This document shows, one piece after another, positions 1-64,000 of a DNA stretch of 64,000 nt (its first letter is position 1; each line of letters begins with the position of its first letter). Both the position numbers and the translations under genes were made by a program. The stretch lies in NCBI GenBank assembly GCA_963575745.1, contig CAUYUJ010000148.1, positions 372,001 through 436,000 on the forward strand, given 5' to 3'. This DNA is from Prorocentrum cordatum (Eukaryota). A model generated the notes under the pieces. That model saw only the letters and a program-made list of their open reading frames with translations. It ran no database searches and had not been told where the DNA came from.

Positions 1-186
1 GGGGGCAGGGCTCCTCCGGCGGCTCGGGCGGCTCCGGCGTGCTCTCCATCCGCCGCAGCGCGGGTGCGCCCGGGTGGCCGCCGGCATCGGGCGGTCGCGG
101 CGCAGGTGGGGGGGCGCGGGGGCCCGCGCCGAACGGCTGCCGCGGAGGAGCGGCGGCGACCTTGCTGGGGGAGGGGCGGCGGGCGC
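1..186 (-). CDS. Candidate exon of minus-strand host gene (Pro-rich: ...SKVAAAPPRQPFGAGP...ALRRMESTPEPPEPPEEPCP), runs off window edge
   Basis: Open, GC3-rich frame; AG|G acceptors possible at 186 or 160; linkage to other exons inferred only. Confidence 0.35.
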
Positions 187-198
187 CTCCCCAGACCG

Positions 199-380
199 AA
201 GACGAAGCCAGGACGCAGGCAGTATCGGACGAGGACGAGTCGGGGATCTCTGAGATCCGGCGGCTCTGGGGGATGCATCGGGGGCCGCGGCCAGCTCGGA
301 GCGCTTCAGGGCGCTCTAAGAGCGTTCCGGAACGCTCTGGAACAGACGTATCCTTGTGCGCCCAGGGACACCCTCGCGTC
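199..380 (+). repeat. Dispersed repeat family (ATCTCTGAGA..CGG..CTGG.GGATG core)
   Basis: Related copies visible at ~3360-3440, ~14110-14220 and ~36493-36650. Confidence 0.65.
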
Positions 381-1389
381 GTGAACAAAACACGACGGGA
401 GGCTTTCCGCCGTTTTCGGCCTCCTGGGGCCCTCGCCGGACCCCTGCAGGACCCGAGACTTGGGCGCGAATTCGGATTGATGGGGGCCGATACCCGGGGG
501 GGGAGAACGGTGCCCTTTTCGGACCTGAAAGGCTCCCTCTGGGGCCCTAAAGGGCCCCATGAGAGGCCCGGAAGGGCCCTTCCTCTGCAGCCCTCGCTGC
601 CCCAACATTGATCCCCTCCATTCCGCGGGGTCCAGGGACCGTCGAAACGCCGGAACCCGGGACGTGGTCCCCGTCAGGAACAAGTCATGACGTCGGGGGC
701 GGGGCATCGGTCCGATGGGGGGGGGGGCGGGGTCGGGAACAGGCTCGCGCCGCCGAGGGGCGTTCGAGGAGGGGGAGGGGGAGGGGGGGGGGTTGGGGAG
801 AGGGGGAGTCGTCGAGGGGGGGAGGCGGCTCGCGTGGTGGATCCTCCTCCCCTGCCTCCTCCTGCGAGGGGCGTCCGAGGGTCGGGGAGGTGGGGGAGGG
901 CGAGGGGGCAACGACGAACAATCCAGCGAGTCCGTCGGGACCTTTCGGCGGTCGTCTTGGTAGGATAGGCTGTGTTGCGACGACCTGTTCTCGCACAGTT
1001 CCATAGCTCGAAAGGACGAGGTGGCGTCGGAGAGGTGGGAGGACGAGGGGGCGTCGGCGGGGGGAGAGGAGGAAGGAGAAGGAGGGGGCAAGGGGGTGCG
1101 CCGGGAAGGGGACAAGAAAGGAGGGAGGTCAATCATAGCACGGCCTGATGCGTGGTGCGCGGACGAGAGGGGTGGGCCAAGTGCAAGTGCCGGCAGAGGA
1201 AAAGAGAGGTCGTGAGACCGAGGAGATGTCCTGCCAAAAAGAACGATGAATAATGGACAGGAAGGGGGTTGCTGGCCATGGCAAGCCTCAGGCACAAACG
1301 GAACCCCCGAACAGGGCCCGAAAACCACAGCCCATCCTGAACCAAAGTGGCCTTTGTCTTCAGCGTGTTAACTGCAACCCTCTCGCCTG

Positions 1390-1531
1390 ATAATGATGAT
1401 GAGTCTGCTGCTACTGGTACTGCTGCTGCTAATGATGATGATGCAGATGATGATGTGAATGGTGTTGATAACGACGATGCTGATGGTGATGATGGTGGTG
1501 ATGATGGTGATGCTGCTGATGATGAGTATGT

Positions 1532-1578
<47 letters not shown>

Positions 1579-1580
1579 AC

Positions 1581-1634
<54 letters not shown>

Positions 1635-1920
1635 GCTGGTGATGGTCTTGATGACGATGATGATGGTGCTGATGCTGCTGATGATTATGGTGGTGGTGAT
1701 GATGATGATGCTGATGCTACTGCTGATGATAGTGATGACAACGACGACGATAATGATGATGCTGATGATGATTATGATGATGGTGGTGGAAATGATGATG
1801 ATCATGAACATGATGATGCTGATTGCGAGATGCGTTTACGTTTGTATGATGATGCAGACTATGATGATGGTGGCGATGATGCTGATGACTATGATGACGA
1901 CGACGACGCTGCTGCTGACG
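1390..1920 (+). repeat. Degenerate (GAT)n triplet microsatellite
   Basis: Directly visible; source of poly-D/poly-M pseudo-ORFs. Confidence 0.95.
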
Positions 1921-2009
1921 ATCCATCTGGCGGTCCCGGGCCACCTGGCGGCCTGGATGAGCCTAGGGGCCCGGGGCCGCCAGGTGGCAAAATGGAATTC
2001 GTGCACGAT

Positions 2010-2854
2010 GATGATCAGCATCATCATCGCCATCATCCTCATCACCAGTAGCAGCACAAACAAAAACAGCACCACCAGGATCATCATGGTCGTCGACGCC
2101 ACATCGTCATCGTCATCGCCACCGTCATAATCACCACCACCACTATCATCGTCATCATCATCGTCATCATCATCATCAACATCATCATCATCATCATCAT
2201 CATCATCGTCATCAGCAGCACCAGCGACAACAACATGACCATCATCATCCAAATCGTCGTCGCGCCTGTTATCGTCTGCGTCATCACCATCGTCATAATC
2301 AGATTCATCATCAGCATCATCATAATCACATCCACATCATCCTCATCACCAACAGCAGCAGCGACAACACCATCACCACCATCATCATCGTCGTCACCGT
2401 CATCGTCCCCGTCAGGTTCATCATCACCACCATCATCAGCATCAGAAGCAACGAAAACACCACCACATCACCACCATCGTCATCGTTGTCGTCACCGTCA
2501 TCGTCATCGCCACCACCATCGGCATAATCATCATCATCGTCATCAACAAAATCAACATCAACAGCATCTTCATCATCACCAGCATCATCTTCATCAGCAA
2601 CATCATCATTATCATCTGCATCACCATCATCATCACAATCAGTAGCAGCAACCCCCCCCATCATCAACACAATCATCACCATCCACAGCATCCTCGTCCT
2701 TACCCTCTTCTTGATCACTATCGCCATCACCGTCACCGTCATCATCACCACCACCATCACCATCACCATCACCATCACCATCTTCATCATCATCACCATC
2801 ACCATCACCATCACCATCACCATGATCATGATCATCATCATGATCATCATCATT

Positions 2855-2909
<55 letters not shown>

Positions 2910-2935
2910 CCATCACCATCATCATCATCAATCAC
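2010..2935 (+). repeat. Degenerate (CAT)/(CAC)n triplet microsatellite
   Basis: Directly visible; reverse-complement polarity of the upstream (GAT)n tract. Confidence 0.95.
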
Positions 2936-2969
2936 CTTCACCGCTCAAGCCAGCCGCCGCCCACGGCTC

Positions 2970-3070
2970 CGCGGGGCAGCCGCGGCTGCACCGCTGGCTC
3001 GGTTCGCTGCAAAGGGCGGGGGGCGGCGCTCCTCGGCTGCGGCTTCTCTAGTGGTGGAGCCCTCGGGCGC
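2970..3070 (-). CDS. Candidate exon of host gene (RPRAPPLEKPQPRSAAPRPLQRTEPAVQPRLPR)
   Basis: AG|G acceptor at 3070 in phase 2, matching the phase-2 donor of the 9423-9475 exon; donor uncertain. Confidence 0.3.
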
Positions 3071-5513
3071 CTCGGCGCGTTTTCTCGTCGTCGTCGTCGG
3101 CGGCGGCGTCCTTTGTCGTCGGCGTCGTCGTCAGCGTCGGCGTCGGCGTCCCCGTCGCCGTCATCGTCGCCGTCGACGTCGGCGGCGTCGGTGTGGGCAT
3201 CGGCGTAGGTGCTGCGTCGGCGTGGGCGTGGGGAGGAAGACGAGGGAGGTGACCAGGACAGGACCAGCCAGAGTGACGCACCAGGAGGGCGGGAAAGAAG
3301 GGTGGGAGGGGAACGACTACGTGTTCCCCATGCCGAGACGGAGGCAGGGAGAGGACGAGTGCGGATGGGGATCGCCCTGAAAGCCTGGAAAATCTCTGGG
3401 AGCCAGCGGGTCTGGAGGATGCCGCGGGCCTCCGCGGCTGCTCCAAGACGCCCGGAGCGCAGTCCCGAGCCCCCTTGAGAGCAGCCTACCATGACCCCGA
3501 GGCCTGCCCGACATGCTGCACAAAGAGAATCGGTCGCACCGGCTGGAAGGTGAAGAAGAGGGCAACGACGGCATGCGGGTGGGTTGGATGGAAGGGGGCC
3601 GGCCTCGGAGCCAACCAGAACTTCCCCCACGCAGCACCAACCAACCCCTACCCAACGCGCCTCTCTCCTCTACCCCATCATGCCTCTCCGCACGAAGCAA
3701 CGTCAGTCCGACCGAACCTCCCAGGGATTTCAAAGCTCGGCCATGCAACACACTGAAACGCGGCACAACACCATCAATGCCGAAAACGAAACGGCAACGG
3801 CTGGGCTGAGACATCAATGGCACCTGTCGCGGGCGATGTTTCTCCCCCAATCCCCGAGTTGCGCCCGAAAAGTCTGGCCGCTCAGAAGAATGGGAAAACC
3901 CTGGGATACACCCCAAGGGGGCTATTCGGACGCACCCCTATTGAGAATGGACACCCCCCCATCGTATATCCCAGGGTTAGGCCCCAAACTTCTGGTTCAT
4001 TCGGAAACCCCACGAAGCCTGGGATAGGGGTCGACATATCCCCTGTTAACCTGGATCTCTCTACAAGAAAGAGTATAAGGGGCAACGAGCAACGACTCAA
4101 ACATACAAACTCGGAGGATTTCTCGAGTCGGCGCTGGACCCCCTGGCGGCGCCTCCGGTGCCGCGCCTGGCGCGCCCTTCGCGCGCCAGGGAGGGGGGGG
4201 TCCTAGCGCCAGTCCTAGAAATCCGTGCGGACCTCAGAGCTGTGCTGTTCACGTCAGTTTTCGTTCCCCTGGAGTGGGCCACAACGCGATGCAATCCACG
4301 CCTGCCCTCCGTTTCTCCCTCTCGTCATGTTGTCGCATCTCGGTTGAATGCCTCCTGTATACGTGTAGCCTCTGGCCGTCACACCACGCTCTGCACGCTG
4401 CTGTCGCAGACCTACCCTGCTGTGCTGAGCATCGATGTAACCATCGATGAATATATTTCTATAGATTTATATGCATATAGAGTCAGGGCTGGCGTGTGTC
4501 TAACTCTCTCTCTCTCTCTCTCTCGGGTCATCATATTCAATGTGTGTGTGTTCTCTCTCTCGCTCTCTCTCCCCCTCTCTTTCTACCCAACTTCGCTCTG
4601 TACACTCTGCCATGTACTCTCTAGCGATAGTGTATGCCCTCTCGTGTTGATCTCCCCATCCATGTTCCATAGTAGACCTAACAATGGTCGCATATACTCT
4701 CTCTCTCTCTCTTGATACGCACACACACATATATATAGAGCATCATCATATCTCTCTCTCTCTCTCCCTCTACTCCGTCTTTCCTTCGCTCTCTATCCCT
4801 CTCTGTTATGACATGCTGCAGGACCTGCTCTCCTTACGCTCAAAAGTCGATATGCCCTCTGTGTTCTAACCTCTATTATATGTTCTCGCTGCTCAACTAC
4901 GCTTATGTTATCTCATACGTCTTCTGAACGATCTACTACGTTTACTCGAGAACCAGAAATTACAATGAAACCTCGACTCAGAGCCTGGATCCTGGGAGAC
5001 TGGCCGCTCACCGAAATCGGCCCAGCACCAAAACAAACGCAACCGTTGGCACCAGGCCGCCGAACGAAATCGGACCCACTACTTTTGCCTACTCCGCCAG
5101 GCTACAATACAACCCTTTCAATACATGCAAGCGCTGATGTGGGAACTACTCTCGAATTTCTCAGTCTCTACTTCATAAATACTCTTACGTTATGTCTGTA
5201 TGTGTTTTATATGCTTACATGTCCCTACGGTGTCACCCTGTCTCGCTCTGTCTCTCTCTCTCTCTCTGAATTCGCTCTCTTGTTGTTTATTCGTGCTTGC
5301 TTGTGCTGTTTTGCTGTCTCTCCCTCTCTCTCTCCCTCTCTCTCTCTCTCTCTTTTTCTAGGTGTATCCATTCATTCATATCGCATCATTTACCACAGTG
5401 TTGGCCATGATCGTCGCTCGCATAGACCCTGTATGACGCGAACAAACAAAATGGACGGCGCCATTGACACATTCAGACGCGTAATATAATATATATATAT
5501 ATATATATATATA

Positions 5514-6450
5514 CAAGACTGCAGTGGCGCTTTGCGCCATGCACCTTGGTCCTTGAAGTTTGGTATGCAGGCGGAATGGCAGGAAGGTCAAGCCGACAAT
5601 TTAGCGATAACTCTTGGTTGCCTTTTCCGGCATCGCCGCTATAATAATGTTATTCGTTATCCTTCCTCCATGCTTATTGTTCCGCATTTTCGCCATACCC
5701 TTCGCATTCTCCCCATCCTCAGCTCTTTTTTGCGGAGGCTCCTCCTTGGAGAGCCTCTAGGGGCCTCACAGAAGTTGTTTCGAGCTTTCTTGAGGCCTTC
5801 TGGAGGCCTCCTGGGCGTATTCTGGGGGCCTCCGGGGGCCTCCTCGGGCCATCCTGCCTCCAACCGCCGTCTCCCTGAACGACCGAATCACGATTTGGAA
5901 TTCGTCGGAAGGTGTCTTTGGGCCATCTTGGGCCGCCGTGGGGCTCTCTGAGGGTCATATTGGACCCGTGTTGTGCCGTTTTGGGGCTCTCTTGGACTGC
6001 CTGGAAGCCCTTCCGGATCGTTGTGGGGCGATTTGGGAGCCTCCCAGACGGCTTCGGACGCCCAGAAGACCGCCGTCTTGGAGGGTCGGGAAGCCGAAAA
6101 GAGAAGAACCCCAAAATTCACCAAAAACCAATGGAAAATCAATGATTTGTGCCTCGGGGGACCTTCTTGGGAGTGCTCTTGGAGGCCTCTTTGGGGCCGT
6201 CCTGGAAGCCTCTTGGGCCATCTTGAGGTCACGTCGGTCACTCTTGGAGCGCTCTTGTGCTGTCTTGGGGGTCTCTGGGACGTGTCCGATGACCCCCCTG
6301 ATCGCCCTAAGTGTGCTGGGAAGGCTTGGCAAAACGCCTTGCGAGGCCCCGTGGCCGCTTCGAGGCCACTCTGGAGGGCCCCAAAGCCCCAGGTCCCAGG
6401 AGTCCGGTTTTGGGGGGGGGGGGGATGGGTTTTCCCCCCGCCTGGGCGTA
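5514..6450 (-). mobile_element. Non-autonomous CTTGGG-rich element between (TA)n tracts, Helitron-like hairpin terminus
   Basis: Hairpin TGCAGTGGCGC-TTT-GCGCCATGCA at 5520-5543 followed on the minus strand by CTTG|TATATA; TA-rich tracts on both sides; body resembles the 25.0-25.9 kb and 28.7-29.5 kb repeats. Confidence 0.5.
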
Positions 6451-6764
6451 TAAAAATATAGGAAGAGGAATATATACATACATATGTATATATATATATA
6501 TATATATATGTATATAGATGTGTGTATATGTATATATGTATATATATGTGTGAATACCAAATTCGCAACTGTGTTACCCTTCAACTATTCTATCTACGAC
6601 CACACATGGACTCCACATTTTACTATGTCCTCTTGACCGTGGCCGCAAGAACCTGGGCACCTGGCTGCACCTTTAAAAAGTCGAAGACCCGGGAACCTTG
6701 CACCGCTGGGACTTCCAGACATGGAACAGAAGACCCGAGAAATTGGCCGCACCGCACATTGGCG

Positions 6765-7370
6765 GCGCGCGCAAGGGGGTGGAGGGAGGGGGCGGGCTTC
6801 TTTGAAGGAGGCTGTTTCTTGGAAGTCGCTGGCCTTACATCTATAGATAAGAGAGCGTGATCCACCGCCGCTTTACTGTGGAAAATTGCCCCCCCCGTCT
6901 TCCTCCATAGCCCAGCCCCCGCGCTCCCCTCCGAAAATCCCCCTGTCTGCACCGCTGTCCCACTGTCCCCGCACCTCTGTCCCCACCACCACCGTCCCCA
7001 CCACTGTCCCAGTATCCCCACCATTGTCCAACTGTCTCAAGGATCGGGAATCGTTTGCCGGCGGCGAGGGGGGTTCGAACCGGTAGTGACCCCCCCCCCG
7101 GTTTCCGAGGGGGGGGTGGGGGGTTCGAACCAGTAGTGACCCCCCCCCCGTTCATGATGGACTGAGGGGGGGGGAGGGGTTCGAACCTGTAAAGACCACC
7201 TCTCGGTTTTCGAAGGGGGAGGGGACGGGCTTGGAACCCCCAATGACCCCCCCCGGTGTTCCGCCAGCAGCGGTAGAACAAGCTCTTTCATTGATTAGGC
7301 CCGCACCTTCGAAAAAGCAGGGGTGTTTCGAAGAAGCCCTCCGCCCTCCCCCCGCCCCCCTCTGCGCGTG
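6765..7370. mobile_element. MITE-like element with ~70-bp imperfect inverted arms and internal tandem GGTTCGAACC units
   Basis: 6765-6835 and 7298-7368 are inverted relatives; a further arm copy lies at ~61392-61475; 3-4 ~50-bp units at 7068-7255. Confidence 0.5.
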
Positions 7371-7664
7371 GCTGACTCACCGAAACGGGCCAGAACCTGG
7401 AACAGGGAACTGGGGAACCAGGGACTGGCAACCCGGGAAACTGGCCGACTACCGAAATCGGCGCCGCACCTTCGCATACTATTTCAGGCTCCGCTAGGAC
7501 CCCTGGAGTGCAAGTGCTGGATTGAATTAAGAAAAGGCCATGTCGTATGATGGCAAGGCCGACAGCAGAAAGACAGGTTGGACGTCCTTGGCAACGGAAC
7601 AAGTATCTGCCAGTGCTGCAGTAGGGCTGGCACCTGGCAAACCATGCGTGCTCAGAAGAAACCA

Positions 7665-7715
<51 letters not shown>

Positions 7716-8539
7716 GTGAGCAACGGAGCGACGAAAGGCCAGTAGTCAGGCAATTGCATCAAAATCGGCATCAACACCTTTCTTGGGCCGCTGCATCAGA
7801 GCACGAGCAGCTCGCGACCACATCATCCCGCCACCCCACCAACACACTTGAACCCGTATGCGCACACACACACACACACTACAAACACGCGAACAAAAAC
7901 ATTCCCAGGCACACGGCCTCGCACTTTTGGGAAACCAATGCCCTCCTGCACAAATCACTGTCCTGCCGACTAGACCCGCTGGACAACGGCCCGCCAGCCC
8001 TGGAGGAGGGGGACTGGAATAGGAGAGGAGCAGCAGGAAATGGAGGAGCGAGAAACGGAGGAGGGATGAGGTCTGCCCGAGAGTCCGAACAGGGTAGAAG
8101 CCAGTTTCTGATCCATCGTGGCTGCCTTCTTGCATGTTCGGTTTGGATGAGATTGTAAGATCTGCCAGAAAGAGTGCCAAGACGGGCCGGGACGCGCTCC
8201 AAGACGTCCCCACTTGCCCCCAACAGCGTCCCAAGCGCGCCACAACAGGATCCAGGAGGCGAGCTATCGCGCACCAAGCGGGGAGCCCAAATTGACGAAG
8301 CCCTCTTTTAGATCGATGGCCGCCAGAACGGTTCCTAGAGGGCCCCTGGGCTCCATGGCCGCAAACAAGACCTGAGTGCGCTTTAGCTCCCAAACGGGCC
8401 CCGAGACCTCCAAGAAGACTCCAAGAGAATCCTGGGGTCTCTCGGTCGAGCAACGCCGGTCGTTCTGTGCCATTCAACACTTGTCTACGACCCTTCTCCC
8501 GACGGCATGCTTTTGCTACGCCCTTTCAAACTTAGTCCG

Positions 8540-9300
8540 CCAGCCAGACCTGCCCGACTTCTTTAAATTTCCTGGGTTCTGCTGGTTTTGTTTAATTACT
8601 GTTTTTGAATGGCCCGTGTTCGTTGGCTTCCCGGGGTTACCCAGGTTGGTTGGTCTTCTTTCCCTTGTGTTTGTAGAGGCCTTCCCCTGCTTTCAATGCT
8701 AAGCAATGCCAAATAATGTCAAGCACCGCAAAACATGACCAGCAATCCCAATCAGTGCCAACAAGTTGCAAACAGTACCAACAGATGCCAAGCAGTGCTG
8801 AGCAACGCCAAGCAAAGCTGGGCAACGCCAAGCAATACCAAGCAATGCCAAGAGATGCAAAGCAAGCGATGTCAAACAATGCCATGCAACGCCTAGCAAT
8901 GGCAAGCAACGTAAAGCAAAGCAAAGCCATGCAAACTCCACGTCAAAACACTGACAAGCAAACAACATAACGCCACACAATACCAAGCAGAGCCAGGCAA
9001 TGCCAACAAATGGCCAAGAACCCAAATCAAATCAATGAAAGTCAATGTCGAACACGGGGAAACAACGTCAACCAATGCCAAGCAATGCCGAGGATAGCAA
9101 AGAATGTTTAAAGACCTGCCAAGCAAAGCAACGTGTTGCCAAGCACTGCCAAACGAAGCAAACCGATGCCACACAACGACAAATGATGTACCAACATGAC
9201 ACGCAATTCCAAGACATTCAAAACAATACCAAACAGTACCATGCAATGCAAAACCATGCCAGGCATTTCCAGACAATGCAAAGCAACTCAAAGAAATGAA
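8540..9300 (+). repeat. Degenerate AAGCAATGCC-type repeat element
   Basis: Visible short-period repeat; inverted relative at ~57415-57810. Confidence 0.75.
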
Positions 9301-9422
9301 CCGTCCAACACAGGCGAAAAACATCGTCGGCTCCCACATTCAGAGCGACCGTGCTAAGCTCTCCGTATTTCAAAAGCTTCAAGGTGCTCTCTTGGACATC
9401 GAGCTTGAGTTTGCGAGCTAGC

Positions 9423-9475
9423 CTCGGCGCCAGCTGTCTCATGCGGGTCATCATGAGATTGGCCTTGACGAGCAC
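9423..9475 (-). CDS. Candidate exon of host gene (VLVKANLMMTRMRQLAPR)
   Basis: 53 nt, CAAG|G acceptor, AG|GC donor, GC3-biased codons in otherwise repetitive DNA. Confidence 0.5.
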
Positions 9476-10749
9476 CTTGATCGGCTCAGCGGCATAATGA
9501 AGGCCATCGTCCACCGACGAATCCCAACAGCCCTCTGGGCGGAGGTGGGTTCACGAGTTCGACTCTCCCCTCTTCCAAAATAAATCATCCCCGTGCTCGG
9601 GGGAGGGGTGTTATCAGTGCTCCTCAGTGCTCATCGGTCGGAAGAAGTAGGTAGACACATGAAGTAGGGAGGCGTTGGAAGTAGATTGGGCTTCCGCCCG
9701 CCCCCTGACGATGAGGGAACGGGGAAGCACGCTCGTTGATTGCAGTAGGAAGGCGCCTAAAATATTTTGGAATCTGGGAATCATAAAAAAAAAACTACTT
9801 TCAACGACCCAACACGGGGGGGGACTGCAGAGTGCAGTGCAGGGCAAAGTGCACTGCACGGCAAAATCTTGGGTCATGCTCGGGGGGGCCGCGAGCACAT
9901 TGTAATGTGTTTTTTTGTTGGCGAGGACGGCAGGGGGGGGAGGGGGGGGGGCAGCATGTGGCCTGGTGTGTGCAGGGCCACCGTTACCTTTTCAGACGAT
10001 ACAGACTGCACTTCGCGGCTGCCTCTCTGGACCATGCGGCAGACACCCCGCGATCACTCCGCAGTTGTTGTTCGACAGGGACGGCGAGGGGTGCTGGCAA
10101 ATTGACGGCTGTGCGCAGGCCCACCGGACATCGTGATGGCCACTCCGCTGTGATTGTGCATTGTTTGTTTTTTTAAATAATGCATACATACATACATACA
10201 TACATACATACATACATACATACGTACGTACGTACGTACACCCTGCGAAATGCTTAAAAAAATCATGGGTTAAGAAATTCATAGTCTCAGAACTTGAATA
10301 AAAAACCCAACGTTTCCATTAAAACCTTAAGATTTACATTGAAATATTCAGAATAATCGAGACTATAGCCGAAAACTTCGGTTTTCTTAAGCATCGCCTA
10401 AGGTGTACGTACGTACGTACGTACAGACAGACAGACACACAGACAGACAGACAGACAGCGTGTCGCGGCGGCGGCCCCGGCAACACGTCGTGCGCGTGGA
10501 TGCGCTGCGGGGCGGGAGGTCGGGAAAGGCTCGGGACGTCGACGCCTCGGGACAGGGGACAAGGAAGTGGACAGCGTGCCGCGCCGAAGCGTGATGGGCC
10601 AAAGCCAGCGGTGCGACACGTTTCCCCAAAGTTCCAGAATCGTGTGTAATGTGTATACAAGTAACTTAGAAGGCAACTACTGGGAGGTTTTCGCTGGAAA
10701 AATTAGGGATGATTAAGCCCCATTTGGGAGCTATTACGCCAGAGTGGGC

Positions 10750-10836
10750 CTCGGATTAAGCAGGATTGAGCCGGATTAAACGGGATTAAGCCGGATAAAA
10801 CGGGATTAAGCGGGATTAAGCCAGATTAAGCCGGAT
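10750..10836 (+). repeat. (GGATTAAGCC)-like decamer minisatellite
   Basis: About 8 near-identical units visible. Confidence 0.85.
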
Positions 10837-10859
10837 TTCGGACCAGGGCAAAATCAGAA

Positions 10860-11345
10860 TTTGACCTCCCAGGAGTTGCATCCGAAAGTAACAGAGGACC
10901 CAAAGGCACCAAGAGTCCCCGCGAAGAGACACCCAAGACAGCCAAGACAGACCAAGGACATCCCAAGATGGCCCAAGTGTCCACAAGAGGTCACAGCAGG
11001 CCCCCAAGACGGCGCAAGAGGAGGCACCCGAGAGACAACAATCATGTTTTTTTCGTAACATGTTCGGTACGATTGTCGCATTCTCGCCTTTTCGCTCCAA
11101 GGCGGCCCAAGGGGCATTCAAGATCGCACCCAAATGAGCCGAAATGCGCTCAGGAGGGCCCCGCGAGGTTCCCAAGGTGGCCCCAAGAGGGCCACAAGAT
11201 GACTCCCTAAAGAGCCCAACAACAGCCCCGAGAGACCCCCAAGGCCGCCAAGGGAGGACCAAAACGGCCCCAAGACGGCCCCCAAGAAGGCCTCAACAAC
11301 GGCTTCAAGAGACTCCTAGGTGGGGCCCACTGGCAACCCTGGATT
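10860..11345 (+). repeat. CCCAAG-rich dispersed repeat (CTTGGG family, opposite orientation)
   Basis: Reverse complement of motifs in the 5.7-6.4, 25.0-25.9 and 29.7-31.3 kb repeats. Confidence 0.7.
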
Positions 11346-12174
11346 AGCACGGCGTTAGCGAGACTATACATACAGGTTCCTCTATTCGTTGTAATATTGT
11401 TCCATTGGGGGTTTCCCCTCTCGGTCCGCCCGGATCTCCTCTTCCCTCCGCATCCCTCCGACGAGTCGTCGTCCCCACCCTCCCTGTATCGTCCCCCTCC
11501 CTGCTCCTCTTTCCCCTTCACCCGATCTCCCCCCCCATCCCCACCGCTCCCCCTCCCTCCGAATCCCATCCTGGGCATGAACCTCGTTCTTGCACCCTCC
11601 TGCTCCTCATTCCCATCCTTCTTCTCCTCCTCCTCTCCATCCTGAATCTGGGCCCGCTCATGCCCCTCCCCCCGCCAGCCAAAGCAACCTCTCCTTTTGC
11701 TGGCATGCTCCTGCCTCCCTGAATGCAGACAGTACTCAGCATGTGTTCCGGCCAGGGACGCTCTTCAGGATGCATGTCATGTCTCACCTCCCGATCTGAG
11801 CGTGCCAGCCCGTGCAGCAGACGGCGGACGGACATCGGGACGCGGCAAAGAAAGAAGGGCAGAGAGGGAAGGGGAGAGGCGGAGAAGGATCCCAAGATTG
11901 GGAAAGGGATTCGAGGAGAGCCTCGGGAGCGGAGAGGGCGGGCAGACGGGACCGGCCAGGGAGCGCATGCCAGGAACGGGGACGCGAACGCTCTTGCCGG
12001 TGCTGGGTGAGCTGAGCAGATGGGGGAGGACGGAAGAGGGGGGGGGCGGGCCACCGCCCCGCTGCCCGGCGGAGAGGGGAATAACACTGGTGCACCAAAG
12101 GGAGGGAGGCACCGTGGGACGCTGAAGGACATCCGAAGACGATGTGCGGAAACCGGATGCGCATTCCCGACGCA

Positions 12175-12330
12175 ATTCCCGATACGAACAAATAGTAACA
12201 AAATATCAGAGCATAACGTGGCCCGAGCGGTATGGCCAGAAAGCCCCCGCCACGGGGCTTGCACCAACAGATTTCGGAGCGCGCGCGTCGCCGTTGCGGG
12301 GCTGACGTACACAGAGTATGAGTAGGTGTG
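12175..12330 (+). repeat. Dispersed repeat (GCCCGAGCGGTRTGGCCAGAAAGC.CCCGCCACG)
   Basis: Second copy at ~51225-51380. Confidence 0.75.
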
Positions 12331-13854
12331 GGTGGTGCCGAGGGCATGATCAGTCAGCAGCGGATTGAATGGGATCGACCTCGTCAAGCTGCACGGGCAA
12401 CATCGGATCCGTAGAAACGTCGGATCCGACGTCGGATACGGCCAGCCGAGACCGATATCGAACCTGACAGTTGCAGGTGGGCACTGGAGAGGAACCGGGG
12501 AAAGGGTCGGTGTTAAGACTGGGAGGGGGGAGAGGACACATGGGAAAGGGAGGGGGGTGGCATCGTAAAAGTGGGCCACTCCGACGCCGACCTGAGAGGG
12601 GTGCACCCAGAGGTGGGGCAGACCGCGGAGCAGGGGCGAAACGAGGAGGGTCTCCATGAGGCCATGAGGAGAAGGAGGGAAAAACCTCCAGATCTCCCCC
12701 CAAGAGCAGTGAGTGCGGCCGGTGGCGGCTTCAGCTCCTCCTCCTCCTCCGCCTCCTCCTCCTCCTCTGCCTCCCCAGTCGAGGCGCCCTAACCCTCGCC
12801 AGCAGAGCTCAGCACCCAGACCCCGGACGTCGAGATTCTTTCAGTTTCCTCCAGAGCTGTGTTTGTTGGCAGCCCCGAGGCCTGGCAAGGGCCCACTGGA
12901 AGCAGAACAATACCGCGCTAACGGCGATGTTGGTTCACGGCGATGTTGGGAATCTGATTTTTGTGACACCGAGCTCGCGCAGAACAAATCGTGGGAAATC
13001 ACGAATCAGACGTTCCTACATCTCAAACGTGAAAATGTATCGAGCGAAAACGACGCAGCGAACTGCAGGAAAACACGAACCACGATGTCCTACACTTGGC
13101 TTGGCCATGACCGAGTCCCACCTACAATGCCAGCCCTACATCGCCGTTACGTACCTACATTGCCGTTGGCGCGTCTACGGGCAGAGCCAAGCGAACATCT
13201 CCTGAGCCGCGTTGTTTTGCCGATGCCGGGGGGGGGGGGCATGGACAGGCCGAGTGGCCCGAGGCCCTCGACCGCCCGCCCGCCCTCCCTGGGCGAGGCC
13301 GCCCCCTCTGCGGGCAGGATCTCTATCCATACCCCTAGGTCGGGCATGTTCTCCTAAATGCGGATTTGGACAGAACATTTGGAAATAGTCAAGCATATTC
13401 AACCAGAGTCAAACAATAACAGAACCACCGAACCCAAACTGTTCTTTGATTCTGGGGGCATGCCCGACTGAACCATACCCACTGCGTCTTGGAGTTTCTG
13501 GGAAGGGGCGCCGGAAGGCCGAGGCGCAGTGAACATCGACAAACATCGGGGCCCTCTAGGGGCACGAGCTCCATCGCCACCCACGGCGCCTCTCTGGCGT
13601 CTTGGGGGAGGGAGCCCGACACAGAGCCTGCCCGCACCTCTCCCCCCGTGGTCGGGCGACGAGCTCTGCACCTGTCCCCTGCCCCCTGGCGGAGCCCTCC
13701 CTGGGCCCAGGAGCTGTGTGTGTGTGTGCGTGTGTACGACCCCCCTGGCCAGGCCAGGAGGGCGTGGCGTACACTCCGCTGCTGGGTGCAGGCTGGGCCT
13801 GGCCGGGGAGCAGTGGAGACGTGTATACGTAGACTTCGTCCCCCCCGTGAGGAC

Positions 13855-13948
13855 CAGCGGGGTCTTCAGCTCGGACTTCAGCAGCGCGAGCTCGACGCCG
13901 AAGTCCCTCGAGCCGTCCACGGCGCGCTTCAGCAGAGCCAGCTCGCGC
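13855..13948 (-). CDS. Exon of host gene (RELALLKRAVDGSRDFGVELALLKSELKTPL), coiled-coil-like
   Basis: GAG|G acceptor in phase 2 matches the donor at 21843; nearly all codons GC3; donor uncertain (13855 or 13799). Confidence 0.65.
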
Positions 13949-16013
13949 CTCTCACGGCGGGCCGCCCGCGGCCGGCTTCGCCCCCGGTCCGCCCCGCCCG
14001 CGGTCGGCTTCGCCCGGTCGGTTTCGCCCGCGGCCGGCTTCGCGGTCGTCGGTCGCCGGTCGCCCCCCTACGGCGAAGGCACGATATGAGGCCAAAGCAG
14101 CACCGAGACGCTCGGGGAATCTCTGAGAGCTGGCGGGCCTGGGGGATGCATCGGCCACCGATGCCGTTCTACAGCGTTCCAGAAGAGCTCTCCAGAGCGC
14201 TCTGGAGCGACTTGTCTTCATCATGGGCCTGCCGGGCTCCTTTCTGGAAGCCTCCCCACTGGGTAGGAGGGATCGAATGGGTCGGATGATCGTGCTGGAG
14301 CGATCTATCCTCATCCTACGCCTGCATAGTCCCTTCTGGGGGCCTCCCAAAAGAGGGAGGAGCAGACTGGGACGGAGGATCGAGACGCATCGCCGCTGCA
14401 TCCGCGCCGCTGCTGTACCCGCCGCCGCCGTCGTCCACCGCCTCGGACGAGAGCGCCAGGGGGCGTGCCCATGGTATCTTACTACGCTCAGCCGCGAACG
14501 CCGCGATTCGAGGAAGGGTTTCCTCCACCTCGAGGTGGCTCAGGGCGAGGATCAGAGCCTGTTGATGTTTGGGCAAGTTCGGTGCCTCTGGAGGCATCTG
14601 AACGCCAAAACTAAGGTCTCGCGCGAGAAAACATAGCGACCTTACGCCGCGGCTTCGGCGGGCCGCCAGTGTGGCACACCGCGTCGAGGGGAGGGCGCTT
14701 ACGCGCGACCTTGCGCGGGCAACTTACGCGCGAACGTCCGCGCGGTTGGACTGTGTTCTTCCGTCGCTCATCTAGGGACCCCCAGAAACCATCGGGGACC
14801 TACAAAGACTTCCTATTATGCACGCTCCTCCCCCTCTCCCTCCCCCTCCACCTCGTGCACGTCTCACTTACCATTGTCCAAGTCCTGGCCCTCCCCTTCT
14901 ACATCCGCCTGCCCCTTCCATTTTCCCTCTTCCACCCCCTCCCGCTTCTCATCCTCCCCGTGCCGACGGGGTCAGAAGGAGGAGACGAGATAGAGAGTTG
15001 CAGCTATATACCGAGATGCTTGAAAAGGCCCAGGAGAAATTGTTGGCGAGGAGATCGCAAGATGGCCGCTCAGAGTGGGGGCACATGGGGTGATGGCAGC
15101 GCAGCAGCAGGATCGGCTGGCCAAGCTCGTTCGGCACGGAGTTCAAAGGACGGTCGCTCGGACGGTCGCTTGCAGAACGGATGAGGACAGTAGTAGCGGT
15201 TGCGTTGCACCCTGTGGTACGACGAGTGTGGACTCAGTGACCCTCGACCTCGAGAGCAAAACAAACAGAGAAGACAGTCACTACAGTCAAGCCACATGAT
15301 AAGGATGCGCGGTAAGGATGCGTTGGCCTTGGAGGGCCATGCTGGCGTTCTTCGACCGGGGCTGGCCAGCGAAATTCGCCACGGATGGGCCGAAGGAGCC
15401 CTCGACCATTGCTCATCCTTACTGTGCGGTTTGACTGCACGAGCTCACGCCATGGTGAAGGAGTCGGAGTAGACAACACTACCTAGACGTTCAGGGAAGG
15501 GTATAGGGATAGCCAGGCACAAGCAGGTGGGCAGCAGAGCTTCACTGTCACGGCGTTGAGTGCTCCATCCTCGTTGCACGGTTCTCGGGAGGGGTGTACG
15601 CCGCGGCCTGCTGTCTCCTTTGGTCTCCTCTTCACGTGACGTGCTCGGCCGAGCGACGGAGTATCGCTCCGCCGATGCCTCGGCGGCCAGACTACACGCC
15701 TCACCGCTCCTGGCAGGCAGGCCCTCCGGCACAATCGGAGGGTCCTCCAATAATTACGCAGACTGCCGTGCGGTAATCAGGAGGGCCTTGCCCTCCTTTC
15801 TTGTCTTTCGCACGGGCCAACACCATAGCGCGCCCCGACTGGACTGATACAGCCACGAGCGAGGAAAGGGGGAGGGGAGGGAGGGGCACAAGAAGGCAAG
15901 AGAGGAAAAGCGCAGGGAACACCGAGAGGCCAACTCACGGGTCGCAGATCGGGAGAGCCTGGAGCATCTGCGACGGCAGGGCTAAACCATATTCAGCGAA
16001 CACTTACAAGCAT

Positions 16014-17166
16014 TCATGAATTCCACCCTAACAGCTGGATCGTGCTGATATCTGATTCCAATACCTGTCGACCTCGAGGGAAATACTCGTCCAGTATATC
16101 ACCCGCCTGGTTGACAACAAACGCATCTTCGAACAAACCAGTGGCACGCAGCGTGGACAACATATGTGGTCTCATCACAGACACGTCTATCCATCGTCCA
16201 GAATTGAAGCAAGTACGACAAACAAAATCTGCCCCGAATAAGCCGTGATCGCTGGCTTTGTACATGCATGTGCAATGATGCAGGTCGGTGTTCCCGAAGT
16301 CGTCCACACCTCCCCTGGTGCATCCAGAGCTGTCGCAACAGACGATGGAATCCTGGTCTCCAGTGCGCCAGCACGTACCACAGAAACGGATGCCCCCTAC
16401 GAAATTCAACTCCGTCCTCCCATGCGCATCAACATGCCAAAAGCCTGGGTCAACACAATCGCACTTTGCCAAGACCCGGCGACAACCAAGGCACTTCACG
16501 TCCCAACACTGACACTCCATCTCCTAGCATACCAAGCACTAGTCCACTCCACGAAATTTCGAATGCAACTTCGCCCCAAATGTCTCCAGAACCGATTTGA
16601 AATTAGTCGCGAATCCAGAAGTATAGCGCAACGCAGCCTCGCGCCTGTCAGATAACAGCGCGGATACTGCTCCGACCACGTGCGCATCCTCTCCATCACC
16701 GCAGCTCGTGCAAGTGTCCGTGGCCCTGCCTTCGGCAAAGAAAGTTGCGGCATCTGGATTGAATTCGAACGTAGGTGGGGCCGCATCAGCGATTGGCCAT
16801 GGTATTCCGGGATCAAATCCACAATGGCCGGCAACGTTAAGCCCCAAGGAACCGATGCCGCCGCACCCAGCCTCTAAGTTGCCGAGCCTCGCACGGATGT
16901 CCTCCAACGAGTCCAGCACTCGCTGTTGGAAGCAACAACCTTTGTCAGGAGCTTCTCCATGCAAGCACTCGACCGTGCCCGCCCTGGCTGAGGAAGTTGT
17001 CCTGCTAGCTGCATTCTTCGACGTCTTTTCTGAGGACGGCTCAATTTTGTTGGAGAGTGGGGTTCCGCTGAGACCTTTCACGATCACCAACCGTACACTC
17101 GCGATGCCGCGCAATCGCAGGAGAAGCAATGGCGGCAACATCGGGTGGGACACGTGGTTGGAACAT
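16014..17166 (-). pseudogene. SL-capped retrocopy: coiled coil, PAM2-like motif, Cys-rich repeats and PHD-finger-like domain
   Basis: ORFs 16539-17153 and 16014-16520 share a frame, separated by two TAGs (16539-41, 16524-26); FEFNPDAATF at ~16735-16769; C4HC3-like pattern at 16209-16382; no apparent introns; DinoSL stack immediately upstream. Confidence 0.7.
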
Positions 17167-17178
17167 GGTTTGACCGTT

Positions 17179-17238
17179 CTTGAGCCTTCCGTTCATGAGC
17201 CAGCGGCTTGAGCCAATCTTGAGTCAAAATGGCTACGG
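17179..17238 (-). other. Genomic DinoSL plus up to three relict SL 3' ends
   Basis: Minus strand reads CCGTAGCCATTTTGACTCAAG (20/21 to DinoSL), ATTGGCTCAAG, CCGCTGGCTCATG, AACGGAAGGCTCAAG. Confidence 0.92.
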
Positions 17239-19389
17239 GTGAAATGTGTACCCCCCGATCGCCCTTGACTTACCTCACCTCGTCCTCAACCTCCGGACCC
17301 TCCTCAAGCTCCTTGCTACCTCCCTCCTGATCCTCCTCCTCCTCCTCCTCATCCTCCTTTTCCTCCTGCCGCCTTTCTTCATCCACCTCCTCAGCCTCCT
17401 GGGCCTCGTCCCCCTCTCTGAGTCTTCCAGCCTCCTCAGCAGTCTTCCCTGTCCTTACCCAAAGCCTTGCTCGTGCTCGTCTTGTCCGCTTGCCCTTTCC
17501 ATTCCTTTTCCACTTCCACGGCGAGCCCAGACGTTTGGGTGTGGCCAACCTTCTACTCACACGTCGTCCCGACCCTCGTCGTCGCTATCCGCGTCCACCT
17601 CGTCGTCCTCGTCTTCGTAGTTACACGCCCGCCCTCCGCCTCTGTCCCTCATCATGTCCTCCTCCTCCTCCACCACCGCCGCCGCAGCCTCTAGAAGCCT
17701 CCTAGATGGGGTCCGAATAGACGGTGTCGAAAGATCGCGCCCCATCGCCGATGCGTCGCCGACACCGGCGATGCTTCGGTGCCACCAGCGCGGAGAAAAT
17801 CCGGCTCCTCATCGACCCTCCGACGATATGTACTCGAGCCCTATCTGGAAGGCCCAGATCCTCCTCCGCCTGCACCACCGCCGCCGCAGCCTCTCACCAC
17901 CCTCCCCCTCCTTCTGCTTCTCATCCTCCTCCACTTCCTTCGCCGTTTCCTCCTCCTCCTCCTCCCCCTCCTCCTCCTCCTCCTTCTCCTCCTCATCATC
18001 ATCCTCCTCCAACTCATAATCATGCTCTCGTCCTTCTCCTCCTCCTTCTCCTCCTCCTTCATCTTCTTCTCCTCCTACTCCTCCTTCTCCTCTTCTTCGT
18101 GTCCTCCTCCACCTCTACCAACGCCGTCGCCGCCGCAGCCTCCGGCCACACTCCCCCTCCTCCTTTTTCTCCTGCTTCTCGTCTCCCCCCGCCCTCTGCT
18201 ACCAGTCCTCCTCCCTCCCCCATCTCCACTCCACGTCCCTCCCTCCTCCCTTGGGCGTTGTTTACTGGAGCGGATCATAGATAGGGTGGGGCGAAGCAGC
18301 GTGCCCTTATCATGCCACTCTTGGGCCCCAGAGGCCCCCTTTAGGCCCCGCACCCTTCAGGCCCCAACACGAGGTGCAAGAAAAAGGTGCACCTCCCCAG
18401 CCAGCCCACACACCCCATGTCTCGCCCCCCATAGCGCAACACCCGACTCCCGTCCTCCCCCATAACTGTCCTGGGGAAGTGAAGCGAGGAAGGGCCCTCC
18501 ACAGAAAGGGACGCTCCTCGCAACCTCCTCCTCCTCCTCCTGCTTCTCCTCCGCCTTCATCCGTCAATGTTCCTTTCTCCCTCCCTCCGTTCTTCTTGTC
18601 CCCACTTCCTGTTCTCTCCTTCTGGAAAATTCACCCAACACATGTGCAAAGTCGTCCGACTGAAACCGTGACGCTTGGAAGTGACCACAGTTCGGACTGG
18701 ATGGGGCAGGGCAAGCGTGGCCAAGAACGAACAGGAAAGCGGGGAAGCGAGGGGTGGGAGAGACAAGCAGAGCGAGGAAGAAGGAAATCAGAAAGATGGA
18801 CAGTTGAGAGCGCAGCGACGATGCACGTGTCTAGAAGCGGAGGCTCGGCCCATATTGCACAACAACGCGATTTCAACAATATCTTCAAAGGCACATTCTA
18901 CAGCAACTTCAAACGGCAAGTGCGCCGCCTATAACAAGACATGTCACGCTACAGCGCCGGGAATTCAACAGGCCCGATGCAAGAGCACACGCGCTCACAC
19001 CACGGCGACAGAACATGGCATAGTACCCCGCTAAGGCTAGAGTAAGGGCTACATTGAGAAATCGAGATCCAAAGAAATCGGAATCCGAAATCGGCTCGAC
19101 TCGGAATCAGAAACGACCAACAAAAAACCGACTCGAGGAGTCGGAGGGATCGAAATGAGCCCTGTGAACCAGCGAAGCCCCCCAGAGGCCGTAAACGGTC
19201 AAGCACTGTCCGCTGTGCCCCCTCGCAGCGCGAGGAAGCTATAGAACACCTCCTCTCCGCCTCCCCCTCCTCGCCGCCTTGACGGAGAGCGGGCTATGTT
19301 AGCGTTGGTCATCGACTCTCGCTGAGGTAGCCAGTCAGCCGTGCCATGTGGATGGCTTAACCTAGAATCCTTCGCTGGAATCGTCCTCT

Positions 19390-19910
19390 GTTCCTCCTCG
19401 TCCCCCTCCTCCTCCTCCTCCTGCTCCTGCTGATCCTCCTCCTCCCACTCCTCCACCTCCTCCTCCTCATCATCCTCCCACTCCTCCCACTCCTCCTCCT
19501 CCTCCTCCTCCTCCTCCTGCTCCTCCTCCTCCTCCTCCTCCTCCTCCTCCTCCTCCTCCTCCTCCTCCTCCTCCTCCTCCTCCTCCTCCTCCTCCCCCCT
19601 CCTCCGCGTCCTCCTCATCTTTCTTATCTCCTCCTCCTCTCCTCCTCCTCCTCTTTCTCCTCCTCCTCCTCCTCCTCCTCCCTCCTCCTCCGTTTCCTCC
19701 TCATCCCCCTCCCCCTCCCCCTCTCCCCCTCCCTCCCCCTCGCCCTCCCCCTCCTCCTTCCACTTCCCCTCCTCCTCCTCCTCCTCCTCCTCTCTCCTCC
19801 TCCTCCTCCTCCTCCTCCTCCTCCTCTTCCTCCTCCTCCTCTCCTCCTCCTCCTCCTCCTCCCCTCCTCCCTCCTCCCTCCTCCTCCTCCACCTCCTCCT
19901 CCTCCTCCCC
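19390..19910 (+). repeat. (CCT)n microsatellite abutting the second SL
   Basis: Directly visible. Confidence 0.95.
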
Positions 19911-19911
19911 A

Positions 19912-19945
19912 GCGTGGCCATTTTAGCTCAAGCTATTGGGCTGAG
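19912..19945 (+). other. Degenerate genomic DinoSL with possible second relic
   Basis: GCGTGGCCATTTTAGCTCAAG (18/21) then CTATTGGGCTGAG; first ATG 33 nt after the SL, at 19966. Confidence 0.8.
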
Positions 19946-19965
19946 CTGGCCGCGGCGGGCCGTCC

Positions 19966-20662
19966 ATGGGCGGTGCGCCTCGCGTGAGGCGAGTGATGGA
20001 GTCGGCGCTGGCGGATGCGCTGGCGGGCTGCCCTGCGGCGGCGGCCGCGTTCGGGACCACGGCGGCGGCGATTGGCATGGGCTTCTCGGGCAAGGGGCTC
20101 GCGACGCTCGTGGCCGCGGCCGTCCGCGGGGCAGCGCAGGCCTCGGCGGCGTTGGCGGCGGCTGAGTGTGTGTGTGTGTGTGTGTGGGTGTGTGGGTGTG
20201 GGTGTGGGTGTGGGTGGGTGTGGGTGTGGGTGTGGGTGTGGGTGTGGGTGTGGGTGTGGGTGTGGGTGTGGGTGTGGGTGTGTGTGTGTGTGTGTGTGTT
20301 TGTGTGTTTGTTTGTTTGTGTTTGTGTTTGTGTTTGTGTTTGTGTTTGTGTTTGTGTTTGTGTGTTGTGTTTGTTTGTGTTTGTGTTTGTGGTTTGTGTT
20401 TGTGTTGTGGTTGTGTTTTTGTGTTGTGTTTGTGTTTGTGTTTGTGTTTGTGTTGTGTTTGTGGTGTGTGTGTGCTTGTGTGTGTGCTTGTGCTTGTGCT
20501 TGTGCTTGTGCTTGTGCTTGTGCTTGTGCTTGTGCTTGTGCTTGTGCTTGTGCTTGTGCTTGTGCTTGTGCTTGTGCTTGTGCTTGTGCTTGTGCTTGTG
20601 CTTGTGCTTGTGCTTGTGCTTGCTTGTGCTTGTGCTTGTGCTTGTGCTTGTGCTTGTGCTTG

Positions 20663-20744
<82 letters not shown>

Positions 20745-21621
20745 TCCAGCGCGCTGGACGAGAACCAGGCGGTGGTCAACATGGTGAGCGACATGACGGG
20801 AGTCGCGCGCACCGTCAAGGATGCCAAGGAGGTGCTGTGCGGATTGGGAGCCCCAGGCCAAGCCGTGGCGGGCAGGCTGGGGCGGGCCTCCAAGCACCGG
20901 AATGCGGCGGCCCACCCGGCGTACGCGGGTCTCGCCGCGGCTGCGGGCCAGGTGCTCGCCGACGCCGACATGCAGGTCGAGAGGAAGGCGGAGCAGGCCA
21001 ACGTGTCGGAGCAGGCCGTGGCGACGACCCCCCAGGCCAGGGAGAAGCAAGCTGCAGCAGGCCGAGCAGATGGCCAGGACGACTGAGGAGATGTTGAAGC
21101 GAGCCGAGGAGGCGATGCAGCAGGCCGAGCGCAAGGTGCAGCTCGCCGAAGAGAAGGCCATGGAGGAGTCGAAGAATAACAACGAGTTGACGAAGCAGGC
21201 CGAGGAGAGGTCGGAGCCAGTGCACTGCCTCGTCAGCTACTGCTCCACAGTGCGCAACACCCTCCTGCAGGCGAAGTTCAAGGACAACTTTGACGACGGC
21301 GACCAGAAGAAGATCGAGAAGGCGATCAATCACACCCGTGACTGGTTGGGGAAAGGCCCAGTCCGAAAGGAAGGTTGCGCTCGAGGCAAGCAGAAGAAGC
21401 TGGAGGGAATCGTCAACCCCCTCTTGATGAAGCTCGCCTGCAACCTGGAACGGGATATTGCGAATATCACTGAGGAGGGCAAGTGGCGCGACGACGGCGA
21501 GGCCCTTCAGACACTCGCGGCTGCGCAGATCGCCCTGAAGAAGCTGGAGGAGGCCATGCAGGCATCAAGCCATGAGCCTCGCCACGCGTGGGCGTGCAGT
21601 TCGGAGTGGAGTGATGGATAA
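19966..21621 (+). pseudogene. SL-capped chimeric retrocopy: HEPN-like RNxxxH region, coiled coil and Hsp70 C-terminal lid fragment
   Basis: Removing the 578-bp microsatellite insert (TGAGT duplicated) and a 4-bp AAGC duplication (21045-21052) restores one ~357-aa frame; 21223-21435 (LVSYCSTVRNTL..KFKDNFDDGDQKKIEKAINHTRDWL..KQKKLEGIVNPLLMKL) resembles the cytosolic Hsp70 lid. Confidence 0.75.
20168..20745 (+). repeat. Compound microsatellite insertion (GT)/(GTGTGG)/(GTTTGT)/(GTGCTT)/(GTGC)
   Basis: Directly visible; TGAGT at 20163-67 and 20741-45. Confidence 0.95.
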
Positions 21622-21842
21622 GGGCCCCATGAGGGTCGGCGGACTGGTGGAGGGCCCCTCGTGGGTCGGTGGATCGTCTCCAGCGGCAGGAGCTCCCAGG
21701 TGGCGTGAGTGGCTTGCGCGCCACCCTGGGAAGCCAAGGGCTGAGGCTTGGACACTTGTCCCTTCTCATAGCAATCCTCCTCCTCCTTCTCCTTCTCCTC
21801 CTCCTCCTCCTCCTCCTCTTCCTCCCCCAAGTTGTCCGGAGC

Positions 21843-21907
21843 CTGCTGTTCGCCATGTGGGTCAGCTGCTTCCTGATGTTCGTGCACTTCTGCGCCACAG
21901 CGTACGC
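21843..21907 (-). CDS. Exon of host gene (AYAVAQKCTNIRKQLTHMANSR)
   Basis: 65 nt; GAG|G acceptor in phase 0, AG|GC donor in phase 2; GC3-rich. Confidence 0.65.
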
Positions 21908-22085
21908 CTCCGCTTGGAGGCGGCCAGGGGGTCTTAACTGGCTGTAACCAGCCTCGAATTGACAAGCCAAATGGCGATGACAATCGTAGGGGTACGCCCT
22001 CAGAAACTCAGGGAATCCCTACGATCGGCATCGAGATAATGCGATGTCAAGCATAGGGACAGGGTTCTGTTTCAGGCTGGTAAGG

Positions 22086-22540
22086 TCAGGACCCCAGAAC
22101 GTCGATCAGGAGGGGGGCGTCAGGAACCAACTCACAATGAGTCCCCGAACTCTCCCTCCTGGGGTCCACCTGGTGCAATTTTTCACCCAAGATCCGTTTG
22201 TCACGAACCCAGGGATCGAAAACGGGCTCTGGAGGTCGACGTTCCCGAACCATATCCTCGAACCTGACCGCCCTTCCTGCCGGCCAGAACCAAATTCTGG
22301 GCCGCCTCCGACCCCCAGACAGCTCCAGGCCTCCGCGTCGTCCTCCTTCTGCTCCTCCATGAGGCGCGCGCGGACGTTCCCCGCGATGACCTTCCGCAAC
22401 GGGGAGACCAGCCCCTCTCGGTCCATGATCCGGCCCAACTCTCTCCTCCGGGGCCCCCAAAAGCCGTGTCGTGCCGGACCGCGTGGTGACCTCGGAAAAT
22501 TGGAGACCTTGTGGGACCTGCTGTAGAGCAGGAACCCACC
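22086..22540 (-). mobile_element. Possible heavily decayed LINE ORF2 C-terminal remnant
   Basis: Fragments (LRKVIAGNV..; DPWVRDKRILGEK..ELVP) loosely recall the post-RT region of non-LTR elements; frameshifted, no diagnostic motif intact. Confidence 0.25.
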
Positions 22541-22922
22541 GTGAAAGGATCGACCCATTCCCAGACCCCGCATTGCGCCGAAGGCATGTCTATAGCGCGT
22601 TCGCCCGGAATACGTCTACATATGTGACGACACCCAGATGTGTCGATTGACGCTTGTGATCTGAAAGTGAGAGCGGTATTTGTCATATGTCCCGAATGAT
22701 GGTCTTCTAGAAGCAGGTAGGCAGGTAAGATTTGCCTTCAAACCTCGGAATTCCAAACGACCTCATCGCGGTCTTGGGATCTGGCATGCCCCGGTCGCTC
22801 GAGACGTCCTCGGAGAACGTCCTGAGTGCCAAAACCGAGCGGTGACCCCGCATCCCCATCGACTCACCACACGGCGTGGTCATCACACCGTCTGGGGGCC
22901 CCCCGGTCCTTTCTTGGTGGTC

Positions 22923-23048
22923 CTGCTGCTCCCGCAGCACCTCCTCCGCCTGGTGCAGCAGCGAGTCGCTGCACCTCAGCGCGCACCAGGAGGCGGCAGA
23001 GCCGCCGCAGGACATCTCCTCGTGGAGCCGCTGATCCATGTCGCCGAC
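22923..23048 (-). CDS. Exon of host gene (VGDMDQRLHEEMSCGGSAASWCALRCSDSLLHQAEEVLREQQ)
   Basis: 126 nt; GAG|G acceptor, CAG|GA donor, both phase 0; in frame with flanking exons. Confidence 0.7.
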
Positions 23049-23264
23049 CTCAGAAGAACAACGAACTGTATCAACGTGAGCGTTGGGAGGTCTGCGCGGA
23101 CTTCTTGGATCTGCGCTGAGTCCCCCTCCCTGGCGCGCGGAGCGCGCCAAGATGAGAGAACTCTGCTCGGGCCTCTGCCACATTTCTGCACAAACGGGCC
23201 GGGGAAACCAACTTGGACGTCATCTTTCCAATGCCAACCGTGTGCCATTTCTCTTCTCCGAGAC

Positions 23265-23343
23265 CTTCTTCCGCAAGTGCTCTATCTGCATCGGCAGGTC
23301 CTGGCGCTCCTCTTCGCCGCAGGAGTCCTGCTCGCTGCGCGGC
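23265..23343 (-). CDS. Exon of host gene (PRSEQDSCGEEERQDLPMQIEHLRKK)
   Basis: 79 nt; CAG|G acceptor in phase 2, AAG|GT donor in phase 0. Confidence 0.7.
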
Positions 23344-23384
23344 CTGCTCGCGGCCCGCGGACAGGGAAGGCCCAGAATGGAATC

Positions 23385-23600
23385 CATACGGCGGATCGGC
23401 GATCGACATGAATCGAATCGTCGAAATCAGCAGCCAAGTTGGGGGAAGCCGAGTCTGCGCAAATCGGCAGGATACCCAGGCCTCCATTGAAAGACCGCGA
23501 TGCACATCGGAATCCGAAGCCGAGCCGAATCGGAATCGGAAGCCATCCAGATCGAATGGAATCCGACCTGAAGAATCGAAACCAGCCCTGCGCGGGGGGA
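23385..23600 (+). repeat. GAATC/GATCG-rich dispersed repeat
   Basis: Relatives at ~19060-19160, 36675-36900, 55140-55180 and 61200-61380. Confidence 0.7.
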
Positions 23601-23636
23601 TCGCCGAGCGCAACCCCGCTCGCCGCGCACCTCGGC

Positions 23637-23771
23637 GGCGACGATAGGGGCGAATAGCCCAGGGGCGGGCATTACACGTATTCGCCCGGAAGCCCTTTCG
23701 AAGACGTAGATCATCGGCGCACCTGAATACATGTTTTGCTCTCCCCTTGGCTATTCGCCCCTATCGTCGCC
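23637..23771. mobile_element. 135-bp MITE-like inverted repeat in a short intron
   Basis: 35-bp arms (23637-23671 / 23737-23771) with 3 mismatches, extendable to ~47 bp; no clear TSD. Confidence 0.7.
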
Positions 23772-23890
23772 TCTGACCATCGCCGCAGCGGCGGCGGCGG
23801 CGCTGGCGGAGGCGGCGGCGCACAGCCTCGGCGACGTCATCGTCGTCGTCGTCGTCGACGACGGCGCTGGCTGAAGCGGCGGCGCGCAGC

Positions 23891-23935
23891 CTGGGCGAAG
23901 TCCTGTTCGCCGTGTGCGCCGTGTCCTCGGCGCTC
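23891..23935 (-). CDS. Exon of host gene (SAEDTAHTANRTSPR)
   Basis: 45 nt; GAG|G acceptor and CAG|GC donor, both phase 2; joins the 23343 exon in frame. Confidence 0.6.
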
Positions 23936-24472
23936 CTCACGAGCGTGCAACGTATCCAAAGGGGCCCACGGAGACAGAAATAGACAGGCACAACTCCCAG
24001 GATTCCTCACCTGTGTTTCCAACTTCCCCAAGCAGTGTTTGCACTTAGGGCTTTTTCTTCGGCAGTGAGGATCTGTGGCGGTGTCTGGTCAGGCGGCGAT
24101 GTTGTTTCCGTCGCCGCCACGTGGCAGCCTCGTCGCCGCCCGCCTGGTGGTCGGTCTGGCGGCTCTTTGTCGGTGCCGCCGTCCCGTCGCGGCCCCGTCG
24201 CAGCGCCGCCCGTCGTCTTGAGGGGTCTTGCAGTTGACAGACGGCTCTGCCCCATCTCCCATCTGAGATGTGAGTCAGACCATCCCAGACAGGCTGGTAT
24301 CGGTACCCCACGTCATCGTCTGCAACACATGCAATGCGCGCACATCCGTTTGCCACGAATCATCAGCTTTCAAAATAATCCTGTGCACGAGAATGGAACG
24401 CAATGCGCACGCGCGCGTCGTCGCGGGCGCATGCTGCAATCATCGCGTCGCGTTTGCGGATTTTCATATATA

Positions 24473-25860
<1,388 letters not shown>

Positions 25861-25969
25861 TCTTGCTCTTGCTGCTCCTGAAGGGGACATGCCCCCGCGC
25901 GCTCCCATGCGCGCGAGCCGCACCCGGATGCCAGCGGCGCTCACGCCCTAGAGGCTCCGGGTCACGGCC

Positions 25970-27410
25970 CGTGCTGCCACTGCCCGCCCTGCACTGCCAT
26001 TGCCCAGAATTCTCGCAGGCGCCGATCCCAACGCTGTAGCTGGTTACGTTGAGCCCCACCTCCGAATTCCACCTCCCGCTGAGCAGCGCCACTGCCCACT
26101 GCTACCGCCCAGATGTCACACAGGCGCCGATTGCAACACTGTAGCTGGTCACGCCGGGCCCCCATGTGGCCCCCTACACCCCACTGAGTGACGCCGAATC
26201 CTGCTGCAGCTGTACGCCCTCCCCCTCGCACGCGCACACTCCAACACTGTAGCTGGTGACATTGGGCCCCACATCCGACTCTAACAGTGTAGCTGGTGAC
26301 GTTGGACCCGACATCCGGATTGAACATCCCGCTGAGCAGCACCACTGCCCACTGCCACCGCCGAGATTTTCTCACAGGCGCCGATCCCAACACTGCAACC
26401 GGTCACGCCGGGATCCCATGTGGCCCCCCAAACCCCGCTGAGCGACGCCGATTCCTACTGCAATTATATGCCCGCATTGCACGCGCCCATTCCAACACTG
26501 TAGCTGGCGACGTTGGGCCCACTTCCGGATACCACATCCCGCTGAGCAGCACCGCTGCCCACTGCCACCGCCCAGATTTTTCAAGGCGCCGATCCCAACG
26601 CTGTAGCTGGTCACGCCGGGCCCCCATGTGGCCTCCTACACCCCGCTGAGCGACGCCGAATCCTGCTGCATGTATTCGCCCCCACGCGCACGCGCACACT
26701 CTAACACTGTAGCTGGTGGCGTTGGGCCCCACATCCGACTCTAACAGTGTAGCTGGTGACACTGGGCCCCACATCCGAATACAACATCCCGCTGGGCAGC
26801 ACCACTGCCCACTGTTACGGCCCCGATTTTCTCACAGGCTGGCGACGTTGTACGCGTTTTATAAACACACTTTTACGCCATCTGTTGCTGTGTCGGGCAC
26901 TCGTGCTGTGCAGGCGCGCGCCGAAGAAACGTTACTTAAGACCGGCTTTTTCCTTAATGCTTCTGCAAGGCAGGTCGTTGGTGTTCAGTAGGGTTGTCGC
27001 TCCAGCTCCGCCTGCCCCCCTTGCAAGGTCCCCCCGAGCGCTCATACAAAGCTAGCTAACTTAAAGAGGCGTCAATGTAAAGGCCTATTTCCGGATTCTA
27101 CATCCCGTTGGGCAGCACCACTGCCAACCCCCACCGCCCAGGTTTCTCAAAGGCGCCGATCCCAACACTGTAGCTGGTCACGCTCGGTCCTCACGTGGCC
27201 TCCCATACTCCGGAGAGCGACGCCGAACCTTGCTGCAACTGCTCCCCCTGGGCCCACATTTCGCACAGGCACTGATTTCAGCACTGTAGCTGGTCATGTT
27301 TGGGCCGTCGTTTTGGCACGCGCAGATTCCAGCACAGTAGCTGGCGACGTAGAGCACCACACTCGAATTTCAGATCCCGCTAAGCAGCACCACAGCCCAC
27401 TGCCACTGCC
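25970..27410 (+). repeat. Complex satellite built on CCAACACTGTAGCTGGT(G/C)ACG modules with higher-order ~240-300-bp repeats
   Basis: More than 10 module copies visible, interrupted at ~26840-27090. Confidence 0.85.
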
Positions 27411-27627
27411 CTCCCACTCCGCCCTTACCTCCTCCTCCACCTCCACATCTACGTCGCCGTCGTCCTGGCCTACCCTGCCCTCCACGTCCACGTCCCCAAC
27501 CTCGTCGTCCTTCCCACCTCAAGCTCCACTGCCAGGCCCGCCACAGCCATGAGAGACGGCTACTGTGTGCAACGGGCGGGGGGAGGAGGGGGCCGAGGGC
27601 AGGGGGGGAGGAGAGGGCAGACGTCGC

Positions 27628-28626
27628 CTAGGCGGTCCGGGAGGGCGCCGCCCGGGCCAAGACGATCGACTCCACGCAGACCCCGAAGTACTCAACACAA
27701 ACCTCCAGGGCGTCGACCGAGGGCGCACCGGCCAGCGTCCACTGGGCAACCCGCCCCTGTGCCGTCCCAGGAAGCGCCTGCCTCCACTCCCAGGTGCCAG
27801 CACACATCGCCAGAACATGTTCCAACGATGCTGCCGCACACCCGCAGAGTGGGCATGGTTCTACGCTCTCCTGGATGTCCTCGTGTAGCCACAGGCACAG
27901 CGGCAAGTGCCCGCTGATCCGCGCGAACATCCACGCCGCGAAGAAACGCCAGGTCCGCCTACTCCACGGCGCCCACTGCAACTGAATTGGGAACGGGGTG
28001 CGAAGCGGTGCTAGGGCCGCGTAGGGGAGCGTGGACAGCTGGGCCTCGAACCATGCCTGCTCAGATCGGCGGATGGCTGGTGCCACAACCGACAGCTTCC
28101 ACTTCGCAACCCACGCCTTGCACTGCGCCCGGTCGTCGCGGTTGATGGCCGAAGTGTCACAGAACACAGCGAAAGGCTGGATGCGCAGGTCTGCAATGAG
28201 CGCGTCGGCGTGATCCAACCAAGTAGCACCTGTGACGGACCGGGCCGCGATGCATGCCTGCCGAGCCACCGCCCGGCCCGGTAAGAGGTCGATCCTGGCC
28301 CTCGTGGTGACGATCCGCTTGAGGACCAGGGCGGCCACCCGGTTTAATAGGCGCATCTCTGAAAATACTCTGACGTGCCCCCCCGCACCCAACGAAACCC
28401 CTGGCCGCAAACCGAGCATAATCTTGGCGGCCGAGTACATAGCCTCGTTAAGCTTGCGCGCGACCACCGCCCACCCGCCTGCGTAGGAAGCCAGCGGCTC
28501 CGTGCCGTGGAGGACCGACGGGCAAACGCGCTTATAGAATTGCTCCACGGTTAGCGGGACGCCCAGGCCCAGGTCACGGGTGGACGTGGTGAGCTCGGCT
28601 GCGGCCGCTATGAGCTTTGCGCACGT
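27628..28626 (-). mobile_element. 5'-truncated non-LTR retrotransposon (LINE) ORF2 C-terminus
   Basis: Open >306-aa frame; RT-thumb-like FYKRVCPSVLHG and C-x2-C-x8-H-x4-C knuckle (CPLCGCAAASLEHVLAMC, 27802-27855); RT catalytic core absent. Confidence 0.8.
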
Positions 28627-28709
28627 GCGGCCGCAGCCGAGCTCACCACGTCCACCCGTGACCTGGCTTTGCGCTCGGCTCGGCTGCGGCCGCTATGAGC
28701 TGCGGCCGC

Positions 28710-29490
28710 TGGGGCCTCGTGGGCCTTCTTGGAGCGATATGAAGGGCCTCCGAGGCCGTGAAGGAGCGCTGGAGAGCGGGAGAAGCGAGAACGCCAAAAT
28801 CCCAAACACTCGGAAAACGAGTTAATCTTGCCTTCCAACCCTCTTGGGGAGCCTCTTGAGTCCAAGCGAATTGGAGTCCTCGTCGGCTGTCTTGAAGGCA
28901 TATTGGGCGTCTTCGGGGTTTCGTGGGACCGTCTTGGGCCCTCTCGGGACCCCCATTAGCCTGTCGTGGCCTGCTTCGGGGAGGGCTCGGGCCGCCTCGG
29001 GAACTCTGGACCCCCCCCCGCAACGGCTCTCTTGGGCCTCCCTGAGGCCGTCTTAGGGGCCTCCTGGGACGGCGTTGCGGCCTATTGGGCCGTCCCGGGG
29101 GGTTCTGTGAACCCCACAGGACGACTCTTTTGGGCCGTCTGGGGCCCTCTTGGGTCTCTCTTGGGCTGTGCTGGGGCCCCGCGAGGGCGTCTGGGGCACT
29201 GCGAAGACGAAGCCAGCGAATATGCCAAAAATGTACGTTTTACACAAAAAGTGGGCCGATGTTTGCCTTCTGAAAGCCCTCCTGGGGCCTTCACGGGCCC
29301 TCTTGGGGAGCTCTTGGGCGTCTTCGGAACCTTTTTCAGGCATTCTGGACCATCTGTACGGCCCGCGTGCCCTGTCGTGGGCAATTTGATAGCGGCCCGG
29401 GGCAGTCTCGGGGGGTCCGTGACCCCCCAAAGGCTCGGGAGGGCGGCCATGGGGGATGACGGCACCGATTTCCCCCCCTCCCACATGTAT
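28710..29490 (-). mobile_element. CTTGGG-family element fragment ending at (TA)n
   Basis: Homology to 25460-25765; right end GGGGGATG...TTTCCCCCC resembles 6410-6445. Confidence 0.6.
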
Positions 29491-29504
29491 ACATAAATAT
29501 ATAT

Positions 29505-29586
<82 letters not shown>

Positions 29587-29678
29587 GAACCACGCGCGCG
29601 CTTCGCGCGCGCTTAGGTTCTGTCGAGTCACAGACCCAGGAATCGTTGTGAGAAGAAATTGGTGACGCGAAGCGTCGT

Positions 29679-31233
29679 GGGGGCGTCCTTGGACGTCTGG
29701 GGTCTCCTGGGGCCTCTTGAGGGGCCTCCTGGGGGCCTCCTGGCGGCCTCTTGGGGCGGAAGGCTCGAGCTTGCGGTTCGTGGTCCCCCTCTGGGCCCCC
29801 TCTTGGGCCCGTCTTGGGGCCCTCTTGGGCCATCTTGGGCGCCTCTTGGGCCGTCTTGGGGCCCTCTTGGGCTGTCCTGGGGCCCTCTTGGAAGCTTCTT
29901 GGGCCGTCTTGGGGCGGTCTTGGGCGCCTCTTGGGCCGTCCTGTAACGTCGGAAAGCCCAAAAGACAACTTTGTTGAACATGTACGTTTTACGAAGGGAA
30001 TGGGCCAACTTTTGCGTCTGGGGGCCCTCTTGGGACGCATGTTGGAAGCTTCTTGGGGCGTCTTGGGGGCGTCCTTGGACGTCTGGGGTCTCCTGGGGCC
30101 TCTTGAGGGGCCTCCTGGGGGCCTCCTGGCGGCCTCTTGGGGCGGAAGGCTCGAGCTTGCGGTTCGTGGTCCCCCTCTGGGCCCCCTCTTGGGCCCGTCT
30201 TGGGGCCCTCTTGGGCCATCTTGGGCGCCTCTTGGGCCGTCTTGGGGCCCTCTTGGGCTGTCCTGGGGCCCTCTTGGAAGCTTCTTGGGCCGTTTTGGGG
30301 CGGTCTTGGGCGCCTCTTGGGCCGTCCTGTAACGTCGGAAAGCCCAAAAGACAACTTTGTTGAAAATGTACGTTTTACGAAGGGAATGGGCCAACTTTTG
30401 CGTCTAGGGGCCCTCTTGGGCCGCATGTTGGAGGCTTCTTGGGGCCTCTTGGGGGCGTCCTTGGACGTCTGGGGTCTCCTGGGGCCTCTTGAGGGGCCTC
30501 CTGGGGGCCTCCTGGCGGCCTCTTGGGGCGGAAGGCTCGAGCTTGCGGTTCGTGGTCCCCCTCTGGGCCCCCTCTTGGGCCCGTCTTGGGGCCCTCTTGG
30601 GCCATCTTGGGCGCCTCTTGGGCCGTCTTGGGGCCCTCTTGGGCTGTCCTGGGGCCCTCTTGGAAGCTTCTTGGGCCGTCTTGGGGCGGTCTTGGGCGCC
30701 TCTTGGGCCGTCCTGTAACGTCGGAAAGCCCAAAAGGCGACTTTGTTGAAAATGTACGTTTTACGAAGGGAATGGGCCAATTTTGCGTCTAGGGGCCCTC
30801 TTGGGACGCATGTTGGAGGCTTCTTGGGGCGTCTTGGGGGCGTCCTTGGACGTCTGGGGTCTCCTGGGGCCTCTTGAGGGGCCTCCTGGGGGCCTCCTGG
30901 CGGCCTCTTGGGGCGGAAGGCTCGAGCTTGCGGTTCGTGGTCACCCTCTGGGCCCCCTCTTGGGCCCGTCTTGGGGCCCTCTTGGGCCATCTTGGGCGCC
31001 TCTTGGGCCGTCTTGGGGCCCTCTTGGGCTGTCCTGGGGGCTTCTTGGGCCGTCTTGGGGCGGTCTTGGGCGCCTCTTGGGCCGTCCTGTAACGTCGGAA
31101 AGCCCAAAAAGCAACTTTGTTGAAAAATGTACGTTTTACGAAGGGAATGGGCCAATTTTTGCGTCTAGGGGCCCTCTTGGGACGCATGTTGGAGGCTTCT
31201 TGGGGCCTCTTGGGGGCGTCCTTGGACGTCTGG
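29679..31233 (+). repeat. Young tandem array, 4 units of 386/386/385/376 bp
   Basis: Anchor GGGGCGTCCTTGGACGTCTGG at ~29679, 30065, 30451, 30836 and 31212; units nearly identical. Confidence 0.95.
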
Positions 31234-31479
31234 AGGCCATCTTCAGCATCTCGGAGCCCTCTTGGAGGCCTCTTGGAAGTTTCTTGGGCCGTCTTGGGCG
31301 CTCCTGGGGCCGTCTTGTCTGACCGGGGAGGCCTCCGGCAAGCCCCGACGAGCCTCCGGGCCCCCCGGGGTGCACATTTGCGGTCGAGGTCCCGGCCCCG
31401 GGCCCCCGGACCCGGTGCGCCGTTATATGTGTACATGATTAAGTGTATCAGACCTCCCATCACATGCTACCAAATGGGC

Positions 31480-32340
31480 CTCTTGCGCGACCATGCTAAC
31501 CAAACGCGAATGCCCGAAAAAAGTCTGAATCGAACGTTCCGGAAACATACGAAAACGCATGGTCCCGCAACAAAAACGCAAGCAACGTTTGCGCTCGCGC
31601 TCGTGCGAACTCTCAAAAGAACCATCGGTGTTCCAATCGTTTCACTAAATGCAGCCAATTGGACTTTTCGCGCGCGCATGTCGAAATCATTTGAAAACCC
31701 TTGCGCGCATGCTGTCGCAAGGAGTCTTTTCTCCCTCCAAACAACGGGGCGACGTGCACGCGCGCGCGCGCCGTCGCGCGTGCATGTCGAATTCCTGCGA
31801 ATACATGAGGTATCGAAATTATACCAACATCGAGTACCCCGAAACAGGTCAACAACAAAAACGGCGTGCAACATCTCACCGCGAATTCGTTTGACAAGAA
31901 AAAGACATAATGAGTTTCTTCGCCTTTGTCATTGAATCATTCCAAACGGGCATGTTCGAACACCCTTGCGCCGTCTCAAATAATACCATGCGGGCCATTA
32001 TCGCGTGCCGGCCGCGTGCGCATGTCGAATTCTTTTCCGAAGCTATCATCACCGACGCGAGGACGCCGTCACGCAATCCACCGTCGTCGCTACGATCGTC
32101 CTCGTGCCTACCGTTGCCGACGTTGCCATGATACCGCGCCCGCCCTAGCCGCCGACTCGCACTGAAATGCCCGCTGGGAAGCAACGAAAGGTTGGCGCCA
32201 CCGCGGCCGCGTTGCCAGCGCCAAACTAGCTGGCCGCCGCGCCCGCGAGCTCGCTAGGGTTAGCGCGGCCGCAGAGAGCCACCAGCCAACGCCGAACACT
32301 CATCGCAATCGCCGCCGATTGGGCTTCCCAGAAACAAGCA
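31480..32340 (+). repeat. Dispersed repeat, direct copy at ~33300-34250
   Basis: TCAAATAATACCATGCGGGCCA...CGCGAGGACGCCGTCA shared at ~31976 and ~33899. Confidence 0.85.
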
Positions 32341-32552
32341 GCAGGGCGGGTGGACCGGATGCTTTCGCGAGAAGTGGGGTTGACAACCCACTGCGAACAG
32401 AAACAAACTGTATCATCTGTCTTCTTTTGCTTAAAAAGGAAAGTCGACTCCACCCCCCTCACGCATTGAAACTTACATTTGATTATGCTCCATGGTTCAC
32501 CATAGCTATGAATGGAAATGGATAAAAACCACTATCGACATCTGCTCAGGAC

Positions 32553-33058
32553 AATAGGGCTGTGGGGGCTACGGGGTTTTAGGGCTATGGGGCCATATGG
32601 TTACAAATGTAGGGGGCTATAGGGCTATAGAGCGATAGAGGCGTAGGGCTATAGAGCTATGGGGCTATGGGGCGCTGGGGCTATGGGGGTGTACGGCTGT
32701 GAGTATATAGGCTACGGGACTATATGGCTATATGACCATAGGGCTACAGGGCTGTAGGGCGATGGGGCGATAGGCGTATAAAGAGCTACAGGTCTATAGG
32801 GCTACAGGGCTATAGGGCTATAGCGCTTTAGAGCTAGAGGGCTGATGGGTTACAGCGCTACCAGGCTACGGGGCCATAGGTCCACAGCGCTTTAGGGTTG
32901 TATGGGTATAGGGGTATAGGGGTATAGAACTGTAGGGTTGTAGGGCAATAGAGCTATAATGCGATGGGGCTATAAGGCTAAAGGGTTATAAAAGGCCATT
33001 TGGGCCATGGAAATATGGAGCTCTACGGCCATAAGGCTATAGGGTTGTAGGGCTATAA
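32553..33058 (+). repeat. Degenerate (TATAGGGC)n octamer satellite
   Basis: Directly visible. Confidence 0.9.
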
Positions 33059-34309
33059 AGAACCCAGGCACCCGGGCACTCGGGCGGGTCGCGGAGATGT
33101 GTAACACACCCCACCAAACCATATGAATCCGCTAGGACTTTTAAAACGGCAAAATGTGATTGGGGAGCTCATACCATCCAAATTGAACCGATATCGGCGC
33201 CCTTTGTTTCCGCCATCCTCTGCAACAAATTATATGCGCGCGCACTCCTTTCGCAGAAATGATCAACTGTCCCAGATGCACTGCAAAACAAAAAAAAACG
33301 AACACATGCGCGCGTCGTCGGTTCACGCGCACACATGCCGAAATCCTCCCAAGATTCTCGGTCCCGTGAGGGTTTCAAAATCGAGCGCCCACACCAAAAC
33401 ATCTAAAAACACAACGTTTCGCAACACGGGGTTTCAAAACAAATTTGGGCGCGAGCCTTTGCGAACTGTCAAAACGAACACAAGTTATTGAATGCTCATA
33501 ACATGCTACCCGAAGAGCTTCGCGTGCGCGCGTGTCGAAGTCGTTCGAACAACCTTGCGCGCGGGTTGTCTCGAGAAATTTCAACATTAAACAACGACGA
33601 AATGCACGCACACGCGTCGTCGCGCGCGCAAACCGGAATCCGTGAAAAAACTTTCGGCGTCGCAAGGGCTGCAAAACCAAAATCGACGGTTTCACAAACG
33701 ACCAGAAGCATACATATATATATATATATTCGCAACAGAAGTGTTCATGGAAACCTGCGCCCGCGCTCTTGCGAATTCTCACGGAAACCATTGCCTATTG
33801 TGTTCAACGTGTTCATGGAATGCTGCCGCACGGGCTTCTCGCGCCGCGTGCCGAGATCATTCGCACGCCCTTGCGCGCGCGCTGGAGGGCACAATCCGTC
33901 AAATAATACCATGCGGGCCACTCTCGCGCGTCGGCCGCGCGAGCATGTCGAACTCTTTCCAAAACCTGAATCACCGGCGCGAGGACGCCGTCATCGTCGT
34001 CTGCGTGATCATCATCAACGCAGTCACTGGTCGCGCCGTCGTCGTAAACATCGCCACCGGCATCCCAATTATCATCATCGCGTATAGCTTCGTCGACGTT
34101 GCCATGATACCGCGTTCGCGTCGGTTGCGCCAAACTAGCTGGCCTTTGCGCGCGCGAGCATGCGCGGACGATTACGGCCGCAGAGATACACCAGCCATCA
34201 CCAAGCACTGATCGCAATCGCCGCCGACTGCGTTTTGCAAACCAAGTTGCGGGTGGGTGGGTGGGATGATTGCGCGAGCAGTGGAGGTGACAACTTCAAG
34301 TTCGGCAGG

Positions 34310-34700
34310 GCGAATTGTACCACGCACGTTGCACCACATATGTTGCACAACATTGATTGCACCACGCAGATAGCACAACATAGACTGCACAACGCACAAT
34401 GCACCAATAAGTTGCACCGCGTGGGTTGCACCGTTTTTTATGCTTCACATACATTGCACCGCGTGAATAGAACATCCGATATCGCACAACTAAGACTGCA
34501 TCACGTCTGTCGCATTGCATGGCTGAGCAATGCACCACATGAATATAGCACCACCGCGTACATTGCCAAACACGCGTGTGGCACAGCATGGATTTTACAC
34601 ACCATGGATTGTGCAATTTACGTAGATTGCACCAAACCTTTTCCACAACATGGATGGCAACAAAAATAGTTTGCACATCAGATAGTGCTACACATGCACT
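34310..34700 (+). repeat. TTGCAC-rich degenerate repeat
   Basis: Inverted relative at ~56830-57180. Confidence 0.7.
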
Positions 34701-35004
34701 GTTTGGGGCCAACGCCTGCGAACATGTTCTTGATGGTTGTTTTCCCCTCTGACTCCCAAATCTTGAATATTTCAATGGAACCCTACGTGGATGTATATAT
34801 ATATATATATATGTGTTGACTTGTCCCTCCTGGTTATACACGTCCGCGCCCTCGCGGTCTGGGTTCCGGGGCGCGACCCCGCAGATACGCGACGCACGGG
34901 CACGCCCCGCGCGGGGCATCCACGACGAAAAAGCCCCGTATCCACCGGCGTCGCGGCCCAGGAGCCTGGCCCGCGAGGCCGCGTGTACGGATACCTGCGT
35001 TGCT

Positions 35005-35125
35005 GGCAAGATGTGTACCATATCAACTGCGCCTTAGAGTGCCGGCCTCCCTTCTTCAGAAACCACAGGCGCAATGGATGTGGAGGGGAATCTGGCCCGA
35101 AACTCCAACACGCAGTGGGTATGAA
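35005..35125 (+). repeat. Dispersed repeat, second copy ~37271-37452
   Basis: GGCAAGATGTGTA..CATATC..TGCGCCTT.GAGT..CTCCCTTC.TCAGAA..AACTCCAACACGCAGTG shared. Confidence 0.8.
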
Positions 35126-35419
35126 TCTACGGCTTGCCCGCACGTATGCCTTTCGCCCACGAAGCCAGGGAGGAATGCAAGGAGGGAGGGAAGAGGAAAA
35201 AGTGGAGGACCTGTGGAAACCCGAGACTCATGAACGATGCTGGAACAAAACAATCAACCCCCTCCGAGCTCCCTCCCGCCGCAGGGCCTAGGTCGCACTG
35301 GCCGCTGCCAAGGCAAACCCGTAGGCTCCCGGCAATAGAAGGCGTCGCGCGCCCCTTCGTGCCCAAGCGGGTGGCACCGAAGTGTCGTTGCCGTGTATTT
35401 TATCGCGTGGAAGGAGTAC

Positions 35420-36475
35420 TCCTCCCTCCTCCTCCTCCTCCTCCTCCCCCTCCTCCTCCTCCTCCTCCTCCTCCTCTTCCTCCCCCTCTCCTCCTCCTCC
35501 TCCTCCTCCTCCTCCTCCTCCTCCTCCTCCTCCTCCTCCTCCTCCTCCTCCTCCTCCTCCTCCTCCTCCTCCCCCTCCCCTCCTCCTCCTCCTCCTCCTC
35601 CTCCCTCCTCCTCCTCCTCCTCCCTCCTCCTCCTCCTCCTCCTCCTCCTCCTCCTCCTCCCCCTCCTCCTCCTCCTCCTCTTCCTCCTCCTCCTCCTCCT
35701 CCTCCTCCTCCTCCTCCTCCCTCCTTCCTCCTCCTCCTCCTCCTCTTCCTCCTCCTCCTCCTCCTCCTCCTCCCCTCCTCCTCTCCTCCTCCCCCTCCTC
35801 CTCCTCCTCCTCCTCCTCCCCCCTCCTCCTCCTCCTCCCCCTCCTCCCCCTCGTCCCCCCCCTCCGAGCTCCCTCCCGCCGTGTGCTCCTCCGCGACACG
35901 GTGCCGTCGACGCTCCCTGGACGAGCAGCCGACGCAAGCCGGCGCCGCTGGTGCTCGCAGGTGGCGGGCCGCCGCACGCCGTGCGGGCCGCGGCCCGCGC
36001 CCCGCAGGCAGACCCGCTTCAGCGGCGCCGAGCCGGCGCCCCCTTCGGGGGCGGGCGACGGCGCCTCGGGGGAGGAAGAGTCTCCTCCGCCTGCTCCTCC
36101 TCCTCCTCCTCCTCTCCTCCTCCTCCTCCTCCATCCCCCTCCTCCTCCATCCTCCTCCCTCCTCCTCCTCCTCCTCCTCCCCCCTCCTCCTCCTCCTCCT
36201 CCTCCTCCTCCTCCTCCTCCTTCCGCTCCCCTCCTCCTCCTCCTCCTCCTCCTCCTCCTCCTCCTCCTCCTCCTCCTCCTCCATCCTCCTCCTCCTCCTC
36301 CTCATCCTCCTCCTCCTCCTCCTCCTCCTCCTCCTCCTCCTCCTCCTACCTCCTCCTCCTCCTCCTCCCTCCTCCTCCTCCTCCTCCTCCCCTCCCTCCT
36401 CCGCCTCCTCCTCCTCCTCCGTCTTCTCCTCCTTTCCTGCTCCTCCTACTTCGTTCCCGCCTCCTCCTCCGCCTC
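35420..36475 (+). repeat. Two (CCT)n tracts around a GC-rich spacer
   Basis: Directly visible. Confidence 0.95.
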
Positions 36476-39355
36476 GGAGAAGAGTCGGGAGATAAGACGA
36501 AGCCAGGACGAGGATAGCATTGGGTGAGGATAGATCGAAGATCTCTGAGATCTCGCGGCTCTGGAGGATGTCTTGGGCGCCGTGGCCTTCTCAGAGCCTT
36601 TCGGAACGTTTGAAGAGCGATCCGGAAAGCTCTGGCACGGATTTGTCCTCGTCCTAGCCCCGTACGAGGAGAGCCCAGAATCGAATCGATGAAGCAGATC
36701 GGCGATCGGCATGAATCGGATCGGCGGGAATCGGCAGCCACGTCAGGAGTCGAGTCGGAACACATCGGCAGGCTTGCAAAGCCTCCATTGATAAACCAAA
36801 ATCGAAATCGTGATCCGAAATCGAATCGGAATCGGAATCGATCGAAGTCGAATCGAGTCGGGGAAGCCGAAGTGAGCCCTGAAGAGTTAACGAAATTCGG
36901 AGAAGGGCAAGGCGAGACGACGGCAGCTCGAAGTCGGCCACCGGACCCCGCTGCAGTTCTCGATTCGTTATCCAGCCATGGCCCTCCCGGGGTCCAAACG
37001 CACCAATTCTCCGAGCTGCGTCCAGCCGTGGCGACGAGAAGCCCCCCAAAGGCCAACTACCGCTGCCTCAACTCGTCCTCCTCTGAGGGCTAGACCGACC
37101 CCCACCGCCCGTGACGCTGCCCCGGGGCAGAACTCGGCTCTCTGGCCATTCGGGTCGATCCGGGCACCCCTGGCACGCTCTCGGCGAGGCGCAGCTGCCG
37201 GAAGGCACCCCGAGGCTGGGAAACCGACGAGAACCCATGAAAACGCCCAACGACCTCAGACCTCGAATGCGGGCAAGATGTGTATCCATATCCAGTGCGC
37301 CTTGGAGTTTCGGGCTCCCTTCCTCAGAAGCAGAGGCGCAGTGGATGCGGATGAAAGCCTGGCCCCTGGAGGCTGGGACTCTTACCTGCATCCACTGCGC
37401 CACGCCTTGTCGGCGCCCCTTCCCATCAACTCCAACACGCAGTGAGAGTATGGCTACAAATCGGTCCCGCATCGAAGGCCCTGTCTGGTCCCTCGGGCCT
37501 CGGGGGATGCTGCGGCCACGACGGAGGCGCTCCACAAGGCGCCCGGCATCACGTCGGCGCCTGCCCGCCCGGCGGAGGCAGCCCGCTCGCTGGGCGGGAT
37601 CGGGAAGTGGTCCGTCACAGACGCCTCGCGGCTGGAGGCGGGGAAGGGGGGGGGGGGCAGGAGGACGAAAGAAGCAGGCGAGGGGGGAGGGGGAGGCACC
37701 AGCAGCCCCCACTGCACACCTGAGTTCCCCGTCCTCCCTCCCTCCGCCCTCCTTCCCACCTCCGCTCATCCTCTTCCTTCTTCTCCCCCACCCTCGCGGG
37801 CATGAGACAAACACCCAACCACTCCAAGTTCACCATAACTTACCGACCGCCGTGGCCGTTTCTACTCCGCTGGGAGCCGGCGGAATGGCGTAAGCCAATG
37901 GAAGCCGCCCGCCCACCGGTCTCGAAGGCGTGTGAGAATGAAGTGTGAGAGCTCCTTACAGAGCTTGAAGCCCCCCGCCGTTTCTCCCCCCCCCCCAGGC
38001 CTTTGCCATTCCGCCGCTGGGCTGCACATCCCTCTCGGGCCCCAGCGCGGCTACAAGACGGGGTCCAAGCCGAGCTCGAATGTCATTCCGTTCCCAGCAC
38101 GCTCTCGGGGCGCATGTTGGCTCCATTGACGCCCCTTTGGGGCCCCTTCTTGGCTTTCAGAATTCGCTGCTGGAACCGGGCAAGATCGCCTCTTGGTCCG
38201 AACTTCGCCTACAAAGTGGAAGCTCCAAACATACAGCACATACTATATGTGTTTGATGGTGTCAGCCTCGCCGGGGGGTGCCTGACAGCTACCTGCCTGG
38301 CTCGTCTGGGGTACTGTTCAACATGTGAGTTCCGACTACGTTTCTGGGCGCGTTCCAAGGTCAATCTTGGACGATTCTGGGCCCAACTTGGACCCCCAAC
38401 GAAGCCTAAACTGGCCCTGAATCAGCCCCATGTTTGATGACATTCGGACGGCGTTGCGGCCCAACGCGGAGGTGCTGTCGCGTGGGTCGTGCAGAGGCTC
38501 CCTTGGGCCGCCTCGGACCCTTCTTGGTCCCCTTTTGGGACCGTCTCGTGGCCCTCTTTGGCCCTTGTATGCACTTCTTGGGCTGTTTTCGAGCCGTCTT
38601 TGGTTGGTATCGAGCAATGTTCTGGCTATCAATGGCTTTCCGTGAATAGGGAGCAAGGGTCAAGAGAGCCAGCGTCCATACCACTGATCCGTTGGTAATC
38701 GCACCGGCCGACAACTAATCGACACGTTCAACATCGCTCAGCCGCACGGCACACCTGAGCCCAACAGGCGATGGGATGGAGGATAAATGGAACGCAGGAG
38801 AAAATACAAAACACACCTGTGGGGGGAATCTGCGCCATGCCCGGAATGTTGTAACCTCGTCTTGGCGGCGTCTGCGTCCCTTCTGACAAAAACTGGAATG
38901 GGCGGGCGGTGAACGCGAAGCGTCTTGCCTAAAAAGCATGCGGGAGGGCAGGGGGGAAGAGGACCAGGAGGGGGCGGAGGAGTGGTGAGGCCTCGGGCTG
39001 CGCACAGACGGCCACCCCAGCCCCGGCTGGCCTCCACAGGCCCCCCGCGTAGTCCCAGCCGTCCTCCACAGGCTCCCTGGGCAGTCCAGGGCGGTCTCAA
39101 CACCGCAACCCTGGGGCGTGAAGCGCCCAAGGAGCGCCGCTGGAGGCGGCGCCAGGGTGTCGAGACCACCCCGAACTACGCGGGGGGCCTGATGAGGCCA
39201 GCTGGGACTACTCAGGGGGCCCGTTGAGGCCAGACGGAACTACCTGGGCAGGCTGTCTGCTCGCATCCCGAAGCTTGGCGGAGACCAGCTAAGTGCGCTC
39301 GCGCCATGTCTGGCAACCTATCCCTCCCATTCCTTCCCCTTGCGTTGATGTTTTG

Positions 39356-40014
39356 CCCAACCATCCTGTGGTGTTGGGTTCCCGGTTTGAGGAGACAGCC
39401 CCCCGAAGCCTCCTTCCTCCCGCTGCCCTCCTCGCTCCTCCCGCTACTTGCGTCTTGCCTCCGCATCAGTCTACCAATCCGGTACACCCGCACACGCTTC
39501 GTGGCCCCACATGGAGCGCCACCGACGGCCTCCGTGGCTGCTCTCGCATGCGGTTCCCCCACCCAGTACAGCGATACGTGGCCCCATGGCGAGCTCCACC
39601 GAAGGCCCCACACATGCGGTTCGTATGCGCACCCCCCACCCAGGACAGCGTTCCATGGCAACATAGGGAGCTCCACCGAAGGCCCCAGTGGCGCAGGTCG
39701 CATGCGTCCCCCCCCCATACCCAGTACAGCGCTTCGTGGCCCCAAAGGGAGCTCCACCGAAGGCCTCAGTGGCGCAGTTCGCATGCGTCTCCCCACCCAG
39801 TACAGCGTTTCGTGGCTCCCTGGGGAGCTCCACCGAAGGCCCTAGTGGTTCAAGTCGCACACGTTCTTACCACCCAATACAACGCTTCGTGGCCCAATAG
39901 GGATCTCCTCCGAAGCCCCTCCTGGCGCAATTCGCATGCGTCCCCCCCACCCAGTACAGCGTTTCATGGCCCCGTAGGGGGGCTCCACCGAAGGCCCCGA
40001 TGGCGCACACACAC

Positions 40015-40048
<34 letters not shown>

Positions 40049-40051
40049 CAC

Positions 40052-40088
<37 letters not shown>

Positions 40089-40097
40089 GGCACGCAG

Positions 40098-40136
<39 letters not shown>

Positions 40137-40597
40137 CATACAAACACAAACACAAACACACACACACACACACTCACATCTCACACTCACACACACACAC
40201 TCACAACTCAAACTCACACTCACACAATACAGCGATTCGTGGCCTCATGGGGAGCTCCACCGAAGGCTCAAGTGGCGCAGTTCGTTCGCGCGCAGCGCTT
40301 CGTGGCCCAATGGGAAGCTCCACCGAAGGCCCCACACACGCGGTTTGCATGCGCCCCTGTCCCACCGAGACCATCAATGGCAACGGCCACGTGCGTCCCC
40401 TCCACGCATGCGCCCCCCCAGCCCGGTACAGCGCTTCGTGGCCTCATAGGGAGCTCCACCGAAGACCCCAATGGCCGCGGGCGCATGCGTCTCCCCCGCT
40501 CATTACGGCACACCCCTTACAGCGCTTCGTGGCCCCATAGGGAGCTCCACCGAACGCGGTACCCACAACGCTGCATTCACAACTTCAAATGGTTGGG
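39356..40597 (+). mobile_element. Hairpin-headed satellite-carrying element, copy 1 (~78-bp units)
   Basis: Head CCCAACCATCCTGTGGTGTTGGG, internal GAGCTCCACCGAAGGCC units, tail GCGGTACCCACAAC..TTCAAATGGTTGGGTCC. Confidence 0.7.
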
Positions 40598-40875
40598 TCC
40601 GCTGACACGTGTCATCACGGACCTGCAACTCCAAAAAAGATGCAACATCGGAACTTGGGGAGCTGAGGAGAATTACCCTGTGACGTACCCAACCCGTTCT
40701 ATACATATGGCGATTCTACTCAGGACCACTCAATGCTGACTGGCATTATGAAGGACCCGCAGTGCGCAAGAAGAGCACCCAGCAGTGATTTCAGAAGAGC
40801 GCAGCAAGAAGAGGAACGGCACATGTACAACATGGAACGCGTTGAAAGAAACGCACCCAAAAAAGTGAGCACAAA

Positions 40876-43590
40876 AGGGCCTCCCACGAGCCAACGAAAG
40901 TGGCGACGGTTGCGCAGATCGCAAGCCCCCCAGGGGGCGGCGAGGTCCCGAGGTGGTCCGCGTCGCACGTACCTCTGCCGGGCCTCCCAGGAGCCAACGA
41001 AATTGGCGACACTTGCGCAGATCGCAAAACCCCCAGGGGCGGCGAGGCCTCGAGGTGATCCGCGTGGGACACACCTCCGCTGGGACTCCCAGGAGCCCAC
41101 GAAAGTGGCGGCAGTTGCGCAGATCGCAAGCCCCCCAGAGGGCGGCGAGGTCCCGAGGTGATCCGCGTGGGACCCACCTCCGCTGGGCCACCCAGGAGCC
41201 CACGAAAGTGGCGACGGTTGCGCAGATCGCAAGCCCCCCAGGGCACCGCGAGGTCCCGAGGTGATCCACGTGGGACGTACCCCCGCTGGGCCTCCCAGGA
41301 GCCCACGACAGTGGCGACAGTTGCGCAGCTCGCAAGCCCCCAAGGGGGCGGCGAGCTACCGAGGTGATCCGCGTGGGGCCCACCTCCGCTGGGCCTTCCA
41401 GGAGCCCGCGAAAGTGGGGACAGTTGCGCAGATCGCAGCCCCCCAGGGGGCGGCGAGGTCTCGAGGTGATCCGCGTGGGACCCTGGGCCTCCCAGGAGCC
41501 CACGAAAGTGGCGGCAGTTGCGCAGATCGCAAACCCCCCAGGGCACCGCGAGGTCCCGAGGTGATCCGCGTGGGACGTACCTCCGCGAGGCCTCCCAGGG
41601 GCCCACGAAAGTTGCGACAGTTGCGCAGATCGCAGCCCCAAAGGCGCCGCGAGGTCCCGAGTTGATCCGCGTGGGACGTACCTCCGCTGGGCCTCCCAGG
41701 AGCCCGCGAAAGTGGCGACAGTTGCGCAGATCGCAGCCCCCAGGGGGCGGCGAGATCCCGAGGTGACCCGCGTGGGACCCACCTCCGCTGGGCCTCCCAG
41801 GAGCCCACGAAAATGGCGGCAGTTGCGCAAAATTCGTAGCCCCCAGGGCACCGCGAGGTCCCGAGGTGATCAGCGTGGGACGTACCCCCGCTGGGAGTCC
41901 CAGGAACCCACGAAAGTGGAGACACTTGCGCAAAATTCGCAGCCCCCAGGGCACCGCGAGGTTCCGAGGTGATCAGCGTGGGACGTACCCCCGCCGGGCC
42001 TCCCAGGAGCCCACGAAAATGGCGACGGTTGCGCAGATCGCAGCCCCCAGGGGGCGGCGAGCTACCGAAGTGATCCGCGTGGGACGTACCTCCGCTGGGC
42101 CTCCCAGGAGCCAACGAAAGTGGAGACAATTGCGCAAAATTCGCAACCCCCAGGGCACCGCGAGGTTCCGAGGTGATCAGCGTAGGACGTACCCCCGCTT
42201 GGCCTCCCAGGAGCCCACGAAAATGGTGACACTTGCGCAGATCGCAGCCCCAAATGCACACCGCGAGGTCCCGAGGTGATCCGCTTGGGACCCACCTCCG
42301 CTGGGCCTGCCAGGAGCCCACGAAAGTGGCGACGGTTGCGCAGATCGCAAGCCCCCCAGGGGGCGGCGAGCTTCCGAGGTGATCCGCGTGGGACACACCT
42401 CCGCTGGGCCTGCCAGGAGCCCACGAAAGTGGCGACACTTGCGCAGATCGCAAGCCCCCCAGGGGGCGGCGAACTACCGAGGTGATCCGCGTTGGACCCA
42501 CCTCCGCTGGGCCTCCCAAGAACCCGCGAAACGAGGCGGCGGTTGCGCAGATCGCAAACCCCCCAAGGGGCGGCGAGCTACCGAGGTGATCCGCGTGGGA
42601 CCCACCTCCTCTGGGCCTCCCAGGAACCCACGAAAAGAGGCGGCGGTTGCGTAGATCGCAAACCCCCCAGGGGGCGGCGAGGTCCCGAGGTGATCCGCGT
42701 GGGACCCACCTCCGCTGGGCCTCCCAGGAGCCCACGAAAGTGGCGACGGTTGCGCAGATCGCAAGCCTCCCGCGGGACGGCGAGCCACAAAGGTGATCCG
42801 CGTGGGACCCACCTCCGCTGGGCCCCCCAGGAGCCCACGAAAGTGGCGACACTTGCGCAGATCACAAGCCCCCCAGGGGGCGGCGAGGTACTGAGGTGAT
42901 CCGCGTGGGACACACCTCCGCTGGGCCTCCCAAGAACCCGCGAAACGAGGCGGCGGTTGCGCAGATCGCAAACCCCCCAGGGGGCGGCGAGCTACCGAGG
43001 TGATCCGCGTGGGACCCACCTCCGCTGGGCCTCCCAGGAGCCCGCGGAAATGGCGACGGTTGCGCAGATCGCAAGCCCCCCAAGGGGCGGCGAGCTCCGA
43101 GGTGATCCGCGTGGGACCCGCCTCCGCTGGGCCTCCCAGGAGCCCACGAAGGTGGCGACAGTTGCGCAGATCGCAAGTCCCCCTGGTGGCGGCGGGGTAC
43201 CAAGGTGATCCGCGTGGGACCCACCTCCGCTGGGCCTCCCAGGAACCCGCGAAAGTGGCGACAGTTGCGCAGATCGCAAGCCCCCCAAATGGCGGAGAAG
43301 TGCCGAGGTGATCCGCGTGGGACCCACCTCCGCTGGGCCTCCCAAGAACCCGCGAAAGTGGCGACGGTTGCGCAGATCGCAAGCCCCCCAAATGGCGGCG
43401 AGGTGCCGAGGTGATCCGCGTGGGACCCACCTTCGCCGGGCCTCCCATGAGCCCACGAAAGTGGCGATAGTTGCGCAGATCGCAAGCCCCCCAGGGGGCG
43501 GCGAACTACCGAGGTGATCCGCGTGGGATCCACCTCCGCTGGGCCTCCCAGGAGCCCGCGGAAGTGGCGATGGTTGCGCAGATCGCAAGC
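40876..43590 (+). repeat. ~103-bp tandem satellite, about 26 copies
   Basis: Unit GAGCCCACGAAAGTGGCGACGGTTGCGCAGATCGCAAGCCCCCCAGGGGGCGGCGAGGTCCCGAGGTGATCCGCGTGGGACCCACCTCCGCTGGGCCTCCCAG. Confidence 0.97.
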
Positions 43591-43736
43591 CCGACGCCAC
43601 GAGAGAAGAGGAGAGGGGAATAAGGAAACAGGAGAGGAGGAGGGGAGGAGAGGGGAGGAGGACGGGGCAACCGCACTGCTCTATTCAACACGAGTACCCA
43701 ACCATAATTGGGACAACTAATTCTCCTGGCGAAGGA

Positions 43737-45037
43737 CCCAACCATATGAAGTTGTGGGTACCGCAATTGTAAACATTTTCTTCGGTGAAGCTTCCTATGG
43801 GGCCACGAAACCCTGCGCTGGGCGGGGGGGGGACGCATGCGTGCGGTAGCACTGGGGCCGTCGGTGAAGCTCCCTATGAGGCCACGGAGCGCTGCACTGG
43901 GTGCGTGAAAATACCAAATTAAGCGTGTGGGACGCATGCGGGCGGTCCCATTGGGGGCTTCGGAGGAGCTCCTCATGGAGCCGCGAAGCGTTGTAAAGGA
44001 TGGGCGCAAATGCCAAATTGGGTGTGGGGGACGCATGCGGGCGGCCCCGCTGGGGGCTTCGGTGGGGCTCCCTGTGGGGGACGCATGCGGGCGGTCCCAC
44101 TGGAGGCTTCGGAGGGGCTCCCTATGGGGCCACGAAGCGCTGTACTGGGCGGGTGAAAATGTCAAATTGGGCGTGGTGGACGCATGCGGGCGGTCCCACT
44201 GGGGGTTTCGGTGGGGCTCCCTATGGGGCCACGGAGCGCTGTACTGGGTGGGTGACGATGCCAAGTTGGGTGTGGAGGACGCAGGCGGGTGGTCCCACTG
44301 GGCACGAAGCGCTGTACTGGGTGGGAGAAAATGCCAGATTGGGCGTGGGGGGCGCATGCGGGCGGTCCACATGGGGGCTTCGGTGGGGCTCCCTGAAGGG
44401 CCACGAAACGCTATGCTGGGTCGGTGACACTGCCAAGTTGGGTGTGGGGGACGCACGCGGGCGGTCCCACTGGGGGCTTCGGTGGAGCTCCCTATGGGAC
44501 CACGAAACGCTGTGCTGGGTGGGTGACAATGCCAAGTTGGGTGCGGGGGACGCATGCGGGCGGTCCCACTGGGGGCTTCGGTGGGGCTCCCTATTGGGGC
44601 ACGAAAGCCTATACTGGGGGGAGCGAAAATACCAAATTGGATGTGGGGCACGCATGTGGGCGGTACCACTGGGGGCTTCGGTGGAGCTCCCTATGGGGTC
44701 ACGAAGCGCTGTGCTGGGTGGGTGAAGAAGGCCAAATTGGGCGTGGGGGACGCATGCGGGCGGTCCCACTGGGGGCTTCGGTGGGGCTCCCTATGGGGCC
44801 ACGAAACGCTGTACTGGGTGGGTGAAAATGCCAAATTGGGTGTGGGGGGACGCATGCGGGCGGTCCCATTGGGGCCTTCGGTGGAGCTCCCTATGGGGCC
44901 ACGAAAAACGTGAGGGGTGTGCCAAATTGGGTGTGGGGGACGCATGCGGGCGGTGGAGAAGAGGAGGGGGAGGAGAGGGAGAGGAACGCGGGGACCGTCT
45001 CTTCAAAACGATGACCCAACACCACAGGATGGTTGGG
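43737..45037 (-). mobile_element. Hairpin-headed satellite-carrying element, copy 2 (~99-bp units), inverted
   Basis: Same head (45015-45037) and tail (43734-43763) as copy 1, in reverse complement. Confidence 0.7.
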
Positions 45038-45679
45038 AAAAAAGATGTAAGCTGAGGGGGAGGAGGAGGAGGAAGAGGAGGAGGAGGAGGAGGAGGAGGA
45101 GGAGGAGGAGGAGGAGGAGGAAGAGGAGAAGAAAAAGGAGGACGAGGATGAACAGCGGCAGCGGGAACTGGATTGGAAGGAGAGGGAAGAGCAGGAGGAC
45201 CAGGGGAAGGCGGAGGAGGGCAAAGGAGGGGTGCGACAACAATGAGGAAGGACTCGGAACAAGAAAAGTGGGTCGCGCATGTGTAGGCGAGAACTCTGAA
45301 CGACGGGAGCAAAGCGCCGATCCGAAAATGTGGCCCAGGCTGCAGCGGGAACACCGCTGTGAAACATGGAAACAATCGGATTGACAACATGATTTTCGTG
45401 ACATAAAAAAGATACGTGTGTCCAATCCTGTGGAACAGAAAGAAACGGCGAGGGCGGAGCATCTTCCAGACAGAGTCAAGGGAGAGATGAGAGGGGTATT
45501 CAGAATGCAGTGTACAGGGTAGAGTGGCCCCTCGAAAGCAACGAAAAGCAAGCCATCGGGATGTTTGTTGCGCGGACCTGGGGACCCCCCCGACCCCCTA
45601 ACAACAATCCGAACTCCCACCGCTCCAGCTCGAGGAGGAAGGATGGAGGGAGGAACCAAATGATATCCATGTTGCTCTA

Positions 45680-45800
45680 CTCCCAAGACCTCTCCCAGGG
45701 TGCGCTCTGACCAAGACTTTGAAAGACAGATCCAGCCGCCGTGGTAACGAGGGGTCTCCCAGGAGGCCAAAAAGAACGAAAGCAAGGCGTGGCGCTGGGA
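45680..45800 (+). repeat. Dispersed repeat with GCCGTGG(C/T)(G/A)AC core
   Basis: Relatives at ~36980-37060, 50715-50780, 53970-54090 and 58040-58160. Confidence 0.7.
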
Positions 45801-48800
45801 GGCGGCCAGGGGTCTGAACTGGTTGGGACCCCAGAACATCTGTCAGGAGGGGAGGGGGGTGAGGCCAAATCCATACAAATTGGTTCCCGGACCCCTCCCT
45901 GGGTCCACTGGGGCAGGTTCTCACCCCAGATCCGTCTATGACAGCCCCATGAGAACGGCCAGCGGAGGCCGGGAAGGGCCAAAACCTTCTCGAGCCCAGC
46001 ATCTCGATCCTCGCCCTCTCTGCCTGCTGGCTGGAACCGGTGGTGGGGCCACCTCAAGCCTCGGAGGCGAGGACAGGGGCGGACCGCGCAGGGGGGGAGC
46101 CATGCACGTGTCCCTCAGGGAGCCATGCCGAAGCCATCGACCATCGGCGCCCCTGGATACATGTGTTGCTTCCCCTGAGCCATTTCGGCGGTGGACAAAC
46201 CTCCCTTTAGTAAACCTCCCTTTAGTGAAAACGGCCCGGGACCGAAACCGACGGACCTGGGCCCGCAAAAATGACGGCAGCGACGCCCTCTCGCGAACCG
46301 AAAACAGCCAATTCCTGAATCGACGTGTCAGGGTAGGAGGTCTATCAACCTCCAACCATTCGCCCCTGTCGTGGCCTTCGAAGACCTCCGAGACGACTCC
46401 GATCGGGGACGCACTGGCCCGGGGTAATGCAAACCGAGACCACCCGAGCGTTGCAGGATCCTGCAAAATCCGAACCAAGATCCTGCAGGCTCCTGCGCGC
46501 CAGCCCCTGGCTCTGCAGGATCCGGCAGGAGAGATCCGCCCTGGCTGACCCCCTGTCGGCCTGGAGCCGCCGGGGCCGGTGCAGCCCTGGCTCTGCAGGA
46601 TCCTGCAGGAGAGAGATCCGCCCTGGCTTCGGGACCTCCGTCGGGGTGGACCCCCCGCCCCCTCGAGGAGCCCCCCATCCCAGGAGGGGCGGTCCCCGGC
46701 GCCTCGCGGCCCAGGCCTCCCGCCGCGGAGGGCGAGGCCGAGGCGGAGGGCGTCACGGGCCGCGCGGCGGCGGAGGTGCCGCCGGAGCGGCCCGCCCGGC
46801 GGCGCTCCTCGCCTGGGCGGGGCGGCGGCTCGCTCCGAGGAGGGGACGAGAGAGGCCAGGGCGAGGACAGAATCCGGACAAGGGTTCGCGGAACCAGCCT
46901 CGAGCGCAGGCCCTGTCCCGAGGGTCGACCAGCCAAAAGCCGACGACTATCTCAGGGACGCGCCCTCAAGAACTGAGAAGATCCCCAAGATCGGCATCGA
47001 GAGAAGGCGATGCCAATCATAGGGATAGGGATATGCTTCTCATTGCACTGACCTTGCAGACGTGCTGCAGCGGATTTTCGTGTGGATTGCTGTCAACGCT
47101 GAACCCCGAAACGGCGAGTGAAAAACGACAAGAATCTCGCGTGGATGTTGCTTACTCTTCAGTCCTGGCCGAAAAAACCCGCACGAAATTCACCTCGAAA
47201 TCCGGAACGAAATTCTCCTGGACAATCCCGGTCCATCCCATCGTTTTCCGAGCGAAATCCGCTCTGCGATGTTGGCGCCATGCTGCCCCCGGCTGGCCGG
47301 GAAAGGGGGCGGATCTCCGAGAGCGGGCGGATCTCCGCGCGGTTTCCTTGGATCCGCGCCAGGCCCCCCTCCCTGGCGCGGGCAGCGCGCCAAGGGCGGC
47401 GCCAGAGGCGCCGCCGGGGGGCCCAGGCGCGGATCCAAGAAATCCGCGCGGAGCGCTAAATGTTTGTGTCGGCGTGGCTTTCCGCCTCGATCCCAGGGCC
47501 CTTCCCCTCCGAGCCGCGCCGTCGCGAGGCGAGGGAGGCCCCCGAGGCCCCGGCGCTGCCATGTTCGCACGGGCGTGTCCCGCCCAGCCTCGGGCCCGAG
47601 GGCTCGGGCCCTCGCAGAGCGATGCCGCCCCCAAGAGGAGGGACGCGGGACGGGAGGGCGGGGCGGCGGCGTTCCGAGCCGCGCCCGTCGTGGGGGTCAA
47701 CTCCTCGAAGCCGCCCGTGCCACCTTGCCAGCTCCTGCACGTTGACACTAAGCCGACGCTGCTCGACGCCGGTCAACGCCAACTCGACGCCGCATCGACG
47801 CCGAATCGACGCCACATCGGCGCTCTCTCATCGTCTGCTCGCCGCTGGCGCAGGCAAGCGCGCCCTTGAATTGGAGTTGCGAGGACAGACAACTCAGAAC
47901 TTGGAAGGCAATGCCGACACCTCTCGAGCGGGGCTCGGCCAGCGATGGTGGCCAAGGATGAGCCGAAGAGGAAGGATGCGAAGGTACGACTACCTTGGCA
48001 AGTCGTTCATCCTTACTGTGCGCCCTGACTGCAAGATAATACTGCGAGGACAAGCGAGGTTCCCACTTTGCTTCGGGGCACGCCGTCGCGAGGCGAGGGG
48101 GGTCTCGCCCTTGCCCTCGCCCTCGCGCTCACCTCGCCCTCGCGCTCGCCCTCACCCTCGTCCTCACCCCGCCCGCGTCCTCCCAGTGTGCGCCTCGTTC
48201 TCGACTGGCCTTCCCGCAGGGCCGAGGAACTCGAGAGAACGTGTGCTTCTGTATGTTTGTGCTTGCTGACTGTTGTTGTTTGGGGGGGGGAAGTAGCGCA
48301 ACGTCCGAGGCGCAATGAAGGGCCCCCACTCAAGGAGGGCCGGGCTCGCGAGGAGGACCGGAAGACGCACGACGGAAATCCGTGTGTTGACACACACGGC
48401 ACACATTATACGGATACGAACATACTCCGAGTTTCTTAACAAGCGTCGGGAGGGCGCCACCCCTGCCGACGGCCCCACATCGACCCCCATTGCAGGCAGC
48501 CACCGCGCGCCGAAGGCGCTCCGACCCCCGTCGCGGCGCGACGACGAGGCGAGGTTGACCCCGTCAGGGGGGTACCATCCCACGCTTATTCAGAAACCCA
48601 AAGTCTGTATATACACACGCCAGCTAAAACGTCGCGCGCGTGCGCTTCGCGCGCGCACGTGGTTCCGGCGCAGTCCAGGCCGGCCTCACAGGATCGGATG
48701 GAGATGGGCATCATCCCGCAAGGATCAACATATGGGATCGTGCTAGCTGATGGACGCTGCAGGAGTCTGTGAATGCTGAGTAAGCAAAACCCAACAGATC

Positions 48801-51800
48801 CCGCTGCACTGAGCAGATACACCGAACAACTGCCAGAAGGACACTTTTGGGGAGAGTCGGGAGGCTCGTGGCATGTGGACCTTCTTCAGCAGGCTTGAAG
48901 ATCTCCTGGGCGTCTCGGGAACCCCTCGCGAACTATCTCGGAGGTGCCTTCGGAGGTCGTAACTCTGGAAGCCAATGATGTGGGGCAGCTCGATTCATTT
49001 AAAGGGCTGCCAGGGTCGGTCAAAAACGTGTTGTGCGCGGCCTTGGGGATCTTTTGGGCCGTATTGTGTGCATTGCTGGGAAGCGTTAAGCTGTTACATG
49101 ACACACCGTGCCAGACAGATGGTGCGGCTCACTCTGCTCATGGAGGCGACGTCCAGCAGGACTTCGCGCCTTAGGTATGGGCGCAGGGCAAATCCCCCAT
49201 CAGTGTTTGCTGGAAGCGCCCAGGATTGCTCCAGGAAGGCGCGCAAGGCAGCCACGAGGAGGACCCAGGACAGCCTGAGGGGGTATGCCCTAGAGCCCCA
49301 TCAGAGCCTGGCAAAACCATGCTGGGAATTGATTGGGATGCCTTTGGGGAACGCTCTAGGAGGACTCTTGAGCTTCAGGGGGGGGAGGGGCTTCTGGGGC
49401 GTTTTGGAGGTCTTCTGGTGGCCTCTTGGGACTTCTTTGTGATCGCCTCGGGGGCTTCCCCGCGCCCCGCAACTCTTGGCGTCTGAGCTCTTAATGTCCG
49501 TTCGGATCCTCGCCCTTGCCCCTGTCTTTACGAAGTCTTGAAGGCCTGTTGGGCCGTCTTGGCGCTCTGTGAGGTCGCATTGGGGACCTCACGGGGGCTT
49601 CTTGGGCTGCCTTGGTGCTGCCTTGGGGACCTCTTGGGCCGTCTTGGAACATTGGAAGGCAGAAAGACGATGGCGCGACTTAAGGCTGTATGTGATCTTG
49701 GCCTCTTGGGACCCTCTTGGGGGTCCTCTTGGTGCCCTGTTGAAGCCTTTCGAGACCATCTTGGGCCTACTTGAAGCTATGTTGGGCTTCTTCGAATGTT
49801 CTTAGGCAGTCTCAGGTCCCTCCTGGCGCGTCTTGGGGGCCTCTTGAGCCTTTCGTGACCGTCTTGGCGCTCATCACCCTATTGTTGTGCGTCCCCGACA
49901 TCTGGGAACTGGCGTGCCTGCAAACCCTCCCCGCACCCCTCCGAGGCGAAGACGAGACAGGAGCGCAGATCGAGCACGGCCAACTCGGAGCGATATCTCG
50001 GGCCGTGTCGGGCGCCGCGGCCGTTCCCCCGGACTCTGGAGGGCGCCGGGGCGGGCATGGGCAGATCTATCCGTATCACGGGGCTGGGAGGAGGAGGAGG
50101 AGGAGGAGGAGGAGGAGGGGGAGGAGCAGGAGGGGGAGGAGGAGGAGGAGGAGGAGGAGGAGGAGGAGGAGGAGGAGGTGGCACCTCCCCCGGGAGCCTC
50201 AAGTTGATCGGGCCAAGGCGCCACGGACGGCCTCTGTTCTCGGAGAGGGTCCCCCCATATCCCCCCTGGACTCCGTGCTGTCTCCGCGTGCTTCCCAGTC
50301 CTCCGTCTGCCCCGGCTATTTCTCCTGAACCTGCCTCGCCCCCTGCCCCTGCGATTGCTCCTCATATGCCGCATCCTCTGACACCTCCCTCTCCGCCTCC
50401 TGATCCTCGTCCTCGCAGTCCTCATGACTATCAACAGTGATACTCCTTATCACCATCACCCTCGTCCACACAATGACCAACTCATTGTCAGCATCATCAT
50501 AATGATAATCGTCGCCATCATCACCCATTACTGTATATTGCGTTTGCGCATGCTCTTCTATTACCACATCTCCTCCCACTCATGTCGGATCCTGCTCTTG
50601 ATGAACTGCTCTCGCGCCTGCAACTTTCGGGGCGGACGAAATGGGGAGGGAGGAATACCAAAGGAGGGGGTCATAATCCTCTTCCTGAGCGAATGGGATT
50701 CGCGCAGCTAGTTTCCCCAGCGACTCCCGGTGTCGCCCAGCCGTGGCGACGAGGGGGCTCACCAACTACCTGGTTGTCTCATTTCGTCCTCCTCTCGGGG
50801 AGACGTAAGACTCTGGTACGGCGGACTCGGGTTGGTCTGATGGGGGCCATCATAAAAATGACGAGCCCGAATATGAAATTTGACGCGAGCTCCCGCGGCA
50901 GACATCCCACGAAAACTGGATCGTCAAAATCCAGGACGCGCTCGAGTCTTACGTCTCGTCGACCAAAGCGAGCTCGCGGCGGTCACCGTGTCCCGCCGGC
51001 TCGGAGCTCGGTCGGCTCAGGCTGAGCGCGCGAGGGCTGGAGAGAGGAAGGCACTGGGGAGAGGCGGCAAGAGGAGAGGAGAGTCTGGGCGAGGCGAGAG
51101 TGGGCGAGGCGAGCACCTGGGCAACGCGGGATTGGAGGAGATGGCAAGGCTGCGACAGGCTGGCATGACTTGGGACGCACAGAAACATACTAATACCATA
51201 TGTCCTCCTTGGAGGCGCGCGTCCGACCCGATCATATAGTATGCCCATCTTGTAGTATATCGTTGCCCGAGCGGTGTGGCCAGAAAGCGCCCGCCACGAC
51301 GCATATGCTATAAGTAGTTTTCTCGGTGCGCACGTCGCCCCTGGGGGGGGGGCGACGCACATATAGAATAAGTATGCTGGGGGACGAATCAAGGGGGCAT
51401 ACCGAGGGGAATTTCGCGAATCAGGTCACGCAAACACCATTCCTGGCGCACCCCTTGCGCCAACTGCGCGCGGCAGATGTCCTCCCCTTCCAATTCACCC
51501 TCCTTCGTCCGGCCCGAGAGGAGGAGGAGGAGGCAAAAGAGAGAGAGGGACTGTAAGAGATCGGCATGGCTCCTCCAGGCTGCACGCAAAGAGTGGCCCC
51601 GGGCACGAGCGACGTGTGGTGCGCGGCGTGCCGATCGCTGCAGGCGACACAGCAGCAGCGGCGCGCGTGCTCGAGTCCGGGGCGCTCATGTAAGGCACTT
51701 GGGGGGTACCCTTCGGGCAGCCCAGCAAAGGCACCTGGGAAAGTACCCACGGGCAGCCCATCCCCCCCGAGTCACTCGAAGGCCGCGCGGCAAGCGTCGC

Positions 51801-52580
51801 TCCAGCGAAGGGTCACCCGCGAGAGTGACTCGTCGCCAGGCCCTCGCGTACGGGCGCATTTGGGCTCTGGCGGCGAGCAAGCGGGGCCAGCATCAGGAGG
51901 GAAGCAGCGAGGAGCCCCCACGATAAGCGAGCGACGGGGGCCGCCGAGTTGCTTGGCACCCACCCCGTAAGGATCGGGTGCGGCAGGCCCGTGTCGGGAC
52001 GACCCCGCGTCGTCCGCTCAACCTTTACCGATCGGCGACCTTTGATTGCCAGATCATTCCGTGCTCGACGAGTCCAAGCCACCGGCGGCGTGCGACCTTG
52101 CACACCCGTGGCGCGGCGGCCGCCGCGTCCGCAAGACACGACCTGACCGTACCCGCACGTCGACGCCACCGTCTGGCAGGAGCGCGCGACGTTCCGGAGC
52201 CGCCGCGAAGGGCACAGGACGGCACGGAGGGACGGCTGGGCGGGAAGGCGCGCGCTCGCGGGGTGGTGCGAGGGCGGAGGGGCAGGGCGGGGCGAGAGGG
52301 AGAAGACGGCAAAAAGGCCGGCCCCACGCCACGGGCGCCGCGGACGGTGGAGCAGCAAGGCGGGCGCTCACGAGGCGCGAGGGCGGGGGGGCAGGCACGG
52401 GCGACAGGGGCCCGACGCCGCGGGAACACTGGATGAGCGGAAGCAGCATGCGGCAGGCGAGGTCGAGAGGCAGGGCGGGGGACCTCCCTCTCCCCCTCCT
52501 CCTCGTGATCAGTTGTTCTTTCTCCGTTGCTTGTCCGCCCTCTTGATCCTCTCCCTTTACCTGCTGACCCTCTTCTTTTT

Positions 52581-53620
52581 CCCAACCATCCGGAGGTGTT
52601 GGGTCCGCCTTCTGCAGAGACCACGCCCCGCGGTCCTCCTCTCCTCCTCGTGTCCTCCTCCTCCCCCTCTCATCCGTGCCTCTACCCTCCGCGTGTCTGT
52701 GTTTCGGTACACCCCGCGCACGTGTCGAAACCCCCATAGGAGCTGCGCCGAGAGTCCCAATGGCGCAGCCCGCATGCGTCCCCGCCACCCATTCTGGCAC
52801 ACCCGTCACACGTTTCGCAGCTTCGTAGGCCCATAGAAGCTCCACCGAAGGTCCCAGTGGCGCAGCCCGTCTGCGTCCCAGTCACCCATTTTGATACACC
52901 ATTCATACGCTTCGTGGCCCCATAGGAGCTCAACTGAGGCCCCCGTGGCGCAGCCCGCATGCGTCCCCGCCACCAATGTCGGCACACCGCTCACACTGTG
53001 GCGCGGCCCGCATGCGTCCCCGCCACTAATATCGGCACACCCCTCACACGCATCGTGGGCCTATAGGAGCTACACTGAAGGTCCCAGTGGGGCAGCCCGC
53101 ATGCGTCCCCGCCACCCATTTCGGCACACCCGTCACACCTTTCGTGGCCCCGTAGGAGCCCCACCGAAGGACCCACTTGCGCAACCCACATGCACCCCCG
53201 TCACCCATGATGATACACCGCTCACACGCTTCGTGGTCCCATAAGAGCTCCACCGAAGGTTCCCGTGGCGCAGCCCGCATGCGTCCACGCCGACTATTTC
53301 GGCACACCCCTCACACGTTCCGTGGCCCCAGAGGAGCTCCACCAAGTGTCCCAGCTGCGCAGCCCACATGCGTCCCCGCCACCCATGTTGACACACCCCT
53401 CAGAAGTTCTGTGACCCCCTTCGCCGAAGGTCCCAGTGGCGCAGTCCGCATGCGTCCCCGTCACCCGTTTTGATACACATCTCACACGCTTCGTGGCCCC
53501 GTAAGAGCTCCACCGAAGGTCCCAGTGGCGCAGCCCGCATGCGTCCGCGCGCGCCACCCATGCCAGCACACCTCTTACACGTTTCGTGGCTCCATAGGGA
53601 GTCCCCCCGAAGGTCCCAAT
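52581..53620 (+). mobile_element. Hairpin-headed satellite-carrying element, copy 3 (~90-bp units), tail missing
   Basis: Head CCCAACCATCCGGAGGTGTTGGG at 52581-52603, then CT spacer and GAGCTCCACCGAAGGTCCCAGTGGCGCAGCCCGCATGCGTCC units. Confidence 0.7.
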
Positions 53621-54845
53621 TCGCACCAAGGAAACCTTGGCCCCGTTTGCCGCCCAACCTCCCCCGGGGGGGGGATGAGTGCCGTCTCTGGAGGGATCGC
53701 AAAGCCCATCCCCACACAGAGGAAATTCGCTGGGAGGGCCGCCTTCAACTCTGGCGGCGTGCACAGGGGAGTGGCGCGAGGAGGGCGGCATTCTGAGAAG
53801 ACGGGGGGGGCGTCTGAGAAGGCAGAAGCCCTCTTAGAAGCCCTCCTGACTTCTGAGAAGCATCTTCAGAAGCCTCAGGTCCCTGCAGAAAAAAAAACGC
53901 CTTCCAAGGAGCCCCCAGCCTCCTTCGAAGCCCCCGGCCCTCGCGAGACCGCCTTGTGCGCGACGCAAGACCCTGTCCCAAACCTCTCCTGGGGTGCGTT
54001 CTGACCAAGATTTCGAGGCGAATCTGGCCGTGGCGACAAAGTCCTCCCAGAAATCCCGAAATGGCAAGAACGATGCAATGGCAACGGTTTCGGAACACCC
54101 TTCCCTCCTCGCGCTCATTTCGCTAATAGGGATTCGCGTGAGGTTTCCAATAGTGGTTAAGAAGACTACAGAGGAGTCCCGCAGGGACGACGGGGAACCC
54201 GTTACCGCGCGCCCCCCTATATCGCCTTGTGTGGCAGCCATTTCGCCTGAGGCGTCCTCACAGTGTAGTCAGGAATCGTGCTCTCGCATCAAAGCTGGCT
54301 ACATTATTTGTCCAGACGCCCACAGTTATTGTAACGAAAGCACCGAGGTGCACATGGCCGTGCTCTCACCCCACCGACCTCCTACTCCTCGACCCGTCTT
54401 TTCACCTTCGCTGCTGCTAGGGTGGTTTGCTGAGGCAGCTCTGCTCCGCTGTGCCGGGGTGATTCGCTGCGTCTTCTTCTGCGTGCGAGGGCTCGTGGTT
54501 CCTGCCCCCGACCCCTCGACCCGTCTCGACCTCCCCTCCTCTCCTCGACCCGCCTCCTCCCCCCTGCTGCCATCGGGTCGGGCGAAAGGGGGGGATAGCA
54601 AAGGGGGGGTTTGAGAATCAGCTCACGCAGCTGATTTTCCCGGCGCCTCCCGGCGCCAGAGGCGGCCATGTATGGAGGAATGGGCCCCTCGGTGAGGCCG
54701 AAACCAGCTGCATGCAGCAAATTTCGTAACCCCACCTTTCCCAGTCCCCCCCTTTCGCCCGACCCGATGCCATCACCGTGCCCTGCCGGGGTGCCACTCC
54801 TCTGTGCCTTCGAGGCGGCAATAAGGCGCCCCCCTCCCGCGCGGC

Positions 54846-54934
54846 CTCCTGGAGCCGTCCCTGCTGGGCGGGGCCCGGCGGCTCGACAGCAGCCGCGGCA
54901 CCTTGGCGAAGTCGCCCGTCTGCCGGAAGCCCGC
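54846..54934 (-). CDS. Candidate exon of host gene (AGFRQTGDFAKVPRLLSSRRAPPSRDGSRR)
   Basis: 89 nt, every codon GC3; GAG|G acceptor in phase 0, AG|GC donor in phase 2, compatible with the 23935 exon. Confidence 0.5.
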
Positions 54935-57900
54935 CTCGCGGCGACGACCCGCGCCGGAGCTGGGCCGGCAGGGGCTCCACCGGCACGGCCGGGCCCGAGC
55001 TGAGGTCGAATCCCCGACGTGCTGAGGTCGCGAGGCATGAAGACGTGGGTTTCCTTCTCTGCCGTAATCGGCCTCCGCTGGCCTTCCCCAGGCCCCAGGG
55101 CGAGTCAAGACCGGGGGTGAAAAACCAGCCTGGGAGGTCGGAACCGAAGTTTGGAGATCGGATCGGATCAAATCGGACTCTGAGCAGCCCTGCCCTCCGT
55201 CAGCTATTCCTGCCAAACCCCATCATCTTTCCCCTTCTCCGTCCCGTTTCCTTCGCTCCCCCCCCGTCCTTCACGTCGTCCCTCTTCTACCGCTGCTTCT
55301 CCTCGCTGCTGTCCGAAGGAGAAATGCCTCCGTCAAGGTCTGGACGGCCCTCACGAAGGACCTGGACAGAAGGTCGTGACACGCCGGGGCACGCTAGAAG
55401 CAACGCGGACTGAAAGACACACATGTAAAACACGTAGGCACTCCTGCGACAGCCTGAACACATGGAAATCACGTCTCAAATGCAGCTCTTTGTCTGGCAA
55501 GCGTACGAGCGCCAAAGGCAATCACCATGTCGTGACAGAATCGTCGAACACGCGTTTGCAACTGCAGCAAGACTGATCCATCATGAGACTCAAGAGAACA
55601 AACAAAAATGTCTTCTCCGCCATGGGCGCACAAAAGGCTCCATAGGCAGGCCGCCTTCAATTGTAACAGATGCCCCCCTTCTTTACGCACCAACGCAGAC
55701 TGGTGTATTCAATACTTGCCCCACGTAGTACGCCACTGATGGCTTGGAAATTAGGTGTCGCGCCGATCACTGAATGCATGGTGCTAGAATGCTGTAAACT
55801 GTTCTCAATTACCCGTCGGCGAAACACTCAGCCGATCTGCCACGAAGTCATTCGCATGAACAACTATCGACTGGTATATAATCGATAGATCGTGTGCATG
55901 CCTGCGACATGCCGCCTGAAAGTTGACCGCTTTTCAAATTTCTTCGCACCCCGCACACCTTCAACATGCAGAACACCGCAAAGACACCGCACGGCACACA
56001 CACACACGCACACACACACACACATACACATACCACTGTGACAACCTGGGGCACCGCGAGGGCGCTGCGTTGACACCAGAAGATGCATAAATGAACCATC
56101 AATGAGCACCACGTAGCATACATGCGACAATGTAGGACGTCGGTTTGGCAGCGGCCGATGACTAAGGAAGTCATGGTGAGTCAAATCATGCTGAGGCCAG
56201 TGCGTACATAAAGGGATCAGGCATGCAGATCTCTCGACCTGTTGACAAGCAGCCAGGGACTGAGGCACGTAACATGCGCGGGATGCCCTCCCTGTGAGCG
56301 GCGAATCAAGCGTGGCGCGGGTTTCAGAGGCAGTTCTTTATACGGAACCTCAAACATAGATGCAATTACAAAGAAGTCAACTGGGTCATGCAAAGGCGGA
56401 GGAACCCCTGCTTCCGTATGCTCTCGAGTGTGTCCTTGTCAATCAACAGACATTGCAATAATGTTGACCTCAACAAATGCGGGCATGCTTCACGGCCTGC
56501 AAACATAGAGGTGCATGCAACTTCGACGATCAACAAAGAGACCCAATATTGAAATGTCTTGCCACGCGCTGTGCCGCTGTGTTCATCGCCGTTACAACTG
56601 TTCGAATATTCAGCTTGGGGGCCGCTCAGCTGAGAAGACTACGCCACACGGTTCGATAACCTTGGGATCTGGAATCTGAACTATGTTCGGCAAATGTCAA
56701 TGTTCGACTCCGAACCATGCAAATGCGGATCGGAATCACAAATCTCCATCAACTCTGCTACAATTCGTCTACTTTCGGACGGGTCCCCATAGGCGACACG
56801 GTGTGTTGCGGCAGCGGTGCAGTAAAGTCCTAATGTGCAATGCCCCTGGCGAGGCGAGCATTGAGCATTGAGGCCCAATCAAAACATATGCTTGCCACTG
56901 CGGACACCAAACAAATCGTCATTGCACTCACGATGTGCAATACTTGCCATGCAACCTTTACGCCACTTCTGCACATTCGGCGCAATACATGTGATGCAAT
57001 CTGCGCGACGCAATCTATGCGGTTGAATAAGGTGTGGTGCAATCGGCGTGCTGTAATCTACAAAGGGACGCAATCTAAATGGTGCATCCTCTGTGAAAAT
57101 GTCGTATGTGAACTGCTGTCTACGGGTTGCAACCAATGTTGCGCAATACGGTGGGATCCACGGCGTGCAATGCACCTGGTCCAATCGATCAAACATCCCA
57201 CCTTCCCACGGCAGTGACGTTGACGACGGTGGCGATGACACGTGCGATGGTACTTGCGTCGATGGCAATGATGACGCTAACGATGATGATAGCCACTGTG
57301 CTGATGAGGACAATGAGAAGAAATGTGCGCCCGCAGAATTTCAGACTTCCTCAAACATTCGAAACATAGTAGACTCGGCGCACCGCAAATTCGAGGACAG
57401 CTTCAAAAAACACTAAGCCAGGAAGGCTATGTTCTGCGTTGCTTAACATCTCCTTGTATTGCATGGTATTGCTAAGCCTTGCTTGGCATTGCTTTGCGGT
57501 GTGTGGCACGGTTTGTATTTGTTGGCATGGCTTGAGGCTGTTCGGAAAAGCTTGACATTGCTCGCACTTCAATAGCGTCGCTTGGCATTGCAAGTAAGCA
57601 CGCAAGCAAGACGAAGCAACCCGGGAAGGACTGCAGGGCACCAAGCCCAAGCAAGCCAATAACCACGGGAAAGAAGACGGGAAACAAGACAAAGCAGCCC
57701 GGGAATGTAGGAAGGAAAGGGGCCCAAGCAACCTGGGGAAGACAAGAAAGACACAACACCAAACAACCAAACCCAGGGAACGCCCATGTACGCCGGCTGG
57801 CCAGGCTGGACACCCACCTGTTCTTCTTAAGCGAATCAAGAACCCTTAGGCGAAGCCTGATTTTGGAACTGGTGGTTGCTCGCTGATGTTCGAGAAAACT

Positions 57901-59029
57901 GTCATGAATGGTTCGGCAGCCGATGATTGTGGACGGAATTAACGTGGCGAGCGGTGACGCGAGCGTGGCCCGCATTGCATTGAGTGGCAGAATTGGCGGT
58001 CTCGCGGTGGTTGTTCAAAGCTTTCAATACCGCATCTGATCCCGAGCTCTCCCGGGTTGCTCTCTGGACATAATATCGTGGCAATGGCAGCCGTGGCGAC
58101 GAGGGCCTCCCAGGATGCCCAAACAGGCGAAGACGATGCAAGGGCAGCGGTATTGGTACCTGATTCCTCCTCTGACCCCTTGTCCCCGCCCCCCCCGCTC
58201 GCTGACGCCAGGCATGGCAGACTTGAACAGGGAACCAGCCATCCCGGCACCCCTTTAGGCCTACCACGGAGTGCCCTTAGAACAAAAGAACGATCCAACA
58301 ATAAAAACATGTTTCTCAGAACGCACGGAGCCCATGTGTTGAAGCACGACGGCCTCAGCCAGAAATGTCCCATGGCCATGCCGCGCAAACCACAATAGGG
58401 CCACATAACATTCCCTGGTGTGCCTATAGACAAGCCAAGACGCCTCGCCACTGCTTGACACTGGTCGCCGCCCCACCCACCCCCCCTTCGCTGACCTCAA
58501 GCCACGGCAGACTGGGCGGCGCACACAAGAGGGTAGGGGGCGGGGGAAGCCTTCACATAAGGGAACTGCTTCGCAAAGAGCTCCACCCTGCATAAATTGG
58601 CAGCGCCCGCACTTTCTAAGATGCAGAGGTGTTTCTAAGAAGCAGTCCCCCCTCCACCATACAGTGAAGGCCAATCCGCAAGAAACCTTTCACAGGAAAC
58701 CCCACTCTGAGACCCCAGGACATCCTTTGATTTCTGGTGTTGGAACGCAACGCATTCCGAAGCAAAACCATCAGCTTCCAACTAACCCGGGGTACCCTGG
58801 AGGCAGGCAGGGTGTGTCTTGGCATGGGCCACCACTGTACCCACCCCTGCGCCTGGCCGACCGACGCTGCAGAGCCGGAGCGGTGCCGAGATCTCGCCCT
58901 CGTGGGCAGGCAGGCGGGATGTCGGGCGCCGGCGGGCCGCGGCTGCCTCCTGCCCCGCACCGTGCCCACGCCTCGTCCCTGCTCCCTCCTCCGCCTGTTC
59001 GTCCTTCCTCCTCCTGCTCCTCGCCCTCC

Positions 59030-60657
59030 TCCTCGCCTCGCTTTTGTGTCCTCCTCCCTCCTCCACCTCCTCCTCCACCGCCTCCTCCTGTTCTTGTTCC
59101 TCCTCCTCCTCCTCCTCCTCCTCCTTCTCCTCGTCCTCCTTGTCGTCATCCTCCCCCTTCCTCCTTATCCTCCTCCTCCTCCTCCTTCTCCTCCAACCCT
59201 TCCTCCTCCTCCTCCTCCTCCTCCTCCTCCTTCTCCTCGTCCTCCTTATCGTCATCCTCCCCCTTCCTCCTTATCCCCCTCCTCCTCTTTCTCCTCCAAC
59301 CCTTTCCTCCTCCTCCTCCTCCTCCTCCTCCTCCTCCTCCTCCTCCTCCTCCTCCCCTCCTCCACCTCCTCCACCTCCTCCTCCTTCTCCTCTACTTCCT
59401 CCTCCCCTTCCTCCTCCTCCTCCGCCTCCTCCTCCTCCCTCTACTCCTCCCCCTCCACTCCACCTCCACCTCCACCTCCTCCTCCTCCTCCTCCTCCTCC
59501 TCCTCCTTATCATTCTCCTTCTCCACCACCTCCTCTTCCTCCTCTCCCTCTTGCCCCTCCTGCCCCCTCTACAAGTACTCAATATGAATATACTCTCCCT
59601 CTTCCCCTGATGGCGTCCGGGTGATGGCCGCGCACCCTCCGCGTACTGTTTTTAAACACACAAGATGCCCGGGAAATCCCGGGAAACGACTCTCGCTGAG
59701 GCGCCGGCGTCATTTTTTCCCAAAATGCTGCTCTCGTTGCGGCGCCGGCCTCATTTCTGCTCCCGAATCGTTCCGAATCGTGCTCCCGCTGCAGCGTGGG
59801 CCTCATTTTCGGATCGGTGTTTGGCCTCCGTCGTTCAGGATGGCGTTCTCGCCCCAGCGCGGGCCTTTTTCTCGCGCGCCCATCCGCCCGCCACCACCGC
59901 GCCGCACCGCCACCACCACCACCACCACCACCACCACCACCACCACCACCACCACCACCAGCACCAGCACCAGCACCAGTACCAACACCACCACCACCAG
60001 CACCACCACCACCAGCACCACCACCACCACCATCACCACCACCACCACCACCACCACCACCACCACCACCACCACCACCACCACCACCACCACCACCACC
60101 ACCACCACCACCACCACCACCACGACACCACCACGCACACACACGCACCACCACCCACTACGCACGCGCGCGCGGAGCCACAGGTCCGCTACGACACGCG
60201 TCCGCGGATAGAGAAAATCAGCGCCATGGTAAGGGATGGGAGGGAGGGGTAGGACGTCAGATATGACGCGAGCGCACCTAGCTTGCCTCCTCCCCCCTCT
60301 CCTTCTCCCTCTCCTCATCCCTCTCTTCCTCCCCCTCCTCCTCCTCCTCCTCCTCCGTCTCCTCCTTCTCCTCCTCCTCCTCCTCCTCCTCCCCCTCCTC
60401 CTCCTCCTCCTCCGCGTCTTCGTCTTCTTATTCTTATGATTCGTCTTCTATTTCGTATTATCATTATTATTATCATTCGTATTATTATTCGTATTCGTCT
60501 TAGTATTGGTATTATTAGTATTATTCTTAGTAGTATGAGTATTATTCGTATTAGTCTTATTAGTATTATGATTATTATTATTAGTATTATTAGTAGTATT
60601 CTTATTGTTCGTCATATTATTATCATTATTCCTCCTCCTCCTCCTCTTCCTCCTCCT

Positions 60658-60693
<36 letters not shown>

Positions 60694-60956
60694 TCTCCTC
60701 GTCCTCCTCCCCCTCCTCCTCATCCTCATCCTCATCCTCATCCGCATCCTCATCCTCATCCTCCTCCTCCTCCTCATCATCATCAGCAGCATCAGCATCA
60801 GCATCAGCATCAGCATCAGCATCATCATCAGCATCAGCATCAGCATCAGCATCAGCATCCTCATCCTCATCCTCATCCTCATGATCATCATCAGCATCAG
60901 CATCAGCATCAGCATCAGCAGCATCATCGTCACCATCATCACCATCATCATCATCC

Positions 60957-61015
<59 letters not shown>

Positions 61016-61075
61016 ATCATCATCATCATCATCCCCTTCCTTCTCCTCCTCCCCTTCTTCCTCCTCCTCCTTGGT
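59030..61075 (+). repeat. Cluster of drifting triplet microsatellites (CCT, CAC, TAT, CAT/CAG) with a short dispersed repeat at 59690-59880
   Basis: Directly visible; ~59780-59840 is an inverted relative of ~45295-45360. Confidence 0.9.
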
Positions 61076-61133
61076 TGTAGAGAAGGGCGAGGGAGGTGTC
61101 AAGTGGCCCCCGGCGGGGGTGCAGGCCCATGTC

Positions 61134-61179
61134 CTGGCTGAAGCGCGTGAAGCCCGCGTCCGTCAGATCCCCGTTTATC
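61134..61179 (-). CDS. Candidate exon (INGDLTDAGFTRFSQ)
   Basis: AAG|G acceptor, CAG|GA donor in phase 0, compatible with the 54934 exon; short, so weak. Confidence 0.3.
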
Positions 61180-61999
61180 CTTTGGGTTTCGGGCTTCGGG
61201 GCATCGAAGCCCAAGCTGCATCGAATCGGGAAATCGGATCGGACAGGTGACGGGGATCGACGGCGAATCGTCCGGAACCGAATCGAGTCGTCGCGCCCGG
61301 CTCTGGCTGGCCCAGCCGATGCTGGTGAACCGAGCCAAATCGCACCGAGCCCGAATCGCAGGCAGAGGCGGCGAATTGAATAGCATCAATTGGCGGCGCG
61401 CAGAGGGGGGCAAGGGGAGGGGGGCAGGCTTCTTAGAAGGAGGCTGCTTCTTAGAAGGCGCCAGCCCTACATCTACACACGAGGCCCGCGCCTTCTCAGA
61501 GGCAGGGATGCTTCTAACAAGCCTTCCCCCTTCCCCCATGCCCCCCTGTGCGCGTAGCCGAATAAAATCGGATCGGAGGCGGCTCCGATTGGGGTAACAG
61601 ACCTGCCAGTGTCCAGAGGCCCGTGCCCATCCGGCACCTCAATACATCACGTGGCACCGCGCAGCCCCGCTGCAGATTACGCCGGCCAACGCCGCCCTTG
61701 GCGCCAGCGTTCGCGCAAGCTCGCCACGCCTCCCGCGCCGCCACGTTCCGCCCCGCAGCGCTGGCACCTCGAGCGGATCAGACCAGTGACCAGAGGCGAG
61801 AAAGGGAAAAAGGGATGGGGATGTTGGCAGCGACCTCGAGGCCACGAGGAGGCCGTGGGCAGCAGCTCGACGGGCCTTTCCCAATCAAAGGATCACCTCG
61901 CTCGTGGTGCAAACCTCTGCACATGTGGCAAACAGACCATGCAAACGGAAAAGCACAGTAAACGAACAGTGGCGGGGACAAGTGGGAGGAGAAGTGGCC

Positions 62000-63495
62000 T
62001 CCTCCTCCTCCTTCTCCCCCTTCCTCTTCCTCCTTCATCTCCCTCCCTCATCCTTCAACCTCCTCCATCTCCTCCTCGTCTTCCTCATCTTCTTCGTCCT
62101 CCCTCGTCCTCCCCGCATCCCCCCCAGCCCTTCTTTCTCCCCAGTCCAAAACCCTCCCCACCCAGCACGCTCACTCGCAGTCAAGCAATGTGATCATCAT
62201 CTCCCGCCGTCCCGCTCACGCAGCTGCCGTTCCAGGTGAGGGGGAAAGAGCGGGCCTAAGGTCATCCGCGCTCCCACTGCAAGAGAAGGGCGAGGAGGAG
62301 CATCAGCTGGGAGGAACGCCAGCATCAGCTTCGGGGGTGGGATCGGAGTTGGACCCTCGACCCTGCCCCCCCATCCTCCTGCTCCTCCTCCTCCTCCTCC
62401 TCCTCCTCCTCCTCCTCCTCCTCCCCCTTTTCCTCCTCCTCCTCCTCCTCCTCCTTATCCTCCTCCTCCTCCTCTTCCTCTCCTCTACCTACTCCGCCGC
62501 CTCCGCCGCCTCCTCCCCCTCCTCCTCCTCCTCCTCCTCCTCCTCCTCCTCCTCCTCTTCCTCCTCCTCCTTCTCGTCTTCGTCCTCGTCCTCGTCCTCC
62601 TCCTCCTCCTCCTCCTCCTCCAACTCCTCCTCTTCCTCCTCCTCCTCCTCCTCCTCCTCCTCCTCCTCCTCCTCCTCCTCCTCCTCTCCTCCTCCTCCTC
62701 CTCTTCTTCCTCCTCCTCCTCCTCCTCCTCCTCTCCTCCTTCCTCCTCCTCCTCCTCATCCTCCTCCTCTTCCTCATCCGTCCTCCTCCATCCTTTTCCT
62801 CCTCCTCCTCCTCCTCCTCCTGCTGTTCCTCCCTCTCCTCCTCCTCCCCCTCCTCCTCGGTCCGCGGTCCGGAACTGCAGCGGATTGTCCCAGAATCGGG
62901 GCCGCCGAAACCAGCGCGCCGCGCGCGCCGCCGCGGCGTGGCCGCAGGGCATTCACAGCGCGAGGCGGGCCCTTCTGAGCGGGCGGCATGGGGATAGCTA
63001 GCCAACTCCCCCGCCCTGTTCTGCCAGCAGGCCGGAAGCCAGCCGGAACCCAAACACGGGCGGCCCAAACACGGGCCAATCCTGACAGAACGGGCAGGGG
63101 CCAGACCAGCGCCAAACCCACGCAACCCCCCCACAAGGGCCCCCCACAACACGACAGACGACGGGGAGGACGGGCAGCCTGGCACGACCCCAAGGTCAGG
63201 GAACCCAGGGGGAGACCCCTGGCCTGGACGGAGGGCTGCGCTCCAGGCAACCCCCTGGGGAAGGGGACCGCGCGTTGGCGGCCATCCCCAGGCGCGGGAG
63301 CTTTTCGCCCCGAAGGCCCGACGGCCCCCGCCTCCGTCAGGCGAGCGCTTCTGACCCCGATACCCCGCCTCCTCCTCCTCCTCCTCCTCCTCCTCCTCCT
63401 CCTCCTCCTCCTCCTCCTCCCCTCCTCCTCCTCCTCCTCCTCCTCCTCCTCCCCCTTTTCCATCCTCCTCCTCCTCCTCCTCTTCCACCTCTTCC
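62000..63495 (+). repeat. (CCT)n tracts with GC-rich spacers
   Basis: Directly visible. Confidence 0.9.
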
Positions 63496-64000
63496 CCCAT
63501 TATTCTGAAGAGCTCCCCCTTGTCCCTCCACCAAGCGTTTCGGCAGGGCGGTCCAGGTACTTCGCCGGAGATTCGCGACCACTGCTGACCCTGAAACTCT
63601 AACATCGCACAAGTCTCACCGATGGAGTGAGTCTGTCTTGCAGCGTTGCAGCAGCTTCATGGAAGGAGGGGGGTCGTTTCCAGAAAGGAGAACACGCCTC
63701 CTTGCGCCGCGCACAATCGCAATGACACTTCACAGCAGCTTCACGCATGGAGGGCGTTCCCTTTGTCTAAACCGGGCTCTCGCCTCAGCGCCGCCCAAGA
63801 ACGAACGAACGAACGACCGTCATCGCCCGAAGGCGGCCGAGTGCTGGGCGACGGGCGCGCTGCGAAGCGCACTGGCCCTCTGAAAAGGACCCGGAAATGG
63901 CAATCACAACCTCGAAATTCAGTGCGCGAGCAGGAGGGGGGGAAGGGCAGGAGAGGCAAGAAAGGAACAGACAAGGCAGTTATGTGGAATTCAATTGAAA

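What the first reader, a model, noticed from the sequence alone, without database searches (positions are those of the whole stretch)
19912..21621. SL-capped retrocopy of a HEPN-like / coiled-coil / Hsp70-lid chimera
Seen: an 18/21 DinoSL, an ATG at 19966 and two simple lesions (578-bp microsatellite insert; AAGC tandem duplication at 21045-52). Removing them gives one ~357-aa frame. It contains TVKDAKEVLCGLGAPGQAVAGRLGRASKHRNAAAHP (R-N-x3-H at 20898-20915), a QAE-rich coiled coil, and an isolated Hsp70 lid-like segment (21223-21435) with no ATPase or substrate-binding beta domain. Known: Rx4-6H, often RNxxxH after a helix, is the catalytic signature of HEPN RNases; genomic SL marks reintegrated mRNA in dinoflagellates. 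Inference: a member of a retro-mobile family of HEPN-like proteins that capture fragments of highly expressed mRNAs, possibly a selfish or defensive RNase system spread by SL-mRNA recycling.
Basis: partly seen in the sequence, partly recalled or inferred. Interest (0 to 1): 0.85.

Follow-up and report, generated by a model that had tools for sequence, protein, structure and literature searches.

The report
Broken dinoflagellate retrocopy, Hsp70-lid family gene
This is a spliced-leader-tagged, mRNA-sized copy of a little-known dinoflagellate gene that carries an Hsp70 lid-like domain; the copy is broken by a 4-base duplication and a microsatellite, and its suggested RNase (HEPN) nature could not be shown.

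Summary
These are an 18/21 DinoSL at 19912-19932, an ATG at 19966, a 577-bp GT-rich microsatellite, an AAGC tandem duplication at 21045-21052, RNAAAH at 20898-20915 and an Hsp70 lid-like segment at 21223-21435. Removing the two lesions gives 357 codons.

The locus belongs to a small dinoflagellate family with four database relatives. One is a Prorocentrum cordatum protein, 97%/85% identical on either side of the frameshift, that reads in frame across the duplication site. The window copy is therefore frameshifted.

Two diverged full-length relatives (375 and 447 aa) have the same layout: N-terminal helical domain, coil, Hsp70-lid-like domain, tail. Both begin with translated DinoSL. Their lids cluster with the window's (SH-aLRT 98). 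The "chimera" is thus an old family architecture, not cargo captured by this copy.

The unit is mRNA-sized and sits between TCC arrays, which fits a processed retrocopy, now most likely a pseudogene.

R-N-x-x-A-H is invariant in all four family lineages. No profile, fold or language-model search linked the N-domain to HEPN, and the AlphaFold models are poor there. HEPN identity and any selfish or defensive RNase role remain unsupported. No expression data could be obtained.

The parts
19392..19908 (.). (TCC)n microsatellite abutting the 5' end of the unit
   Evidence: TRF: period 3, 173 copies
19912..19932 (+). relic dinoflagellate spliced leader (18/21; the base at 19911 fits the degenerate first SL position)
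   Evidence: 3 mismatches, 0 matches in 100 shuffles; 15-nt core with 1 mismatch
19933..19965 (+). 5' UTR-like stretch. The true start may be the second ATG at 19996, where Met1 of relative P0004 aligns
   Evidence: tblastn: P0004 residue 1 aligns at 19996. The translated 5' leader of P0028 (PRVPRRRR..AMEAL) aligns to 19978 onward
19966..20166 (+). CDS segment 1: Ala-rich N-terminal helices of the family N-domain
   Evidence: 65% identity to P0004 residues 1-57; GC3 0.88
20166..20742 (.). compound GT-rich microsatellite (GT, GTGGGT, GTTTGT, GTGCTT, GTGC units) that interrupts the frame; either an insertion/expansion or an intron
   Evidence: TRF. Relatives are continuous across this point. 77 frame-restoring GT/GC/GA..AG pairs exist, so a splice reading cannot be judged from sequence alone
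20745..21047 (+). CDS segment 2: core of the N-domain, with the invariant R-N-x-x-A-H at 20898-20915
   Evidence: 97% identity to P0005 residues 1-89; GC3 0.91
21045..21052 (+). AAGC AAGC tandem duplication causing a +1 frameshift
   Evidence: P0005 is in frame here (AREKLQQ); tblastn switches frame between 21047 and 21049
21052..21621 (+). CDS segment 3: Q/A/E-rich helix, Hsp70 SBD-alpha (lid)-like domain (21223-21435), family-specific tail CNLERDIANITEEGKW..., and stop at 21619-21621
   Evidence: GC3 0.82
21622..21774 (+). 3' UTR-like stretch with no poly(A) remnant
   Evidence: read directly
21775..21825 (.). (TCC)n microsatellite abutting the 3' end of the unit, in the same orientation as the 5' array
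   Evidence: TRF: period 3, 17 copies

Best explanation
The stretch 19911-21774 is a processed copy of a mature, SL-trans-spliced mRNA, or a descendant of such a copy. The source gene belongs to a small, uncharacterised dinoflagellate family. The host is Prorocentrum cordatum or a close relative.

The encoded protein has four parts: an Ala-rich helical N-domain with an invariant RLGRxSxxRNxxAH block, a Q/A/E-rich helix, an Hsp70 substrate-binding-domain-alpha (lid)-like domain derived from an alveolate-type cytosolic Hsp70, and a family-specific tail.

The copy appears to have landed in a (TCC)n microsatellite. It has since acquired a 577-bp GT-rich microsatellite inside the N-domain and a 4-base tandem duplication that shifts the frame. 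It is therefore most likely a young pseudogene.

Shown: the SL relic, the two lesions, family membership, the shared architecture and the lid homology. Inferred: retroposition as the origin, insertion into the TCC array and loss of function. The biochemical role of the family is not known. My best guess is a helical adaptor that uses the lid-like domain for chaperone-type protein contacts, not an RNase.
For: SL relic:
- It lies at the exact 5' boundary, with none expected by chance.

Size and flanks:
- The unit is 1864 bp. Removing 577 + 4 bp of lesions leaves about 1283 nt, which is mRNA-sized. The contig of relative P0007 is 1393 nt for a 375-aa ORF.
- TCC arrays in the same orientation abut both ends. 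TCC-type arrays listed, plus the 51-bp one, cover only about 5% of the window.

Relatives also carry the SL:
- P0007 starts LAQAILAQ and P0028 starts PFWLKP. By my own back-translation these are translations of DinoSL.
- The P0007 leader corresponds to two SL copies in tandem, the signature of a re-trans-spliced retrogene.
- PMC12014239 describes truncated and stacked relic SLs as typical (passage seen).
- The leader of P0028 aligns to the window's 5' UTR at a similar distance from the Met.

Family membership:
- P0004 is 62% identical to segment 2 and spans segments 1 and 2 without interruption.
- P0005 is 97%/85% identical and is in frame across the duplication site.
- P0006 and P0007 are 54% and 39% identical over the C-terminal part up to the last residues.
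- P0007 and P0028 share the window's architecture.
- The lids cluster: a starred set of 8 rows holds all 6 family rows, SH-aLRT 98.

Lid homology:
- PDB phmmer E = 4e-6.
- The Foldseek hits of the P0028 model are Hsp70 SBD-alpha chains: TM by target 0.70-0.85 for the isolated lid-domain chains (0.12-0.35 for longer chains), rmsd 1.5-2.0 A over 76-84 columns for those lid chains, prob 1.00.

Coding signal:
- GC3 is 0.82-0.91 in all three segments.

Host:
- The window GC is about 0.6. P. cordatum is reported at 59.7% (PMC10666404, passage seen).
Against: - There is no poly(A) remnant at the 3' end.
- No target-site duplication can be defined inside a microsatellite.
- The parent gene and its intron structure were not available, so absence of parental introns is untested.
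- The SL relic could have been inherited through DNA-level duplication of an older retrogene rather than a fresh insertion here.
- The microsatellite can be removed by several frame-restoring GT/GC/GA..AG pairs, so it could be an intron.
- The 4-base duplication could not be checked against reads. 4 of the 24 listed runs were laid and 0 contigs mapped, so an assembly error is not excluded.
- No transcript evidence exists either way.
Confidence: 0.68

Rival explanations
1. It is a working gene. The GT-rich microsatellite is a spliceosomal intron gained after retroposition, and the 4-base duplication is an assembly error or strain-specific. The locus would then encode the full 357-aa protein.
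For: - Frame-restoring intron candidates bracket the microsatellite tightly: 20166-20749 GT..AG, 20170-20744 GT..AG and 20164-20744 GA..AG.
- P. cordatum uses GT, GC and GA donors, and 83.7% of its genes have introns (PMC10666404 table).
- GC3 is still 0.82-0.91 and there is no in-frame stop in any segment.
- PMC12014239 notes that retrogenes can contain introns (passage).
Against: - 77 frame-restoring pairs exist, so their presence carries no weight.
- The tight candidates lack the AG|G acceptor seen at 79.7% of P. cordatum introns.
- A 4-base tandem duplication is not a typical homopolymer-type assembly error.
- Identity to P0005 drops from 97% before the shift to 85% after it, which may reflect relaxed constraint downstream.
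Confidence: 0.15
2. One reading: a retro-mobile family of HEPN-type RNases that captures fragments of abundant mRNAs (here an Hsp70 3' fragment) and acts as a selfish or defensive system.
For: - R, N, A and H of RNxxAH are 4 of only 12 invariant N-domain columns among the four lineages, and the motif is in all 5 sequences that cover the site.
- The N-domain is predicted all-helical.
- Family transcripts carry SL relics.
- Lid-like segments are scattered through many short, odd proteins. 161 representatives reach E <= 1e-3. Of the 150 listed, only 2 have the ATPase motif DLGGGTFD, and 13 of the 133 proteins with a scored lid hold 2-4 lids.
Against: - None of the 5 N-domain-bearing queries hit any HEPN family in Pfam at E <= 10.
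- No HEPN hit came from PADLOC or NCBIfam, a PDB profile search or two ESM-Atlas queries (best scores 0.78 and 0.84, TM < 0.5).
- The stretch after the His, which in HEPN as I recall it is the long last core helix, is Gly/Pro-rich, unconserved and has pLDDT < 50 in P0028.
- The same lid and tail occur in diverged members and form one clade, so the lid is ancestral rather than variable cargo.
- By my rough residue-frequency estimate, RNxxxH alone is expected in 1-2% of proteins of this size.
Confidence: 0.07
3. The SL relic is inherited. This locus arose by DNA-level (segmental or tandem) duplication of an older retrogene, not by a retroposition event at this site.
For: - The SL has already diverged at 3 of 21 positions, against 1 of 21 for the neighbouring relic at 17218-17238.
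- There is no poly(A) tail.
- Dinoflagellate genomes duplicate genes heavily (PMC10666404 discussion passage).
Against: - The homologous sequence starts exactly at the SL and ends about 150 nt after the stop.
- Both ends abut the same TCC repeat.
- No second copy lies in the 64-kb window.
Confidence: 0.2

Closest known systems
DinoSL-tagged retrogenes / processed pseudogenes of dinoflagellates (PMC5585692 and PMC6050394, search listing and start of abstract only; PMC12014239, passages; Slamovits & Keeling 2008, recalled)
   Same: There is a genomic relic of the 22-nt spliced leader directly upstream of an mRNA-sized gene copy. Relatives' transcripts carry stacked SL relics. A second retro-tagged unit lies 2.7 kb away on the other strand.
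   Different: There is no poly(A) remnant. The copy is interrupted by a 577-bp microsatellite and is frameshifted, so it is a dead or dying copy rather than a functional retrogene.
Hsp70 substrate-binding domain alpha ('lid'), e.g. PDB 2p32, 3lof, 5z8q, 6zhi
   Same: Sequence homology is significant (E 4e-6 to 1e-5). It includes the Hsp70-like LEGIVNP(L/I)xxKL and (E/S)YC..(V/M)RNTL stretches, and covers Hsp70 positions about 523-616. The relative's model superposes on solved lids at 1.5-2.0 A.
   Different: There is no nucleotide-binding domain, no beta-sandwich and no GGMP/EEVD tail. Instead the lid is preceded by a long Q/A/E-rich helix and an unrelated N-domain, and followed by a family-specific tail.
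HEPN superfamily (Rx4-6H RNases; description recalled from Anantharaman et al. 2013, not read here)
   Same: It has an invariant R-N-x-x-A-H block in an all-helical domain, resembling the RNxxAH form that I recall for several HEPN families.
   Different: No profile or fold match was found. The segment after the His is not a conserved helix. No activity data exist.
Sacsin (DnaJ + HEPN in one protein; recalled; PMC8626496 seen in a listing only)
   Same: It would be the nearest precedent for a chaperone-system module and a HEPN domain in one polypeptide, if the N-domain were HEPN.
   Different: The modules (J domain versus lid), their order and the protein size differ. No homology was shown.

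Membership tests
DinoSL-tagged processed retrocopy | Relic spliced leader at the 5' end of the copy | tested here: met
   18/21 match at 19912-19932, 0 expected; the 15-nt core has 1 mismatch
DinoSL-tagged processed retrocopy | Copy is colinear with the mature mRNA (no parental introns) | tested here: inconclusive
   The copy is colinear with relatives' proteins except for the microsatellite at 20166-20742. No parental gene structure was obtainable
DinoSL-tagged processed retrocopy | Poly(A) remnant at the 3' end | tested here: not met
   There is no A-run between the stop (21621) and the TCC array (21775)
DinoSL-tagged processed retrocopy | Target-site duplication or a recognisable insertion site | tested here: inconclusive
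   TCC arrays abut both ends. Exact duplications cannot be defined within a microsatellite
Pseudogene | Frame disruption relative to an intact relative | tested here: met
   The 4-base duplication forces a +3 to +1 frame switch against P0005, which is in frame. It was not verified against reads
Hsp70 (PF00012) | Nucleotide-binding (ATPase) domain and beta-sandwich substrate-binding domain | tested here: not met
   No PF00012 hit for the window segments. The alignments cover only Hsp70 positions about 523-616. The relative P0006 hits only profile positions 483-597 of 599 at E 0.13
Hsp70 (PF00012) | Alpha-helical lid (SBD-alpha) | tested here: met
   E 4.3e-6 to 2p32_A. Foldseek on the P0028 model: TM by target 0.70-0.85 to the isolated lid-domain chains
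HEPN | Conserved Rx4-6H motif, often with a polar residue after R | tested here: met
   RNxxAH is present in 5 of 5 sequences covering the site and invariant in the four lineages
HEPN | Significant match to a HEPN sequence profile | tested here: not met
   0 of 5 N-domain-bearing queries in Pfam at E <= 10. None in PADLOC or NCBIfam or in the PDB profile search. HEPN families are very divergent, so this weakens the claim but does not exclude it
HEPN | Four-helix up-down bundle with the motif at the start of the last core helix (as recalled) | tested here: inconclusive
   AF2 N-domain pLDDT is 30-81 (P0028) and 33-66 (P0004). The VIA search was filled by the C-terminal helix. The stretch after the motif is unconserved and non-helical in the P0028 model
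HEPN | Metal-independent RNase activity dependent on R and H | not testable with these tools
   Needs biochemistry on an intact paralogue

The most novel reading that the evidence does not exclude
The conserved N-domain with its invariant RLGRxSxxRNxxAH block is a very divergent HEPN-type RNase domain, fused in dinoflagellates to an Hsp70 lid-like module. The family multiplies through SL-mRNA retroposition. This would be an RNA-cleaving protein coupled to a chaperone-derived binding domain, with no described counterpart.
Probability: 0.1. Interest if true: 0.7.

Novelty: new member of a known kind. Interest (0 to 1): 0.3.

Why it matters
As a locus it is ordinary. SL-tagged retrocopies, many of them decaying, are a known and abundant feature of dinoflagellate genomes. 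What is worth keeping is the family behind it, which is dinoflagellate-specific, uncharacterised and has no Pfam match. It combines a conserved helical N-domain with an Hsp70 lid-like domain lacking the rest of Hsp70. Lid-like segments also occur alone or in 2-4 tandem copies in many other short proteins. That suggests the Hsp70 lid has been reused as a free-standing module in this lineage, which may deserve a dedicated survey. In the 10 listed papers of each of two literature searches I saw no title or abstract start describing such a family. These searches were shallow, so this is no proof of absence.

Tried and rejected
- Whole-genome search: no genome is held for this window.
- Cluster and source look-up for the relatives: the service was switched off. 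The organisms of P0006, P0007 and P0028 are therefore unknown. The source label of P0004, which names a green alga, could not be checked.
- DNA of relatives: the first try failed because the alignment was too diverse. A closer alignment matched 600 pattern stretches with none confirmed. P0007 alone matched 97 stretches with none confirmed.
- Expression and read support: 24 runs shared only 0.12-0.19 of the sampled words. 4 of them were laid on 20745-21775 at 85% likeness, with 0 contigs on the stretch. The shared words probably came from the microsatellite.
- Paralogues in the window: none.
- HEPN tests without result: Pfam, PADLOC, NCBIfam, a PDB profile and the ESM Atlas twice. In PADLOC, P0002 gave one weak non-HEPN hit (E1-E2, E 0.0044, 13.9 bits).
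- Structure: the AF2 model of P0004 has mean pLDDT 52. Its VIA-wide search returned only coiled-coil matches to residues 173-241 and says nothing about the N-domain.
- Profile-profile comparison with a true HEPN alignment: attempted through an E. coli locus handle. The tool returns no sequences from the control genomes, so I dropped this.
- Intron reading of the microsatellite: enumeration gave 77 frame-restoring donor/acceptor pairs, too many to count as evidence.
- Bacterial promoter/terminator scan: irrelevant for a eukaryote.
- Pfam on 9 neighbouring ORFs: 0 of 9 with a family at E <= 0.01.
- Earlier findings of this scan: none for this genome.
Full report
**What is in the sequence**

The window is about 60% G+C and rich in microsatellites and satellites.

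- At 19912-19932(+), the 21-nt dinoflagellate spliced-leader consensus matches with 3 mismatches. Only one other match at 3 mismatches or fewer exists in the window (17218-17238, minus strand, 1 mismatch). None occurred in any of 100 shuffles.
- The SL-like sequence starts right after a 517-bp (TCC)n array at 19392-19908.
- An ATG at 19966 opens a frame that runs to 20166.
- A compound GT-rich microsatellite follows at 20166-20742.
- The protein-like frame resumes at 20745 and runs to 21047.
- At AAGCAAGC (21045-21052) the frame shifts by +1 and continues to a TAA at 21619-21621.
- The three segments add up to 358 codons with the stop.
- All three show strong third-position G+C (0.88, 0.91, 0.82), against 0.59-0.61 in the long flanks. 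They are, or recently were, coding.
- After about 150 nt of 3' sequence without any A-run, a second (TCC)n array begins at 21775.

**Relatives, and what they say about the two lesions**

*P0004.* A word-indexed search with segment 2 found P0004 (241 aa, 62% identical). It runs without interruption from the equivalent of segment 1 into segment 2. Its Met1 aligns to the window's second ATG at 19996.

*P0005.* A second search found P0005, labelled by NCBI as an unnamed protein of Prorocentrum cordatum.
- It is 86/89 identical to the window up to ...AREK.
- It continues in the same frame with LQQAEQ... In the window this continuation lies in the +1 frame, where it is 55/65 identical.
- The AAGC duplication is therefore a frameshift relative to a close paralogue or allele, and the microsatellite lies at a point where relatives are continuous.

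*Host.* The label and the G+C content (59.7% reported for P. cordatum, PMC10666404, passage seen) point to P. cordatum or a close relative.

*Reads.* I could not verify the duplication against reads. The 24 runs offered shared only 12-19% of the sampled words. The 4 that I laid placed no contig on the repeat-free part of the locus.

**The family and its architecture**

A full HMMER scan of 1.84 billion representatives with segment 3 gave 161 proteins at E <= 1e-3. Nearly all match only residues about 52-128, the lid-like part.

Two hits are full-length relatives.
- P0007 (375 aa) matches the window to the very last residues (...CNLERKIATITEEGEW...SHEP...NDG).
- P0028 (447 aa) is the other.
- Both also carry the N-domain with RVRNRAAH or KIRNSSAH.

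P0006, P0013, P0014, P0042 and P0045 are shorter sequences with the same lid and/or tail.

A further profile search for the N-domain returned only P0004, P0005 and P0007. P0028 is longer than that search's length range.

The layout of N-domain, Q/A/E-rich helix, lid and tail is thus shared by three lineages that are only 25-50% identical. The lid tree supports this.
- It used 149 lid segments from 133 proteins and kept 70 columns, with the quick IQ-TREE method.
- The six family lids fall in one set of 8 rows with SH-aLRT 98. The other two rows are on long branches.
- The tree has few columns and many unresolved forks, so this is supporting evidence, not proof.

P0004 and P0005 both end exactly where the lid begins in the alignment. 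They look like truncated models, possibly at an intron or a stop, rather than carriers of different cargo. The chimera is therefore an old, inherited architecture, not something assembled by this copy.

**The lid**

- Segment 3 residues 60-128 align to solved Hsp70 C-terminal subdomains at E = 4.3e-6 (C. elegans, 2p32) and 5.2e-6 (P. falciparum Hsp70-x, 6zhi).
- It also aligns to Chlamydomonas HSP70A positions 523-616 at E = 1.8e-5.
- In the AlphaFold model of P0028 (8-row alignment, mean pLDDT 63.7), the lid region has pLDDT mostly 74-89, with one block at 66.
- Foldseek returns Hsp70 SBD-alpha chains as its best matches. TM by target is 0.70-0.85 for the isolated lid-domain chains. For those chains, rmsd is 1.5-2.0 A over 76-84 columns, probability is 1.00, and E-values are only 0.07-0.5 because the query is the whole protein.
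- No ATPase or beta-sandwich part is present.

Among the 150 listed hits:
- only 2 carry the ATPase motif DLGGGTFD;
- 19 end in EEVD or EEID and are probably fragments of ordinary Hsp70;
- the median length is 165 aa;
- 13 of the 133 proteins with a scored lid carry 2-4 lids.

The library has no taxon labels, so I cannot say how many of these are dinoflagellate.

**Retrocopy or not**

For:
- The SL relic sits at the exact 5' boundary.
- The unit is mRNA-sized: 1864 bp, or about 1283 nt without the lesions. P0007's contig is 1393 nt.
- TCC arrays abut both ends.
- P0007 and P0028 start with peptides that are, by my own back-translation, translated DinoSL. In P0007 this corresponds to two copies in tandem.
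- The pattern of stacked, truncated relic SLs is described for dinoflagellate retrogenes in PMC12014239 (passage seen).
- P0028's translated leader aligns to the window's 5' UTR. The SL therefore sits where the mature mRNA of this family begins.

Against:
- There is no poly(A) remnant and no definable target-site duplication.
- No parent gene is in hand.
- Inheritance of the SL through DNA-level duplication of an older retrogene is possible.

I put about 0.68 on the statement "processed copy, or its descendant, now a pseudogene". I put about 0.15 on [quoted passage not shown]. The intron idea cannot be judged from sequence, for two reasons.
- With the loose GT/GC/GA donors of this genome, 77 frame-restoring pairs exist.
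- The tight ones lack the common AG|G acceptor.

**The HEPN idea**

The motif is real and conserved.
- RNxxAH is present in all 5 sequences that cover the site.
- R, N, A and H are 4 of the 12 invariant N-domain columns among the four lineages.

Beyond that, nothing connects the domain to HEPN.
- No Pfam family hit for any of the 5 N-domain-bearing queries at E <= 10.
- Nothing in PADLOC or NCBIfam.
- Nothing in a PDB profile search.
- Two ESM-Atlas queries gave best scores of 0.78 and 0.84, with structural TM below 0.5.

AlphaFold with only 6-8 sequences gives helices but low confidence in the N-domain, and the one structural search on it was uninformative.

The stretch after the His would, as I recall the HEPN fold, have to be the long last core helix. 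In P0007 and P0028 it is Gly/Pro-rich and unconserved, and in the P0028 model it is below pLDDT 50.

I rate HEPN identity at roughly 0.1. The "selfish or defensive RNase system" has no evidence at all.

**Verdict**

This is a well-observed but ordinary locus. It is an SL-tagged, mRNA-sized, frameshifted copy of a member of an uncharacterised dinoflagellate gene family. The family itself has a conserved N-domain with an RNxxAH block plus a free-standing Hsp70 lid-like domain. That is the part worth a follow-up.

Noticed in passing
window 17207-17238 (minus strand): A second, better preserved relic DinoSL (1 mismatch of 21) is followed directly by a truncated second copy (ATTGGCTCAAG). This is the stacked-SL signature of repeated retroposition. 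The downstream minus-strand ORFs (16542-17192, 16017-16523) have no Pfam family.
   Followed up: partly
window 19933-19950: Right after the SL relic comes CTATTGGGCTGAG, which by eye looks like a further, degenerate truncated SL copy. It was not tested statistically.
   Followed up: no
P0007 and P0028 (database relatives): Both predicted proteins begin with translated spliced leader (LAQAILAQ..., PFWLKP...). They therefore come from SL-bearing transcripts or SL-relic loci, and their annotated N-termini are not real protein sequence.
   Followed up: partly
P0004 and P0005 (database relatives): Both end within a few residues of the start of the lid (…TEYELCL, …RCLVS), where the window reads on (CLVSYCSTV). 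This may mark an intron position or a shared truncation in genomic gene models.
   Followed up: no
P0004 source label: The EukProt-derived name of P0004 mentions a green alga (Pyramimonas sp.), although the protein is 62% identical to a Prorocentrum-like sequence. It may be a contaminant or a label artefact.
   Followed up: no
window 39495-40007, 43828-44954, 52732-53618: Arrays of roughly 77-100-bp satellite units share a GCATGCG-containing core (…GGCGCAG…CGCATGCG…CCCC…) in both orientations. They look like one satellite family spread over the window.
   Followed up: no
window 40877-43592 and 29672-31233: There are two large tandem arrays. One is a 103-bp unit x 26.5 copies at 86% match. The other is a 386-bp unit x 4.1 copies at 97% match, with internal 21/32-bp subrepeats.
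   Followed up: no
lid-like hits P0008-P0012, P0010: Proteins with 2-4 tandem Hsp70 lid-like domains and no ATPase domain. P0010 (1128 aa) has four near-identical lids at its C-terminus after a multi-pass hydrophobic region.
   Followed up: partly
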